A stretch of 64,000 nucleotides of DNA from Patescibacteria group bacterium (GCA_038063735.1 JBBTUN010000012.1:1595-65594), one strand, 5' to 3'. Positions 1-64,000 are shown, numbered from the stretch's first letter. Made by a program: numbers and translations. The notes: a model not told the origin generated them from the sequence alone.

Positions 1-34
1 ATCCACAAGACCCCTGACAACATTCACGATACTT

Positions 35-1378
35 TTGACCTGCCTACTTGCCTTAATTTTTTTAAGCAGCTTTATCACCAAACCCAAAAAAGCCACGGAA
101 TCGCCGGAAACCCCCACCAAGGAAGTTGCAACATATAACATCGGCAGTGCCCCCATGCTGCAACTCCACGCCCAGGTACAAAAATCGGGTGTCATCCAGA
201 TAGTTGCCCAAGCCCCAGGGATTGTTAGCAAAATCAATGTCACCGAAGGAAAAACCGTCAGCCGCGACACAAATCTCATCTCCCTTGGCGCAAACTACCA
301 AGGGGCCAGCGCCGCCTCCGTTCAAAGACAGCTTGCAAGCGTGCAATACCAAAACACCAAAAACACGTTCGATATTCAAAAAGACCTAATTGCCAAACAA
401 AGGGACTTGGCAGGCAAGCAAGATGAGTCGGCAGACCAGATTCGCGATATAACCTCAAAATCCACCGACGATACTCGAAACCTCATTTCATTAAACGAAA
501 ATATTCTCTCGACAATTGATGCCAATTTAAAAACGCTTGAGGACAACAATGCCGGCGGGGCAAACGACGCCCTAATCTTGCAAACAAAGCAACTAAAAAG
601 CCAGCTGCTTGCCGGAAACAACCAGGCAAAAAGCAGTCTTAGGCAGGCAGAGTTCACTCAGGACACCAGCAAAACCCCGGCCCAAATTTCGGATCTTTCC
701 CGGGACATTGCCCAAAAACAATTAGACCTGCAGGAAAAATCTCTTAAACTCGCACTCGACACAGCAGGTCTTCAGTTAAAACTTGCCCAAATCAACGAGT
801 CCACAATGTTCCCGACAAGCCCTTTTGCCGGTACAATTCAAAGAGTTCACGTAAAAATTGGTCAAACTGTTTCTCCGGGCACACCACTCGTTACCCTTGC
901 CGGTGCAACAAATAACTTAACAGCAGTTGCTCTGGTTCCACAAAACATTGCCAAGGGAATCACAAAGCTTCAAAGCAGCTACCTCTTAATCGGTGATGAC
1001 AAAATAGAAGAAAGCCCAACTTATATTTCAAAAGAAGCAACAAACGGTCAGCTTTATAGCGTGATTTTCAATATACCGCCCGAATACGCCACCAAATTAA
1101 CAGATGCCAGCTTCATTGATATCCGGGTTCCCATAGGATACGACTATGCAAGCGCTGCTGTCCCTTTTGTCCCGCTCGACGCACTCCATCAAACACAAGA
1201 CGAAGCAATCGTTTTTACAATTGAAGACAACAAAGCCCTGGGCAAAAAAGTTGCCTTAGGAGAAGTTCAGGGAAACTACGTAGAGGTGAAATCAGGTCTT
1301 TCGGAGAATGATGTTGTCATTGTAGACAGAAATGTTGTTGCCGGTGACAAGGTTAAAGCTAAATCCCCACAAATATAA
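35..1378 (+). CDS. RND efflux periplasmic adaptor (membrane fusion protein, HlyD/AcrA-like)
   Basis: N-terminal TM/signal segment and long coiled-coil middle. C-terminal beta-barrel motif 'VHVKIGQTVSPGTPLVTLA'. Stop lies 4 nt before the RND permease start. Begins with TTG and the frame is open to the window edge, so the true start is uncertain. Confidence 0.6.
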   Translation: MTCLLALIFLSSFITKPKKATESPETPTKEVATYNIGSAPMLQLHAQVQKSGVIQIVAQAPGIVSKINVTEGKTVSRDTNLISLGANYQGASAASVQRQLASVQYQNTKNTFDIQKDLIAKQRDLAGKQDESADQIRDITSKSTDDTRNLISLNENILSTIDANLKTLEDNNAGGANDALILQTKQLKSQLLAGNNQAKSSLRQAEFTQDTSKTPAQISDLSRDIAQKQLDLQEKSLKLALDTAGLQLKLAQINESTMFPTSPFAGTIQRVHVKIGQTVSPGTPLVTLAGATNNLTAVALVPQNIAKGITKLQSSYLLIGDDKIEESPTYISKEATNGQLYSVIFNIPPEYATKLTDASFIDIRVPIGYDYASAAVPFVPLDALHQTQDEAIVFTIEDNKALGKKVALGEVQGNYVEVKSGLSENDVVIVDRNVVAGDKVKAKSPQI

Positions 1379-1382
1379 ATAT

Positions 1383-4300
1383 ATGGAAGAAAAACGTTCA
1401 TATTTGGATCAGCTGCAATTTGATCCAAAATTAGCCCAAAGCGTAGTTGCAAAATATCTTACAAATTTTAGGTATGTTCTTCTACTAATAATTGCCATAA
1501 CAGTTGCGGGTGTTTTCAGTTTTTTAAATTTGCCAAGAAGACTAAATCCCCAGGTAAACATTCCAATCGTCTCTGTTACTACCCCTCTTCTTGGTGCATC
1601 CCCCGAAGACGTTGAATCATTAATCACCATTCCAATAGAAGACAAAATCGCCGGCCTTGAAGGCGTCAACACCATTGCGTCTACATCTCTTGATAATTTT
1701 TCGGCAGTTTCTGTCCAGTTTCAAAGCGGCACAAGTCCGGATAAAGCCAAAGACAATGTGCAATCGGCAGTTGACACAATTACAAATCTTCCCAACCAAG
1801 CAAAAACTCCAAACGTTCAAAAACTGGATTTCGAAAACCAGCCTGTTTGGACATTTCTCATAACTTCAAATCAGGACGAAGCAAGTCTTATGCGCTTCGG
1901 CGAAAACCTAAAAGATAGACTGGAAAGGTTATCCTCGGTAAAGCAGGTAAACATCGCAGGTTCAGAAGAAGAAGAAATTCAAGTCTTCGTTAAACCTAGT
2001 GTGCAAAAAGATTACAATATAGATCCCCAAACCATATCCCGTGCTATTCAGGCAAGTATCCACGCCCAACCTGCCGGCAACCTAAATACCGAAAATTCGT
2101 CTTTTGCCCTAACTATCGATCCAACCACAAAATCGCTTGACGAGCTTCGCGATATCAATATAAATGTGGGCACACAAATCGTAAAGCTAAGTGATGTCGC
2201 AACAATTTCCGTTAGATCCAAACCAAATCAACCAAGGGCCTACTACGCAACAAATGACGCATTACCGCAAAAAGCGATCACATTTTCAGTCTTCAAAACC
2301 GATTCCGCAAATATTGACAAGACAGTAAACGCTGTTAAAGCTGAAACTGGCAAAGCTCTTGGCGAAAACCCGAACAAATTCAATTTACTCACCATTATTA
2401 ACCTTTCGGATGAAGTCGACAAACAATTTTCCGATTTGCTCAGTAGCTTTCGGGATACAATTCTTTTGGTCATAGTCGTCCTTTTCCTGTTTTTAGGTAT
2501 CCGCCAGGCACTGATCGTCGCCTTCTGTATACCTCTTTCATTTTTAGTTTCATTTACTGTCATGCAAACAGTAGGTTTAACACTAAACTTTTTGTCGCTG
2601 TTTTCGCTAATTTTGGCACTAGGCCTGTTAGTCGACGATGCAATAGTCGTTGTAACTGCAACAACTGCCTATTGGAGAAGTCGAAAATTTACACCCAATG
2701 AAACCGGTTTACTTGTGCTTCGGGATTTTATAGTCCCCATTTGGTCAACAACTATAACGGCTGTCTGGGCTTTTTTACCGCTACTTGTAGCATCCGGAAT
2801 AATTGGAGAATTCATTAAATCAATCTCTATTGTTGTCTCCGCAACTCTTCTGGCATCAACCGCAATCGCAATACTAATTACGCTGCCCATGATGATGGTT
2901 TTCCTAAAACCCGACTTCCCAAACAGAGTAAAGCTTATGTTCTGGTTTTTATTGTTTCTAGTGCTCCTCGGTGTAGTTGTCACCCTTAGCCTGAAAAGCC
3001 CTCTTTTACCAATAAATATTGTCACGGCAATAGTGCTTGCCATTGTCGGCTTTAAACTCCGGCACCAGTTGTTGCAGGAAACAAACAACTGGCTAAGTAA
3101 AATATTTGATTCAAGAGCCCTAACAACAAGGGTCGCAAAAATTATGGACTCCGGGGTGATCGATTCAACTAAATTTGCAACTCGCTACCAAAATTTAATA
3201 GATAAGGTTCTATCATCAAGATCCTTTAGAAACAAAACTTTAATAATAGTTGTCGTTTTTGCTATCTTTTCTTATCTACTCCTACCACTGGGTTTTGTAA
3301 CTAACGAGTTTTTTCCAAAAACCGATCAGGGCACACTCTATGTTTCTGTGGAACTCCCTGCCGGCACCAATTTAGACACAGCCGAAAAAGAGGCCAAAAC
3401 CTTGGTTGAGGACCTCAGGAAAACAGAAGGCGTCAAATATGCAACCGCAGAAACGGGCCGCTCAATCTCAACCGAAGATTTCTTTGGACCCCAAAGCGCC
3501 ACTAATAACATTCTTTTTACCTTAGTATTGCCCGACAAAAAAGAGCGAAAAGTGAAATCAATCGAAATTGCCCAAGTGCTTCGCGATAAATACGAAAACA
3601 ATTATTACAGGGGCAAACTTTCCGTAATTGAACAATCCAGCGGCCCTCCCGCGGGAGCAGACTTGCAAATCAAGTTTTTAGGCGACGACCCCAAAGCCCT
3701 GAACGCCCAGGCAGACAAAGTCGTTTCCTATCTACGAAGCCGTCAAGCCATAAATAACATCCAAAAATCAATCAAAAGCGGTGGTGGAAAAATTGTTTTT
3801 GTTCCCGACAGAGTTAAGATTGCTCAAACCGGTATTACCGAATCGGAACTTGGTTCTCAACTAAGAACATATGCAAGCGGGTTTACGCTGGACTCCAATG
3901 CAAAAATAAGCGGCAAGGAAAAAGATATTGTTTTCCGGACAAATTCAAGCTTCCAGCAACCGGAGTCCCTTGGATCATTAAATATAAAAACGCAAACAGG
4001 TGATTTTCCACTATCCGCGCTGGGAACTCTCGAATTTAAACCAACTGCAACCCGCATTACCAGAGAAGATCAAAAACGCACACTTTCGGTAACAGCGGGT
4101 GTCGTAAACAGCAAACAGATCGCAGCAGAAAATAAAAACCTTCAGGATTTTGCAACAAAACTAAGCCTGCCGACCGGCTACGAATGGAAAATCGGTGGGG
4201 TAAACGAAGAGAATCAAAAGAGTGTCAATTCAATCTTCCAGGCCATGACAATCGCATTTATCTTGATAGCAGCCACAATGGTCATCCAATTCGGTTCGTA

Positions 4301-4709
4301 CAGAAAAGCCTTTATTATTCTTTTACTAATACCGCTTGCCATATCCGGAGTATTTATTGTTTTTGCGCTAACGGCAACACCACTTTCATTCCCAACCCTG
4401 ATCGGAATTCTTGCGCTTTTCGGAATTGTAGTTTACCAGTCGATGTTAATTGTAGATAAAATAGGCAGGAACCAAAGAGCAGGAATGTACCTAAAACATG
4501 CAATCTCCGACGCGGCTGCGTCCCGGGTCGAACCCATCATGTTTGGAACAATAACAACGGTTGTCGGCCTAATTCCAATCACCCTTTCCGACCCGCTTTG
4601 GCGCGGACTTGGTGGGGCAATTATTGCCGGGCTTCTTTTTTCCGGTGCCATCATGCTTCTTTTTATCCCCGTTGTTTACTACAAATTCTACGAAAAAGAG
4701 GTTGCATAG
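1383..4709 (+). CDS. RND (AcrB/HAE1-type) efflux transporter permease
   Basis: About 1100 aa with 12 predicted TM segments. N-terminus matches the AcrB periplasmic porter pattern ('VTTPLLGASPEDVESLITIPIEDKIAGLEGVNTIASTS'); 'LGLLVDDAIVV' TM motif. ATG at 1383 immediately follows the adaptor gene. Confidence 0.8.
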   Translation: MEEKRSYLDQLQFDPKLAQSVVAKYLTNFRYVLLLIIAITVAGVFSFLNLPRRLNPQVNIPIVSVTTPLLGASPEDVESLITIPIEDKIAGLEGVNTIASTSLDNFSAVSVQFQSGTSPDKAKDNVQSAVDTITNLPNQAKTPNVQKLDFENQPVWTFLITSNQDEASLMRFGENLKDRLERLSSVKQVNIAGSEEEEIQVFVKPSVQKDYNIDPQTISRAIQASIHAQPAGNLNTENSSFALTIDPTTKSLDELRDININVGTQIVKLSDVATISVRSKPNQPRAYYATNDALPQKAITFSVFKTDSANIDKTVNAVKAETGKALGENPNKFNLLTIINLSDEVDKQFSDLLSSFRDTILLVIVVLFLFLGIRQALIVAFCIPLSFLVSFTVMQTVGLTLNFLSLFSLILALGLLVDDAIVVVTATTAYWRSRKFTPNETGLLVLRDFIVPIWSTTITAVWAFLPLLVASGIIGEFIKSISIVVSATLLASTAIAILITLPMMMVFLKPDFPNRVKLMFWFLLFLVLLGVVVTLSLKSPLLPINIVTAIVLAIVGFKLRHQLLQETNNWLSKIFDSRALTTRVAKIMDSGVIDSTKFATRYQNLIDKVLSSRSFRNKTLIIVVVFAIFSYLLLPLGFVTNEFFPKTDQGTLYVSVELPAGTNLDTAEKEAKTLVEDLRKTEGVKYATAETGRSISTEDFFGPQSATNNILFTLVLPDKKERKVKSIEIAQVLRDKYENNYYRGKLSVIEQSSGPPAGADLQIKFLGDDPKALNAQADKVVSYLRSRQAINNIQKSIKSGGGKIVFVPDRVKIAQTGITESELGSQLRTYASGFTLDSNAKISGKEKDIVFRTNSSFQQPESLGSLNIKTQTGDFPLSALGTLEFKPTATRITREDQKRTLSVTAGVVNSKQIAAENKNLQDFATKLSLPTGYEWKIGGVNEENQKSVNSIFQAMTIAFILIAATMVIQFGSYRKAFIILLLIPLAISGVFIVFALTATPLSFPTLIGILALFGIVVYQSMLIVDKIGRNQRAGMYLKHAISDAAASRVEPIMFGTITTVVGLIPITLSDPLWRGLGGAIIAGLLFSGAIMLLFIPVVYYKFYEKEVA

Positions 4710-4734
4710 TTTTCAAAGTGATATAATCATTCTG

Positions 4735-5103
4735 ATGAAAGCGTTTTCCATTCTGGCAAATTGGGTGCTTTCGGCGCTAACCATCTTTCTCATTTCCCAG
4801 TACATTCCCGGTTTCAAAATTGACTCATTGCAAACGGCATTTGTGGTAGCTTTAGTTCTAGGCATATTTAACGCGGTCATCAGGCCTGTGCTTCTTGTTC
4901 TCACCCTTCCCATAAATATTCTCACGCTTGGGCTTTTTACATTTGTTATCAATGCATTTTTAATTCTGGCAACAGACTATTTTGTGAAAGGCTTTACGGT
5001 CACAAGTTTCACCCCAGCCTTAATCGCAGCTATTGTGCTGTGGCTCATCAACATAATTGTAGGAAAAGCCTCATTTCCTATAAAAGCCGCTGCCAACAAC
5101 TAA
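4735..5103 (+). CDS. small integral membrane protein, YvlD/DUF360 (phage-holin-4-like) family
   Basis: Four hydrophobic helices. Internal ATG at 4735 (MKAFSILANW...) is the likely start rather than the ORF-track start at 4609. Confidence 0.4.
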   Translation: MKAFSILANWVLSALTIFLISQYIPGFKIDSLQTAFVVALVLGIFNAVIRPVLLVLTLPINILTLGLFTFVINAFLILATDYFVKGFTVTSFTPALIAAIVLWLINIIVGKASFPIKAAANN

Positions 5104-5196
5104 GCCGCCACAACACTTGATACCTTTAACCCCTTTCTTGCTTTCTTGCGAATGCGTGGTAAAATAAGTCACTGCTAAATCTCCTGTCCGCCGAGC

Positions 5197-5739
5197 ATGA
5201 ACAGTCTTAAAATAATTATTCCCGCAGTAATTTTATTTATTCTAGCAACGGCCGGTGTGTACACTATCTACCAAACACAAACGGCAAACAAAAAAACTGT
5301 AGACGCTACGCCACAAATAAGCCCGCAATCTAATTTCCCTACCTCAAGCGCCTCACCAAAATTACAACCATCGCCAACAAGTGCGTCTCAAACAAATGTC
5401 CAAGCCCAACCTGCAACCGGCACAGACGAACTTGAAATCAAAAATGAAGGAATTCAATTGCAAAGCCCCACACGGGGAGAGCTCGTTAATTCTCCTCTTA
5501 CTGTTTCGGGCATTGCCAATGTAACTTCTCAAATCGTAGTGATAACCGTAAAAGACACGGCCGGTAATACACTTGGACAAGGCACTGCACAAGCTTGCGT
5601 TGGTCTGGACGCTTGTTATTTTGAAACCACCATCGCTTTCTCAGGGCCAAGAACTTCAATCGGTTACTTAGAAGTTTACTCCCCGTCAACCATTGATAAT
5701 TCTCCTACCTTTTTACAAACTATCCCCGTAAGTTTTTAA
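5197..5739 (+). CDS. secreted hypothetical protein (signal peptide, low-complexity linker, beta-rich C-terminal domain)
   Basis: N-terminal signal-anchor 'IIIPAVILFILATAGV', followed by a Ser/Pro/Gln-rich linker. No recognisable catalytic motif. Confidence 0.35.
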   Translation: MNSLKIIIPAVILFILATAGVYTIYQTQTANKKTVDATPQISPQSNFPTSSASPKLQPSPTSASQTNVQAQPATGTDELEIKNEGIQLQSPTRGELVNSPLTVSGIANVTSQIVVITVKDTAGNTLGQGTAQACVGLDACYFETTIAFSGPRTSIGYLEVYSPSTIDNSPTFLQTIPVSF

Positions 5740-5781
5740 GCCACATCTGCCCAAACTGTTGTACAATTATTTAAACATCCT

Positions 5782-7260
5782 ATGCAAAAGCAAAGTGACG
5801 GGGACATTAAAAAAACACCCACAGTGTTTGTAATATTTGGTGCAACCGGAGACCTCGCCCGCAAAAAAATATTCCCCTCTTTTTTTGAGCTCTTTAAAAA
5901 TGGTTTACTGCCAGAAAAATTTAAAATTATCGCAGCCGCACGTTCTCCTTTTACCACGGATCAATTTTTGCAAATTCTTGCCCAAACTGTCGATGCCAAG
6001 AGTGACACTTGGGATAAATTTACAAAAATCATTGAATATTTCCAATGCGACGTAGAGCGGGACGTCAATCTCAACAAGCTGGAAGACGAACTAAAAAAAG
6101 TTGAAAAAGAGTTCGGACAGTGCGCTCAAAGAGTATTCTACATGGCTATATCCCCTTACATTTACGAGGCTGCTTTTGATCTTTTGGGCAAACATAACCT
6201 CCACTTGAGCTGTGCGGAGCATAACACAAAAACCAGAATTGTTGTCGAAAAACCCTTTGGGCACGACTACGAGTCGTCTCAAATTTTAAATAAAAAGCTT
6301 TCTACTTACTTTGAAGAAAACCAGATTTTTAGGATTGACCATGTACTTGGCAAGGAGACCGTCCAGAATATCTTCGCCTTTCGCTTTGCAAACGAAATAT
6401 TCGAGCCCATCTGGAATAACAAATACATAGATAACATTCAAATCACTTATGCCGAATATGTCGGAGTAGATAGACGCGGTGAATACTACGATAGAGCTGG
6501 GGCGCTAAGGGACATTATTCAAAATCACTTACTTCAACTTTTGTGTATTGCCACAATGGAAGAACCAGATAAATTTGAACAGCTGGCAATAAGGACAAAG
6601 AAGCTGGAAGTTTTAAAAAGCATTAAAAAAATCACTCCCCAGGAAGTAGCAAACACAACCATTCGTGGCCAATACGAAGGATACTTGAGCGAAGAAAAAG
6701 TAGACCCCAAATCCACAACCGAGACTTATGCCATGGTTAAACTGGAGATTGAAAACAAAAGATGGCAAGGTGTACCAATATACCTAAGAACCGGCAAAAG
6801 ACTAACGGGTAAAGTTACGTCCATAATCTTCAGTTTCAAAGAAAACATTCACGAGCTCTATAAAGGAACACAAAAAACGCCCCTGCCTAATCACATCACC
6901 ATCCAAATCCAGCCAAACGAAGGTATAGGCATCAGAATCATTGCCAAAAAACCGGGACTAACAACCGAACTGGAACATGTCGATATGGAATTTTGCTATA
7001 GGCGTTCTTTTGACACTCCACAACCGGATGCTTACGAGCGTCTTTTAATGGATATAATTTCCGGCGACCAAACACTATTTTTAGGGCCTGTTGGAGAAAG
7101 CTGGAAAATAATAGACCCAATCCGCGAAGTTTGGAATAGCGGTAAACCAAAGTTAACCACATATAAACCCGGTTCTTGGGGTCCAAAAGAAGCCGAGGAT
7201 TTAATCAAAAAAGACGGCCGCCAGTGGCTCGCCCCGCTTCTTACCATCTGCAAAATCTAG
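5782..7260 (+). CDS. zwf: glucose-6-phosphate 1-dehydrogenase
   Basis: NADP-binding 'VIFGATGDLARKK' and the G6PD active-site motif 'RIDHVLGKE'. Length 492 aa. Confidence 0.9.
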   Translation: MQKQSDGDIKKTPTVFVIFGATGDLARKKIFPSFFELFKNGLLPEKFKIIAAARSPFTTDQFLQILAQTVDAKSDTWDKFTKIIEYFQCDVERDVNLNKLEDELKKVEKEFGQCAQRVFYMAISPYIYEAAFDLLGKHNLHLSCAEHNTKTRIVVEKPFGHDYESSQILNKKLSTYFEENQIFRIDHVLGKETVQNIFAFRFANEIFEPIWNNKYIDNIQITYAEYVGVDRRGEYYDRAGALRDIIQNHLLQLLCIATMEEPDKFEQLAIRTKKLEVLKSIKKITPQEVANTTIRGQYEGYLSEEKVDPKSTTETYAMVKLEIENKRWQGVPIYLRTGKRLTGKVTSIIFSFKENIHELYKGTQKTPLPNHITIQIQPNEGIGIRIIAKKPGLTTELEHVDMEFCYRRSFDTPQPDAYERLLMDIISGDQTLFLGPVGESWKIIDPIREVWNSGKPKLTTYKPGSWGPKEAEDLIKKDGRQWLAPLLTICKI

Positions 7261-7272
7261 GGTATTTACAGT

Positions 7273-8154
7273 CTACGAGCACCCTGGTATAGGGAATTGT
7301 GTAATTATCTTAAAGTAGAATTGATTAATAAGTGTTGCATCTGCTGCACTTACTACATTATTACCGTTAACGTCTGCTGCTTTAAAAGCATCCGTGCCAC
7401 GAACCAGTGGCGGAGTTACACCAAAGACAGTTTGTTTGACCAGAGTTGCATCATTCGCGTTTACAATATTATTATTGTTAACATCTCCATACTTTTTCAA
7501 CACACCCGCAGAATTGATAAAAGTGACACAAGAGATTGGGGGAGGTGTCGGAATTGGTGTTGGAGTCGGAACTGGGGTTGGCAAGGAACAGCCAGTCGTC
7601 GTAAAAGTCCCTGTTTGGGAATACCACCAAATATTATTGCTCCAACTAGGGTCTTTTGTTCTTATCCTCCAATAGTAGCTTGTGTTTGCTGGTAAATTGA
7701 CAATCGTTTTTGAATCATTTCGACCAAATGGAGCCGTGTTATAACTTCCTATGCGTACAGAAGAATACGAATCACCGGGTGTAAAATTATTATTGTTTAC
7801 CGAATAATCCAGCCAAACTTCCTCATCCCGCATGTCAATATTTTTCCAGCTTACAGTGGCATCTACATTACCATTATTGCAAACCATGGAAGGCACTCCA
7901 TCATTTGAAAGTGCCGCTCCGCCAGTTTCCCCAAAGGAATCTTCATCGCTCGAGTCACTGCTTGTGCAACTAATCCGGCATCTACCGCTGACATAATGCG
8001 TGCTGATAGCCATATTGTTAAAAATTACTTCCTCGCCAGATCTAAAAGCATACTTATTAAATACCTTCTTAACACAAGCAGCCCCTAACCCTTGACAGTC
8101 CCCATAACCAGGACTATTGCTAGAACTAGAACTAGGATAAACATAAAAAGTCAT
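7273..8154 (-). CDS. FN3-like plus dockerin-type-I-repeat protein
   Basis: Pro/Thr linker 'PTPVPTPTPIPTPPP'. C-terminal duplicated Ca-binding dockerin-like repeats ('GDVNNNNIVNANDATLVKQ', 'ADVNGNNVVSAADATLINQFYF'). No signal peptide of its own. Start overlaps the stop of the upstream ORF by ATGA. Confidence 0.5.
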   Translation of the reverse strand: MTFYVYPSSSSSNSPGYGDCQGLGAACVKKVFNKYAFRSGEEVIFNNMAISTHYVSGRCRISCTSSDSSDEDSFGETGGAALSNDGVPSMVCNNGNVDATVSWKNIDMRDEEVWLDYSVNNNNFTPGDSYSSVRIGSYNTAPFGRNDSKTIVNLPANTSYYWRIRTKDPSWSNNIWWYSQTGTFTTTGCSLPTPVPTPTPIPTPPPISCVTFINSAGVLKKYGDVNNNNIVNANDATLVKQTVFGVTPPLVRGTDAFKAADVNGNNVVSAADATLINQFYFKIITQFPIPGCS

Positions 8155-8570
8155 ACAAACTTCAGGTCAAAAGTCGCAGAACCATCACCGCCTGCCGTAG
8201 TTGTTCCGGTGACCGTAAAAGCCTGGTAAGCAGTATCATGATAACTGACTGAATACCCAACAGGTTCATTTGCGACAAAGGTTAAAAAGCCCATCGAACA
8301 TGAAAAATTATTGCTCACAGTACAAGTACCTTTTCTCCCTGACACACCGGTCGCATCAACGTCAAACGTCCAGTCACTCGGGAAATATGCTTTCAATGTT
8401 GTTCTTGGGGCAAAATTCGAAGGTAGCAGTGCTGCCTGCGGGGTTTTGCTAGGGCTCTGGGATATCACAACATAAACAACTGCCGCAATAGAAGCAAATA
8501 CAAACGCTAAAATCAAAAAAGCAAAGATAGCCCCAGAACCGGATTTAAATTTAAAGGCAGCTTTTTTCAT
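8151..8570 (-). CDS. membrane-anchored hypothetical protein (possibly the N-terminal part of the downstream dockerin protein)
   Basis: Begins 'MKKAAFKFKSGSGAIFAFLILAFVFASIAAVVYVV' (signal anchor). Stop overlaps the next gene's ATG. The frames differ, so this is either translational coupling or a frameshift. Confidence 0.4.
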   Translation of the reverse strand: MKKAAFKFKSGSGAIFAFLILAFVFASIAAVVYVVISQSPSKTPQAALLPSNFAPRTTLKAYFPSDWTFDVDATGVSGRKGTCTVSNNFSCSMGFLTFVANEPVGYSVSYHDTAYQAFTVTGTTTAGGDGSATFDLKFV

Positions 8571-8584
8571 TAAATCGTCATTTC

Positions 8585-9565
8585 CTACAACGCCACAGCC
8601 GGGCAAGCAGGAAACATTGCAATAGTCTTAAAGTAGAATTGCAAAATCAAGTCTGAATCTGCTGTGGTTATGGTTCCATTACCATCAACATCTGCCGCTT
8701 TCTTGGCATCTCCCAAAAGCGCCGGGTCTATGCCGGCGACGCTTCTTTTAACAAGGGTCGCATCACCTGCAGTTATATATTTATTATTGTTAACATCTCC
8801 ATACTTTTGCACTTTACCGGCCGAATTTGTAAAAGTGCAGGCGGTTGATGACGGCGTGGGTTTTGGAATAAAACTATTAACGTCTGGTCGTTCACTTACA
8901 GAAATCGTTACAGGTTCCGAACATTTCTGCAGAAAGTAACTGGCAACAATGTTTAAATCCTCTATCGCAATAGCGCCATTTGCGTCCATATCGTAACGTT
9001 TGTTATACTTTGCATCCCCTGTTTTAGTATTGTAAGAATTCGCAACCTTGGTCATATCCAAAATAGTCACTGCGCGGTCTCCATCAACATCCACGGGCCA
9101 GGCATTAACTCCACAAACTTTATTAGGACTCGTACCTATGTATCCCTCAACTTTATCCGAAAAACCGTCACGGTCGGTGTCTGAGTTTACAATCAGATCA
9201 CACTTTTGCCCAAAAAACCCGGAAGCTATATCCGTGTCCAGTTTCGATATCAAATCGTCGCCATTAAGGTCATACGCTTTGTTATAGTTAGCATCTCCCG
9301 CCTTCGTTCCATTTGCATTTGCCATTAATGTAATGTCAAGTATGGTTACTGCCCCGTCATGGTCAAAGTCTACCTGAGAACAAGAAACAGCGGTTAATTT
9401 TGGGGTTAGCGCGAACGGAGTCTTACCGGGATTATTAGCAATGACTGCCCAAACCGCAATGCCGACAACAGCAATAATCAAAATTGCCAAAAGCAGAAAT
9501 GAATTTTTGGGTTTAGATCTAATTCTAGCGGAACGCGAAACTTTTCTATTGGCAGCTTTTTTCAC
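8585..9565 (-). CDS. signal-anchored protein with multiple dockerin-like Ca-binding repeats
   Basis: N-terminal TM. Repeats 'DFDHDGAVTILDITLMANANGTK...DLNGDDLISKLD' and 'DVDGDRAVTILDMTKVANS...DMDANGAIAIEDLNIV'. C-terminal module 'GDVNNNKYITAGDATLVKR...ADVDGNGTITTADSDLILQFYF' is paralogous to 7273..8154. Confidence 0.5.
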   Translation of the reverse strand: MKKAANRKVSRSARIRSKPKNSFLLLAILIIAVVGIAVWAVIANNPGKTPFALTPKLTAVSCSQVDFDHDGAVTILDITLMANANGTKAGDANYNKAYDLNGDDLISKLDTDIASGFFGQKCDLIVNSDTDRDGFSDKVEGYIGTSPNKVCGVNAWPVDVDGDRAVTILDMTKVANSYNTKTGDAKYNKRYDMDANGAIAIEDLNIVASYFLQKCSEPVTISVSERPDVNSFIPKPTPSSTACTFTNSAGKVQKYGDVNNNKYITAGDATLVKRSVAGIDPALLGDAKKAADVDGNGTITTADSDLILQFYFKTIAMFPACPAVAL

Positions 9566-9630
9566 AGGTACAACTCAAGTATCGATCCACAAATGCCGCA
9601 TTGTCAAGCCCTTAAGAGTCAACGTGGAGA

Positions 9631-9969
9631 TTATTTATTGCAAACAACTGGGTCAGCAGAAGAAACGGCAGCTAAGTCTTTGGAATTTATCCAACCGTCG
9701 CGATCCAGGTCGAATTTAGAGTTATTTTTGGCCCCCTCTACTTTTCCAAAACCGCCAATAGCTATATCAAGGTCTCGGCTATCAACACGGCTATCCACAT
9801 TAAAATCGCACTTATTAACTACAACAGGCACTTGCGCACTTACCTGTCTGCCTTCCCTGCCGGCTTGAGATAGTAAAACTACCCCTGCAGAAAGCGGAAT
9901 TACCATAAAGGCACAAAGGGCCAAAAGAAGCCACGTGCCTTTTTGATATTTGTTAAACGCGTGTTCCAC
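9631..9969 (-). CDS. small secreted dockerin-like-repeat protein
   Basis: Signal peptide followed by one 'DFNVDSRVDSRDLDIAIGG...DLDRDGWINSKDLAAV' module. Confidence 0.4.
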   Translation of the reverse strand: MEHAFNKYQKGTWLLLALCAFMVIPLSAGVVLLSQAGREGRQVSAQVPVVVNKCDFNVDSRVDSRDLDIAIGGFGKVEGAKNNSKFDLDRDGWINSKDLAAVSSADPVVCNK

Positions 9970-9991
9970 AAATTAATTGTAAACTATACAG

Positions 9992-10939
9992 TTATTTTTT
10001 CAAAATTTTCTTGACCTCGTGCCCGCCAAAGGCATTGCGAAGCGCCGCAACCATACGAGCGGCAAATGATTTTCGGATTTTCTCACTTGTTTCCGATTCG
10101 CGTCTAATCTCCAGCGACCTTTCTATTATCTCAATTGGCAGCCCTTTTTTCTTCGCCTCCTCAACCGCCCAAACGGTTTCACCGGAAGCCTTGCCAATTA
10201 CCCCTTCAATTTTACTCAAATTTGGGTCCTGGCCCAAAACCTCTATTGCCCGCTCCATCATAAAACCACTGACCAAAGACCCCTTGTCATACAAATTCGC
10301 AACTGCCAACAAATCCAAATTATAAGGTGATTTCTCAAGCACCCCGAAACCTTCTCCGATTGATTGCATATAACCGTATTCAATCGCATTATGGACCATC
10401 TTTACATAGTGCCCGGCACCGCCCTCACCAAAATATTCATATCCACCACTCGGTTTTGCCAAAGATTCCAGAATCGGTTTTATCTCGTGATAAGCAGATT
10501 TATCTCCACCTACCATCATTGGATAACCACTTTCACGGGCAATTAATCCTCCACTTACTCCTATTCCCAAAAACCGCACACCCTTTTTCTTAAAAGATTC
10601 GTGCCGTTTGTCTGTATCCGAAAACCTGGAATTTCCCCCGTCTACGGCGATATCTCCCGCTTCGACGTCGTCCTGAACTTGTTTCAGGATCTTTTCAGTC
10701 GCTTCCCCCGCCGGCAACATTGACCAAACAATTCGGGGTTTATCTAACTTTCCAACCAAATCATTAACTGACTCGGCCACAAACAACTTTGCTAACTGAT
10801 CTTTATCTAAAATCTGAGATCTAAAATCTATAATCTTTTCTTTAGTCCTATTCCAAACCACAACCTCATGACCTTCTTCCAGAAGTTTAGAAACCATCCG
10901 GTTACCCATCTTTCCTAAACCAATAAAACCTAATTTCAT
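9992..10939 (-). CDS. gnd: 6-phosphogluconate dehydrogenase (short, YqeC/Gnd-like form)
   Basis: 'MKLGFIGLGKMGNRMVSKLLEEGHEVVVWNRT' Rossmann N-terminus, about 315 aa. Sits with zwf and pgl. Confidence 0.8.
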   Translation of the reverse strand: MKLGFIGLGKMGNRMVSKLLEEGHEVVVWNRTKEKIIDFRSQILDKDQLAKLFVAESVNDLVGKLDKPRIVWSMLPAGEATEKILKQVQDDVEAGDIAVDGGNSRFSDTDKRHESFKKKGVRFLGIGVSGGLIARESGYPMMVGGDKSAYHEIKPILESLAKPSGGYEYFGEGGAGHYVKMVHNAIEYGYMQSIGEGFGVLEKSPYNLDLLAVANLYDKGSLVSGFMMERAIEVLGQDPNLSKIEGVIGKASGETVWAVEEAKKKGLPIEIIERSLEIRRESETSEKIRKSFAARMVAALRNAFGGHEVKKILKK

Positions 10940-10946
10940 AATTTAA

Positions 10947-11663
10947 TTAAAGCACAATATCAGTAATAACGAACGACTTTACAGGATCCTTTCTATAAAA
11001 AATTGCCGGATATTTTTGCATATCGTTTTCTCCCTCATCCAGCATTATTTTCAAAGCGTCTTTCTTTTCTTGTCCAAACATCATAACTACAAAGTTGGTA
11101 AATTCCCCAAGTGCTCTTATGGTTAAAGTTATCCTTTTTGGAAACTTGTCATCAACTTCTTCTCCAACTACCAAGTCTGCTGATTTCGCTGCAAGACTTC
11201 CGTGGAATACTCCAGCAGTATGAACGTTGCTGCCGACCCCCATTACCCCAACCCTTTTGGGAAACTTTTTAAATAGTTGACTGATTACATCGCCATAAAA
11301 CTTGGTCGTCTCGTCAAAACTTTTTCCGCAAAGAATTTTGCGACTTTCTATGCAATGTTTATCTGCAAATTCTTTTATTCCGGCATCCGCCAATAACTTT
11401 TCGTTGCTATCTTTGTGAAACGGCTCACCATAACGCTCATCCACAACACAAATTGCACCCGGAATAATATCGTCAGCTTGCCCCTCGAAGCCTTGGCGAA
11501 GTGGGGGGCTGACAATCATCTTCTTATAATCCATTGATGTCCCACCGGAAAGCGCCAGAAGTGTATTTTTATCTACAATTTTTTTGAGAATATCATGAGC
11601 TTTAATTTGCCCCGCATCCTTGTCTTTGACTTTTACATGTTCGATCATCTCTTGAGTTTCCAA
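10947..11663 (-). CDS. pgl: 6-phosphogluconolactonase (NagB/DevB family)
   Basis: 'LALSGGTS' motif, about 238 aa. Adjacent to gnd and near zwf, completing the oxidative pentose-phosphate branch. Confidence 0.7.
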   Translation of the reverse strand: METQEMIEHVKVKDKDAGQIKAHDILKKIVDKNTLLALSGGTSMDYKKMIVSPPLRQGFEGQADDIIPGAICVVDERYGEPFHKDSNEKLLADAGIKEFADKHCIESRKILCGKSFDETTKFYGDVISQLFKKFPKRVGVMGVGSNVHTAGVFHGSLAAKSADLVVGEEVDDKFPKRITLTIRALGEFTNFVVMMFGQEKKDALKIMLDEGENDMQKYPAIFYRKDPVKSFVITDIVL

Positions 11664-13027
11664 ACGGCTCCATCTTTTGTGTCTTCAATTTCCACCCCCA
11701 TTTCATTTAACTGACTCCTCACCTTGTCTGACTCTTTGTATTTTCCTTCTGAGCGCAATTTTTCTCTTTTCTCAATCAACCCGCCTGCACCTTTTGGAAG
11801 CTCAGCCTTTTTAACATTGACTAAGCCCAACCCCAAAACTTCATCCAACTTCAGAACCGATTGGTGTTTGGCACTCGAAGGATAATCGCTCCTCACAAGC
11901 TCCCATAAAATAGCTACCGCTTTTGGCATATTCAAATCATTGTTGACCGCCTTTTCAAAATCCCCTTCGTACCCTGCACAACCTATTTTTGATTCTTCCC
12001 AACCAGCGATTTCCACTCTTAAATTATTTAAGGCATTTTGCGCCGACTGCAAACTCTCCCAGGTAAAGTTTAATTTGGATCTGTAATGGGCCGTTAAAAA
12101 TAAATACCGAAGGGCAAGAGGGTCAAAACCACGCTCAACAATATCCTTAAGCGTAAATATATTCTTGTCTCTTTTTGCCATCTTCGCCCCATTAACCAAC
12201 AAATGCTCTCCCTCCATCCAAACATTTACAAATTTCTTCCCGGTTGCCGCTTCACTTTGGGCAATTTCGTTTTCATGATGCGGAAAAAGTAAATCAATTG
12301 CACCGGCATGAATATCAATTGTCTCCCCAAGCTCATTCATGCTCATTGCCGAACATTCAATATGCCAACCGGGCCTTCCTTCGCCAAACGGCGCATCCCA
12401 ACTTGGCTCACCTTGCCTTTTGCCTGCCCCTCGAAGCTTTAGCGGAGTGGGGAATTTCCAAAGTGCAAAATCCGTCCAGCTCTCCTTATCGTATTCGTCA
12501 CTGGCAACACGGGCCCCTTTCTTTAAATTCCGTTTTTCAAGCTGTGATAACTTTCCGTAATTTCTAAATTTTTCAACCGAAAAATAAACCCCGTCTTCTC
12601 CTTTGTACGCAAAACCTTTTTTAAGAAGAGTTTCAATAAGTCTAATCATCGAATCAATCGATCCTGTAGCCCTTGGATAAAGGTCTGCCCTTTCTATATT
12701 TAATTTTTCAAGATCCTCAAAAAATGAGTATGAGTATTTATTTGTTAAATCATTAATTGGAATTTTTAACTCTTGGGCTTTTTTAATTATCTTGTCGTCA
12801 ATATCGGTTAGGTTCATTATGTGCTTAACCTTATAACCGTTAAACACCAAAACTCGCTTCAAAACGTCCTCAAATACGAACGTGCGCCAATTTCCAATAT
12901 GCACATAGTCATAAACAGTCGGACCGCAAGTATAAAGCCCTACAGTCGACACCACGGATTTGTCAAAACTTTCAACTTTTCTGGTTAAATAATTGTAAAA
13001 CTTAAGAGGCATATCTACACCCACCAC
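11645..13027 (-). CDS. cysS: cysteine--tRNA ligase
   Basis: Class I HIGH motif 'YDYVHIGNWRTF', KMSKS-like 'GAKMAKRDKN', Zn-binding Cys. 460 aa. Confidence 0.9.
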   Translation of the reverse strand: MVGVDMPLKFYNYLTRKVESFDKSVVSTVGLYTCGPTVYDYVHIGNWRTFVFEDVLKRVLVFNGYKVKHIMNLTDIDDKIIKKAQELKIPINDLTNKYSYSFFEDLEKLNIERADLYPRATGSIDSMIRLIETLLKKGFAYKGEDGVYFSVEKFRNYGKLSQLEKRNLKKGARVASDEYDKESWTDFALWKFPTPLKLRGAGKRQGEPSWDAPFGEGRPGWHIECSAMSMNELGETIDIHAGAIDLLFPHHENEIAQSEAATGKKFVNVWMEGEHLLVNGAKMAKRDKNIFTLKDIVERGFDPLALRYLFLTAHYRSKLNFTWESLQSAQNALNNLRVEIAGWEESKIGCAGYEGDFEKAVNNDLNMPKAVAILWELVRSDYPSSAKHQSVLKLDEVLGLGLVNVKKAELPKGAGGLIEKREKLRSEGKYKESDKVRSQLNEMGVEIEDTKDGAVWKLKR

Positions 13028-13049
13028 TTGAGGCTAATTGTAGCATAGC

Positions 13050-13454
13050 CTACTCTGCACCCATATTCCTACTTTTTTCCGCGCTTCCCATTGCAACTGC
13101 CCTTGCAACATCTTGTCTTTCTTCACGCTTTTTCTCCCCGGCAAGTTGCTGCAAAACCAGCTTTTTCTGTTCTTCTTCCTGCTGCTTTGCCTGTTCCTCT
13201 TGTTTCATTTTCATTCTGTGTTCCTGGTAAATAGCCATTATGCCTTGCCTTCTCTGGATATATTCCTGCTCGTCCGCCAGTCGTGATGCCTCCGCCTGTT
13301 CCTTGACTTGATCGTCCGTCAAGTCTTGCTGCTTGCTTCCGGTTATTTGGCTCCACATGTCGGAACCCGCACCCTGAAGCTGCCCAAAAACGTGACTACC
13401 CGCTTGTTTTGCACGAATCCTAGCTTCACTGGCAACATCGGCAGCAATGTCCAT
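13050..13454 (-). CDS. hypothetical charged coiled-coil protein
   Basis: K/E/Q-rich ('KQEEQAKQQEEEQKK') with no TM segment. Lies downstream of the ECF sigma gene, so a regulatory partner is possible but unsupported. Confidence 0.25.
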   Translation of the reverse strand: MDIAADVASEARIRAKQAGSHVFGQLQGAGSDMWSQITGSKQQDLTDDQVKEQAEASRLADEQEYIQRRQGIMAIYQEHRMKMKQEEQAKQQEEEQKKLVLQQLAGEKKREERQDVARAVAMGSAEKSRNMGAE

Positions 13455-13515
13455 AATTTAATTGTGAGATAAACTCGCCAAAGAAGCAACACGACGAAGA
13501 ATCAAAAAGGGAGAT

Positions 13516-14145
13516 CTAAGCTACATCGCTGTCTTCTAGTTCGATTTCCCGTTCAATAACCCTATTTAATCTAGACTGTGCTCTATTTTTAATAACTCGA
13601 ATATTCCCCGCGGATAGTCCAACCTTGTCAGCAATTTCATCATATTTTCTGTCTTCAATAACGCGCAACCGTATAACGTTTCGCTGATCAACAGTCAAAA
13701 CGTTCCTTGCAATCTCATTCACTCGATCAATCTCGAAACTACGCTCAACAGCTGTTTGCGGTTCATGCGCGTCTGGAGCGGGCAAAAGATCATTATCCAC
13801 AACTGTATGCAAAGAAACTTCGTTTTTTTTGCCTCGTAAATAATCAACACCTAAATTGTGTACTATTCGTAGTAACCAATAATTCATTGATATCCCCTTA
13901 TGTACATATCTAGGAAGTGCTTCAACCGCCCTCAAAAAAGCATGTTGTGTTAAATCCTCAGCAGTTTCCTCGTTTCCAACCATAGCTTGAGCATGACTGT
14001 ATATACCTGGCCTAAACTTTTCAAAAATTTGGCCGAGGGCGTGACTATCACCAACCTGAGCCTTGTCGATTAAGTCTGCTTCAGCTCTAGTTGCGGGAAT
14101 TCTTATAAATTCAATATTTCCGGGTAAGGCTCGTTCCATAGACAA
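13516..14145 (-). CDS. RNA polymerase sigma factor, ECF (sigma-70 family group IV)
   Basis: Region 2 'AEDLTQHAFLRAVEALPRY' and region 4 HTH 'YDEIADKVGLSAGNIRVIKNRAQSRL'. 209 aa. Confidence 0.7.
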   Translation of the reverse strand: MSMERALPGNIEFIRIPATRAEADLIDKAQVGDSHALGQIFEKFRPGIYSHAQAMVGNEETAEDLTQHAFLRAVEALPRYVHKGISMNYWLLRIVHNLGVDYLRGKKNEVSLHTVVDNDLLPAPDAHEPQTAVERSFEIDRVNEIARNVLTVDQRNVIRLRVIEDRKYDEIADKVGLSAGNIRVIKNRAQSRLNRVIEREIELEDSDVA

Positions 14146-14190
14146 GAATCTTACCAGAAATTAGGCACATTATCAACCTATAATATAATA

Positions 14191-14784
14191 TTAGAAGTCT
14201 TTTCGTCCTTCAAGCGCCCGTCGAAGAGTAATTTCGTCCGCATATTCCAACTCTGCCCCAATCGGTATCCCCCTGGCAATTCTGGTAGTTTTAATTCCAA
14301 GTGGCTTAACAAGCCGTTGGATATACATCGCGGTTGCCTCGCCTTCCATAGACGGATTAGTGGCCAAAATTATTTCCGTAACAACCCCATCGCGAAGTCT
14401 GGGTAAAAGCTGCCGTATTCTGAGCTCTTCCGGTCCTATGTTCTCCAGCGGGGCAATGACCCCGTGTAAAACGTGATACATTCCCCGAAAGCCGCTTTTA
14501 TCAACTGCCCAAACATCCAGGGGGTCCTCGACTACGCAAATTATGGATTTATCCCGGTCGTCATCCGTACAAATATCGCAGGGGCTAATTTCCGTCACAT
14601 TCTGGCAAATAGTACAAATCTTGGTCCTCTTTTTTAAATCCAGGGCAGCCAGACCGATACCTTCGGCCAAGCCATCCGGCGCATGTAAAAGATAATATGT
14701 AAGCCGAGCAGCAGTCTTTGGCCCGATTCCGGGCAAAGATTCAAACGCCTCAATCATCGCAGCAACACTTTTTGGAATTTTCAT
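14191..14784 (-). CDS. recR: recombination protein RecR
   Basis: HhH N-terminus 'LPGIGPKTAARL', C4 zinc finger 'CTICQNVTEISPCDIC', Toprim domain. Confidence 0.9.
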   Translation of the reverse strand: MKIPKSVAAMIEAFESLPGIGPKTAARLTYYLLHAPDGLAEGIGLAALDLKKRTKICTICQNVTEISPCDICTDDDRDKSIICVVEDPLDVWAVDKSGFRGMYHVLHGVIAPLENIGPEELRIRQLLPRLRDGVVTEIILATNPSMEGEATAMYIQRLVKPLGIKTTRIARGIPIGAELEYADEITLRRALEGRKDF

Positions 14785-14824
14785 CTAAAGAAGTATATCA
14801 ATTAAGAAGAATTAAAGTGAACAC

Positions 14825-15112
14825 TTAATTTCCGCCAAGCATTCCCTTGAGGGAATCAAAACCGCCCATTTGCTGCATCTTTTTGGCAGCTTCTTTTTGG
14901 CTTTCTTTTATCGCCTCATTAACAGCCTCAACTACAGAATCATCATCCTTATCGTTGGAATCAACAGACACTACCCTTTGCGCCAGCGTTATTTTTACCT
15001 TAACTCCCCGTTTTTCTACCTCAACCGTTTCAGCATCCAGCGCCCTTTGCATTGCCATTGCGTCATCACGCATTTTTTTAAGTTCCTTTAGCTGTTGGAG
15101 TTTATCAAACAT
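14825..15112 (-). CDS. ybaB: nucleoid-associated protein YbaB/EbfC
   Basis: 95 aa with the typical 'LQQLKELKKMRDDAMAMQRALD' sequence. Canonical dnaX-ybaB-recR neighbourhood (dnaX lies further downstream here). Confidence 0.8.
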   Translation of the reverse strand: MFDKLQQLKELKKMRDDAMAMQRALDAETVEVEKRGVKVKITLAQRVVSVDSNDKDDDSVVEAVNEAIKESQKEAAKKMQQMGGFDSLKGMLGGN

Positions 15113-15215
15113 AACAAATACCTTGAGTCATGATACAAATGACAGTTGTCAAATGTCAATCGTTTACCCTGAAATTGAGTCAGGAAAATTGTATTATTGA
15201 AGGGTTAAATGTAAA

Positions 15216-15578
15216 ATGTGCATAGTGCATATCACTATCTCCGCTATCCATCTTAAAAATCCCCAGAAAGCCAAAGACTATGCCAAGAGCAAATTTACAA
15301 AACTCACCAAATACGACCAGCGTATAGAAAAAATAGAAGTCCGTTTAATAGGGGCGCTAAGCCACAGAGACAAAAACACAGATTTTGACTGCGAACTTAA
15401 AATAGTCGTTCCCGGTCACGATCTCGAAATAAAAGACACTCAAAGCACAATAACAGCTGCCATCGACAAAGCAGAAGATCGCGTTAAAAGACTACTGGTC
15501 AAAAATAAAGAGAAACACCTGTCTAAAAAACACAAACTGGGGCTTATATCGAAAATTCGCCAAAAACTCTCGTTCTAG
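15216..15578 (+). CDS. hpf: ribosome hibernation promoting factor (short HPF/RaiA)
   Basis: 'HITISAIHLKNPQKAKDYAKSKFTKLTKYDQRIEKIEVRL' matches the HPF N-terminal fold pattern. Confidence 0.65.
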   Translation: MCIVHITISAIHLKNPQKAKDYAKSKFTKLTKYDQRIEKIEVRLIGALSHRDKNTDFDCELKIVVPGHDLEIKDTQSTITAAIDKAEDRVKRLLVKNKEKHLSKKHKLGLISKIRQKLSF

Positions 15579-16013
15579 CTATTCTTCAAATTTTTTAAAT
15601 TCTTCGGATTTCTGCTTTAGGATAGTCGATTTCGCCTTAAGGTGGTTGTGCGGTTTAAGTCTTACAACCTCAGTTTTTTTAAGCCCAACTTTATCAAGTT
15701 CGCGCCGTACTAAAGTGTCACTGGCCCACTGGTCATAGCCCAAACAAACTACATCCGGTAAATACTCCTTTATATGATCAAAGAAGTCGTCTACTGCTCC
15801 AAGTACCGCGTTATCTACAATCTTAAGTTGCCTAATCATGTCCAACCGCTCTTCTTCATTAAACAGCGGCCGCTTGTGTTTTATTTTCTCAACATTGTAG
15901 TCCCTGCCAACAGAAACAATAAGAGAATCTCCAAGAGCTTTTGCCTGCCTGAAAAAGTCCAGGTGGCCCGGATGTAAACCGTCAAAAGCACCAAAACACA
16001 TTACGACTTTCAT
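15579..16013 (-). CDS. cytidylyltransferase-like nucleotidyltransferase (HxGH family)
   Basis: 'GAFDGLHPGHLDFF' (T/H)xGH nucleotidyltransferase motif. 144 aa. PPAT/RibL/TagD-like; substrate unknown. Confidence 0.5.
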   Translation of the reverse strand: MKVVMCFGAFDGLHPGHLDFFRQAKALGDSLIVSVGRDYNVEKIKHKRPLFNEEERLDMIRQLKIVDNAVLGAVDDFFDHIKEYLPDVVCLGYDQWASDTLVRRELDKVGLKKTEVVRLKPHNHLKAKSTILKQKSEEFKKFEE

Positions 16014-16028
16014 TTGCTGCTCCTTCGT

Positions 16029-16586
16029 TTAAAAAGTTCCTTCCAAAACATGCTTCTCCGGCCTTTCATCCTCAGACGTAATCTCACGGGTAATCCAAAC
16101 GCTTTTTAGACTCGAATATTTATCCGAATCGCGAAATGTTAAACTCCAGGCTGTTTTTGCTCCTTCCATAAAACCCGCCTCCACCGTTTGCCCACCACCA
16201 ACCAGCCACACTTCGTACTTACTACCTTTGGGGTCTGGTAATGTAGCATCCACGGTTAGTGTATAACTACCGTTTCCAAAAACCCTGGTTGCAACAGCCG
16301 ACGCAGCTTCACCGCTCACATTCCTAAGCGTAGCAGTGTTACTCGTTAAATTTACGGCATTTTCTACCTCAACAGGAGTACCGTCAACTTTTACTGGGGT
16401 CAAACCCCGAGTAGCATCACGAAGAACAATACTGTCCCCACTCCCACCAATACCTGCAACGTTAGTCTTGGAAGCAATAAAGTACAAAACTCCCGCTATT
16501 AAAATAACAATAATAATTGTCCGAACTGCTTTTGGGGATGTCTGGCGTTTTCTTTTTAATAAGCTTTGGTTTGCCAAATCTCGCAT
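16029..16586 (-). CDS. hypothetical membrane-anchored protein
   Basis: Single N-terminal TM, Thr/Ser/Val-rich beta ectodomain. Confidence 0.3.
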   Translation of the reverse strand: MRDLANQSLLKRKRQTSPKAVRTIIIVILIAGVLYFIASKTNVAGIGGSGDSIVLRDATRGLTPVKVDGTPVEVENAVNLTSNTATLRNVSGEAASAVATRVFGNGSYTLTVDATLPDPKGSKYEVWLVGGGQTVEAGFMEGAKTAWSLTFRDSDKYSSLKSVWITREITSEDERPEKHVLEGTF

Positions 16587-16632
16587 GTTATTAAAGTTAA
16601 GCTTATCACAACTAAAAGTTACAGTTCAAAAC

Positions 16633-17067
16633 TTAAAAGGAAGACTGCCTTATACCTATTTTGGGTGTAAGTTGACGCCTTCGCTTTTTTGACCGCCTCA
16701 CCCGCCCATTATCCAAAATTATAGAGTAAACTACGGGAACGAGTAGAACCACAGGGTACAAAAGCCAATTTCGGGAATCGGAAAAATAAAAAACAAGGTC
16801 AAAATAATAAAACTTGGCAACCTCAAAAAAGTTGATTAAAATTAGCACAAAAAACCAGGCAATGGACACTCCAATTCCAACCGCCAACAAATTTTCCCCA
16901 GGCACATTTTTGTTATCAAGATAATATACAGTCGCAAGTAGTACAACCAGAGGAAGTATTATATAAAACCACGGCAGCAAAACTACCCCGCTGACCAGAA
17001 AGGTCAGAATCCATATTAAAGCGCAGTACCACAAAATCCGCCAGCTCGGTTTTAAGTATCTTCCCAT
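16633..17067 (-). CDS. hypothetical integral membrane protein
   Basis: Three to four hydrophobic helices. Confidence 0.3.
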   Translation of the reverse strand: MGRYLKPSWRILWYCALIWILTFLVSGVVLLPWFYIILPLVVLLATVYYLDNKNVPGENLLAVGIGVSIAWFFVLILINFFEVAKFYYFDLVFYFSDSRNWLLYPVVLLVPVVYSIILDNGRVRRSKKRRRQLTPKIGIRQSSF

Positions 17068-17188
17068 TCAATTAAAACGCGTCTTTAGGGGGTTAAATTT
17101 GTTTCCCGCATCAAATCTACGACTTTTAATTTCTTGCGTCAAGAGGGGCAAAGTGGTGCTTATTTAGTGATTAATATCCAAAAAGGGG

Positions 17189-17512
17189 TTACTGGGAGTC
17201 GACCGCTTGATTAACTCCTAAAACGTCACTATCAATTGTATCTAAATTCGTCCCCGATAAATCTTTCTCAATAGAGCCGATGTCATCCTCGGGTTCCAAT
17301 TTATTTATTTGTTGCGTTTGGTCACCATTCACGTCAACTTTATGATCTGGAATTGATACGGGGTTATATCCACCCAAAAAACCATATTTATACAAAACAA
17401 CGCCCAAGATACCAACAACTACCAAAAACATTACAACCAAAACTAAAACCGACCCTCTGCGATTAGTCATTCCCCGCCTCCCCCGCACTTTTTGATCCCT
17501 CGCGCAATGCAC
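17189..17512 (-). CDS. hypothetical small membrane protein
   Basis: One TM ('VLVLVVMFLVVVGILGVVLY'). Confidence 0.25.
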   Translation of the reverse strand: MHCARDQKVRGRRGMTNRRGSVLVLVVMFLVVVGILGVVLYKYGFLGGYNPVSIPDHKVDVNGDQTQQINKLEPEDDIGSIEKDLSGTNLDTIDSDVLGVNQAVDSQ

Positions 17513-18038
17513 TTGCCGCTTTTAATTCTCTGAGCGTCTCAACAAGCCCCTTATGGTACGCAAACAGCGCATTCTTAGCGTCTTTAATTGAAGCAAGAGC
17601 CGTGTCAAGCGTGGTTCTGTCAACAACGGCCAAAGTATCACTAGCCGCTTTGTCTATAGCTCCCTTGGCCTTAACCTGTAACAATTTCGCTTCTGCTAAT
17701 TTCGCTTCAGCTTTAGATGTATTTACACCTTTTTCGCCAAGCTTTTTTATTCTGCTTTCAATTTTGCCCGAAATTTTATCCAGTCGCAAAAGATAAGCAT
17801 TCAAATTCCTGTCTATTGTGGAAAGCCTTTTGGTAACATTTTTTTTGATCTTGTCTTTTAACTCAGCCCTTCTGGATGCCTCTTTTTCGCGAATTTCAGC
17901 CTTTACTTCAACCTTCTTGTCACGCAAAGGAACATTTGTGGAATTAAAACTGCCCACTGTTGCCGAAACCCCAGAACTAAAAATAATTAGGGCAAGCGCG
18001 AAAACCAACACGAAAACTGGGAATTTCCTCACAACCAC
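17463..18038 (-). CDS. secreted coiled-coil hypothetical protein
   Basis: Signal peptide followed by a long K/E/A-rich helical region. Confidence 0.3.
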   Translation of the reverse strand: MVVRKFPVFVLVFALALIIFSSGVSATVGSFNSTNVPLRDKKVEVKAEIREKEASRRAELKDKIKKNVTKRLSTIDRNLNAYLLRLDKISGKIESRIKKLGEKGVNTSKAEAKLAEAKLLQVKAKGAIDKAASDTLAVVDRTTLDTALASIKDAKNALFAYHKGLVETLRELKAASALREGSKSAGEAGND

Positions 18039-18069
18039 ATGTTATCAAGTAATAATTAATGCAGTCAAG

Positions 18070-18483
18070 TTACCGTGGAGAAACAGATAGTGTAATAGCG
18101 GTTTTCTTACCATCTGCAGCAGTATTAATAGTAACTGTTCCGGCCTGCTTATTATTTTTAATATCATAAGAATAATTTGTTTCAGAGTTTTGCACAAATT
18201 TAAATTCCCACCCAAGCGACCCCAGCGAATTGTTATAAAACTCGACAACCTTGGCAATGTTGTCATCTGTTATGGCAGATGCACCATATGAACTATCAGA
18301 GCCATAACTTTCTACTATTTTTGCCTTAGGATACAGGGGTAGAGCCGGAAAATTTTTACCCGCTCTCCCTTTTAGAAAAAGTCCGGGCTTGGATTGGTCC
18401 CCGCTACTAGCACCACCCAAATTTGGTAAACAAGCCGACAAAAAAACAGACAAAAAAATAACTATAAATATTTGCGCTCTCAC
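18070..18483 (-). CDS. putative lipoprotein
   Basis: 'IVIFLSVFLSAC' lipobox-like signal. Confidence 0.4.
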   Translation of the reverse strand: MRAQIFIVIFLSVFLSACLPNLGGASSGDQSKPGLFLKGRAGKNFPALPLYPKAKIVESYGSDSSYGASAITDDNIAKVVEFYNNSLGSLGWEFKFVQNSETNYSYDIKNNKQAGTVTINTAADGKKTAITLSVSPR

Positions 18484-20102
18484 TTTGAAAATATTTCCTG
18501 AGCTATTTTCTCAAGCTCATCAGCTTTTACATCGACCACATCGCTTCTACCGACTGCGACAGTTGGGGTGCTTTCCCGTTTTGCCAAAATAAACTTTAGC
18601 CGAACCCGTCTGCCAATTGTTTCCTCCATTTTGCTATCTAACATATGCATTATTTTTGGCTCTTCAAGCTTGTCCTTATGAAATTTATAAAAAACTTCAA
18701 GTGTTAAACTTTCCCCATCAAAACCAAACGGTTTGGTAGATCTGAGCAAAGCAACAACATGGGCATTCAGTGGCCTAACTCTATTTAAGAATTCGCTCCA
18801 GTTTTTTTCAACCTCCACAAGACCTTTCCCCCCACTCCTGGGCCTTATTTCCATTTTGACATCGTCATCCTGTTCTTCCTTTGCCTGTAGTACACTCGAT
18901 GATTCTGTATGTTTTACTGCCTCTGATACTTTTGACACATTTGACTCATTTACTACCCTTACTCCAGCCTCTCCTATAAACTTGCATATTGCCAAAACAA
19001 GTGGAATTTGCGCCATCGGAAAAATCTTGATCTCCCCGTCGGCAATAATCAGTAAACGTATTAGTGTCTGCAATTTTTCAAATTCGATACTGTCGGCAAG
19101 TTGCTTAAGATCTGCCTGGCTATTCTCGTCCAACTCTTCAAAATTGTCAGCACCAATTTTAAAATACAAAACCTTTTCCAAATACAAGACTGTTTGCCTT
19201 ATAAATAAAGAGATGTCCACCCCCTCTTCAACAAGATCTTCTACAAAAAGTGCGGCAGGCTTGATTTCTGATCGAATTAACATTTCGACAAAGTTATAGA
19301 TCTGGTTTTTGCCACTAACTTTTGCAATTGCCGAAACATCTTCTTGCTTTATTTCACCGTTTGCACTTAACTGGTCCAAAAGCGAAACAGCATCCCTAAA
19401 CGATCCGTCGGCCACTTCTGCAATTTGACTCGCGCTGCCCTGGTCCAGTTTTATTTTCTCGCTCCTGGCAATTCTGGTAACAGCACTGGCAATATCAACC
19501 TTGCTTGCTCTTTTAAAATTAAACTTCTGCAGGCGCGATAAAATTGTTGCTGGTAGCTTGCTGTATTCGGTCGTTGCCAAAATAAAAATAGCGTGTTTTG
19601 GGGGTTCCTCGAGAGTTTTCAGGAGTGCATTGAACGCTTCCGTAGTTAACATATGCACCTCGTCGATAATATAAACCTTATAAGGAGAAGAAACTGGAGA
19701 GAGCTTAACCTTTTCCCGCAAATCTCGTATTTCGTCGATCCCGCGATTAGAAGCCGCGTCTATTTCGACAAGATCCAAAGACGAACCGTTTGTTATCGCA
19801 ATACAACTTTGGCACTTATTGCATGGTTCCCCAAAACGGTTAATAGTTAATGGTTCATGGTCAATAGATTCTTTTCCGTCCTTTCTTCTGTGAACTGCCA
19901 ACTTTGAACGGTAAACTTCACAATTAATCGCCTTTGCCAAAATCCTGGCTGTGGAAGTTTTCCCCGTACCCCGCGTGCCATAAAATAAATAAGCATGACC
20001 AATTTTCCCGCTTGTTAACTGGCTCTCAAGTGTTCTTTTAACCTCTTCCTGCCCAATAAGCTCGCCAAGCGTTTGAGGTCTATATTTTCTATAAAAAACC
20101 AT
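18480..20102 (-). CDS. dnaX: DNA polymerase III subunit gamma/tau
   Basis: AAA+ Walker A 'GTRGTGKTSTARILAKAINC', Zn module 'CNKCQSC'. The C-terminal part carries a repeat-derived 'SNVSKVSEAV' insert. Confidence 0.9.
   Translation of the reverse strand: MVFYRKYRPQTLGELIGQEEVKRTLESQLTSGKIGHAYLFYGTRGTGKTSTARILAKAINCEVYRSKLAVHRRKDGKESIDHEPLTINRFGEPCNKCQSCIAITNGSSLDLVEIDAASNRGIDEIRDLREKVKLSPVSSPYKVYIIDEVHMLTTEAFNALLKTLEEPPKHAIFILATTEYSKLPATILSRLQKFNFKRASKVDIASAVTRIARSEKIKLDQGSASQIAEVADGSFRDAVSLLDQLSANGEIKQEDVSAIAKVSGKNQIYNFVEMLIRSEIKPAALFVEDLVEEGVDISLFIRQTVLYLEKVLYFKIGADNFEELDENSQADLKQLADSIEFEKLQTLIRLLIIADGEIKIFPMAQIPLVLAICKFIGEAGVRVVNESNVSKVSEAVKHTESSSVLQAKEEQDDDVKMEIRPRSGGKGLVEVEKNWSEFLNRVRPLNAHVVALLRSTKPFGFDGESLTLEVFYKFHKDKLEEPKIMHMLDSKMEETIGRRVRLKFILAKRESTPTVAVGRSDVVDVKADELEKIAQEIFSK
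18915..18960 (-). repeat. dispersed repeat family 1 copy (GTATCAAAR 9-mer tandem), in frame in dnaX
   Basis: 'tgatacttttgacacatttgactcatttac'. Encodes SNVSKVSEAV. Confidence 0.6.
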
Positions 20103-20108
20103 TAGCGT

Positions 20109-20510
20109 CTATTCATGATGTCTTCCAATCAGATGTTCAGTCGCGTGTGCAGTTAAAAAAAACACCTCATCATCTACCATCACATCATTCCGGCTTGCAC
20201 TAAGCAAGACTTCCGGCCAACATAAAATAATGTCACCGAGTCTTAATGTCTCGTCAGGAGCATTTATAAAACCTTTCTTTGTTTCCTGGGTAACTTCCTC
20301 CAGTGGAAATGCCAACACTTCGTGGTTTTTGTTGTCTTTTAAATATAGAGTGGTTAAATTTCTCATTTTCCTTCTACCTACAACTGCAACAGAAACCTCA
20401 ACCTCACCCTGTAAGATCTTATTCTTAACCAGCGTTTCGATAATAGCTTTTCTAACAACTTTGCGGTTAACCGGATACCTCGTATCAGAAAGGATGTCAA
20501 CTTGAACCAT
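20109..20510 (-). CDS. ybeY: rRNA maturation endoribonuclease YbeY
   Basis: Conserved H-x3-H-x5-H metal site 'HATEHLIGRHH'. 133 aa. Confidence 0.65.
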   Translation of the reverse strand: MVQVDILSDTRYPVNRKVVRKAIIETLVKNKILQGEVEVSVAVVGRRKMRNLTTLYLKDNKNHEVLAFPLEEVTQETKKGFINAPDETLRLGDIILCWPEVLLSASRNDVMVDDEVFFLTAHATEHLIGRHHE

Positions 20511-20958
20511 TTATCTGCTTGAGCCTGGCAGTAACGATCTCGGAAACGACACCCCCATCCACTCGACCCTTTAGTTTTCCCATGATAACACCCATGACTT
20601 GCCCCACATTTGCGTTTGCTGGCAAACTCATACTGGCAATAACCTCATCAACAACCTTTCTAACTTCATCCTCACCCATTTGGGCCGGTAAATACTTGGA
20701 CAGTATTGCAAACTCCTCCTTCTCGCGACTAGCCAAATCATCGCGGCCGGCTTTATCGTAAGCATCAATTGATTCTTTTCTTTGTTTAGCACTTTTAACA
20801 ATTACACCGGTAACTTCTTCATCGGATAGTTCCCGACCAAGCTCAATTTGCTTGTTTTTTACCTCAGACATCAACAACCGAAGAGTAGAAGTCTTTACTC
20901 CCTCATTCGCCTTCATAGCACCAACCATGTCATTTTTTATATCATCAACAATACTCAT
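20497..20958 (-). CDS. GatB/YqeY domain protein
   Basis: Sequence typical of the YqeY family ('TSTLRLLMSEVKNKQIE...', 'ILSKYLP'). Confidence 0.65.
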   Translation of the reverse strand: MSIVDDIKNDMVGAMKANEGVKTSTLRLLMSEVKNKQIELGRELSDEEVTGVIVKSAKQRKESIDAYDKAGRDDLASREKEEFAILSKYLPAQMGEDEVRKVVDEVIASMSLPANANVGQVMGVIMGKLKGRVDGGVVSEIVTARLKQINGSS

Positions 20959-21010
20959 ATAATTTCTAACTCTTACCTACACCCTAGACACTATCCTCCC
21001 ATCCCTGTCT

Positions 21011-21199
21011 TCAAAACTTACTTTTGATATATTTCTTCCTGGCCATTTGGATCTTTTGTTGCTTGCGAAGCGACGGTTTAAGGTAATGCTCGCGTTTTTT
21101 AATTTCGGTTAGTATTCCTTCACTTTGAACTTTTTTATTAAACTTCCTAATCAAAGATTCCACCGATTCCCCCGGTTGTGCCGTAACTTTAGTACCCAC
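21011..21199 (-). CDS. rpsU: 30S ribosomal protein S21
   Basis: 62 aa, basic. 'SVESLIRKFNKKVQSEGILTEIKKREHYLKPSLRKQ' matches S21. Confidence 0.85.
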   Translation of the reverse strand: MGTKVTAQPGESVESLIRKFNKKVQSEGILTEIKKREHYLKPSLRKQQKIQMARKKYIKSKF

Positions 21200-21288
21200 T
21201 TATAAAAACACCCCCTCACAAAAATAATTATCAATTTCCAAACCCCAAACTCCAAGTTTTGTCATTTGAGTTTTGTAATTGGTCATTC

Positions 21289-21681
21289 TCATAGCTTCTC
21301 CCACTCTACTTTCCCGCCTGCCAAAAGATGCATATGCAGGTGTGGCACGTGCTGCAATCTCCCGCCATTAAAAATAAGCCTAAATCCTTCTAACTTTCTT
21401 TCTTTTACTAAGTTCGCTGCTGCCTTGTGCATCGCGACAAGTTCCTTAGAATCTGCATCTTCTATTGTCAAAACCGAAGCTATATGCCTTTTTGGAATAA
21501 TCAAAATATGAACGTTGGCAATAGGATTAATATCGTCTATTGCCAAAACAAACTCACTTTGATAAATCGGTTTCGATTTAATTTCACCGGCGATAATCTT
21601 ACAAAAAATACAATCCTTTTCCATTATATACCTCGCCCGCAGCACTGCTTCCTTGGCTAAAAATTTCGCTTTTTTTATCAT
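21289..21681 (-). CDS. HIT-family (histidine triad) hydrolase
   Basis: 'HVPHLHMHLL' histidine triad and 'CIFCKII' N-terminus. True start is probably the internal M at about 21624. Confidence 0.8.
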   Translation of the reverse strand: MIKKAKFLAKEAVLRARYIMEKDCIFCKIIAGEIKSKPIYQSEFVLAIDDINPIANVHILIIPKRHIASVLTIEDADSKELVAMHKAAANLVKERKLEGFRLIFNGGRLQHVPHLHMHLLAGGKVEWEKL

Positions 21682-21785
21682 AAATCATAATTAATTTTAA
21701 ATTTATAATTCTAAATTTCAAATTAAATCTTAATTTTTAAAATTAAAACATTAAAAATTCATTAAAAATTAAAAACTTAAAATTT

Positions 21786-22631
21786 CTAAGCTTTTTCTAA
21801 AATTGCCACTATTTCTTCAATTGTCATTTTTGTAGGTTTCATATTTGGGTTTCTTGTCGACCCGTTCCGAAGAAGAACCCCGGACGCATGCAAAAACCAA
21901 TGCCCAACCTTATCTCCCTTGGTTATCAGCTCGTAGGCCTTTGTAAAGTCCACCTTGTGCGCGTTTGAACCCGTAACCCTTACATAACCTTCAGTGGGAT
22001 CCTTCCTTACAACAAGTGCGTAGCCACCTTTAATCGCAACGTCCATTACCCCGTCGTTTTTAGTATATACAGCCACACCCTCTCCCCATCTCGTTTTAAA
22101 CTTTAAACCTTTACTAACTTCTTTTTGCGCTTTAACCTTGGATTGCATGATCAGGTACACTCCATCAAGTGAATCCGAAACCCAACTTATATACTTTTCA
22201 TTATCCCTGGCAAAAGCCATTTTCAGGCCCGACAAAACATTATGCAGAGAAAATTCCCACCTGTCGCTAGCTGGTTCCGGCCACTTGTAACTGTCCCAAC
22301 CATGATCCAGTTCGGTAATTACCTGAATCATACGCGAAAGCGCCTCGCTGTCCGCCTTTATATATCCTTCATTCAGCAAATATTCATAAACCAGCTTCGC
22401 GCCACAGGTAAAATCGTTTGTATGATGATGGTCAAAACGCCCCCCACCAACGTCTACATGCACAACATCGTCATTGGAATCCACGGGTTCATTGTTATAA
22501 GTATTGTCACCCGCAGGAACAAGTTCTACGCGCGCGTTTTTAAAATCTGGATGAAACTTTTTTAGAAGCCAAATCGCCGGAATACCATCAAAATCCGGAG
22601 AGATATGCGTAACAATTATCTTTTGCGACAT
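21786..22631 (-). CDS. DHH-family phosphoesterase (NrnA/nanoRNase-like)
   Basis: 'HISPDFDG' and 'GGGRFDHH' DHH motifs. Confidence 0.6.
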   Translation of the reverse strand: MSQKIIVTHISPDFDGIPAIWLLKKFHPDFKNARVELVPAGDNTYNNEPVDSNDDVVHVDVGGGRFDHHHTNDFTCGAKLVYEYLLNEGYIKADSEALSRMIQVITELDHGWDSYKWPEPASDRWEFSLHNVLSGLKMAFARDNEKYISWVSDSLDGVYLIMQSKVKAQKEVSKGLKFKTRWGEGVAVYTKNDGVMDVAIKGGYALVVRKDPTEGYVRVTGSNAHKVDFTKAYELITKGDKVGHWFLHASGVLLRNGSTRNPNMKPTKMTIEEIVAILEKA

Positions 22632-22725
22632 TAATCATTGGTTTACAAAATAACCTAAAAACACTTCCTTTCTATTGAAGTTTGATCTTACATTCTAACT
22701 TTTTAAACCGCTTTTGGCAAGAAAA

Positions 22726-22992
22726 TCAATAAGTAGTAGAAGTTCTTCTGATTATAGATGTAATTGTCACCAATTTAAGTTCAACAAAATAGAAAATTCT
22801 AAAACTCCCAACACGCAACCTGTAACCCTCAGTTAATTTCTTAATATGTTTCCCGTCTGCAATATGTGGAGATACCGACAATAAATCTTCAATATTTTTT
22901 AGGATCTTACTCTGAACGCCCGATGGAACTTCTCGCAGTTGTTTTAGAGCAGTTTTCTTAAAAACTACCTTAAACTTTTCCGCTTTTAACAT
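22726..22992 (-). CDS. type II toxin, RelE/ParE family
   Basis: 88 aa, basic. Overlaps and lies downstream of an antitoxin-like gene. RelE-like 'GYRLRVGSFRIFY'. Confidence 0.55.
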   Translation of the reverse strand: MLKAEKFKVVFKKTALKQLREVPSGVQSKILKNIEDLLSVSPHIADGKHIKKLTEGYRLRVGSFRIFYFVELKLVTITSIIRRTSTTY

Positions 22993-23233
22993 CGTCTAAA
23001 GAATAAACTTTTTCACTTTTTGTGGCTTTTTTGGATCTGGACATCTCCAACTCTTCCCATAAGGATTCGTTTTCGTCAATCATAGATTGAAAATAGCCAG
23101 GAGAAACTATAACAGAAAGCTGATCGCTATTGCGGGTAACTACAACCACTTCGTCTTTCGCCTTTACAGTATCAAAAATCTGCTTTGCATTTTTACGGAT
23201 ATCACTAACGCTTTTAATATTAACAGTTTGCAT
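22970..23233 (-). CDS. type II antitoxin, Phd/YefM family
   Basis: 87 aa. 'NIKSVSDIRKNAKQIFDTVKAKDEVVVVTRN' is a typical YefM N-terminus. 23-nt overlap with the toxin gene. Confidence 0.55.
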   Translation of the reverse strand: MQTVNIKSVSDIRKNAKQIFDTVKAKDEVVVVTRNSDQLSVIVSPGYFQSMIDENESLWEELEMSRSKKATKSEKVYSLDDVKSGKV

Positions 23234-23298
23234 AACAAATTTAGTATATAATTTATCTACATATTTGTCAACAAATTTCGACCCTCAATTCCATCTTT

Positions 23299-24084
23299 TT
23301 ATTGGGTACTTGGCAAGGAAGCCTCTCTTGGAACGAGTGAGACAAGATTTCTCCATTTTGGATCACCAGAGTGGTTTCTAGCAAACACCCTCGCATCTCT
23401 TTCTATTGGATCAATAAAATCATTCGCCACGACACCCGAGATTGCGCCAATAGCAGCAGCTGTTATCGTCAAAACACCTCCCCAATAGTTAAATCCATAC
23501 CGATAGTTCTCAACAACTACGTAAGCGGACAATCCAATTGAACTAACACCCAACATTGCCAGCCTCCTGTGCATTCTCTTCGAAAAAGACTCTTTAGATT
23601 CGGCCGCATGACAAATTTCGTGATGTAAAGTATGGTTGGCAATTCTATTGGCACCATTAAGTATCAGTTTTCTGGCAAACACAGTTCCCCGAGGTCCCTC
23701 CACATTTTGCAGATAATTCTCCAGCCTTTTTGTGTAAAGCAAACGTTTAAACTGTTTTTTTGGTTTGATCTGTCCAGAATGGATTTGTTCAGCAACCTTC
23801 CCGTACTTTGTCGCAGCCTGCAACACTGCACCTATGTTTAATATTATCGTCCTCTCATCACGCGAATATCTTCCACAGACACCACCCCCATCCGAGACAA
23901 TCAGCTTATGCTTATCTATCTCTTCACTGTCTAGACCGACTTCGCTAAGGACTCGACCAACCCTATCACTATCAACAACCACCTCGTACGGCAACGATTC
24001 CCAATCGACTTTCGGCGCAAAGTCAACCCGGAATTTCCTTCTTTCTTTGTTAAGCGAGCTAGCAAAACTTCCAGTTTCAACCAT
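23299..24084 (-). CDS. hypothetical HExxH-motif protein with C-terminal TM (putative Zn metallohydrolase, DUF45/WLM-like)
   Basis: 'NHTLHHEICHAAES' HExxH motif. C-terminal hydrophobic helix. Confidence 0.3.
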   Translation of the reverse strand: MVETGSFASSLNKERRKFRVDFAPKVDWESLPYEVVVDSDRVGRVLSEVGLDSEEIDKHKLIVSDGGGVCGRYSRDERTIILNIGAVLQAATKYGKVAEQIHSGQIKPKKQFKRLLYTKRLENYLQNVEGPRGTVFARKLILNGANRIANHTLHHEICHAAESKESFSKRMHRRLAMLGVSSIGLSAYVVVENYRYGFNYWGGVLTITAAAIGAISGVVANDFIDPIERDARVFARNHSGDPKWRNLVSLVPREASLPSTQ

Positions 24085-24128
24085 TGTTATTAAGTATAAT
24101 GTGGCAGAATAAACAAACTAAAATATAA

Positions 24129-25280
24129 TCAGGAGGCAGCAATCGTTTTTTTAACCAAATCCAATGTTTTTGCCTGAAAAATAGAAACTGCCAGGTACCG
24201 TTCCATATCTACTTTTTGCTCCGGCGTTAAATCCGTCTGGTTCACACCTTTTCCGGCATTTTCTACTTCCTCACGGCTAACTTCAATTTTTGCACCTGTT
24301 CCGATTTCGTCCAAAATCAATGTCGCTTTAACATTCTTCTCGGCCTGTACTCTCCACTTTGCCCGCAGCGCATCAACAGTCGTATTTTCATCCCTCAAAA
24401 AATCCTCCAGTTTTTTACCACTCGATTCTACCTGTTGGTTCAAACGCACCATAATCCGGTTTATCTCGTCATCAACCATTATGTCCGGCACATCAACCTC
24501 GCCAATCTTAGCAAGCTCCTCAAAAATTTCTTCTTCAAATTTAGCCTCTACCTGGTCCGTAACCAGTGTCTCCAAATCTTTTCGAACCAATTCCTTCAGG
24601 TGCAAAAGATCCCTTGCCCCTATTGCTTTGGCAAATTCGTCGTCAATTTTCCCCTCAGACTTCTTCTCGTCAACCTTATTCTCATCTTTAAGAAAAATCT
24701 TCTCACCATGCGCATCATAAATAAACTTTCCTTGCCCTTCCGTAGCTTTAGCGAAGGAGGGTTTACCTGCTTCCTCTTCTTCATTTGATACATTTGATAC
24801 TTTTGACTCGTTCGAAACCTTTTGCTTAACCCATGCCTCATAAATATTTTTAATGGACTGTGTAACATCTTCTTCCGTTACCTCTTTGGCTTTAATTTTT
24901 TTAACCTTCATTGCTTTCCAGTCTCCAAGTTTTACTTTTGATCTTTCTGTTAAAGTTGCCACAAAAGAAAAAGGTGCACTCTTTGACAAAGAATCCACAG
25001 CAACCTTGGGTTTTGTAATGGGAATAATATTTTCTTTGTCAAATATATCGGAAAGATGTTGGGAAACCAAAAAATTAGCTGCCTCGTTTAAGATTTTGGT
25101 TGCCCCAAGTTTGTCCTCGACCATAGTAATCGGAACATTGCCGGGCCTAAAACCATCTATTTTGACATCTTTGCCAAGCTCAGTAAGCGCATGCTCGTAA
25201 GCCTTATCAAAATCCGCCTTCGAAACATCGACTTTAACCTCAACCTTCCCTTTTTCGCCACGGGTAATTGTGTGCTGCAT
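24129..25280 (-). CDS. tig: trigger factor
   Basis: N-terminal ribosome-binding domain 'GFRPGNVP' motif, about 383 aa. Contains a repeat-derived 'SKVSNVSNEEEE' insert. Confidence 0.85.
   Translation of the reverse strand: MQHTITRGEKGKVEVKVDVSKADFDKAYEHALTELGKDVKIDGFRPGNVPITMVEDKLGATKILNEAANFLVSQHLSDIFDKENIIPITKPKVAVDSLSKSAPFSFVATLTERSKVKLGDWKAMKVKKIKAKEVTEEDVTQSIKNIYEAWVKQKVSNESKVSNVSNEEEEAGKPSFAKATEGQGKFIYDAHGEKIFLKDENKVDEKKSEGKIDDEFAKAIGARDLLHLKELVRKDLETLVTDQVEAKFEEEIFEELAKIGEVDVPDIMVDDEINRIMVRLNQQVESSGKKLEDFLRDENTTVDALRAKWRVQAEKNVKATLILDEIGTGAKIEVSREEVENAGKGVNQTDLTPEQKVDMERYLAVSIFQAKTLDLVKKTIAAS
24781..24815 (-). repeat. family 1 copy, in frame in tig
   Basis: 'tttgatacatttgatacttttgactc'. 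Encodes SKVSNVSNEE. Confidence 0.6.
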
Positions 25281-25292
25281 ATCAAATGGAAA

Positions 25293-26570
25293 TTATACAG
25301 TTTTTTGGCTATATTTTCTATAATCTTTAAGAAGACAGTTTTCTACAGCAGATTTAAAATTCAGTATTTCGCTTTTATCGCTTCCCCTCATTTTAAATTC
25401 AACATTCCCCTTGCCAGCTTTTCCAGAGACAACCAATCTCACAGGAATCCCAATTAAATCCGCATCCGCAAATTTTTCTCCAACCGAAACATCCTGCCGG
25501 TCATCCCATAAAATATCTTCTTTGCCTAATCCATTTTTGGCACAAACCTCAAAAAAATCTCTTGCCAAACCTTCGTCATCACCAATCTGCACCAAATGAG
25601 CTTTAAAAGGCGATACCGCAGCCGGCCAGATTATTCCTCGCTCATCATGAAAAACTTCCACCAAAGTTCCGACAAGTCGCGTCACACCAATCCCGTAACT
25701 TCCAAGATATGCAAATTGCCTTTTTCCTGCTTTGTCCGCATAGCTCACATTCATTTTTTCGCTGTAAACCGTTCCAAAACGAAAGATGTTACCAACCTCT
25801 ATTGATTTGCTCTCACTTATCTTGCCTTTTTTGCATTTTGGGCACGTTTCGCCATCCCCAACTTTGGCGATCTCCTTATTTTGGGCAAAATCGCAAGCAT
25901 CACACCAGTAAATCGTATCCTCACCGGCTTGGGAAAAAACCTGGAATTCATGAGTGTTTTCTTTTGTAAAAACCCCGCCTGCAGCCTCAACTATTTTCGC
26001 ATCCAGCCCAATTCGCTTAAAAACCTTAAGATAACTATCCGCAACCTCCCAATAATATTTATTTAGATCATCCTGTGAAGTGTGGACACTATACAAATCT
26101 TTCATCAAAAATTCCCTCCCACGCAAAAGTCCAGATTTTGCACGCAATTCATTTCTAAATTTAGTGGAAAAGTGGTAAAGCTTAATAGGAAAATCGCGAT
26201 ATGTGCTTATATGTTTGCGGACCAGATCTAAAAGTATTTCTTCATGCGTAAACGAAAGCGCATATTCACGATCGTCCTTTTTAAACTGATACATGACATC
26301 TTTAGCGCTTTTCCATCTTCCTGTTTCATTCCAAACACTTTTAGGGTGCATAAGCGGCATCAAAATTTCCTGTGCGCCCGTTACGTCCATTTCCTCACGA
26401 ATAATTTGTTCTATTTTAGAAACCACCCGAAACCCGAGCGGTGCAAGCGTATAAGACCCAGCCATTAATTTATCAACAAAACCGCCCTGCAAGAGTAATC
26501 TCGCGTTTACAGAAGTTTCATCTTTTGGGGTTTGCTTGGTTGTTTTGGAAAATAGTTGCGAGAGTCTCAC
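25293..26570 (-). CDS. proS: proline--tRNA ligase (bacterial type, lacking the INS editing domain)
   Basis: N-terminus 'MRLSQLFSKTTKQTPKDE...LLLQGGF' aligns with bacterial ProRS. Class II motifs and a Zn-ribbon 'CDACDF...CPKCKKG' are present. Only 425 aa. Confidence 0.85.
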   Translation of the reverse strand: MRLSQLFSKTTKQTPKDETSVNARLLLQGGFVDKLMAGSYTLAPLGFRVVSKIEQIIREEMDVTGAQEILMPLMHPKSVWNETGRWKSAKDVMYQFKKDDREYALSFTHEEILLDLVRKHISTYRDFPIKLYHFSTKFRNELRAKSGLLRGREFLMKDLYSVHTSQDDLNKYYWEVADSYLKVFKRIGLDAKIVEAAGGVFTKENTHEFQVFSQAGEDTIYWCDACDFAQNKEIAKVGDGETCPKCKKGKISESKSIEVGNIFRFGTVYSEKMNVSYADKAGKRQFAYLGSYGIGVTRLVGTLVEVFHDERGIIWPAAVSPFKAHLVQIGDDEGLARDFFEVCAKNGLGKEDILWDDRQDVSVGEKFADADLIGIPVRLVVSGKAGKGNVEFKMRGSDKSEILNFKSAVENCLLKDYRKYSQKTV

Positions 26571-26943
26571 AAAAAAAGTATATCAGAACCTACCTCGCTA
26601 TGGCGAGAGCATCAAATTCAACTCTCGTCGATCTATTTTTTCACAATCTAATCTTACCCCCATTACGAGCGAGCGTTAAATCCATCCTGAACAAAAATCA
26701 TTGGGAAGCTGGTACTGACACTACAACGTAGAAGAATACCAGAGGGTTCCCGGATTTTTGTGAAGACAGATGGATAGCAAGCGAAGTCTGGGGTGCCCTT
26801 TCTTGGTTCCGTTCTTTGGGCACGCAAAGAATGGAACAAAAAAATACTTTTCTTAAAACTGCTTGTGAATTAATCCTAAAATATCGTTTAGATAATGGAG
26901 CAATTACAAAACAAAGATTATTGTAATTTGTGTAATTATCGCA

Positions 26944-26984
26944 ACGATATATTAAAACTGTTTATTGATAAGTTTTAATATATC
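26944..26984 (-). terminator. perfect 14-bp inverted repeat overlapping the rseP stop codon (possible terminator or attenuator)
   Basis: CGATATATTAAAAC-n13-GTTTTAATATATCG. On the minus strand it is followed by moderately U-rich sequence. Confidence 0.3.
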
Positions 26985-28070
26985 GTTATACGTAACCAAA
27001 AGTATCAACCCAATTAACACCACAAACCCCACAGTGTGCACCCATTTTTCAAAAGTTGCATGAACCTTCCGGCGGGTTACAGCTTCTACAATTATAAAGA
27101 AAAAACGGCCTCCGTCCAGCGCAGGAATAGGCAAAATATTTAAAAACGCCAAATTAAGAGACAAAAGCCCGACAAGCTGCAAAACAGATATGGGCCCCAG
27201 AGCAACTGCCTCCTGCGTAATCTTGGCTATACCAACGGGTCCGGAAACCCCCTGAGAAACAGCCGTAAAATCGTTATTTTTAATAGAAAAACCAACCAGT
27301 TGCCGCATAACATCCAAAGAATAATCTACTGTATTGTAACTATGAATAAAGCCGGAAAATACTTTTTGTGCCGGAGTATCGTAATTAAGAACTACTAACT
27401 CCCCAAGTCCAATCCCAAGCGCCGGCACGCCCAGCTTTTCGTTATAAGTAGGCGTTGCTTTTATATTCTTAAGTTGGTTGTTAACCGGGTTTTCTACCGT
27501 AAGGGACAATTCTTTGCCCTCCGAAGCCCTCACAATGCCCTGCAGATCCGAGATAGACGAAATTTTTACCCCGTTAATTTCAATAATGGAATCCCCCTGC
27601 TTGATTCCGGAAGAAAATGCCGGTGAGTTATCATTAACATCTCCAACCAACACTTGCCTCGTCTCGTTTACAAACTTAAACTTGTGCTCAACAATTAGCG
27701 GCAAATTAACTTTAAAACCCAAAGCAATTACAACTATATAAAAAACGGCAACAGCAAGAGCAAAATTCATAAAAACGCCGGCAACCACAACAAGCGTTCT
27801 TTCCCAAATAGACTTTGAGTAGAAACTGTTCTTTTCTTGCCTCCTCTTGTCGGTTGGATCCTCACCTACTAAACGCACAAAACCGCCAAATGGCAGCCAG
27901 TTTACAGAATAAATAGTTCCACTAATTTTTTTACCCCAAATTCTTGGAGGCAGGCCAAAACCAAACTCCTCAACACCAATACCGGCCCTTTTGGCCATAA
28001 TAAAATGCCCAAATTCATGGATCATAACCAAAACCGAAAGAATTACTATGAAAATGATTACAGCCAGCAT
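26952..28070 (-). CDS. rseP: RIP zinc metalloprotease RseP (site-2 protease, M50 with PDZ)
   Basis: 'HEFGHFIMAKRAG' HExxH in TM1, PDZ region, 'LNLAFLNILPIPALDGG' LDG motif. Confidence 0.85.
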   Translation of the reverse strand: MLAVIIFIVILSVLVMIHEFGHFIMAKRAGIGVEEFGFGLPPRIWGKKISGTIYSVNWLPFGGFVRLVGEDPTDKRRQEKNSFYSKSIWERTLVVVAGVFMNFALAVAVFYIVVIALGFKVNLPLIVEHKFKFVNETRQVLVGDVNDNSPAFSSGIKQGDSIIEINGVKISSISDLQGIVRASEGKELSLTVENPVNNQLKNIKATPTYNEKLGVPALGIGLGELVVLNYDTPAQKVFSGFIHSYNTVDYSLDVMRQLVGFSIKNNDFTAVSQGVSGPVGIAKITQEAVALGPISVLQLVGLLSLNLAFLNILPIPALDGGRFFFIIVEAVTRRKVHATFEKWVHTVGFVVLIGLILLVTYNDILKLINKQF

Positions 28071-28118
28071 AACTTCAAATCTTACCAGTATTACTTATAA
28101 ATTGGAAATTTTGCGAGA

Positions 28119-28667
28119 TCAAATTTCCCTTAGCTGCTCTTCCTTATTTTTCCCGGCAACTTCGATCGCTTCAACATACTCGTCATGAAGTTTTTGAAGT
28201 TCTACTTCAAGCCTTTTTTCTTCATCCTCGGAAATATCCCCAGCTTCTTTCTGCGCCTTTAACAACTCCCGCTTTTCGTGCCTAACTTGCCTGATTTGCA
28301 CCTTATATTTCTCCAGAATCCCGTGCATTTGCTTAATGAATTCCTCACGTCTTTCGGCAGTTAGCGGCGGGATAACAATCCTAATAATGTCTCCGTCAGA
28401 GACCGCATTTAAGCCGACGTTAGATTTGGCAATACCTCCGACTATATTTGTAATAATTGCTTTGTCCCAAGGGGAAATAATAATAACATTTGCCTCCGGA
28501 GTAGTTACCTGCCCCAACTCCTTAACCATCATTTTGGAGTCATAAGCATCAACCATAATATCCGAAACCAAAGAAGAATTAGCCCGCCCTGTCCTGATTT
28601 GCGCAAGCTCACCCTTAAGGTGGGCAACTACATCCTGCATTTTTAGTTGTATGTCGGTAAGGGGCAT
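28119..28667 (-). CDS. frr: ribosome recycling factor
   Basis: 182 aa. 'LAQIRTGRANSSLVSDIMVDAYD...PPLTAERREEF' matches Frr. Confidence 0.9.
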   Translation of the reverse strand: MPLTDIQLKMQDVVAHLKGELAQIRTGRANSSLVSDIMVDAYDSKMMVKELGQVTTPEANVIIISPWDKAIITNIVGGIAKSNVGLNAVSDGDIIRIVIPPLTAERREEFIKQMHGILEKYKVQIRQVRHEKRELLKAQKEAGDISEDEEKRLEVELQKLHDEYVEAIEVAGKNKEEQLREI

Positions 28668-28700
28668 CGCCGGTGTATTATACTATACGGCCAAGATTTT

Positions 28701-29102
28701 CTAGGCCGTAACTTTCTTTCTAATGTTTCCTTTCTGGTCCTTGGCATAAGCAGACCCATTCCCTGTTAAAAATAACACAACATGCCCGCTATCTTTGTCA
28801 CCAGCTTTTAAAGAAGGAACCATTGCCTCTAAAATCCAAACAGCTTTACTGTAAACATCGTTATACACGTGAGCTCTATCAGTTTCTTCCACTTCGTCCC
28901 ACAGATTTGACCTCGCCTCAACACTATTTGCCGTTGAAATTTCCTTTAGAATATCTAATCTGAATTTGGCAAAATTAACAGCAACCCCGTCAACTTCCGA
29001 CAAATAAGTCAAACAATTTTCCAGGAATTTACGCTCCATCACAGCAAGTACTCCAATGTCCACTTCTGCTCCGGTTCTCCTTTTTTGCTCAACGAATCCC
29101 AA
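28701..29102 (-). CDS. hypothetical protein occupying the usual pyrH position between tsf and frr
   Basis: 133 aa with no UMP-kinase motifs; unrecognised family. Confidence 0.3.
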   Translation of the reverse strand: MGFVEQKRRTGAEVDIGVLAVMERKFLENCLTYLSEVDGVAVNFAKFRLDILKEISTANSVEARSNLWDEVEETDRAHVYNDVYSKAVWILEAMVPSLKAGDKDSGHVVLFLTGNGSAYAKDQKGNIRKKVTA

Positions 29103-29104
29103 AT

Positions 29105-29563
29105 TTAACTCCCAAGTTCAAACCTAACAAAACGTTTGATAACAATATTCTCCCCAACCTTTGCAATTGTTTCCTTGACAAGCTGCTCAACGTTTTTGCC
29201 AGAATCTCTAATGTATACCTGCTTTAAAAGCTCGCCAACATCTTTCGGGTTCATTGCACTAATCTGCATGGCAACTTCGTGTGAAAGATTTTTAAATTCA
29301 TCTGTTTTGGCAACAAAATCCGTCTCGCAGTTTATTTCCAAAATTACCCCAACCCGTCCGTTCCCGTGAATATACGTGTCAACCAGTCCTGCCTTAACTT
29401 CCCTGTCGGATTTGGTAGCAGCCTTTTCTATTCCCCAGCTTTTAACAAGTTCCTCCGCTCTTTTAAGATCCCCTTTTGCCTCCTCAAGCGCACGTCTGGA
29501 GTCCGCAATCCCAGCTCCGGTTTTTTCTCTTAATTTTTTAATGTCTTCAACACGTGCGTTCAT
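29105..29563 (-). CDS. tsf: elongation factor Ts (short form)
   Basis: UBA-like N-terminus 'IKKLREKTGAGIADSRRALEEAKGD' and 'VGVILEINCETDFVAK' core. 152 aa. Confidence 0.85.
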   Translation of the reverse strand: MNARVEDIKKLREKTGAGIADSRRALEEAKGDLKRAEELVKSWGIEKAATKSDREVKAGLVDTYIHGNGRVGVILEINCETDFVAKTDEFKNLSHEVAMQISAMNPKDVGELLKQVYIRDSGKNVEQLVKETIAKVGENIVIKRFVRFELGS

Positions 29564-29570
29564 GTGAATT

Positions 29571-30509
29571 TTAAATATTTGTTTTAGAAACAGGCGGTGT
29601 TACTTTTTTGACTTCTTCAACTATTTCCGTCACCTTTTGCTCATTCGTCCCCTTTGGTCCCTCTGCAGCCCTTGACTCATTTGCTTGCCCTGAGCCCGAG
29701 CGAAGGGATACTTTTGATACCTCTTCCCCGCCTGTCACCTTTCCTTTAGCCAGTTCTTCCTTTGCCTTTTCTTTTGCCTGCTCCCCGGCAAGGGCAATCT
29801 TTTGTTGCGCGCTCTTTTTATCAAACGCCTCTTTTCCAACTCGATAAGCGTCAGCTATCGCGTTTGTCACAATCTCGATAGCCTTGATTGCATCATCATT
29901 GCCGGGTACTGGATATGTAATCAAAGAAAGATCGGCATTTGTGTCACAAATTGCAATGGATGGAACTCCCCGCTTAACAGCCTCGCGGCAGGCATTTTCT
30001 TCCCTCTTAACATCAATGACAAAAAGCGCATCGGGAAGCTTGTCCATATTCTCGACTCCACCATAAAAGCGGGTGAGCTTTGCAATATCCCGATCTATCA
30101 AAAGAAGTTCTTTTTTGGTCCTATCGCTAAATTCTCCGGATTCCTTTTTTGTCCTTAAATCTTTAAGCTTTCTAATGTTTTTCGTGGTCTGCTCAAAATT
30201 CGTGAGCAAGCCCCCTATCCAGCGCTCTGCAATGTACATTGCGCCGCTTTTGGTAGCAGCATCTACAACAATACTTCTTGCCTGTTTTTTAGAACCCAAA
30301 AAGATAATCGTTCCGCCGTTTGCCCCGACTTGTTTAACAAATTCACACGCTTCCTCTAACTTTTTAACAGTGTGCGCCAGATCAATTACATGGACTCCAT
30401 CCCGTGCGCCAAAAATAAACTGGCCCATTTTTGGGTTCCACCTGCGAACCTGATGACCAAAATGGACACCAGCCTCCAAAAGTTCCTGCATCGTTGGTAA
30501 CTTACTCAT
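29571..30509 (-). CDS. rpsB: 30S ribosomal protein S2 with low-complexity C-terminal extension
   Basis: 'LLEAGVHFGHQVRRWNPKM' S2 signature. The C-terminal tail includes a repeat-encoded 'EEVSKVSLRSGSGQANES'. Confidence 0.9.
   Translation of the reverse strand: MSKLPTMQELLEAGVHFGHQVRRWNPKMGQFIFGARDGVHVIDLAHTVKKLEEACEFVKQVGANGGTIIFLGSKKQARSIVVDAATKSGAMYIAERWIGGLLTNFEQTTKNIRKLKDLRTKKESGEFSDRTKKELLLIDRDIAKLTRFYGGVENMDKLPDALFVIDVKREENACREAVKRGVPSIAICDTNADLSLITYPVPGNDDAIKAIEIVTNAIADAYRVGKEAFDKKSAQQKIALAGEQAKEKAKEELAKGKVTGGEEVSKVSLRSGSGQANESRAAEGPKGTNEQKVTEIVEEVKKVTPPVSKTNI
29672..29722 (-). repeat. family 1 copy with palindromic core, in frame in the rpsB tail
   Basis: 'ttgcttgccctgagcccgagcgaagggatacttttgatacc'. 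Encodes EEVSKVSLRSGSGQANES. Confidence 0.7.
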
Positions 30510-30714
30510 TTTTTATACAAAACCGGACATTAGAAATTGGAAATTTGAAATTAAAAATTTCTTAATGCCTCCTTTAAACCTCCGCCAGGAATATGTGGTC
30601 AAGGAGACGTGCTCCTAGCGTGCGTTATCTCGGGAGAGATTATCACAAAATAGTGGAAAATAGCAACTAGCTGCGTCGCTTAGGTGTTTTTTGCGTATGG
30701 ATTAAGAACAAGCT

Positions 30715-31017
30715 TTAACTTCTTTCTTTACCGTAACACGTCCCGCCTTCGTCACCCATCATAATTTCTGGATCCGGACGGACAGAATCAGGCAGAGGTT
30801 TGGGCAACTGCGACAACATGGCTCTATCCAGCACTATCACCGGAGCCCCATCCATTCCCCTGGTTTTCTTAATAAGGTGTCCCTGTATTCTCTTCGCCTC
30901 TTGAGAGGAGACTGTATCGTTGTGCAGCCCGCCCATGTCCTTATCCGGAGCTATGTCTGACTGCGGTCTATGTCTCGGTCCTTTTAAACTTCTCATGCCA
31001 ATAAAAAAAGCCACCAA
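30715..31017 (-). CDS. questionable ORF inside a GC-rich intergenic island (may be non-coding)
   Basis: 100-aa ORF with no motifs. Local GC is visibly higher than the surrounding AT-rich DNA. Confidence 0.15.
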   Translation of the reverse strand: MVAFFIGMRSLKGPRHRPQSDIAPDKDMGGLHNDTVSSQEAKRIQGHLIKKTRGMDGAPVIVLDRAMLSQLPKPLPDSVRPDPEIMMGDEGGTCYGKERS

Positions 31018-31074
31018 ACTCCGGGGCCAACAAAAGACCAGTCTAACATGCGACAGAAAAAACTGTCAATGTCA

Positions 31075-32775
31075 TCACTTCCTTCTAATAGAACCTTTTG
31101 CAGCTCCTATTTTTCTGTCTATCCTTTTTTCGCTTTCTCTTCTTGCCAAATCATAAGATTTATAATCAACAAACTTAAGCGCAAAAACTAAGCTCGGGTG
31201 GACTTTCTTTACCGCCTCAACTTTTAAATGCTCAACATGTCGGTAGTCCGGATGCCCTTGCGGTCCGGTCCTAAGCTCCGCCTCCCACGCCAGTTCCCGC
31301 AAATTTTCCCACTGGTACCAACGCATTCTATTACCCATCATTACTACGTACTGCGCTTGATCCGGATATTTTTTTGCGATTTTTTTATAAAACTTGTCAA
31401 TTTTATTTGCTGCATCAACATATGGTTTATCAAGCTTTGCCCAAACTAAATCCGGCGGAACATCAAACCCCAACTCTGTTGTAAACCGTTGCCTCTCCTG
31501 CGTCAGCATCCTGTGCCTGTGCAAATCGCGGTAAGCACCAAAGTTTGCAATTATGTCGAATTTATAATAGGTATTTTCAAAAGCGCGCACCAACCGGTGC
31601 TGCCTAACCTGCCGCTTGCCAACAACCTTTTTGATAATTAAAAGTTTTTCCCGCGCAGTTAGCTTTTCAACCTGCTCCTTTATCTGGGAAAACGAAACCG
31701 TCGCGTATTTATATAAAAGGCTCGCCACAATTCTATCTTCGGCATCACTATCCCACTCCACAAGTTCCACATCCTGGGTCTTTGATACATTTGATACCTT
31801 TGATACTTTTGATACCAGTCCCTCTAACGCCTTTTCTGTTTTAGAAACATACTTTTGGTAAATTTTCCCCCGAGGGCTGGTTGCCCTCTCCACCATCGAT
31901 GGGATAACCTGCATCAGTTCCTTTTGGGCCGCTTTTCCAAGTTCCCTGATTTCATAAATAGGAGATGCCAAACATTTGGTTATTACATATTCAAACGCCT
32001 GTCCCACACCAAAAAAGCCAACATTCGTTAAAGTTCCAGCCGGCAAATATGCGCGAAGCACGTCATAGGCTTTAGCGTTTATCGTTTCCCTGTATGCCCT
32101 ATCCGTTTGGTCTTTTCCCTGGACAAACTTTTTTCGGAGTATTTTAGAGAGTGGTTCAAGCGACTGTGAATAACGGGAAAAGAGCATATTCATAAGGCGC
32201 TTATACTCCGCACCATAAGAAGATTTAACAAGATCCGGATCCATAAAACATTGCCACCAGCCGCCAATTTTTGTATTAAAAGCAACATATCGCGTCGATT
32301 TCTCCAAGGGGGCAAAACCAATCCGAAAATCCTCCAAAGTTTTGGTTGCAATCTGCGAAACGCCTTCTAAAAATAAATGCGCACCGGCCATTTGCGCAAT
32401 CGAATCATCGCCATATGCAGCCAACCATCTGGCGAAAAAATCGCGCGCGCGCCTGCTGTTTACAACTGCCTCCCATCCTCCATGGCTATGCAGATAATCA
32501 ACAAAAGAGGTCAGCTCCGTCTTCATCACTTCGGCCTCCCTGATTGATTTCTTTTCCGCACCTTCCAAATTGGGTTCCAAAATCGGCTTTATATACTCGT
32601 CATAAAATAATCGCCTGACACCTTTTGTCGATCTGGAATATCGGGACGCAAGCGCCCCCAAAATTTCACTTGGCAAATACTTTGCAGCAAAAACATTCCT
32701 GTCCAAATTTGTAAAAAAGGGGGAAATGTACCAAGCCTCTTCCTTCGTAAATTTTTCAGCTTGAGAACTAATCAT
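31075..32775 (-). CDS. thyX: FAD-dependent thymidylate synthase ThyX (long, about 566 aa)
   Basis: ThyX 'RHR' flavin/dUMP motif 'YRDLHRHRMLTQERQ' and an N-terminal 'ALASRYSRS'-like segment. Double-length relative to canonical ThyX. Contains an in-frame 'LVSKVSKVSNVSKTQ' repeat insert. Confidence 0.7.
   Translation of the reverse strand: MISSQAEKFTKEEAWYISPFFTNLDRNVFAAKYLPSEILGALASRYSRSTKGVRRLFYDEYIKPILEPNLEGAEKKSIREAEVMKTELTSFVDYLHSHGGWEAVVNSRRARDFFARWLAAYGDDSIAQMAGAHLFLEGVSQIATKTLEDFRIGFAPLEKSTRYVAFNTKIGGWWQCFMDPDLVKSSYGAEYKRLMNMLFSRYSQSLEPLSKILRKKFVQGKDQTDRAYRETINAKAYDVLRAYLPAGTLTNVGFFGVGQAFEYVITKCLASPIYEIRELGKAAQKELMQVIPSMVERATSPRGKIYQKYVSKTEKALEGLVSKVSKVSNVSKTQDVELVEWDSDAEDRIVASLLYKYATVSFSQIKEQVEKLTAREKLLIIKKVVGKRQVRQHRLVRAFENTYYKFDIIANFGAYRDLHRHRMLTQERQRFTTELGFDVPPDLVWAKLDKPYVDAANKIDKFYKKIAKKYPDQAQYVVMMGNRMRWYQWENLRELAWEAELRTGPQGHPDYRHVEHLKVEAVKKVHPSLVFALKFVDYKSYDLARRESEKRIDRKIGAAKGSIRRK
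31779..31816 (-). repeat. family 1 copy (3.5 tandem 9-mers), in frame in thyX
   Basis: 'tttgatacatttgatacctttgatacttttgatacc'. Encodes LVSKVSKVSNVSK. Confidence 0.7.
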
Positions 32776-33439
32776 CTAAGCTCATATTCCCGTCACAGAT
32801 TTCTTTCTTCTTCAAAACTTCCAAAACCTCTTTCGCGATTTCACCTTTTGTTTTCGTCCCATCCAAAACGTAAAAAGAGAATTCTTTTGCTTGTTTCAAG
32901 TAATTGTCCCGAACTTTCTCTAAAAAACTTTGCCTCTCAAAAAGTTCTTTTGAACCCCTCGAGCTTTCCATACGCTTCATCGCAACAGAAACAGGGGTAT
33001 CAATTAAAAATGTTGCAGATGGCATCGGAAAATTTTTACCAAGCTCCCGCAGCCACTTACCATCCAAATTCAATTCACCATATGCCAAAGTCGAGAAAAA
33101 GTACCTGTCGGAAATAACAGTTTTCCCTGCGCGGGTAGAAGGCAAAATCAATTTATCCAGATGGTCTGCCCTGTCCGCGCTATACATAAGCTGCAAAGTT
33201 TCCCAAGAAAACTTCAGTTCATGCTTAAGCGCGCGCCTTATTAACTGACCAACTGGGCCATCCGTCGGCTCACAAGTCTTTATAACTTTTTTGCCTTTTG
33301 ATTTTAAGTAATTAAAAAGAAGACCTGTCTGCGTAGTAGAACCCGCTCCATCAATCCCTTCAAAAACAATAAGCGCAGCTTTTCTGCGAATAAATTTACC
33401 GCTCGAATCCTTAGCGGTGTGCGGTTTACTTTTTGCCAT
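32768..33439 (-). CDS. tmk: thymidylate kinase
   Basis: P-loop 'IVFEGIDGAGSTTQ' and DR(Y/F) motif 'SDRYFFS'. Confidence 0.85.
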   Translation of the reverse strand: MAKSKPHTAKDSSGKFIRRKAALIVFEGIDGAGSTTQTGLLFNYLKSKGKKVIKTCEPTDGPVGQLIRRALKHELKFSWETLQLMYSADRADHLDKLILPSTRAGKTVISDRYFFSTLAYGELNLDGKWLRELGKNFPMPSATFLIDTPVSVAMKRMESSRGSKELFERQSFLEKVRDNYLKQAKEFSFYVLDGTKTKGEIAKEVLEVLKKKEICDGNMSLDD

Positions 33440-34844
33440 TTGTTGCCTTGTCTATTTTAGAAGCAACAGCAAGGCGTGATCCAGAATATCTGTCAGATCT
33501 CGAACCTTCATACTTCATTTTTACCGGAGCAGCTAATTTTTCAAAAGTAAACGCGCATATTGGCATACCACAATACAATATTGCTGGCTTTGGCCCTAAG
33601 TTCCCGAGCTCCAAAACAGGCGCCCCGTTCCAGCCCGGATCAAACCTTGCAGCCGTCGAATGCACTAAAATTCCAAGCCGGGCAAGCGAACTTTTCCCCT
33701 CAAGCCTGCCCAAAATGTCCGGAGCCAATTTCAAAACTTCAGAAGTCGAAGCAATCGCAAACGCACCCGGTTCCAAAATAAACGGATCGCCGTTGGTAAG
33801 ATTGATTTCTTCCATCGCATCCTCTGGTAAACCACGCCTTGTGTCTATAAACCGATAGGCACCGGACCTAAACAGTTTAATATTCCCACCCAAATGAAAA
33901 TCGATAGAAACCTGGTCGATATTATCTTTCCAGTTGGCGGGCAGCGGCGAAATTTTGATATCGCCTTTCTCTACCGCTTCTTCGATTAACCAGTCCGGCA
34001 ATATACCTGTCATATTTTTACTATTTTCTTGTTGCTTATTCGCAGAAAAGCTCTGCTTATTCGTAGAAAAGCTCTGCTTATCTCTTGTCTCTTGTTGCTT
34101 CTTGCTTATTGCTTGTCTCTTATTCACCATATGGTCATAAACAATCTGGCTCCATGTCTCCATTTTTTTGAAATGGCGACCCAGTTCATCTACGGTCATC
34201 ATTGTACCCGATTTATGCTCGTCTCGGACATTAATTTCACTGCTATCCCCAGACAACATTATTACAAGTCCTACATGCACCAACCCAACATCATTAGCGT
34301 CGTGGTTTAAAATCCCCAAAAACTTAGCCGTATATTTTCCCTTATAATCTATCTCTTCTTCAAACTCCCGCTTTGCCCATTCCATCACTTCATCACCTTT
34401 GATACCTTTGATACTCTTGATACCTTTGACGTCTTTTAGATTTATATGTCCCCCAACACCAATAGAATACATATTAGCCAAGCGTTTATCCGTATGCGTT
34501 CCTTTTCTCTGCATCGCTAAAATTTTCCCACCTGCCTCAAAAATCAAATAAGGAATAACCTGTTTCCACTTGGGGTCACTTTCCACCTCGCCACGTGCCA
34601 TAAACTTATGGCTTTTTGTGATTACTTTTAAATACTTAGGAAGATTTTCAGAGCGTATCCCATTCCAAATCTCGCCGTCAAAAAGTTCCGTCCGCGAAAC
34701 AACCATCACCCGTTCGGCTTCCTTGCCCACCAAAACTTTCTTGACATCCATAGCTTTAGCGACGGATGTAGTGACGGCGGGTTTACCCTGAAGAACTTTC
34801 TTTTGAGATTTTTTCGGCATCAGAATTTTCGGGGCAGAGGTCAA
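33426..34844 (-). CDS. dcd: fusion protein: N-terminal NUDIX hydrolase domain plus C-terminal dCTP deaminase (Dcd/dUTPase-fold) domain
   Basis: Nudix box 'GGHINLKD...EWAKREFEEEIDY', interrupted by a repeat-encoded 'VKGIKSIKGIKGD' insert. K/Q-rich linker. C-terminal 'ILPDWLIEEAVEKGDIKISPL...EPGAFAIASTSEVLKL...GWNGAPVLELGNLGPKPA' is a typical dCTP deaminase. Confidence 0.7.
   Translation of the reverse strand: MTSAPKILMPKKSQKKVLQGKPAVTTSVAKAMDVKKVLVGKEAERVMVVSRTELFDGEIWNGIRSENLPKYLKVITKSHKFMARGEVESDPKWKQVIPYLIFEAGGKILAMQRKGTHTDKRLANMYSIGVGGHINLKDVKGIKSIKGIKGDEVMEWAKREFEEEIDYKGKYTAKFLGILNHDANDVGLVHVGLVIMLSGDSSEINVRDEHKSGTMMTVDELGRHFKKMETWSQIVYDHMVNKRQAISKKQQETRDKQSFSTNKQSFSANKQQENSKNMTGILPDWLIEEAVEKGDIKISPLPANWKDNIDQVSIDFHLGGNIKLFRSGAYRFIDTRRGLPEDAMEEINLTNGDPFILEPGAFAIASTSEVLKLAPDILGRLEGKSSLARLGILVHSTAARFDPGWNGAPVLELGNLGPKPAILYCGMPICAFTFEKLAAPVKMKYEGSRSDRYSGSRLAVASKIDKATNGKK
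34024..34125 (-). repeat. repeat family 2 (purine-rich GCAACAAGARACAAG / tandem 23-mer), in frame in the NUDIX-Dcd linker
   Basis: 'gcttattcgcagaaaagctctgcttattcgtagaaaagctctgcttatctcttgtctcttgttgcttcttgcttattgcttgtctc'. Encodes KQQETRDKQSFSTNKQSFSANKQ. Confidence 0.55.
34396..34432 (-). repeat. family 1 copy, in frame in the Nudix box of the NUDIX-Dcd fusion
   Basis: 'cctttgatacctttgatactcttgatacctttgac'. Read in another frame, it encodes VKGIKSIKGIKGD. Confidence 0.7.
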
Positions 34845-34886
34845 ATTTATTGTAAAGGATTTCTCAAAAAAAACTAGCCACCACTT

Positions 34887-35291
34887 TTAGAGTAGTCCCG
34901 AAACACGAATTAAACCTTCACCTATTTCCAACTTACTTACAGAACCGTACGAGTCCTCGCAAATTTGTTCCCCGCGTCTTAACAATTCTTCACCCACACT
35001 AGTAAAATCTCCTCTATCTATATCATCCAAGATTTGTTCCTGCTTCTGTCTTAATTCTCTACAATGTCGTGCAACATTTTCCTTACCTGCCGAGTCATAA
35101 CACTCACCAATCATCAACAGCACATTTGTCCATCCCTCTAACCTGTATAACACATACATACGCACTAAACCGTGCAATTCTTCCCTTGGTGGACTTATCT
35201 TTATAGCCATTTCCCTTTCTAGCGCAACTGTCATTACGCTTTTTCTAGAAATAGCATCATCCAATTGGAGCAGCCTCAAACGATCTGTCAT
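34887..35291 (-). CDS. hypothetical protein
   Basis: 134 aa, no recognisable motifs. Confidence 0.25.
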   Translation of the reverse strand: MTDRLRLLQLDDAISRKSVMTVALEREMAIKISPPREELHGLVRMYVLYRLEGWTNVLLMIGECYDSAGKENVARHCRELRQKQEQILDDIDRGDFTSVGEELLRRGEQICEDSYGSVSKLEIGEGLIRVSGLL

Positions 35292-35300
35292 CTCGCGATT

Positions 35301-37448
35301 TTACTCCACTTTTTTATCAGATTGCAATTCTTCTTTTCTTTCAATGTTTGATACCTTTGATTTATCCTGAGATTTATCGAAGGACTCGTTTGCTTGCCCT
35401 GAATCTTTTTGAAGGGATACTTTTGATACTTCTCCCTCTGGCTTTGTCCAACTTGCAAAAGTACAATTAGGATAATTGGCGCATCCCCAAAATGGCCTTC
35501 CCCGCTTTGTCCGCTTCATAACAACCTGCCCACCATCCACGGGACAAACAAGCCCGGTCTCTTCGTTCAAAGCCTTCGTATTTTTACAATCAGGAAATCC
35601 GCTGCAAGCCAAAAACTTTCCGTACTTTCCATAGCGTACAACCATAGGCTTGCCACATCTTTCGCAAACATCACCCGTTTCTTCAACTTCTACCTTCATT
35701 TTCTCTGCCTCTTCGGCGACTCTATCTACCTTTTCCTCAAACGGTTTCCAAAACTTCTCCATTAGCTGCGGCATCTCGAGTTTTCCAAGTGCAATATCGT
35801 CAAGTCCGTTTTCCATATCTGCTGTAAACGAGTAATCGATAATATCGCCAAAATATTTTTCCAAAAACTCTATCGTTGTCTTGCCAATAGGCGTTGGCCC
35901 AATTTTCTTGCCTTCCAGCCTTTCGATATAAAGCCTGTCGTACAAAGTAGAAATTGTCGGCGCGTAAGTAGAAGGCCTGCCGATTCCATGCTTTTCCAAA
36001 TCGCGAATAAGAGTTGCCTCTCCGTATCTTGCCGGCGGCTCTGTAAACTTTTGCTGCGGATTAATATTCTTAAAGTCCAGCGGTTCGTCCTTTGCCAAGT
36101 CTGGCAAAACCTGCTCGGTAATCGGCGCTTTGGCATAAACCCTGTACCATCCGTCAAACTTTATTTTCTGACCATTCACCCGAAGCAAATAACTTTTTGC
36201 TTTTTGCTTTTTGCCTTTTGCTTCTACATCTACCGCCGTTTCGTCAACAACTGCTTCTGCCATCTGGCAAACAACCATCCTTTTCCAGATCAACTCATAC
36301 AATTTCCTTTCATCCTGACTTATCACTTGCTTGCCCTGAGCTTGATCGAAGGGTAACTTGTCACTTGTCACTTCTATACTCGTTGGTCTTATCGCTTCAT
36401 GTGCTTCCTGCGCAAGTTTGGATTTTATTTTGTATGCCCGTGACTTTGGCGGTAAATAATTTTTTCCATACTTTGCTTCTATAAATTTACGCACGGCGCT
36501 AACCGCTGCCGGCGCCAAATTAACAGAATCGGTTCTCATATAAGTAATCAAACCGTTTTCGTAGAGGCTTTGGGCAACACTCATCGTTCGCTTTGGCACA
36601 AAACCCAAAACATTTGCGGCCCGCTGTTGCAGCGTAGAGGTAGTAAAAGGCGGATTAGGATATTTTTTAACCTCTTTAGATTCAACGGAGGCAACAGTGT
36701 ACTTTGCAGTTTTTAAATCTGCGACAACTTCATCCGCCTGCTTTTGATTTTTAACACTCGCCTTTTTCCCGTCAACTTTCTGAAGTGTCACCGTAAAGAT
36801 TTCACCCTCCAACACCTTTGATACCTCTACCTCAACCACCCAATATTCCTCGCTCTTAAACCCCTCTATCTCCCGTTCGCGCTCAACAACCAACCGCAAA
36901 GCAACAGATTGCACCCTACCAGCGCTGAGTCTACTTTTAACTTTTTTCCAAAGTAGTGGCGAAAGTTTATAACCGACAAGCCTGTCCAGCACCCTTCTTG
37001 CTTGCTGCGCCTCAACTAAATTCTGGTCGATACTTCGCGGATGCCCAAAAGCAGCAAGCACCGCATCTTTTGTAATTTCATGGAAAACTACCCGCTGCAC
37101 ATTTCGCTTAGATGCCGGAGTTTTAGATTTTGCGTCTATTACCTTTAAGAGATTCCAGGCTATTGCTTCGCCTTCGCGGTCAGGATCCGGTGCAAGGTAT
37201 AAATGACTAACACCTTCCGTCGATTTAACCAGCTGGTTAACCATTTTTATTTTGTTTTTAGGAATTACGTATTTAGGTTTAAAACCATGATCCACATCTA
37301 CCCCAAACTCACCTTTGGGCAAATCCCGAACGTGTCCCATAGAAGCAATAATCTGGTAATCTTTCCCCAAAAACTGACTTAACGTACGAGCTTTGGTTGG
37401 GCTTTCTACTATTACAAGATTTTTTGACATAATTATTTTAGGTATCAA
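35301..37448 (-). CDS. topA: DNA topoisomerase I
   Basis: Toprim N-terminus 'LVIVESPTKARTLSQFLG...ASMGHVRDLP', active-site region 'ITYMRTDS', C-terminal C4 zinc ribbons. Carries at least three in-frame repeat inserts. Confidence 0.9.
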   Translation of the reverse strand: MIPKIIMSKNLVIVESPTKARTLSQFLGKDYQIIASMGHVRDLPKGEFGVDVDHGFKPKYVIPKNKIKMVNQLVKSTEGVSHLYLAPDPDREGEAIAWNLLKVIDAKSKTPASKRNVQRVVFHEITKDAVLAAFGHPRSIDQNLVEAQQARRVLDRLVGYKLSPLLWKKVKSRLSAGRVQSVALRLVVEREREIEGFKSEEYWVVEVEVSKVLEGEIFTVTLQKVDGKKASVKNQKQADEVVADLKTAKYTVASVESKEVKKYPNPPFTTSTLQQRAANVLGFVPKRTMSVAQSLYENGLITYMRTDSVNLAPAAVSAVRKFIEAKYGKNYLPPKSRAYKIKSKLAQEAHEAIRPTSIEVTSDKLPFDQAQGKQVISQDERKLYELIWKRMVVCQMAEAVVDETAVDVEAKGKKQKAKSYLLRVNGQKIKFDGWYRVYAKAPITEQVLPDLAKDEPLDFKNINPQQKFTEPPARYGEATLIRDLEKHGIGRPSTYAPTISTLYDRLYIERLEGKKIGPTPIGKTTIEFLEKYFGDIIDYSFTADMENGLDDIALGKLEMPQLMEKFWKPFEEKVDRVAEEAEKMKVEVEETGDVCERCGKPMVVRYGKYGKFLACSGFPDCKNTKALNEETGLVCPVDGGQVVMKRTKRGRPFWGCANYPNCTFASWTKPEGEVSKVSLQKDSGQANESFDKSQDKSKVSNIERKEELQSDKKVE
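35346..35430 (-). repeat. family 1 composite copy (9-mers plus two palindromic cores), in frame in the topA C-terminus
   Basis: 'tttgatacctttgatttatcctgagatttatcgaaggactcgtttgcttgccctgaatctttttgaagggatacttttgatac'. Encodes EVSKVSLQKDSGQANESFDKSQDKSKVS. Confidence 0.7.
36186..36228 (-). repeat. family-2-like A/G-rich tandem (GCAAAAA)n, in frame in topA
   Basis: 'ctttttgctttttgctttttgccttttgcttc'. Encodes EAKGKKQKAKS. Confidence 0.35.
36321..36372 (-). repeat. family 1 palindromic-core copy, in frame in topA
   Basis: 'cacttgcttgccctgagcttgatcgaagggtaacttgtcacttgtcac'. Confidence 0.6.
36812..36832 (-). repeat. family 1 short copy in topA
   Basis: 'cacctttgatacctctacc'. Encodes VEVSKVLEG. Confidence 0.4.
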
Positions 37449-37477
37449 AAGTCACAAAAGTATCATAAGTATCAAAT
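37441..37477 (+). repeat. family 1 copy, inverted orientation, intergenic between topA and the four-helix-bundle gene
   Basis: 'ggtatcaaaagtcacaaaagtatcataagtatcaaatg'. Confidence 0.6.
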
Positions 37478-37485
37478 GAAAACAA

Positions 37486-37842
37486 CTAGAAAGAGTTGGA
37501 ATACTTATTTAGAAGATACCCCACTTCCCCTTTCTTTAGGTCAAGAACTTTATACTCCCCCTGCAGAACAAAACCCAACTCTAGTGAAACCTCAAGGTCT
37601 GATTCTAATTCGAAAAGAGATCCAACTGCAATCTCCAAAAATCTTTTCTTATCAAGTTTTGACCTCCTGGAATAACCCTCAGCAATATTAGAAAGCACAG
37701 AAACTGCTGCTCTTCTCATCTGACTTTTCAGACCAAACTCTTCACTTTTTGGAAACTTTGTCGTCACATTGTAAACCATTACAACCAAGTCTTTAGCTCT
37801 TTGCCAAACAATAAGCTTCTGATAACCCTTCGGTTCACTCAT
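37486..37842 (-). CDS. four-helix-bundle protein (23S rRNA intervening-sequence protein / Avd-like family)
   Basis: 'LIVWQRAKDLVVMVYNVTTKFPKSEEFGLKSQMRRAAVSVLSNIAEGYSRRS...FLEIAVGSLFELESDLEVS' matches the four-helix-bundle family. Free-standing here and flanked by inverted repeat copies. Confidence 0.7.
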   Translation of the reverse strand: MSEPKGYQKLIVWQRAKDLVVMVYNVTTKFPKSEEFGLKSQMRRAAVSVLSNIAEGYSRRSKLDKKRFLEIAVGSLFELESDLEVSLELGFVLQGEYKVLDLKKGEVGYLLNKYSNSF

Positions 37843-37866
37843 TTTCTTTATTATACATTTGCAGGC

Positions 37867-37977
37867 GTTTGATACCTTTGATACTCTTGACCCCTTTTGT
37901 ACTTTTCTAACTTTTGTCCCTTGATATACAAACTCACTTTTGATACCTTTGATACGTTTGACGCCCTTGATACTTTC
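37867..37977 (-). repeat. family 1 long copy, intergenic between the four-helix-bundle gene and the csaA-like gene
   Basis: 'tttgatacctttgatactcttgacccc...cttttgatacctttgatacgtttgacgcccttgatac'. The reverse complement begins GGTATCAAAAGT, as does the left copy. Confidence 0.65.
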
Positions 37978-37983
37978 TTAAAT

Positions 37984-38304
37984 ATGGCCACCATTGACGA
38001 TTTCCAAAAATTGGCAATAAAAATCGGCACTATTCGCTCTGCGGAAAAAGTAGCAGGTTCCAGCAAACTCTTAAAGCTAGACATTGACCTTGGCCATGAA
38101 AAACGCCAAATCTTAGCTGGCATTGGTGAAAAGTACGACCCTAAAGATCTTAAAGGCAAACAAATCCCAATTTTGGCAAACCTGGATCCAAGAATGATGA
38201 TGGGCCTGGAATCAAACGGTATGATTTTGGCAGTCGACGTAAATGGCGAGCCGGTACTCTTGCACCCCGATGAAAAAATCGCCAACGGCACCCAAGTCAG
38301 ATAA
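37984..38304 (+). CDS. tRNA-binding protein (CsaA/Myf, EMAP-like domain)
   Basis: 'KIGTIRSAEKVAGSSKLLKLDIDLGHEKRQILAGIGEKYDPKDLKGKQIPILANLDPRMMMGLESNGMILA' is the classic CsaA/MetRS C-terminal-domain pattern. Start taken as the internal M 'MATIDD'; the upstream part of the ORF-track entry is repeat DNA. Confidence 0.7.
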   Translation: MATIDDFQKLAIKIGTIRSAEKVAGSSKLLKLDIDLGHEKRQILAGIGEKYDPKDLKGKQIPILANLDPRMMMGLESNGMILAVDVNGEPVLLHPDEKIANGTQVR

Positions 38305-38966
38305 TGACAAACCCCCCTAAGCTTTGGTCAAAAGAATATAAACAAAAAGGAATTCCCTCTTCTTTCCGCCAAAAACCTTCCGGGGCTATGAAATTGCTTA
38401 GCATTGCAAACTTAAAAGGCAAGACCATAGCTGATCTAGGCTGCGGAAAAGGTAGAAACACTTTCTACCTAATTAAAAATGGCGCATCAAAAGTATATGC
38501 AATAGATTTTGTGCCAGAAGCAATCAGGGAAATTAAATCCGCTAAAAATCCCAAAATTACAGCTGTCTGCCGTGATCTTGCAAAACCATGGCCAATTCCT
38601 AGTGATTCTCTTAATTTGACAATCGATATATTCTGCTTCAAGCATCAAGCTAGCCTGAAAAACCAAGAATTTTATAAATCAGAAATCGAAAGAACTTTAA
38701 AGAAAAAGGGGTTATTACTTTTAGATCTTGCGGCAGTTGATGACGGTTTTTATGGAATACAACCCAAAAAAGAAATTAAACCAAATGTTTATAAAATCAC
38801 GGACCCTGTCACCGGAGTAAACTCCCTACTTTATACAAAAGAAAGCCTGCTCACCGAATTCCCTAATTTCGAGCTATTGGATTTTACAAACGACAAAAAA
38901 GAAGGCCAAATGCACGGACAAACTTACTCACGATCCACCCTAAAATTTCTTCTTAAAAAAAATTAA
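38304..38966 (+). CDS. class I SAM-dependent methyltransferase
   Basis: Motif I 'DLGCGKGRNTFYL' and acidic 'VYAIDF'. Start overlaps the upstream stop (ATAATGA). Confidence 0.6.
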   Translation: MTNPPKLWSKEYKQKGIPSSFRQKPSGAMKLLSIANLKGKTIADLGCGKGRNTFYLIKNGASKVYAIDFVPEAIREIKSAKNPKITAVCRDLAKPWPIPSDSLNLTIDIFCFKHQASLKNQEFYKSEIERTLKKKGLLLLDLAAVDDGFYGIQPKKEIKPNVYKITDPVTGVNSLLYTKESLLTEFPNFELLDFTNDKKEGQMHGQTYSRSTLKFLLKKN

Positions 38967-39011
38967 CGCTGCAACTCGTACACAAAAGTAGTAAAATACG
39001 CCGCACACAAA

Positions 39012-39629
39012 ATGGCAAGTCCAGATAGAAACCAACCAGGCGAAGAACGTCACGAAGAAGACCATTTCCCGATAATCGGAATCGCCGGGCCAATCGCCTC
39101 CGGCAAAGAAACTGTAGCCCAAATCTTAAAAGACAATTTTGGGATTGCTCGCTTTGTAATTTCCGATAATCTTAAAAGACTTGCCGCAGCCCAAGGTATT
39201 AAACCCCCATACTCAAGAGATCTTCTTCGGGATATTAGCCTCAAATTAACAGACCAATCAGGTCCTGGTGCAAACATCCAATTGACACACGAAATAATCC
39301 AAACTCAACGGGCACTTATTAAAATGCAAGGTGCCACTATCGACGGCATAAGACACAAGGGTGAGGCCGAAGAACTTAAAGCCATACCAGCCTCATTATT
39401 AATTGCAGTTACAGCACCGCAACAATTAAGGTATGAACGCGCTCTTCATCGCGAACAGGAAGAAGATGAAACCTTCTACGACAGATTCATAAAAAGAGAT
39501 AACATCGAACTTGCCGAGATCGAACCGATTTTCGAACTCGCAGATGTCGTTATAAATAACACCGGAACCCCAGAAGACCTTGAACGGCAAGTTATCGAAT
39601 TCTTCATCGAAAAAACAAGCGTTTTTTAA
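39012..39629 (+). CDS. P-loop kinase (dephospho-CoA kinase / dNMP-kinase-like)
   Basis: Walker A 'IGIAGPIASGKET'. About 205 aa, lid-like basic region. Substrate unknown. Confidence 0.4.
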   Translation: MASPDRNQPGEERHEEDHFPIIGIAGPIASGKETVAQILKDNFGIARFVISDNLKRLAAAQGIKPPYSRDLLRDISLKLTDQSGPGANIQLTHEIIQTQRALIKMQGATIDGIRHKGEAEELKAIPASLLIAVTAPQQLRYERALHREQEEDETFYDRFIKRDNIELAEIEPIFELADVVINNTGTPEDLERQVIEFFIEKTSVF

Positions 39630-39667
39630 AACTCGACTAACTTGCCTCAATTTGATATCTTTTACAG

Positions 39668-39907
39668 ATGCACTGGCAGGACTGGGTTTTTTCTATAGGA
39701 AACTGGATTTTCAGCATCGCATTGATCCCTGCCATTTTAGATAAAGAAAAACCACCTGTATCAACAAGCCTTACTAATACAATTGTTTTATTTGTTATGT
39801 CATTTACGTTCTCAACACTAACACTCTACCTAAGCGCATTTTCAATCGGCATAAACGGCATACTCTGGTTAATCCTCGGCGTTCAAAGACTTAAGCAGAA
39901 AAAATGA
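39668..39907 (+). CDS. small membrane protein
   Basis: Two hydrophobic helices. 79 aa. Confidence 0.25.
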   Translation: MHWQDWVFSIGNWIFSIALIPAILDKEKPPVSTSLTNTIVLFVMSFTFSTLTLYLSAFSIGINGILWLILGVQRLKQKK

Positions 39908-39934
39908 TCAAACTTGTCGGAGATAAAAAATATC

Positions 39935-40546
39935 CTAAAACTTAACCCCTAATTTTTTAAGGTCTGCTTCCAGCTGTTTAGGATTTTTATATTGGATTGC
40001 CTGCATCCCCAGGCTTTTTGCCGTTTCCACATGATCACGTCTATCATCTATAAACACAATGTCCCCTGCATCTTCGCGCGTCTCATCAAGAGCCAGCCTA
40101 AAAATCCTTGGACCGTCGCGCTTTGTAACGTGAGCTTCGTGGGAGAAAATCCCTTTATCAAATTCCTCTAAAAAATTATACTTTTCCTGCAAGTAATCCA
40201 CTCTATCTTTTGCGTTATCCGAAAGGTAAAAAAGCTTTGTCCCCTTTTTCTTTAACTTTTTGGCAATAACCACAACTTCTGCAACCGGCTCGTACGACTC
40301 ATACCAAATTCTGTTCAATTCCTCGGCCGGTGCGTCTATGTAAAGAATTTTCTTAACCGCCTCCCAGAATTCTTCGTACGTTATGTCACCGCGCCTATAT
40401 TGCTTGCCAAAATCCGAACTAACAGCCATTACATCCGAAACTAATTTTGGGTCTAAATTAAATTTTTTTGCTATTTTTTTCGAAGCAATTTCTTTGCCGT
40501 CTGTAAAGTACACTCCGCCTAAATCAAAAATCACAACTTTTGCCAT
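39935..40546 (-). CDS. HAD-superfamily hydrolase
   Basis: Motif I 'VVIFDLGGVYF' and motif IV 'GDIVFIDDRRDH'. Confidence 0.6.
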   Translation of the reverse strand: MAKVVIFDLGGVYFTDGKEIASKKIAKKFNLDPKLVSDVMAVSSDFGKQYRRGDITYEEFWEAVKKILYIDAPAEELNRIWYESYEPVAEVVVIAKKLKKKGTKLFYLSDNAKDRVDYLQEKYNFLEEFDKGIFSHEAHVTKRDGPRIFRLALDETREDAGDIVFIDDRRDHVETAKSLGMQAIQYKNPKQLEADLKKLGVKF

Positions 40547-40651
40547 CTGCTAATTATACCCTATAACCAGATTCAAAGCCTATATCCGCTACACAATTCC
40601 CTACCCCAATTCCGCTTGCATCACAAAACATAAGGGAATATAATCCCCGCA

Positions 40652-41482
40652 GTGCAAGAACAGGCAATTCCATGCTGCCAGCCGCAAGAAGCCGGGCAAG
40701 AACAAATAAACATTGGGGGTTTATTTGACGCCTACCTGTCTTCCGAATACTTCTCCGCGCATTATAGGCGGAACACTCAACTCGTTTTTTCGCAAGACAT
40801 AAGAAGATTTTTAAAGATATTCAATTTCACCAACCAACTGGAAGCAGACAAATTACCGGAACTGATCAAGGAATATGAAACATTAAGTAATTCAGCATCC
40901 GCTCGCCGCACATTATCAGCTCTCAAAAGTGCCGCCAGCTGGGGAATAACAGAAGGGCTGTTAGACGGAAACCCGGATGTAAATTTTCAACCTAAGAAGA
41001 ATGGTGATCGCTCTCCGTTTATGGATTTTAATGTTAGTCCTTTGTCAAACAAGGATTTAAAAAAATTGATGCAGGCAGTCGACAAAAATCCTAGAGATAA
41101 AGCATTAATTTTAACCGTTCTGCTAACAAGAGGGAGCACTGATACCGTCAGGAGACTAACAAAAGAAAGCATTACTCATAACGCAAACGGTACAACTACA
41201 ATCACAATAAACGCCTTTAATATAGTGATGCCAGAAGAAGCCGCGTCAGTATTATTAAGTTACGCCCAAAGCCTTAAGCCCGGATCGCTTTTCCCATGCC
41301 GCAGAGAACCTCACGGGCCGCTAACAAGACAGGCAATGCATGTAATTTTCCAAAAATACAAAAACGGAATTGGCCTCCAAAATTTGTCGCATGGCATCCT
41401 GGTAAAAACAGGATCAAATATGTTTGGCATACCCCAGCAGCAAGTCCATCAACCTCAAGCTCCCCAAACGCCGGAGCCGTAA
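40652..41482 (+). CDS. tyrosine-recombinase (XerD/integrase)-like protein, catalytic residues apparently degenerate
   Basis: Collinear with the XerD catalytic domain ('RDKALILTVLLTRGSTDTVRRLTKESI', 'LFPCRREPHGPLTRQAMHVIFQKY', 'LSHGILVKTG'). The HxxR box is changed and the C-terminal Tyr segment is absent. Confidence 0.4.
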   Translation: MQEQAIPCCQPQEAGQEQINIGGLFDAYLSSEYFSAHYRRNTQLVFSQDIRRFLKIFNFTNQLEADKLPELIKEYETLSNSASARRTLSALKSAASWGITEGLLDGNPDVNFQPKKNGDRSPFMDFNVSPLSNKDLKKLMQAVDKNPRDKALILTVLLTRGSTDTVRRLTKESITHNANGTTTITINAFNIVMPEEAASVLLSYAQSLKPGSLFPCRREPHGPLTRQAMHVIFQKYKNGIGLQNLSHGILVKTGSNMFGIPQQQVHQPQAPQTPEP

Positions 41483-42540
41483 TTTTTAACAAAACCGGAA
41501 AGCTCCATTAAGGAAAGTTCCGACGCAATTTTCTCGATCGGCATACCAATTTCGCGGGCAATAGTGTCAATATGCTTTGCCTCCCCATCCAGTATCGACA
41601 AAATCTTTTGCTGGTCTTTATCTCCAGGGATAATTTGTTGCTTTTTGCTTATTTCTTGTTGCTTTTTGCGCTCCACATCCAACCCCGCTAAAACATCCGC
41701 GGCATTTGTTACCGGAGTCACCCCGTCTTTTATTAAATTATTAACTCCCTCTGCTGTTTTGGCAGTTATTGGCCCCGGCACCGCAAAAACCTCACGCCCT
41801 TGTTCGGCGGCACTTCCTGCCGTAATCATTGAACCGCTGTCTATTGCTGCCTCCGTTACCAAAACCCCCAGAGATAGTCCCGAAATTATTCTGTTTCTGG
41901 CGGCAAAATTGCTTTGCACCGGCGGGAATCCAAGCGGGAATTCGGATACGACTGCCCCGCTTTTGGCAATTTCTTCTGCCAGTTTTTTATTTTCCGGCGG
42001 ATAGACCAAGTCCACCCCACATCCCAAAACTGCAATTGTTCTCCCGCCAGCCTCCAGCGCCGTTCTATGCGCAATACTATCTATTCCCCGCGCCAAACCA
42101 CTAACGATTGTTAAACCATTTTTTGCAAGATCAAAAACCAATCTTTCTGTAACCTGTCGACCGTATGGCGTGGCGTTTCGACTCCCCACAACCGCAACAG
42201 CCAAATCATCGCCGGGCAAAATAGTGCCTTTGTAATACAAAACGGGCGGGCAGCCGGTAATTTGCCGCAAATTGGCCGGATACTCGTCCTCTACCATAGA
42301 CACAACTTTTATGCCGGCCGCATAAACTTTGGCAAGATAAATATTAGGGTCAACTTTACTACGGAAATCAACTATGGAAAGCTTTGTTTTGGCATCAATT
42401 TTGAGTTTACTGATCTCGCTGTCGGACGCTTCCCAAAATTTTTTAAGTGTCTTAAAACTTTTTCGAAGATAACCAAACGTAACCGTCCCAACTCCACCAA
42501 TCGCACTCACAGCTACCCAACACGCAAGTTCCTTATTCAC
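41455..42540 (-). CDS. dprA: DNA processing protein DprA (Smf)
   Basis: Rossmann-like 'VAVVGSRNATPYGRQVTERLVFDLAKNGLTIVSGLARGIDSIAHRTALEAGGRTIAVLGCGVD'. Confidence 0.85.
   Translation of the reverse strand: MNKELACWVAVSAIGGVGTVTFGYLRKSFKTLKKFWEASDSEISKLKIDAKTKLSIVDFRSKVDPNIYLAKVYAAGIKVVSMVEDEYPANLRQITGCPPVLYYKGTILPGDDLAVAVVGSRNATPYGRQVTERLVFDLAKNGLTIVSGLARGIDSIAHRTALEAGGRTIAVLGCGVDLVYPPENKKLAEEIAKSGAVVSEFPLGFPPVQSNFAARNRIISGLSLGVLVTEAAIDSGSMITAGSAAEQGREVFAVPGPITAKTAEGVNNLIKDGVTPVTNAADVLAGLDVERKKQQEISKKQQIIPGDKDQQKILSILDGEAKHIDTIAREIGMPIEKIASELSLMELSGFVKNYGSGVWGA
41634..41670 (-). repeat. family 2 copy, in frame in dprA
   Basis: 'ttgttgctttttgcttatttcttgttgctttttgcg'. Encodes KKQQEISKKQQ. 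Confidence 0.5.
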
Positions 42541-42547
42541 TTTTTGA

Positions 42548-43099
42548 TTAAACTTTAATTACAACCGTACCTGCAAGTTTGTCATGGAGAGCCTGCTTTT
42601 TCGCGTCAAAAATCGCCATGGGGTAACCGATAATTGTAAGAGCCGAAATCAATTTAAAAACAAACTCACGTGTTACAAACTTTCCTGCAGACGGTGTTGT
42701 ACCATCAACCGTCAAAACTGTCTTAACATGCATAGCTTTCCTACCTATCGTCTGTCCATTCTTATGCTGATAAGCCCCATAATAATAAATCGCTATTGCT
42801 GATTGGATAACAAGTTGTACAACCCACATCAAAATCCCAATCAAAAAATCCCCTTTGCCCACAAACAAACCTACTAGGCTAAAAATAATAAAAATGGGTA
42901 CATTGATTGCAAACAAAACCAAACTATCGATAATATTTGCAAGCCACCGGGACAAAACACCCGCATATTCCGCCCCAACAGTAGACGTTGCTACCGGCAT
43001 AGGCGTAGTGACGGAAGGTTGAGGCGTTGCAGGAGTCGGCGCCACAACGGGCGCACTACTTAATGTCGGCATACTGGGATTGTCTTGGTCTTGATCCAT
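42548..43099 (-). CDS. RDD-family membrane protein
   Basis: Pro/Thr-rich N-terminus followed by the 'RWLANIIDSLV...YYGAYQHKNGQTIGRK' RDD-domain pattern with three TM segments. Confidence 0.55.
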   Translation of the reverse strand: MDQDQDNPSMPTLSSAPVVAPTPATPQPSVTTPMPVATSTVGAEYAGVLSRWLANIIDSLVLFAINVPIFIIFSLVGLFVGKGDFLIGILMWVVQLVIQSAIAIYYYGAYQHKNGQTIGRKAMHVKTVLTVDGTTPSAGKFVTREFVFKLISALTIIGYPMAIFDAKKQALHDKLAGTVVIKV

Positions 43100-43176
43100 T
43101 TTTCGTTATCTAAATCCAGTTTATGCCAAAAATAGAAATTTAAACAACCATTAGAAGAAAATAACACTCAAAAATC

Positions 43177-43515
43177 CTAAACAAGGTCTGTCGGGAAAAT
43201 AATCCCGTATGCATGTGTGATAAATTCACTTCTGTCTTTACTTGTCATCCTTGCTTCCTCTGCTAAAATTATCGAAAGGGCAGTGATTTGGGATACCTCA
43301 ACACCGTATGCTTCGCCAAGTTCCACCTGCCTTTGACCAATTAACGCAGGCAGATCATCAGCGCTAACGGTGTGATCTAAGCCTCTTTTTCTCCATTCAT
43401 CCGCAACCTTCGGGGGTATATACAACTTTTGTTCAACTGTCATAATAATGGAAATAATAAACTGCCTTCTATATTTTTTCAAACAGTTCCGCTTCCAGTT
43501 TTGTCCGCTCGGCAA
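43177..43515 (-). CDS. hypothetical protein
   Basis: About 90-110 aa; probable start at the internal M 'MTVEQKLY'. Confidence 0.25.
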   Translation of the reverse strand: MPSGQNWKRNCLKKYRRQFIISIIMTVEQKLYIPPKVADEWRKRGLDHTVSADDLPALIGQRQVELGEAYGVEVSQITALSIILAEEARMTSKDRSEFITHAYGIIFPTDLV

Positions 43516-44041
43516 TAAACTTGCCAGCTTTTTTAGCCTGCTCTTTTCTGAATTCCAAAGTTGTCATGCTGGCATTTTTATTAAGTTCCAAAACCAGCTC
43601 CTCTATACTCCGCTCGTCAAACGCAAGCGCAACGCTTTTGTAATTCTTTATTGCAGCTCGTATCAGCGTTTGCCCGCCAATATCCATACTTTCCGGGAAA
43701 ATAGATTCGTCAGGCGCATACAAATCAACAATAACCAAATCAAAAGCCTCCAAGCCTTCTTTTTTTAATTCCTCCAAATGTAAGGGGTTTTTTTTATCGG
43801 CCAATATTCTCACAAAATTCACCCTATCCAAACTTTTAACACGTCCGCTAAAATCAAAACCGCGAACAACAGATTGGCCTTCAAAGCCCTTTGCGCGAAC
43901 GTAATTGATCGTACCTTCCGTTCCCCAAAACTTCGTCCTGTGTTTATCAAGCAGCTCGAGTAGGCCGTCCAAAACGCCCTTTTCAAAAACCGCTGCAAAT
44001 ATATTTAAAACTTCAATTTTATCCATAATTTTAAGCAACAA
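43469..44041 (-). CDS. purH: IMP cyclohydrolase domain protein (PurH N-terminal MGS-like domain as a stand-alone gene)
   Basis: 'GRVKSL', 'FDLVIVDLYAP' and 'MDIGGQTLIRAAIKNYKSVA' align with the PurH IMPCH domain ('GRVKTLHP', 'VVVNLYPF', 'IDIGGPTMVRSAAKNH'). Confidence 0.75.
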   Translation of the reverse strand: MLLKIMDKIEVLNIFAAVFEKGVLDGLLELLDKHRTKFWGTEGTINYVRAKGFEGQSVVRGFDFSGRVKSLDRVNFVRILADKKNPLHLEELKKEGLEAFDLVIVDLYAPDESIFPESMDIGGQTLIRAAIKNYKSVALAFDERSIEELVLELNKNASMTTLEFRKEQAKKAGKFIAERTKLEAELFEKI

Positions 44042-44108
44042 GAGACAAGTAATAAGTGACGGGCATTTTTCTTATACTTATTGCCTATTTCTTTTTGCTT
44101 ATCACTTC
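44035..44108. repeat. family 2 copy in the spacer between the two purH domain genes
   Basis: 'gcaacaagagacaagtaataagtgacgggcatttttcttatacttattgcctatttctttttgcttatcacttc'. Confidence 0.5.
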
Positions 44109-45036
44109 AATGTTTAAAATGCCTTACCCCTGTAAACACCATCGTAATTCCGTGCTTTTTGGCCTCCGCAATCACTTTGTCGTCGTTAATCGATCCACCA
44201 GGTTGAATTATTGTCGATATCCCTGCTTTTGCTGCCAGTTTTACATTATCCGGAAACGGAAAAAACGCATCGCTTGCAAGTACCGCCCCCTTAGTTTTAA
44301 CCCCGGCTTGCTTCATAGCCAAGTGAACAGAGTTGACCCTATTCGGTTGCCCGGTTCCCATCCCAAGCATCGACACGTCCCGCACAATAACTATCGCATT
44401 ACTCTTAACATGTTTTACGACTTTCCACGCAAACTCCAAGTCCGCAAGTACCCGCTTGGACGGTTTACCTCCATTTACTATTTTCCATTTACTAGAATCC
44501 TCCTCAACATCATCTGAAGTTTGAATTAAATAACCACCAAAAGCGCGGGTAAATTCCAAAAGTTTCGGCGGTTTTTCCGCTTTAACAACTCGCATCTTGG
44601 CACTTCTCCTTTTAAGCCTTTCCAAAACTTCGAGGGTATAATCCGGTGCGACCAAAAGCTCAAAAAACTTGCCATGCATTGCCTCGATCATTGCCATAGT
44701 CGGAGGCCTGTTAACTGCAATAATTCCACCAAAGGCACTGATATTATCCGCTGCGTACGCCGCATTAAAAGCCTCGGCAAGATCGTCTCGCGACGTTATT
44801 CCGCTTGGGTTAGCATGCTTAATTATTGCAACTGTCGGGGCGCTAAACTCACAAACTAAATTCCAAGCATGGTTAGCGTCCCCAATATTATTATGAGAAA
44901 GCTCGATTCCCCAAAGCTGTTCAAAGCCGCTATTACCATCTTCCACGTAAAACGCACTCGCCTGGTGCGGGTTTTCTCCATAACGAAGATCTTTCAATTT
45001 CGCTAGATTTATTTTTAAATTCTTATCTAAAACCAT
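44107..45036 (-). CDS. purH: AICAR transformylase domain protein (PurH C-terminal domain as a stand-alone gene)
   Basis: 'LRYGENPHQASAFY', 'AFGGIIAVNR', 'VKSNAIVIVRD...GMGTGQPNRV', 'ASDAFFPFPD', 'IQPGGSINDD...FTGVRHFKH' match the AICARFT domain. Start placed at 'MVLDKN' to avoid overlapping the PBP2 gene. Confidence 0.8.
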   Translation of the reverse strand: MVLDKNLKINLAKLKDLRYGENPHQASAFYVEDGNSGFEQLWGIELSHNNIGDANHAWNLVCEFSAPTVAIIKHANPSGITSRDDLAEAFNAAYAADNISAFGGIIAVNRPPTMAMIEAMHGKFFELLVAPDYTLEVLERLKRRSAKMRVVKAEKPPKLLEFTRAFGGYLIQTSDDVEEDSSKWKIVNGGKPSKRVLADLEFAWKVVKHVKSNAIVIVRDVSMLGMGTGQPNRVNSVHLAMKQAGVKTKGAVLASDAFFPFPDNVKLAAKAGISTIIQPGGSINDDKVIAEAKKHGITMVFTGVRHFKH

Positions 45037-45040
45037 ATCT

Positions 45041-46801
45041 CTATTTCCGGTTTGCAAACCACCAATCCAAAATTTCTTTGGCAACGGGAGCGGATACTGC
45101 GCTTCCCTGCCCTCCACGCTCAACCAAAACAGTTAGCGCAATTTCCGGTTTATCTGCCGGTGCATAAACTGTAAACCAAGCGTGAGAACTGCCTCCAAGT
45201 TCTTCTGCAGTTCCCGTTTTACAAGCCACCCTATACTTTGCATTAAAAAATGGGGCACCAGTTCCCCCGGCTTCACAGGCCCCTTCCATTCCGGCCCGAA
45301 CCAAATCCAAGTGTTCTTGCGAAACTAAATTCTCACCAACGACTTTCGGCTCGAATTTAATCTCACTAGCGCCATCTCCCCCGTTAATTTTGGAAACCAA
45401 ATAAGGTTTTGTCAACTTTCCGCTGGCAATGTAAGAAGTTATCTTGTTAACTTGTATTGGAGTTGTCAGCATAAAACCCTGGCCAATGGCAAGGTGCAAA
45501 GTATCCCCCAAAAACCAACTTTCACCAATACCGGCCTTTTTCCATACCTCATCCGGAACCAAGCCAAAAGATTCATCGGGCAGATCAATTGCTGTCTTTT
45601 GCCCATAGCCCAATTTCACAGCCATTTGCTTTATTGTATCCACCCCAATTTCCTGACCAAGTTTATAGAAAAATACGTCGTTCGACCTGGCGATTGCCCG
45701 CTTCATCTTAATAAGCCCGTCTGTTTTCCCATACTCCAAATAAAACCAGTTAGAAAAAGTTTGCCCGCCAACTTTTATGCTTCCCGTATCGTCAAACTCG
45801 GTGTTGGCATCCACCTTACCGCTTTCCAGACCGGCCAACGCAGAAACTATTTTAAAAACAGAACCCGGAGGATAGTTTCCCTGAACGACCCTATTAAAAA
45901 AGGGTAAATTTTTATCTGTCACCGCGCGCCCTATATCTTCCGGGTCAAAAGAAGGCGCAGAAGCAAGCGCCAAAATTTCACCCGTATTTGGATTTTCGAC
46001 AACGACCGCCCCTTTTTTACTGGTCGCAAGATCGGAGTATTTTTTTAAGGAATCATAGGCAACTTTTTGCAAACCCCCATCAATTGTTGAATACACATCA
46101 CGCCCGCTTCTGGCCTCTTCAACCCCAAGTATAGACACGTTTTTACCTTCAGCATCAACCTCAACCAGCCTTCTACCCGGCTTTCCAAGTAAAAAGGAAT
46201 CGTACGTGTCCTCAATCCCTAACCTGCCCATTGCATTAGTTGTCGAGAGGCTTTTATCCTGCTCTTTCTCCTCTACCTGTACGACACTGGTATAACCCAA
46301 AACATGCGCGCCGGCTTCTCCCAGGTTGTATTTGCGCAAAACCTCACGCATTACCTTTCCATCCACCCCCTCAAAATATTCACCCGCCCTACCGCCTTTT
46401 TCCAAATTTTGGGCGTCGGTTTCCGTTATTTCGCGTTCCTTATCATCTTTTTTCAAAAAGTAAGCGATTTTGGAGCTGGCTAGTTCATCCCCCCGCCTGT
46501 CAAATATTTTTCCTCTCCCGGCTTCAAACTCAACCAGCTTAACCCGATTGTTGTCGGCAAGTTCTCTGTTTCTGGCGCCAGCTACTACTGTTAGAACAAA
46601 AAGCCTTGCCACGAAGACCAGCAAAATCAAAAAAGACACTAAATAAAAAAAGTAGATGCGGGAAAGACTCAGGCCACCGGCAACATAACCGTCATCCTCC
46701 AGGTCTCCTTTTCTCCACTTACTCGTCTTCTCCTGCCAAATCGAGCTCTCGGCTCCAAACATATTTTCATTTATTCTCCTCCTGCCGCGCACGTGTATCA
46801 T
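45041..46801 (-). CDS. mrdA: penicillin-binding protein 2 / peptidoglycan D,D-transpeptidase
   Basis: N-terminal TM; SxxK 'GSVFKIV', SxN, 'KTGTAE'. Directly downstream of mreB. Confidence 0.8.
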   Translation of the reverse strand: MIHVRGRRRINENMFGAESSIWQEKTSKWRKGDLEDDGYVAGGLSLSRIYFFYLVSFLILLVFVARLFVLTVVAGARNRELADNNRVKLVEFEAGRGKIFDRRGDELASSKIAYFLKKDDKEREITETDAQNLEKGGRAGEYFEGVDGKVMREVLRKYNLGEAGAHVLGYTSVVQVEEKEQDKSLSTTNAMGRLGIEDTYDSFLLGKPGRRLVEVDAEGKNVSILGVEEARSGRDVYSTIDGGLQKVAYDSLKKYSDLATSKKGAVVVENPNTGEILALASAPSFDPEDIGRAVTDKNLPFFNRVVQGNYPPGSVFKIVSALAGLESGKVDANTEFDDTGSIKVGGQTFSNWFYLEYGKTDGLIKMKRAIARSNDVFFYKLGQEIGVDTIKQMAVKLGYGQKTAIDLPDESFGLVPDEVWKKAGIGESWFLGDTLHLAIGQGFMLTTPIQVNKITSYIASGKLTKPYLVSKINGGDGASEIKFEPKVVGENLVSQEHLDLVRAGMEGACEAGGTGAPFFNAKYRVACKTGTAEELGGSSHAWFTVYAPADKPEIALTVLVERGGQGSAVSAPVAKEILDWWFANRK

Positions 46802-47854
46802 TTAGTCTTTGGATCTGAAACTTACCTTTTTAAGAAGTGCATCGTTAGTTAGCGCCTTTGCACAACCGACAACAACACAGTAAAGCGGATCGGTAGCAAC
46901 GTTAACAGGCATCTTGGCCTCCTGGGCAATTAATTTTGGCAAGCCAAAAATAAGCGCTCCTCCCCCGCAAAGCATAATCCCTTTTTCAGAAACATCCCCC
47001 GCAAGTTCCGGCGGCGCATCTTCAATTGTTTCCACAACTGCATCCACTATCGACTTGATAGTAGGCGCCAGCGCTTCGCGAATTTGAGTAGAAGTTAGTT
47101 TTATAGACTTTGGCAAACCTTTTTCCAAATCCCGTCCGCGAACTATCATTTGCTTTTCTACCTGCATTGGGTAGGCACTCCCCAAAAGCATCTTTACTTC
47201 CTCCGCGGTTTTTTCACCCAGCGCCAGTCCATACCTGGAACGCACATAATTTACAATGTCCCTGTCCATCGCATCCCCTCCAATTTTTAGAGATTTACCG
47301 GAAACTATTCCACCCAGAGAAATTACGGCCATGTCACTCGTCCCACCCCCAATATCAACTATCATCGAGCCGCGCGCCTCCTCTACATTAAGCCCGGCAC
47401 CAATTGCCGCCGCCATCGGCTCTTCAATTAAATATGCTTCCCGCGCGCCGGAATCATACGCGACGTCAAAAAGCGCCCGCCTTTCCACTTCTGTTACCTG
47501 AGAAGGGATTCCCAGAACAACTCTTGGCCTTGGTATAGAAATTAAACGCCCCGGTTTCGAATGCACTTTCTTTACAAAATAAGAAAGCATCGCCAGTGTT
47601 GTATCGTAGTCGGAAATTACACCATCCTTCAGGGGTCTTACGGTAGTTATATTAAGAGGTGTTCTACCGATCATTTTTCTGGCATCCCCACCAATTGCAA
47701 TCACTCTCCTGCTTTTTTTGTGAAGTGCCACGATCGAAGGCTCGCGGATGACGATCCCCTTTCCGGCAACATGAATTAAAGTATTTGCAGTTCCTAAGTC
47801 AACACCCAAGTCAGAAGAAAAGTAGCCTAAGATATTATCGACAATAGGAATCAT
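46802..47854 (-). CDS. mreB: rod-shape determining protein MreB
   Basis: Actin-fold motifs 'DLGTANTLIHV', 'IVDIGGGTSDMAVISLGG', 'MLCGGGALI'. Confidence 0.9.
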   Translation of the reverse strand: MIPIVDNILGYFSSDLGVDLGTANTLIHVAGKGIVIREPSIVALHKKSRRVIAIGGDARKMIGRTPLNITTVRPLKDGVISDYDTTLAMLSYFVKKVHSKPGRLISIPRPRVVLGIPSQVTEVERRALFDVAYDSGAREAYLIEEPMAAAIGAGLNVEEARGSMIVDIGGGTSDMAVISLGGIVSGKSLKIGGDAMDRDIVNYVRSRYGLALGEKTAEEVKMLLGSAYPMQVEKQMIVRGRDLEKGLPKSIKLTSTQIREALAPTIKSIVDAVVETIEDAPPELAGDVSEKGIMLCGGGALIFGLPKLIAQEAKMPVNVATDPLYCVVVGCAKALTNDALLKKVSFRSKD

Positions 47855-47911
47855 AGAAGCGCCACAAAGTATAACGCATCAGGAAGAAGTTTAGTAGAAG
47901 GTTTACATCAT

Positions 47912-47962
47912 GCTTATTGTTCGAGCTTGCTCGCCCTGAGTTTTGTCGAAGGGTCGAGAACT
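47912..47962 (-). repeat. family 1 palindromic-core copy, intergenic upstream of mreB
   Basis: 'gcttattgttcgagcttgctcgccctgagttttgtcgaagggtcgag'. Confidence 0.55.
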
Positions 47963-47967
47963 TAACT

Positions 47968-48693
47968 TTAATTCGTAAACTTAAATGTCGAGAGAATTTG
48001 ATCGAACATCACACCTGCTGGCTTAGAATATGATGTTCCAGTCTCCCCATTTCCGAAAGCGCTAAACCAGTAAATATAATCACCTCTTTTTACCCAAACA
48101 TCTTTATCTGTGTTTTCAAACTGCATTCCCGTATTTGTTTTATAGCCGTTTGTATTGTCAATTGTTACTTTTTGTATTTTTCCATTTTTTAGCCCTTCGT
48201 TGAATGAAGGAACTCCTCCCAGATTTTCTTGGTATGTTTTATCTAAATATCCATCAAGTGATAAATCGGTGGTTATTACTTTTATTGTAATACCTATAAA
48301 TTTATCCTCTGGGAACTTATAAGCATCGTTTTCCCCATTCATAAAAATTTGCGTGTCTGCTACTTCTGACCTAGTTGAAGTTTGAAAGTCCAGTTCTAGA
48401 GGATATTTAATCGAGTAACGATACATAGAATTTGTATACGTTTTCCAATTCGCCCCGATTGGGTCTGGGTTTGCCGTTTCGTCGGAGGCGTTAGGTGGCG
48501 GAGTGGTATATTTGTATTGCAGTTCATTCGCCTCGTCAGCTGACAAACCAACTCCGTCATTCATCCGTTCTTGATTTTGTATGGAATATTTTTGGTAAAC
48601 AAACAATCCGCCTACGCCTACAACAACGGAGGCAAGAACAATTAGGACAATTAATATTGGCGCAAAACCTTTTTTCATTTGGGCAAGTTTCAT
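47968..48693 (-). CDS. hypothetical membrane-anchored extracellular protein
   Basis: N-terminal TM, beta-rich ectodomain, no motifs. Confidence 0.3.
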   Translation of the reverse strand: MKLAQMKKGFAPILIVLIVLASVVVGVGGLFVYQKYSIQNQERMNDGVGLSADEANELQYKYTTPPPNASDETANPDPIGANWKTYTNSMYRYSIKYPLELDFQTSTRSEVADTQIFMNGENDAYKFPEDKFIGITIKVITTDLSLDGYLDKTYQENLGGVPSFNEGLKNGKIQKVTIDNTNGYKTNTGMQFENTDKDVWVKRGDYIYWFSAFGNGETGTSYSKPAGVMFDQILSTFKFTN

Positions 48694-48789
48694 CTAAATC
48701 AATCGTAAATGGTTTACCCCGAGAAACGCAAGTGATGAAGGGTCAACTATTCAATTGTCAAAGAACTTGCTGCCTGTTAACATCTAAAC

Positions 48790-50757
48790 GTGCAGACTTC
48801 TCTACAAAAAATCCTTGACAAAATCATATATCTTTCTTTTCTTGCCCTGGCAGCAATCACCCCCTTAATTTTTACAACTACAACAACCGAAATTTACGAA
48901 GTGCCAAAAATGTACTTTGTGTACTTTTTTGCAACCGTCCTTTTGTTTGCAACTTTATTCAAGTTTATTCTCCAGAAAAAAATTACAATTCCAACTTCCG
49001 GTGCTGTCAACGCGCTGGCCATTTTTTTAATCATCCAGGCAATCTCCACGATATTTTCGACCGACAAATTTACATCTATTTTTGGCTACCCTACACGCCT
49101 AAACGGCGGCCTGTTGTCCCTTTTTGCCTATTTTGTCATCTTTATTAGCGCCCAAATTAACCTGGACAGGCAAAAAGCAATTAACATTATTTTGGCAGCC
49201 TTTTTTGCGTCCGTTGCGGTCGCCATCTGGGGAATCCCTTCCTACTTTAGGTACGATCCATCCTGCTACGTTTTAACAGGCAAACTTACGTCAAGCTGCT
49301 GGCAGAAAGAATTCAACCCTACACTTCGAATCTTCTCCACCCTTGGCCAACCAAATTGGTTAGCCTCTTATTTGGTCCTTACCCTGCCTCTCACCCTGCC
49401 GCTACTGCTTGGCGCAAAAAAACAAATCCAAAAAATAATTATTATAACCTCCGGCGCCCTCATCTTTATGGCCATTATCCTTACAACCTCAAGGGCCGGA
49501 ATTTTGGGTACCGCAATCGCAATCGTCATAGTGTTCGCTCTTACAAAGCTTAAAACAATAAAGAATCAGCTGCCAGCCTTAGTAGCACTGGCGATAACAT
49601 TCGTTTTGATCACACTTATTTTTGGCACAAAACTAACTTCCCGAATTAACGAAGCCACAAAAACGGCTCCTAAGAATTCCGCCGGCCAAAGTTCGTCAGC
49701 TCCAACTAAATCCGCACTAGCTTCCGGCGGCACGGATTCCGGCCAAATTCGCTTAATTGTTTGGGAAGGGGCAATTAACATTTTTAAACGCTGGCCATTA
49801 TTAGGCGCCGGCCCCGAAACTTTCGTAAACACTTATTATTTGTACCGCCCGCTTTCCCACAACAACACAACCGAATGGGAATTTTTCTACAACAAAGCTC
49901 ATAACGAATTTCTAAACTATTTGGCAAACACCGGCATCTTGGGCCTTGGATCGTACCTGGCATTTATAACACTAGCCGCTCTGGCACTTTTCAAAAGCAG
50001 GTCCGAGAATTTTTCGGCGAGCATCATTGCATCTTCGCTTGGCTATTTCGCAACAATTTTCTTCGGTTTTTCGACAGTTGCAACCCAAACAATTTTCTTT
50101 AGCCTTCTTGCCTGCGGGCTTGTTATGGCAAAAAACAAAACATCCACTAAAACCTACAGCCTGCCTTATCTAAACAACAGAGCCTTCTTCACTCTTGCCG
50201 CCTTAACCATTTCTCTGCTTGGAGTTTACTGCTTAACATTTTTCGCCCGTTTGTATTTTGCCGATACCACAACAAGGCGCGCCCAAAATTCCCTGAGTGC
50301 TAAATCTATCCTAAATTACGACAACGCAAATACCTTAACTCCGGTAGAAAACCCATACCTTATGGCAGATTTTGCCTATGCGCTTGGTGTTTATCAGGAC
50401 AAAATAGATAATACAGACGATAAAAACAGACTTGCTGCCCAAGCCGATTTGTACGCAAAAAAGTCGACCGGCATTGCCCCGAATAATTATTTAATCACCC
50501 AAAAAGCGGTAAAAACTTACATTCTTATTGCCGGTGCGAAGCAGGAATACACGAAAAATACCCTCAACTTTGGCAACAAGTTAACCCAACTCGCCCCCAC
50601 CTACCCAACCAGTTTCCTGCTTCTTACTAAAACGCAAATTACACTTGGTGACAACACCGCAGCGCTTGCCAGCATAAATAAAGCACTTTCCCTTAAACCC
50701 GATTACCCAGAAGCTCAACAGCTACTTGAAGAACTCGGGGTAAAACCGATACAATAA
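48790..50757 (+). CDS. O-antigen-ligase-like (Wzy_C) polytopic membrane protein with C-terminal TPR repeats
   Basis: About 10 TM segments with a large loop, then a TPR-like C-terminus 'KALSLKPDYPEAQQLLEELG'. Confidence 0.5.
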   Translation: MQTSLQKILDKIIYLSFLALAAITPLIFTTTTTEIYEVPKMYFVYFFATVLLFATLFKFILQKKITIPTSGAVNALAIFLIIQAISTIFSTDKFTSIFGYPTRLNGGLLSLFAYFVIFISAQINLDRQKAINIILAAFFASVAVAIWGIPSYFRYDPSCYVLTGKLTSSCWQKEFNPTLRIFSTLGQPNWLASYLVLTLPLTLPLLLGAKKQIQKIIIITSGALIFMAIILTTSRAGILGTAIAIVIVFALTKLKTIKNQLPALVALAITFVLITLIFGTKLTSRINEATKTAPKNSAGQSSSAPTKSALASGGTDSGQIRLIVWEGAINIFKRWPLLGAGPETFVNTYYLYRPLSHNNTTEWEFFYNKAHNEFLNYLANTGILGLGSYLAFITLAALALFKSRSENFSASIIASSLGYFATIFFGFSTVATQTIFFSLLACGLVMAKNKTSTKTYSLPYLNNRAFFTLAALTISLLGVYCLTFFARLYFADTTTRRAQNSLSAKSILNYDNANTLTPVENPYLMADFAYALGVYQDKIDNTDDKNRLAAQADLYAKKSTGIAPNNYLITQKAVKTYILIAGAKQEYTKNTLNFGNKLTQLAPTYPTSFLLLTKTQITLGDNTAALASINKALSLKPDYPEAQQLLEELGVKPIQ

Positions 50758-50786
50758 ACACAGAAGCTGCCTGCCCCAAACAGCTA

Positions 50787-52022
50787 ATGGCAATCTTAAA
50801 CAAACAAGATCCTCAAATTGCAAAGCTCATTAAACTTGAAGATAAGCGTCAGCAGGACGATATTGTCCTAATCCCTTCCGAAAATTACGCCTCAGCTGCG
50901 GTGCGCGAAGCCTTGGGCACCCGTCTTAGTAATAAGTATTCCGAAGGCTATTCTCATAAAAGATATTACAGCGGCAATCAGATAATCGATTCTGTTGAAG
51001 ATATCGCCAAAGAAAGAGCCATCAAACTTTTTAAATGTAAATTCGCAAATGTCCAGGCATATTCCGGTTCACCAGCCAACATGGCAATCTACATGGCTCT
51101 TATGGAACCGGGTGATACGGTCATGGGATTGTCGCTTCCCCATGGCGGCCACCTAACCCATGGCTGGCCGGTAAACTTCTCCGGCAAATTCTATAAATCC
51201 GTCCAATACGAAGTTGATAAAAAAACGGAGCGTCTTGATCTTAAAAAAATAGGCAAGCTCATTAGAAAAACTAAACCAAAAATGATCTTTACCGGGGCAA
51301 CCGCCTACTCCCGTGTCTGGGAGTGGCGTGAATTTAGTAAAATCGCCAAAAGCGTAAAGGCATGTTTAATAGCAGATATCTCCCACATTGCAGGCCTTGT
51401 TGTTGCCGGAGTCCACCCTTCCCCATTTCCATACGCGGACGTCGTCATGACCACAACCCATAAAACTCTGCGCGGACCACGCGGCGCGTTAATACTTACC
51501 AATAACGAAGAAATTGCTCAAAAAATAGATAAGGCGGTTTTCCCCGGCCTGCAGGGCGGACCCCACGACAACCAGACAGCAGCAATTGCAGTTGCCCTTC
51601 GCGAAGCTCAGGGTAAACCCTTCAGAACATACGGAGCACAAATCGTCAAAAACGCTAAGGAACTGGCAAAGACTCTCCTTGCAAACAACATTCGCCTTGT
51701 CTCTGGCGGTACAGATAACCATTTAATACTTATTGATCTTGGCGCATCCGGCCCGACAGGCAAAGATATGCAAAACGCTCTTTATGAAGCCGGCCTTTCT
51801 ACAAACAAAAATACTGTTCCCAACGAAACCCGCAGCCCTTTTGTCACTTCCGGAATCAGGATCGGAACTCCGGCAATTACAACCCGCGGCATGAAAGAAC
51901 CTCAAATGCGCCTAATCGGAAGCTTTATTGCCCAAATCATCAAAGACCCCGAAAATGAAAGCCTAAGAAAAGAAATTAAAAAAGAAGTTTTAGAATTGAC
52001 CAAACGCTTCCCAACACCGTAA
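50787..52022 (+). CDS. glyA: serine hydroxymethyltransferase
   Basis: PLP-lysine region 'VVMTTTHKTLRGPRG'; 'LIPSENY' N-terminus. Confidence 0.9.
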   Translation: MAILNKQDPQIAKLIKLEDKRQQDDIVLIPSENYASAAVREALGTRLSNKYSEGYSHKRYYSGNQIIDSVEDIAKERAIKLFKCKFANVQAYSGSPANMAIYMALMEPGDTVMGLSLPHGGHLTHGWPVNFSGKFYKSVQYEVDKKTERLDLKKIGKLIRKTKPKMIFTGATAYSRVWEWREFSKIAKSVKACLIADISHIAGLVVAGVHPSPFPYADVVMTTTHKTLRGPRGALILTNNEEIAQKIDKAVFPGLQGGPHDNQTAAIAVALREAQGKPFRTYGAQIVKNAKELAKTLLANNIRLVSGGTDNHLILIDLGASGPTGKDMQNALYEAGLSTNKNTVPNETRSPFVTSGIRIGTPAITTRGMKEPQMRLIGSFIAQIIKDPENESLRKEIKKEVLELTKRFPTP

Positions 52023-52066
52023 ATTTTCCACCTTGTTTTTAAAAAGTAAAATGATAATATGAGTTT

Positions 52067-52351
52067 ATGACAAACAGCGACATCCAAAAAATTGGCCAGG
52101 TGGTAGATCAAAAAATAAATAAGGCTCTAAAACCCATCGCAAAAAGACTGGATAAAATTGACTCCAGGTTAGACAAAGTTGATTCCAAATTAGACCGTCT
52201 TGAAAGCAAAACTGATGCACTAATCTTAGACGTGAATGATTTGCAAGAAAACGTAGGTGGCATAAAAGACAAACTAGTAATAATAGAAGAAAAGCACGAC
52301 GAGGATACAGCTCAAATAAAAAACCACATTGGCCTCTTAAATCCCAATTAA
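52067..52351 (+). CDS. hypothetical small coiled-coil protein
   Basis: Heptad-like 'KRLDKIDSRLDKVDSKLDRLESKTD'. Confidence 0.25.
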   Translation: MTNSDIQKIGQVVDQKINKALKPIAKRLDKIDSRLDKVDSKLDRLESKTDALILDVNDLQENVGGIKDKLVIIEEKHDEDTAQIKNHIGLLNPN

Positions 52352-52460
52352 TTGTCGCAGGTAACAATTTAAGTTAAACTTCTTTCTATGTCAGCACAAA
52401 TTTTAAAGGGCAAAGCGATATGCACAATTTTCAACGTAAAGAGAGTTGTTTTAAAGCTTG

Positions 52461-53435
52461 TTAAGCGGCCACGCTAGCGGATAAACTTGCAAAATCCAAA
52501 CCATTAAAAGCAAAAACCGGGTCGCTAGGCTCAACATTATCTACAATTTTCCCCCGCCCAACCACATACACAACTTTTGGCGAAGTTCCCAAATCGGTTG
52601 TATCCGAAGTCAAAACCTGTTTTGTAGCTTCAACCATATCACTATTGTGAATGTACCCTTTTGCAATTTCCTCTTGTTGTTCAACAGGAAGCATTGGAAC
52701 CAAAAACCTTGTCACCATCTTTCCCACTAGACTATCTTCAATTAATCCACCACTGACAATTGTCATATCAACATTAGGATATGCCATACCACTCCTATGC
52801 ATCCATTGTTCAAACTGGTTCTTTGAAGAAGCTACTCCTCTATAAAAATCTGGCGCATCTTGGCTCTCAAAAAAAGTTGAGGGAATGCTGGAATAGTAAA
52901 CCACCCGAAGCCGGCTCTCAACATTCACCGCAGCACTCTGAACCAGATTTACATTTGCCAAAAAGTTAATTGCTATTGCTTTGTCTTGCGCCCCGCTAAC
53001 CCATTCCTTAACATGTCCAGACAAAACACCAAGCATTTCCTTTTTATCTTCAGGGGTTTTCGCCCTTGCGGCACGACCCAACTCCAATGCTAATTTGGTT
53101 GAGAAATCTTCCATGCCTCCTGCTGCAGAAAGCACTATGTCCGTAGGCAACTTACTCGCATCCTCTAGAAAAGAAAGGGCTTTTCTGGTCGAATCCGAAT
53201 CAGTTAGATCAGCAACAAATGGAGTTGGAGAAACTCCATCCATTTTGGAAGCTGCATCTTCGAAATGAGAAAAGTGTCTAGTACCAATTATCAAATCAGC
53301 GCCTGCGTCTGCAAGGGCAATAGAGGTCGCAAGGCCTGCACCTGTTGCCCCTCCTGTAACCAAAATTCTTCGGCCCTTTAATGGTTGACCCTCCTTAAAT
53401 TCCGACCGCGCATCACTTTCTAATCTGTTCGACAT
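52461..53435 (-). CDS. SDR-family NAD(P)-dependent oxidoreductase (atypical)
   Basis: Rossmann 'ILVTGGATGAGLATSIALADAGADLIIGTR'. Confidence 0.45.
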   Translation of the reverse strand: MSNRLESDARSEFKEGQPLKGRRILVTGGATGAGLATSIALADAGADLIIGTRHFSHFEDAASKMDGVSPTPFVADLTDSDSTRKALSFLEDASKLPTDIVLSAAGGMEDFSTKLALELGRAARAKTPEDKKEMLGVLSGHVKEWVSGAQDKAIAINFLANVNLVQSAAVNVESRLRVVYYSSIPSTFFESQDAPDFYRGVASSKNQFEQWMHRSGMAYPNVDMTIVSGGLIEDSLVGKMVTRFLVPMLPVEQQEEIAKGYIHNSDMVEATKQVLTSDTTDLGTSPKVVYVVGRGKIVDNVEPSDPVFAFNGLDFASLSASVAA

Positions 53436-53495
53436 TCACAAAAAGATACCATCTGATAATTGCCAAGTCAACTCAAGATAAAATAGAATTCAGAT

Positions 53496-54404
53496 ATGGC
53501 AAAAATCCTAGACGGCAAAGTTGTCCGCGACCAGATCCAAGAAAATCTAAAGTCTATAATCCAAAATCTAAAATCTAAGCCCAAGCTTGTCATTATCCAA
53601 GTCGGCGATAATCCGGAAAGCAATACATATATTGGACAAAAGATTAAATTTGGAGAAAGAATCGGCGCTAAAGTAGACCTTCAAAAACTCCCCGCCGACG
53701 TTTCTCAGGATCACCTATCATCTATAATCCATAATCTAAACTCTACCCCCACAATCCACGGCATTATCATCCAAATGCCTATTTCCGAACACTTGAACCG
53801 CGAAAAACTAATCGAGCTCATCGACCCAAAAAAAGATGTCGACGGCTTAACTAACACCAACCAAAAACTTTTGGAGGAAAACAATCCCAATGCAATTATC
53901 CCCGCAACCGCGAAAGGGGTAATTTCTATTCTTAACTTTTATAAAATAAAGGTTAGCGGCAAAAAAGCAACGGTTGTCGGCCGATCAAAACTTGTGGGCG
54001 CACCAGTTGCAACACTTCTTAAAAATCTTGGCGCAACAGTCGAAATCGGTCACAGTAAAACTCCGGATCTAACTGCCGTAACAAAACCAGCCGACATAAT
54101 TGTCGTTGCCGTCGGCAAACCCAATTTAATCAGCAAAGAGCATGTATCAAAAGGTCAAGCTATAGTAGATGTCGGCATAAATGTTGTTGAAAGGCAACAA
54201 GAAACAAGCGACAAGCGACAGGAAGGAAAAGAAAACAAAAGGCCAATGGCCAATGGCAAAAGGCTTCTTGTCGGCGATGTAAACTTTTCCGAAGTCCAAC
54301 CAATCGTTTCAGCAATCACCCCCGTCCCAGGCGGCATCGGCCCCATGACCGTCGCATCTCTTTTTGAAAATTTACTGGAGGCTTACAAAAAACAAGATGA
54401 TTGA
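53496..54404 (+). CDS. folD: bifunctional methylenetetrahydrofolate dehydrogenase/cyclohydrolase FolD
   Basis: 'GKVVRDQIQENLK', 'VGRSKLVGAPVATLL', 'PVPGGIGPMTVA'. Contains a repeat-encoded insertion 'RQQETSDKRQEGKENKRPMANGK'. Confidence 0.85.
   Translation: MAKILDGKVVRDQIQENLKSIIQNLKSKPKLVIIQVGDNPESNTYIGQKIKFGERIGAKVDLQKLPADVSQDHLSSIIHNLNSTPTIHGIIIQMPISEHLNREKLIELIDPKKDVDGLTNTNQKLLEENNPNAIIPATAKGVISILNFYKIKVSGKKATVVGRSKLVGAPVATLLKNLGATVEIGHSKTPDLTAVTKPADIIVVAVGKPNLISKEHVSKGQAIVDVGINVVERQQETSDKRQEGKENKRPMANGKRLLVGDVNFSEVQPIVSAITPVPGGIGPMTVASLFENLLEAYKKQDD
54194..54262 (+). repeat. family 2 copy, in frame in folD
   Basis: 'gcaacaagaaacaagcgacaagcgacaggaaggaaaagaaaacaaaaggccaatggccaatggc'. Encodes QQETSDKRQEGKENKRPMANG. 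Confidence 0.55.
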
Positions 54405-54999
54405 CGAACGCTTCATCATCTTTGGAGCATTTATAAATTTTTTAGGTGCAATGAGCTATCTTGTCAGCACACTAAGAGGCCGCACAAAACCAAACAAAGT
54501 GACTTGGCTGTTATGGGCAGCGGCACCTATGCTTGCCTTTAGTGCCGAAATTAAACAGGGCGTTGGCCTAATTTCACTTACTACCTTTATGGCTGGTTTT
54601 AATCCTATTCTTATTTTCCTTGTCTCCTTTGTAAACAAAAAATCAAAATGGAAAATAAGTAAATTTGACATCGTCTGCGGTAGCCTGTCGGTTCTTGGTT
54701 TAATTCTATGGCAAATAACAAAAGTCCCAAATTTTGCAATTCTTTTTGCCATAATGGCAGACGGACTAGCTGCAACCCCAACTGTTGTTAAATCCTACAC
54801 AAATCCTGAAACCGAAAATGCCGCGGCCTACTTCGTTGCAATGATTAGCGGTACCATCGCAATTTTGACCGTAAAAACCTGGGGATTCGCTCACTATGCT
54901 TTTCCCGTCTATATCGTCGTAATTTGTTTTATTCTATTTACACTAATCCAGTTCAAACTTGGTTCTAAAATCCAAAGAGCCTACAAAAAACAATATTAG
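54397..54999 (+). CDS. hypothetical polytopic membrane protein
   Basis: About six TM segments. ATG at 54397 has a GGAGG upstream and overlaps the folD stop. Confidence 0.35.
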   Translation: MIDERFIIFGAFINFLGAMSYLVSTLRGRTKPNKVTWLLWAAAPMLAFSAEIKQGVGLISLTTFMAGFNPILIFLVSFVNKKSKWKISKFDIVCGSLSVLGLILWQITKVPNFAILFAIMADGLAATPTVVKSYTNPETENAAAYFVAMISGTIAILTVKTWGFAHYAFPVYIVVICFILFTLIQFKLGSKIQRAYKKQY

Positions 55000-55032
55000 A
55001 AATAAATATTTCTTCTGACTATAATCAACACG

Positions 55033-56775
55033 ATGTACGCCAATGTAGTCGTTTTAACCTACCAAGCACCGGATACTGATTCGTTCAGCTACGAAATTCC
55101 AAACGAACTAGAAAAAGATATTGAAATCGGGCAGTTGGTCAAAGTACCGTTTGGGACAAGAATGCCGATGGGGGTAGTAGTCGGTCTACACAAATCATTG
55201 GATATTAGAAATCTTAAATTAAAAATTAAAAATTTAAAAAGTATCCTCATTTCGCAGCCCCTTCTCCTCCCATATCAAATAGGTTTGGCAAAGTGGATGT
55301 CTGCTTACTACTTTGCTCCAATGGTCAATTGCCTCAACACTATTCTTCCAGAATTGCCTAGTAAATTGTTAACGGTTTACCCTGATTCAAGAAGGGTTCA
55401 TGGTTCATGGCAAAAAGAAAATAAAACTATCAACTATGAACTATCAACTATGAACCAACACCTCATCCTCGTCCCCTCCATCAACAAAATCCCAGAAACT
55501 TTAGCTAAATTTCCAAAAGCCAAAAATCATGTCGTCTACCACAACGAACTTAAAGCTTCAGAAAAATTCGACGCCTGGCAAAAAATTCTAAGCGGCGAAG
55601 CTGATTATATTTTCGGCTCCCGCTCCGCAATCTTTACACCTTGCCCAAACCTCAAAGAAATAATTATTTACGACGAACACGACAGCGCATATAAAGACGA
55701 GCGCTCCCCTTACTTCGATACACTAACAGTTGCACAAAAAATATCTCAACTAACAGTTGCCCAAATTAAAATTGTCGACCCCGCCCCCAAAATCACAACG
55801 TATTTTCAGTTGGAAAGTAGAATCAAAATTCAAACCTTCCCCCAAAAAACTCAAGTAGTAAACCTGGTAAGCGACAAAACCAGCGGCAATAAATCCCCGA
55901 TAAGTTTTGACCTGGAAGAGCACATTGGGCAAACCCTGGAAGAAAAAGGGGCAGTCCTGCTTTTTTTAAACAAAAAGAAAGAATCTGGGCATATGTTTTG
56001 CAAAGCTTGTAAAACCTCGCTTTATCTTGAAAAACAACCGAATCAATGCACAAACTGCAATTCCCCGAACATTTTTTGGAGTGTTTTAAATATCAACTCG
56101 CTAGCAACCGACGTCAAAAATCTATTTCCCCAAAGCAAGGTTAATCTCATTACCGACAACAAACAACAAACTACAAACCACGAACTATCAACTATTGATA
56201 TTGGCACGGCATTTGCTCTTTACTCACCATTGGCTAAAAAATACAATCTTATTGCTCAAATTCAAACAGATTCTCTGCTAAATGTTGCAGACCACGCATC
56301 CGGCGAAAAACTTTTTGCCCAAATAACTTCATTAAAAAAAATACTCACGCCAAACGGCACGCTAATTTTGCAATCGTACAGCGTTGAAAACCCAATACTT
56401 AACCTGGTAGCCCACGGCGATTACAAATCTTTTTATCTGGAAGAACTAAGCCAGCGCAAACTCCTAAACAACCCGCCATACTCATTACTTATAAAATTAA
56501 CAATCAAAGGAAAAGGAGACGACAAAGTCAAAAACGAAGCCGAATCCCTCGCCGGTAGCTTACCATCAACCATCAACCATCAACCATCAACCATCCTCGG
56601 TCCCTACAAACCAATATTTTGGCAAAAATTACCTGTCTATCATATAATCCTTAAAAACAGAGTGGCCAATTACTCATTATCAGATAGGGAAAAGGTGATA
56701 AATAGTATTGCACCGCTCTTACAAAAAGGTTCAAAAAAATACTCAATAGAAGTAGAACCAGCTGGAATCCAATGA
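55033..56775 (+). CDS. priA: primosomal protein N' (PriA)-like, helicase Walker A motif not detectable
   Basis: N-terminal 3'-DNA-binding-domain pattern 'VVVLTYQAPDTDSFSYEIP...GQLVKVPFGTRMPMGVVVG'. PriA-like 'LVPSINKIPETLAKF', 'GSRSAIFTPCPNLKEIIIYDEHDSAYKDERSPYFD' and Cys4 'CKACK...CTNC' are present, but there is no GxGKT P-loop. Confidence 0.55.
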   Translation: MYANVVVLTYQAPDTDSFSYEIPNELEKDIEIGQLVKVPFGTRMPMGVVVGLHKSLDIRNLKLKIKNLKSILISQPLLLPYQIGLAKWMSAYYFAPMVNCLNTILPELPSKLLTVYPDSRRVHGSWQKENKTINYELSTMNQHLILVPSINKIPETLAKFPKAKNHVVYHNELKASEKFDAWQKILSGEADYIFGSRSAIFTPCPNLKEIIIYDEHDSAYKDERSPYFDTLTVAQKISQLTVAQIKIVDPAPKITTYFQLESRIKIQTFPQKTQVVNLVSDKTSGNKSPISFDLEEHIGQTLEEKGAVLLFLNKKKESGHMFCKACKTSLYLEKQPNQCTNCNSPNIFWSVLNINSLATDVKNLFPQSKVNLITDNKQQTTNHELSTIDIGTAFALYSPLAKKYNLIAQIQTDSLLNVADHASGEKLFAQITSLKKILTPNGTLILQSYSVENPILNLVAHGDYKSFYLEELSQRKLLNNPPYSLLIKLTIKGKGDDKVKNEAESLAGSLPSTINHQPSTILGPYKPIFWQKLPVYHIILKNRVANYSLSDREKVINSIAPLLQKGSKKYSIEVEPAGIQ

Positions 56776-57293
56776 TAAAACCATTTATCGCACTGCCGGA
56801 CCAAAATATTCGACAAAAGTCCAAAGAGGTCGTCGCTTTTGATAAATCGATAGAGCAAATCATCAAAGATCTAACGGAAACTGCCCAAGTGCAAACCGAC
56901 CCAGTAGCACTTGGTCTTGCAGCACCCCAAATCGGAGTTTTTAAAAGAATTTTTGTGGCTCGAATTAGAAACAAATTTAAACACTTCGTAAATCCAACTA
57001 TCACTAAATTTACAACTAAAGAAGCCACACTAATGGAAGGCTGTTTTTCTGTTCCGCAAATTTATGGCAACACAATTCGTCCAATAGAGGTAGACATCAA
57101 GTTCCAGGATATGCACGGTAAATGGCAAAAAGCCCATTTTAAAGGCCTGGCCGCCAAAATTGTCCAACACGAATTTGACCACCTAAACGGCATTCTTTTT
57201 ATAGACCATGTCTACAACCAAAACGGTAAAGTTTTCAAGGTTGAAAAAGATAAAAAAGGTAAAGAGCAATTTGTAGAAGTTCCAACAACTTAG
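56772..57293 (+). CDS. def: peptide deformylase
   Basis: Motifs 'GLAAPQIGV', 'EGCFSVP', 'HEFDHLNG'. Confidence 0.9.
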   Translation: MIKPFIALPDQNIRQKSKEVVAFDKSIEQIIKDLTETAQVQTDPVALGLAAPQIGVFKRIFVARIRNKFKHFVNPTITKFTTKEATLMEGCFSVPQIYGNTIRPIEVDIKFQDMHGKWQKAHFKGLAAKIVQHEFDHLNGILFIDHVYNQNGKVFKVEKDKKGKEQFVEVPTT

Positions 57294-57307
57294 GGTACAA
57301 TTTACCT

Positions 57308-64000: not shown

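Follow-up and report, generated by a model that had tools for sequence, protein, structure and literature searches.

To our knowledge, neither a function nor an origin has been known since the early 1990s for the ORF-bearing intervening sequences (IVSs) of 23S rRNA and for the S23p/four-helix-bundle (4HB) proteins. The best comparable case is the 23S IVS of Coxiella burnetii, which is 428 nt long and carries an S23p ORF within an inverted-repeat stem in helix 45; three tandem heptamers (GACAGAT), whose copy number varies among strains, precede the ORF, RNase III cuts at the first repeat, and the ORF has been reported as decaying and probably untranslated (PMC4990558). The Avd protein of diversity-generating retroelements (DGRs) forms pentamers and binds RNA stem-loops; the DGR RNA in turn requires a long-range duplex in which the 3' end of avd takes part (bioRxiv 10.1101/2023.10.23.563531). 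Free-standing genes for TIGR02436 'four helix bundle proteins' have been noted inside cas loci (PMC3936711), and TIGR02436 genes in rRNA insertions of CPR bacteria (PMC11270868); neither report is known to mention inverted tandem arrays at the flanks of such genes.

Here we describe a 4HB gene in the genome of a relative of Candidatus Curtissbacteria, a CPR bacterium. It lies in a window of 64 kb, which is the whole stretch of DNA that was analysed. Its layout agrees with that of genuine 23S IVS elements, in that the gene is nested in inverted arrays like the ORF of the Coxiella 23S IVS (PMC4990558). New here are the quantification of the inverted-array layout at 4HB genes and the tracing of a single orthologous insertion through a clade; what was a curiosity of rRNA processing becomes a testable module of a protein plus repeats.

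The locus upstream of topA

The 4HB gene, the arrays at its sides (the 5' and 3' arms) and the neighbouring genes are arranged as follows.

35301-37430, minus strand: topA (DNA topoisomerase I), directly downstream of the cassette, with its ATG at 37430
37431-37485, minus strand: 55-nt spacer between the 4HB gene and topA, containing the 3' arm
37442-37477: 3' arm, four 9-nt units; gene strand (minus) ATTTGATAC TTATGATAC TTTTGTGAC TTTTGATAC, plus strand GTATCAAAA GTCACAAAA GTATCATAA GTATCAAAT
37486-37842, minus strand: 4HB gene (23S rRNA IVS protein / TIGR02436), 118 aa, pI 9.3
37850-37855, minus strand: TATAAT hexamer, putative -10 box, 7 nt 5' of the 4HB ATG, as read from the sequence
37868-37937, minus strand: 5' arm, gene-proximal part, with two intact units followed upstream by decayed units
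37939-37974, minus strand: distal four-unit array; gene strand GTATCAAGG GCGTCAAAC GTATCAAAG GTATCAAAA, plus strand TTTGATACC TTTGATACG TTTGACGCC CTTGATACT
37984-38304, plus strand: free-standing, divergent gene for a tRNA-binding domain (PF01588, E=3e-23), MetRS beta-subunit-like ('csaA-like')

A 9-nt unit (GTATCAAAN / TTTGATACN) is repeated in tandem on both flanks of the 4HB gene, about four times per side, and the readings of the units on the two sides of the gene establish that the sides are inverted. The 3' arm is placed between the 4HB stop codon (37486-37488) and the topA ATG and ends about 11 nt before the latter. On the other side, the two intact units of the 5' arm occupy 37868-37885 (TTTGATACC TTTGATACT on the plus strand, GTATCAAAG GTATCAAAC on the gene strand), and decayed 9-nt units (GGGGTCAAGA, GTACAAAAG, GTTAGAAAA, GGGACAAAA and others) reach to 37937. 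Only 9 nt separate the distal array from the start codon of the divergent tRNA-binding gene, and it is this array that pairs with the 3' arm in the MFE fold. Over 35 nt the two sides of the gene are 77% complementary, with a perfect core of 13 nt, and the terminal stem formed from the arms encloses the ORF (z=-3.0 in the window and z=-4.6 in the related locus L001). The size of the cassette is about 430-540 nt.

Sites matching GGTATCAAAAGT with at most one mismatch number 9 against 0.36 expected, the two-unit pattern has 12 sites against 0.06 expected, and arrays of at least three units occur 7 times in the window and never in 20 shuffles. The claim that repeats in opposite orientations flank the 4HB gene is borne out by these inverted arrays. 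The description of 37867-37977 as a single 111-nt repeat beginning with GGTATCAAAAGT has to be corrected on both counts: the segment comprises two arrays and decayed units, and GGTATCAAAAGT is internal to it, running from 37947 to 37936 on the minus strand.

The initial annotation had placed a free-standing 4HB gene between topA and a csaA-like gene. The position is right and the identity as CsaA is not, because the best model for the gene at 37984-38304 is TIGR00399 (MetRS beta/C-terminal domain), with 121.1 bits versus a cut-off of 116.65. Nor does the 4HB gene stand in isolation: its place is the topA upstream region, and no terminator-like site was found in the spacer between the two genes (37431-37485). 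The ORF 37851-38291 on the minus strand had rightly been called spurious, because it overlaps the well-supported tRNA-binding gene in antisense and is read across the arrays. Annotators gain a simple rule, namely to recognise such cassettes and to discard spurious ORFs that are read through their arrays.

The 4HB protein

Profile searches gave 118.4 bits (E=2e-34) for the 118-aa protein against PF05635 (23S_rRNA_IVP; cut-off 33.8) and 110.1 bits against TIGR02436 (cut-off 24). The AlphaFold model of the monomer (pLDDT 96.1) consists of four long helices, and Foldseek aligned it to the crystal structures 2GSC (Xcc0516) and 2RLD (BT_0352) with TM scores of 0.93 and 0.82, respectively. Both scores exceed the family cut-offs and the fold is very close to that of 2GSC; 37486-37842 on the minus strand does encode a four-helix-bundle protein of the IVS family, as had been proposed. 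The two crystal homologues comprise five chains each, and by analogy the 4HB protein is presumably a pentamer. No transposase, integrase or endonuclease domain was found in the 118 aa by profile searches, and the gene is the single 4HB gene in the 64 kb of the window.

Among the orthologues (n=10), dN ranges from 0.10 to 0.30, dS is saturated, and dN/dS is at most 0.22 wherever it can be computed. Judged from these substitutions, purifying selection maintains the 4HB protein, and one cassette has been kept under such selection upstream of the essential topA across a CPR clade. A TATAAT hexamer likewise stands 6-7 nt before the 4HB ATG in L001, L084 and L169, notwithstanding the saturated synonymous divergence; its position would imply a leaderless or near-leaderless 4HB mRNA.

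Inverted arrays at other 4HB genes

In a family-wide sample of 79 diverse 4HB homologues from metagenomic loci, pairing the two flanks of one and the same gene gave the best of seven results in 49 loci, compared with 11.3 expected (Wilcoxon p=3e-12). Arrays were present upstream of 49 and downstream of 47 of 74 4HB genes, and on both sides of 36 of the 74; they cover 15.2% of the 4HB flanks versus 1.8% of the sequence elsewhere. The period of these flank arrays is 7-9 nt, their median copy number is about four irrespective of unit length (7, 8 or 9 nt), and the sequence of the unit is lineage-specific across the 4HB loci. Several loci (L135, L140, L151 and L152) are packed with short tandem arrays, and some 4HB genes stand beside tRNA genes or, in L006, before mreB. 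No rRNA was found in the 40 4HB loci scanned. A gene between inverted arrays is a common architecture for the 4HB family outside rRNA.

Presence and absence of the cassette at the topA site

Orthologous 4HB genes with 66-80% amino acid identity were found in ten other genomes or contigs, so that there are 11 carriers (the window, L001, L081, L082, L084, L085, L166, L167, L168, L169 and L170). In every one of them the 4HB gene immediately precedes topA on the same strand, and both arms are present; a 4HB gene at this site without flanking repeats was not found in the relatives. The 3' arm of the ten other carriers ends 3-15 nt (mostly 6-10 nt) before the topA start, and the neighbour on the far side of the cassette varies, being the tRNA-binding gene, dprA, a HAD hydrolase gene or others. 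Eleven related loci, including L002, L011, L007, L003, L005, L008 and L014, have neither the 4HB gene nor the arms at the topA site, where the intergenic region is only about 80 nt or has another occupant; the exception is the gene-less L010, in which one unit is left over. The comparison with relatives shows a cassette that is present or absent as a whole.

On the TopA tree the carriers are intermingled with non-carriers, and the carrier L001 is sister to the non-carrier L011, with 80-87% nucleotide identity. In this closest pair the occupied and the empty site share no alignable intergenic sequence, and therefore neither the boundaries of the insertion nor the direction of the change can be deduced from it. 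The 4HB sequences form two groups, which correspond roughly to two TopA groups. In non-carriers a conserved stretch of roughly 29 nt (cTTGACAnGGATGaTAAAAAnGa..GAGAG) stands directly before topA; the same motif stands directly before the 5' arm in L082, L085, L166, L168 and L170, the cassette of one clade being downstream of this topA upstream motif; in the subclade of the window, L001, L084 and L169 the motif is absent.

The units of the arms differ by lineage (GTATCAAA, GTTTCAAA/GTCTCAAA, GTAACAAA and GTAATTAA), and the duplex energy of a genome's own arms, set against arms of other genomes, gave a permutation p of 0.006, a value that ignores kinship and in which five carriers share one unit type. 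The arms of L085 now read GTAACAAA, and the solo arrays of the same locus still read GTATCAAA. Among the arm mismatches, the G-U-compatible ones favour the sense strand (84 versus 59, p=0.044), which is a weak signal; many mismatches are transversions (156 versus 143 transitions), and the stems are imperfect.

We concluded that the cassette was at the topA site before the sampled carriers diverged and has since been inherited with topA, that several lineages have lost or replaced it together with its arms, and that its arms were retained and changed together within each lineage though neutral sites are saturated. The pattern is that of an old resident that has repeatedly been lost or has had its allele replaced.

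A probable resident cassette of the IVS type

On balance, and with slightly better than even confidence, we interpret the locus as a resident IVS-type cassette, that is, a 4HB gene between two inverted arrays of about four 9-nt units, upstream of topA. The cassette is predicted to be co-transcribed with topA. Given a transcription start before the 5' arm, to which the conserved motif points in one clade, both arms could form an imperfect stem, about 35 bp long, that would surround the ORF and abut both start codons. Such a stem would be of the type cut by RNase III in rRNA IVSs, and a cut would separate or tune the expression of 4HB and topA. The basic, presumably pentameric 4HB protein may bind the stem or the repeat units, as Avd binds the stem-loops of DGR RNA.

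For the subclade of the window the expectation is different. The TATAAT hexamer suggests that the 5' arm may there no longer be transcribed with the 4HB gene; with the hexamer placed between this arm and the ATG and with the upstream motif missing, the arm may be outside the transcript and no RNA stem may form. The arms of this subclade may therefore act mainly as the immediate upstream elements of topA and of the tRNA-binding gene.

Alternative explanations

The arrays might be binding sites of the 4HB pentamer, which would engage about four tandem units of RNA or single-stranded DNA in a TRAP-like manner, regulate its own gene and topA and act on sense solo arrays, with arm pairing secondary. 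We regard this as fairly unlikely. It would agree with a copy number of about four for 7-, 8- and 9-nt units alike, with the pentameric homologues 2GSC and 2RLD, with the basic character of the protein (pI 9.3), with the lineage-specific unit sequence at 4HB loci, and with the binding of RNA stem-loops by the Avd pentamer (bioRxiv 10.1101/2023.10.23.563531). The solo arrays bear on it as well. These 36-nt arrays of the cassette unit lie in frame in housekeeping genes, their hosts being topA, dnaX, tig, rpsB, thyX and Nudix-dcd, and the topA of the window itself holds array-derived in-frame segments (36817-36824 and 35347-35430); the proposed link of the 4HB protein to a repeat family scattered through the genome holds, as the cassette unit is the scattered unit. 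All 18 solo arrays have one orientation, which is sense for those within genes, but the host genes are nearly all co-oriented, so that array orientation is inseparable from the direction of replication. Solo arrays are commoner in cassette-carrying genomes, with a density about five times higher in carriers (0.117 versus 0.024 per kb, p=0.002, for the sampled loci and with kinship ignored). However, the arms of L085 and L170 have diverged from the solo-array unit, which is unexpected if one protein reads both, and protein binding alone leaves the complementarity of the arms unexplained.

A broader proposal, which we think improbable, joins 4HB proteins and short tandem arrays into one system. 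A pentameric ring would recognise about four tandem, lineage-specific units of 7-9 nt in RNA or single-stranded DNA, the gene would always be nested between inverted copies of its own array, and the same arrays, in one orientation, would occur in rRNA, leaders and housekeeping coding regions, either propagated by the protein or being its regulatory targets. If true, this would account for both the rRNA IVSs and the dispersed repeats of the STRR type.

The resident cassette also has to be weighed against the view that each array independently serves the gene next to it, topA or the tRNA-binding gene, as a gene-proximal element (acting in the promoter, the 5' UTR or translation initiation), with the inverted geometry a by-product of the divergent genes. 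Both arrays read TTTGATACN four times towards a start codon in the window, L001, L081, L084 and L169, with a gap of mostly 8-11 nt (15 nt for topA in L081); within the window subclade, both arms read TTTGATAC in this direction at a near-constant gap of 8-10 nt. In L170 a GTATCAAA array equivalent to the distal one abuts the tRNA-binding gene, with another ORF between the array and the 4HB gene. The start-facing arrays and this array without an adjacent 4HB gene fit a gene-proximal role of each array alone, and so do the TTGATA in each unit, a near-consensus -35 hexamer as read from the sequence, and the wide occurrence of the unit outside the cassette. Nevertheless we judge this view unlikely. 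L082, L085, L166 and L168 have no adjacent tRNA-binding gene, and their 5' arm still lies directly before the 4HB start or overlaps it; L002, L011 and L007, in which the tRNA-binding gene is beside topA and the 4HB gene is absent, have no arrays before either gene. Moreover, both arms change in concert by lineage, unrelated 4HB genes in many other contexts show the same inverted layout, and a promoter scan gave nothing convincing in the arrays.

The cassette had been called possibly mobile or formerly mobile. That gene and arms form a unit stands. Recent mobility has no support; all 11 carriers have the cassette at one site, the topA upstream region. An element that is or was recently active, homing or transposing into this region, with its terminal repeats represented by the arrays and its mobility factor by the 4HB protein, is quite improbable in our judgement. 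Such an element could explain the mixture of carriers and non-carriers on the TopA tree, including the sisters L001 and L011, and the inverted ends of the cassette; mobility of IVSs has long been suspected (PMC4990558), and 4HB genes occur within unrelated operons, such as cas loci (PMC3936711), as well as beside tRNA genes and before mreB. Against it, the 4HB grouping is roughly that of TopA with dS saturated, near-identical copies across genomes are lacking, the 64 kb hold one cassette copy, the 118-aa protein has no mobility-enzyme domain, and no target-site duplication was seen at the borders, the empty and filled sites not being alignable.

That the 4HB gene is the Avd accessory gene of a DGR, or a DGR remnant, is extremely unlikely, and we rejected it: the likeness to Avd, to which the initial annotation had pointed, is real in fold and, remotely, in sequence (PF22296 and NF033474, E=1e-7 each; TM 0.79 to 4DWL/8UBE), but the Avd family models remain below their curated cut-offs (32.6 versus 40 bits for PF22296, 31.9 versus 80 for NF033474), a Pfam scan of 32 window ORFs revealed no RT, no TR/VR-like long imperfect direct repeats were found in the window, and the neighbours of the 4HB gene in carriers are topA plus the genes named above for the far side. 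The statement that the window is without RT or rRNA was confirmed by the Pfam scan and by an Rfam scan, whose only match was one tRNA; rRNA was likewise not found in L001, L081, L082, L084 and L085.

Comparison with known systems

Rickettsia palindromic elements are short repeats that interrupt housekeeping genes in frame where a loop or linker tolerates them. The solo arrays, which are the only part compared with them, resemble these elements in being in frame in housekeeping genes and differ in being 36 nt long, tandem instead of palindromic, and of one orientation. The short tandemly repeated repetitive (STRR) heptamers of cyanobacteria were reportedly described by Mazel et al. in 1990, and Vioque is said to have found them in 1997 also inside RNase P RNA. 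Like the arrays here, they are dispersed few-copy arrays of 7-9-nt units that are lineage-specific and tolerated in functional genes; a literature search found no link between STRR and 4HB genes.

Avd of the Bordetella phage BPP-1 (4DWL, 8UBE) is, like the 4HB protein, a basic four-helix bundle; the structure-based identity between the two is 11-14%, and neither RT nor TR/VR accompanies the gene in the window. The free-standing TIGR02436 genes share with the cassette gene the family, the small size and the insertion between unrelated operon genes.

The closest likeness is to the 23S IVSs. With those of Coxiella and Leptospira the cassette has in common a PF05635/TIGR02436 protein and an ORF in an inverted-repeat stem, with that of Coxiella also tandem short repeats directly before the ORF and a similar size, and with IVS elements generally a sporadic occurrence among relatives. 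Unlike the 23S IVSs, whose place is helix 25 or 45, it lies outside rRNA, between protein-coding genes and upstream of topA. Its unit is a 9-mer and that of the Coxiella IVS a heptamer; excision by RNase III has been demonstrated for the Coxiella IVS and would be predicted for the cassette; and the Coxiella ORF has been reported as decaying, whereas the ORF here is, from its substitutions, under clear purifying selection.

The four-helix-bundle gene and its neighbours

The gene at 37486-37842 (minus strand), initially annotated from the sequence alone as encoding a four-helix-bundle (4HB) protein, was confirmed as such. In the profile search, its 118-aa product matched PF05635 (23S rRNA intervening sequence protein) with E=2e-34 and TIGR02436 ('four helix bundle protein') with 110 bits against a cut-off of 24. 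A structure model built with 26 homologues as input (pLDDT 96, four long helices) superposed with TM 0.93 on Xcc0516 (2GSC), 0.82 on 2RLD and 0.79 on Avd, the accessory protein of diversity-generating retroelements (DGRs). The genes at the locus are as follows.

35301-37430, minus strand: topA (Toprim, Topoisom_bac and zinc-ribbon domains)
37486-37842, minus strand: 4HB gene, 118-aa ORF (PF05635, TIGR02436)
37984-38304, plus strand: divergent tRNA-binding-domain gene (TIGR00399 above cut-off)

The divergent neighbour had been called csaA-like, a name that was not upheld: its product was far under the CsaA cut-offs and its best-scoring model was TIGR00399 (methionine-tRNA ligase beta subunit / C-terminal domain; 121.1 bits, cut-off 116.65). 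Judging by these scores, it is better named a free-standing MetRS-type tRNA-binding domain. The opposite-strand ORF 37851-38291 overlaps this gene and the repeats, and is spurious as initially judged. The proposed tie to the DGR family proved to be one of fold only; an Avd/DGR reading was rejected on the Avd-specific profile models, all of which scored the protein under their cut-offs, on the neighbouring genes, and on the absence of a reverse transcriptase among the 32 window ORFs scanned and of template/variable repeats in the window. A defence-system reading found no PADLOC match. An Rfam scan detected no rRNA in the window, in agreement with the initial annotation, nor in any of the 40 scanned loci with 4HB homologues.

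Two further features of the window were observed. The ORF at 33426-34844 fuses a Nudix domain with one resembling dCTP deaminase, an arrangement kept across the Curtissbacteria loci examined, and its linker contains a 21-nt tandem repeat (34033-34081) encoding KQSFS(T/A)NKQ. The paralogous genes at 7273-8154 and 8585-9565 encode type I dockerin domains (E=7e-10 and 4e-20), unexpected for a small CPR genome, and have 56-100-nt stretches in common at 71-74% identity.

Inverted arrays of a 9-nt unit flank the gene

The repeats flanking the 4HB gene are arrays of a 9-nt unit, which form a 3' arm toward topA and a 5' arm upstream of the gene. Their elements, read on the 4HB strand, are as follows.

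37477 to 37442, minus strand: 3' arm, ATTTGATAC TTATGATAC TTTTGTGAC TTTTGATAC, ending about 11 nt short of the topA ATG
37850-37855, minus strand: TATAAT hexamer, 7 nt before the 4HB ATG
37885 to 37868, minus strand: proximal 5' units GTATCAAAG GTATCAAAC, upstream of the 4HB gene
Between the 37939 and 37885 arrays, minus strand: decayed units, upstream of the 4HB gene
37974 to 37939, minus strand: distal 5' array, GTATCAAGG GCGTCAAAC GTATCAAAG GTATCAAAA

The opposite orientation reported for these repeats was borne out, the two arms being mutually inverted over 35 nt with 77% complementarity and a 13-nt perfect core. Within the window a 12-mer motif occurs at 9 sites (0.36 expected) and a two-unit pattern at 12 sites (0.06 expected), and arrays of at least 3 units number 7, against 0 in 20 shuffles. 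A scan of 37300-38100 for sigma-70 promoters and terminators gave a single promoter-like match, over the topA start, which is uninformative for the arrays, and no terminator, in particular none between the 4HB gene and topA.

The cassette is conserved upstream of topA

By its TopA, the window belongs to Candidatus Curtissbacteria (CPR), the best relatives being 77-78% identical; the nearest 4HB homologues are numerous and 66-80% identical. Genomic context was recovered for 10 further loci (L001, L081, L082, L084, L085, L166, L167, L168, L169 and L170) that carry the cassette, that is, the 4HB gene with its arms. In all 10 the gene immediately precedes topA in the same orientation, with a variable gene on the opposite side, and both arms are present in the same inverted arrangement. 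In 11 related loci there is no 4HB gene at the topA site. Two of these (L002 and L011) have about 80 nt and zero repeat units between the tRNA-binding gene and topA, L010 has a lone GTATCAAAG between an upstream motif and the topA ATG, and in L007, L003, L005 and L006 a divergent Trp-repressor-like gene occupies the site instead. The intergenic site upstream of topA seems prone to different insertions. Direct repeats TAATCTAGATTACTAGACT (near 9446 and 9905) stand on both sides of the Trp-repressor-like gene of L007 (L007:9459-9893, PF01371 E=2e-13). At L004:960-990 and L006:9940-9975, the interval from the conserved upstream motif to the topA start contains another short tandem repeat (CAATTGACA / ATTGACATG ...) and no 4HB gene.

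Carriers and non-carriers are interspersed in a neighbour-joining tree of TopA, where the sister pairs L001/L011 and L168/L008, for instance, each join a carrier to a non-carrier. The 4HB sequences form two groups that roughly track the two TopA groups, which we read as a long-standing presence at the site with recurrent losses or replacements of the allele. In the closest carrier/non-carrier pair, L001/L011, the flanking genes are 80-87% identical and the intergenic sequence is not alignable, so that insertion borders and target duplications are unreadable. Of the initial proposal of a mobile cassette, the cassette structure stands, and 'mobile' gives way to 'resident and repeatedly lost'.

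A motif some 29 nt long (cTTGACAnGGATGaTAAAAAnGa..GAGAG) recurs in the non-carriers, a few tens of bases ahead of the topA start codon. Five carriers (L082, L085, L166, L168 and L170) have it immediately before the 5' arm, and therefore the whole cassette lies between this motif and the topA start codon. We infer that the motif is the promoter, in which case both arms would be in one transcript with the 4HB gene and topA. In the window's subclade (the window, L001, L084, L169 and partly L081) the motif is unrecognisable; a decayed copy within the degenerate units at about 37902-37933 was considered and judged too weak for a claim. In four genomes of this subclade, TATAAT is found 6-7 nt before the 4HB ATG despite saturated neutral divergence, which suggests a leaderless 4HB start downstream of the 5' arm. 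In one clade (L082, L085, L166 and L168), the 5' arm and the putative GTG start of the annotation overlap, and translation from there would extend the protein's N-terminus by array units (VSEVSEV, VPKVSNV).

The layout is general in the 4HB family

A metagenome scan with alignment of 4HB homologues gave 80 diverse loci at 40-61% identity, in which tandem arrays (period 6-11, at least 2.5 copies) were sought within 120 nt of the 4HB gene. Among the 74 genes with both flanks available, arrays were found upstream in 49, downstream in 47 and on both sides in 36, and for 21 of these 36 the consensus unit on one side is the reverse complement of that on the other, allowing a single mismatch. Unit pairs seen around the 4HB genes include AGACCAG/TCTGGTC, AGTGACT/ACTAGTC, GCTTTTC/GCGAAAA, AGTTAACG/CGTTAACT and GGGATCA/TGATCCC. 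Arrays cover 15.2% of the 4HB flank bases compared with 1.8% of the remaining locus bases; their periods are mostly 7, 8 or 9 nt, with a median copy number of about 4 at any period. In 49 of 79 loci, the upstream and downstream flanks of a gene paired better with each other than with six randomly drawn flanks of other loci (11.3 expected; Wilcoxon p=3e-12). These results show that inverted arrays, each of some four short tandem units, commonly surround genes of this family, and the layout is general and independent of rRNA. L006 has a second, distant 4HB gene (L006:3177-3539, about 51% identity), placed just before mreB between inverted AAGCTTN heptamer runs; L006:98-307 is an additional partial match.

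Several 4HB homologues adjoin tRNA genes, a placement suggesting that transcription units yielding processed, stable RNAs are preferred. In L088, L089, L090, L091, L094 and L097 the cassettes are located about 60-420 nt from tRNA genes, and most are co-oriented with the tRNA.

The protein is under selection and the arms change together

Among 10 4HB orthologues, dN was 0.10-0.30 and dS was above 1 or not computable. The dN/dS of the computable pairs was at most 0.22, these values being upper bounds because dS is saturated in most pairs, and the protein is therefore maintained by purifying selection. Four-unit arrays are kept on both sides in every carrier; their survival where neutral sites are saturated implies selection on the arms or their continual regeneration.

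Both arms of one cassette change together by lineage, the unit being GTATCAAA in the window's group, GTTTCAAA/GTCTCAAA in L082, L166 and L168, GTAACAAA in L085 and GTAATTAA in L170. As tandem units make the alignment register arbitrary for column covariation, own-arm and cross-arm duplexes were compared by permutation; own 5'/3' pairing gave a duplex energy trace of -340.9, lower than the mean of -297.9 over permutations (p=0.006, uncorrected for phylogeny). In L085 the arms are now GTAACAAA and the solo arrays in that locus remain GTATCAAA, which argues for a constraint between the arms and against homogenisation across the genome. In the predicted fold of the whole-cassette RNA, the arms form a terminal stem around the ORF (z=-3.0 for the window, -4.6 for L001). 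G-U-compatible arm mismatches (84 vs 59, p=0.044) give a weak signal fitting RNA pairing in the sense transcript, though many of the mismatches are transversions.

Solo arrays lie in frame in housekeeping genes

Arrays of the cassette's unit also occur outside the cassette. These solo arrays usually comprise exactly four units (36 nt), and 18 of 18 in the window and related loci are oriented as topA transcription. Those of the window are in frame and sense; most are translated as VSK repeats, and they sit in linkers or loops.

18921-18956: solo array in dnaX, in frame
24783-24818: solo array in the trigger-factor gene, in frame
29710-29721: partial copy in the rpsB tail, in frame
31780-31815: solo array in thyX, in frame
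34397-34423: solo array in the Nudix-dCTP deaminase fusion, in frame
35347-35430 and 36817-36824: partial copies in topA, in frame

At the Nudix loop and TopA residue ~205, arrays in differing states or frames, or ordinary sequence, are found depending on the genome. As initially noted, the cassette's unit is the one scattered through the genome. Solo-array density is 0.117 per kb in carrier loci and 0.024 in non-carriers (about 5x; binomial p=0.002, uncorrected for phylogeny), an association with the topA cassette that does not prove causation. A 54-nt composite repeat (GACTCRTTTGCTTGCCCTGA...GAAGGG, then array units) has three in-frame copies, at 29674-29727 (rpsB tail), 35383-35436 (topA tail) and 36320-36373 (inside topA), encoding variants of '...VSKVSL(Q/R)..SGQANES'; peptides resembling these (TLRQSSGQA) are found in variable loops of the TopA and Nudix proteins of L008.

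Possible roles of the arms

The 4HB gene and both arms are inherited together at a fixed position before topA, with purifying selection on the protein. In the favoured mechanism, the 4HB gene would be co-transcribed with topA, and the arms would pair as an imperfect RNA stem of about 35 bp abutting both start codons. RNase III may cleave this stem, and the 4HB protein may bind it. The chief caveat for such a stem in the window's genome is the suggested leaderless start. A live rival is that each array has a gene-proximal role, at least as a secondary use, because in the window's subclade both arrays read TTTGATAC toward a start codon, mostly at 8-11 nt (15 nt for topA in L081), that of topA on one side and of the tRNA-binding gene on the other, and because L170 has such an array beside the tRNA-binding gene without an adjacent 4HB gene.

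Comparison with known systems

The identity of the 4HB protein is unsurprising to specialists. What was unexpected is how general the layout is, that it is conserved ahead of topA and that in-frame solo arrays are associated with it; these findings open the old question of IVS protein function to experiment. In a search of non-subscription literature, no paper tied free-standing 4HB genes to inverted tandem arrays or STRR-type repeats. ORFs of the 23S_rRNA_IVP type have been reported in insertions of CPR 16S and 23S rRNA genes (PMC11270868) and inside cas loci (PMC3936711). The DGR homologue Avd is a basic pentamer that binds RNA stem-loops, and DGR RNA requires a long-range duplex with the 3' end of avd (bioRxiv 10.1101/2023.10.23.563531); by analogy, Avd RNA binding offers a lead, not a test, for an IVS-type protein that may act on its own arms.

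The intervening sequence (IVS) in helix 45 of the Coxiella burnetii 23S rRNA carries an S23p ORF within an inverted-repeat stem, which RNase III cuts at the first repeat; ahead of the ORF stand three tandem heptamers (GACAGAT), varying in number between strains (PMC4990558). The window's cassette has the same parts but, unlike the Coxiella IVS, is not in rRNA: it is an IVS-type four-helix-bundle cassette upstream of a protein-coding gene, topA.
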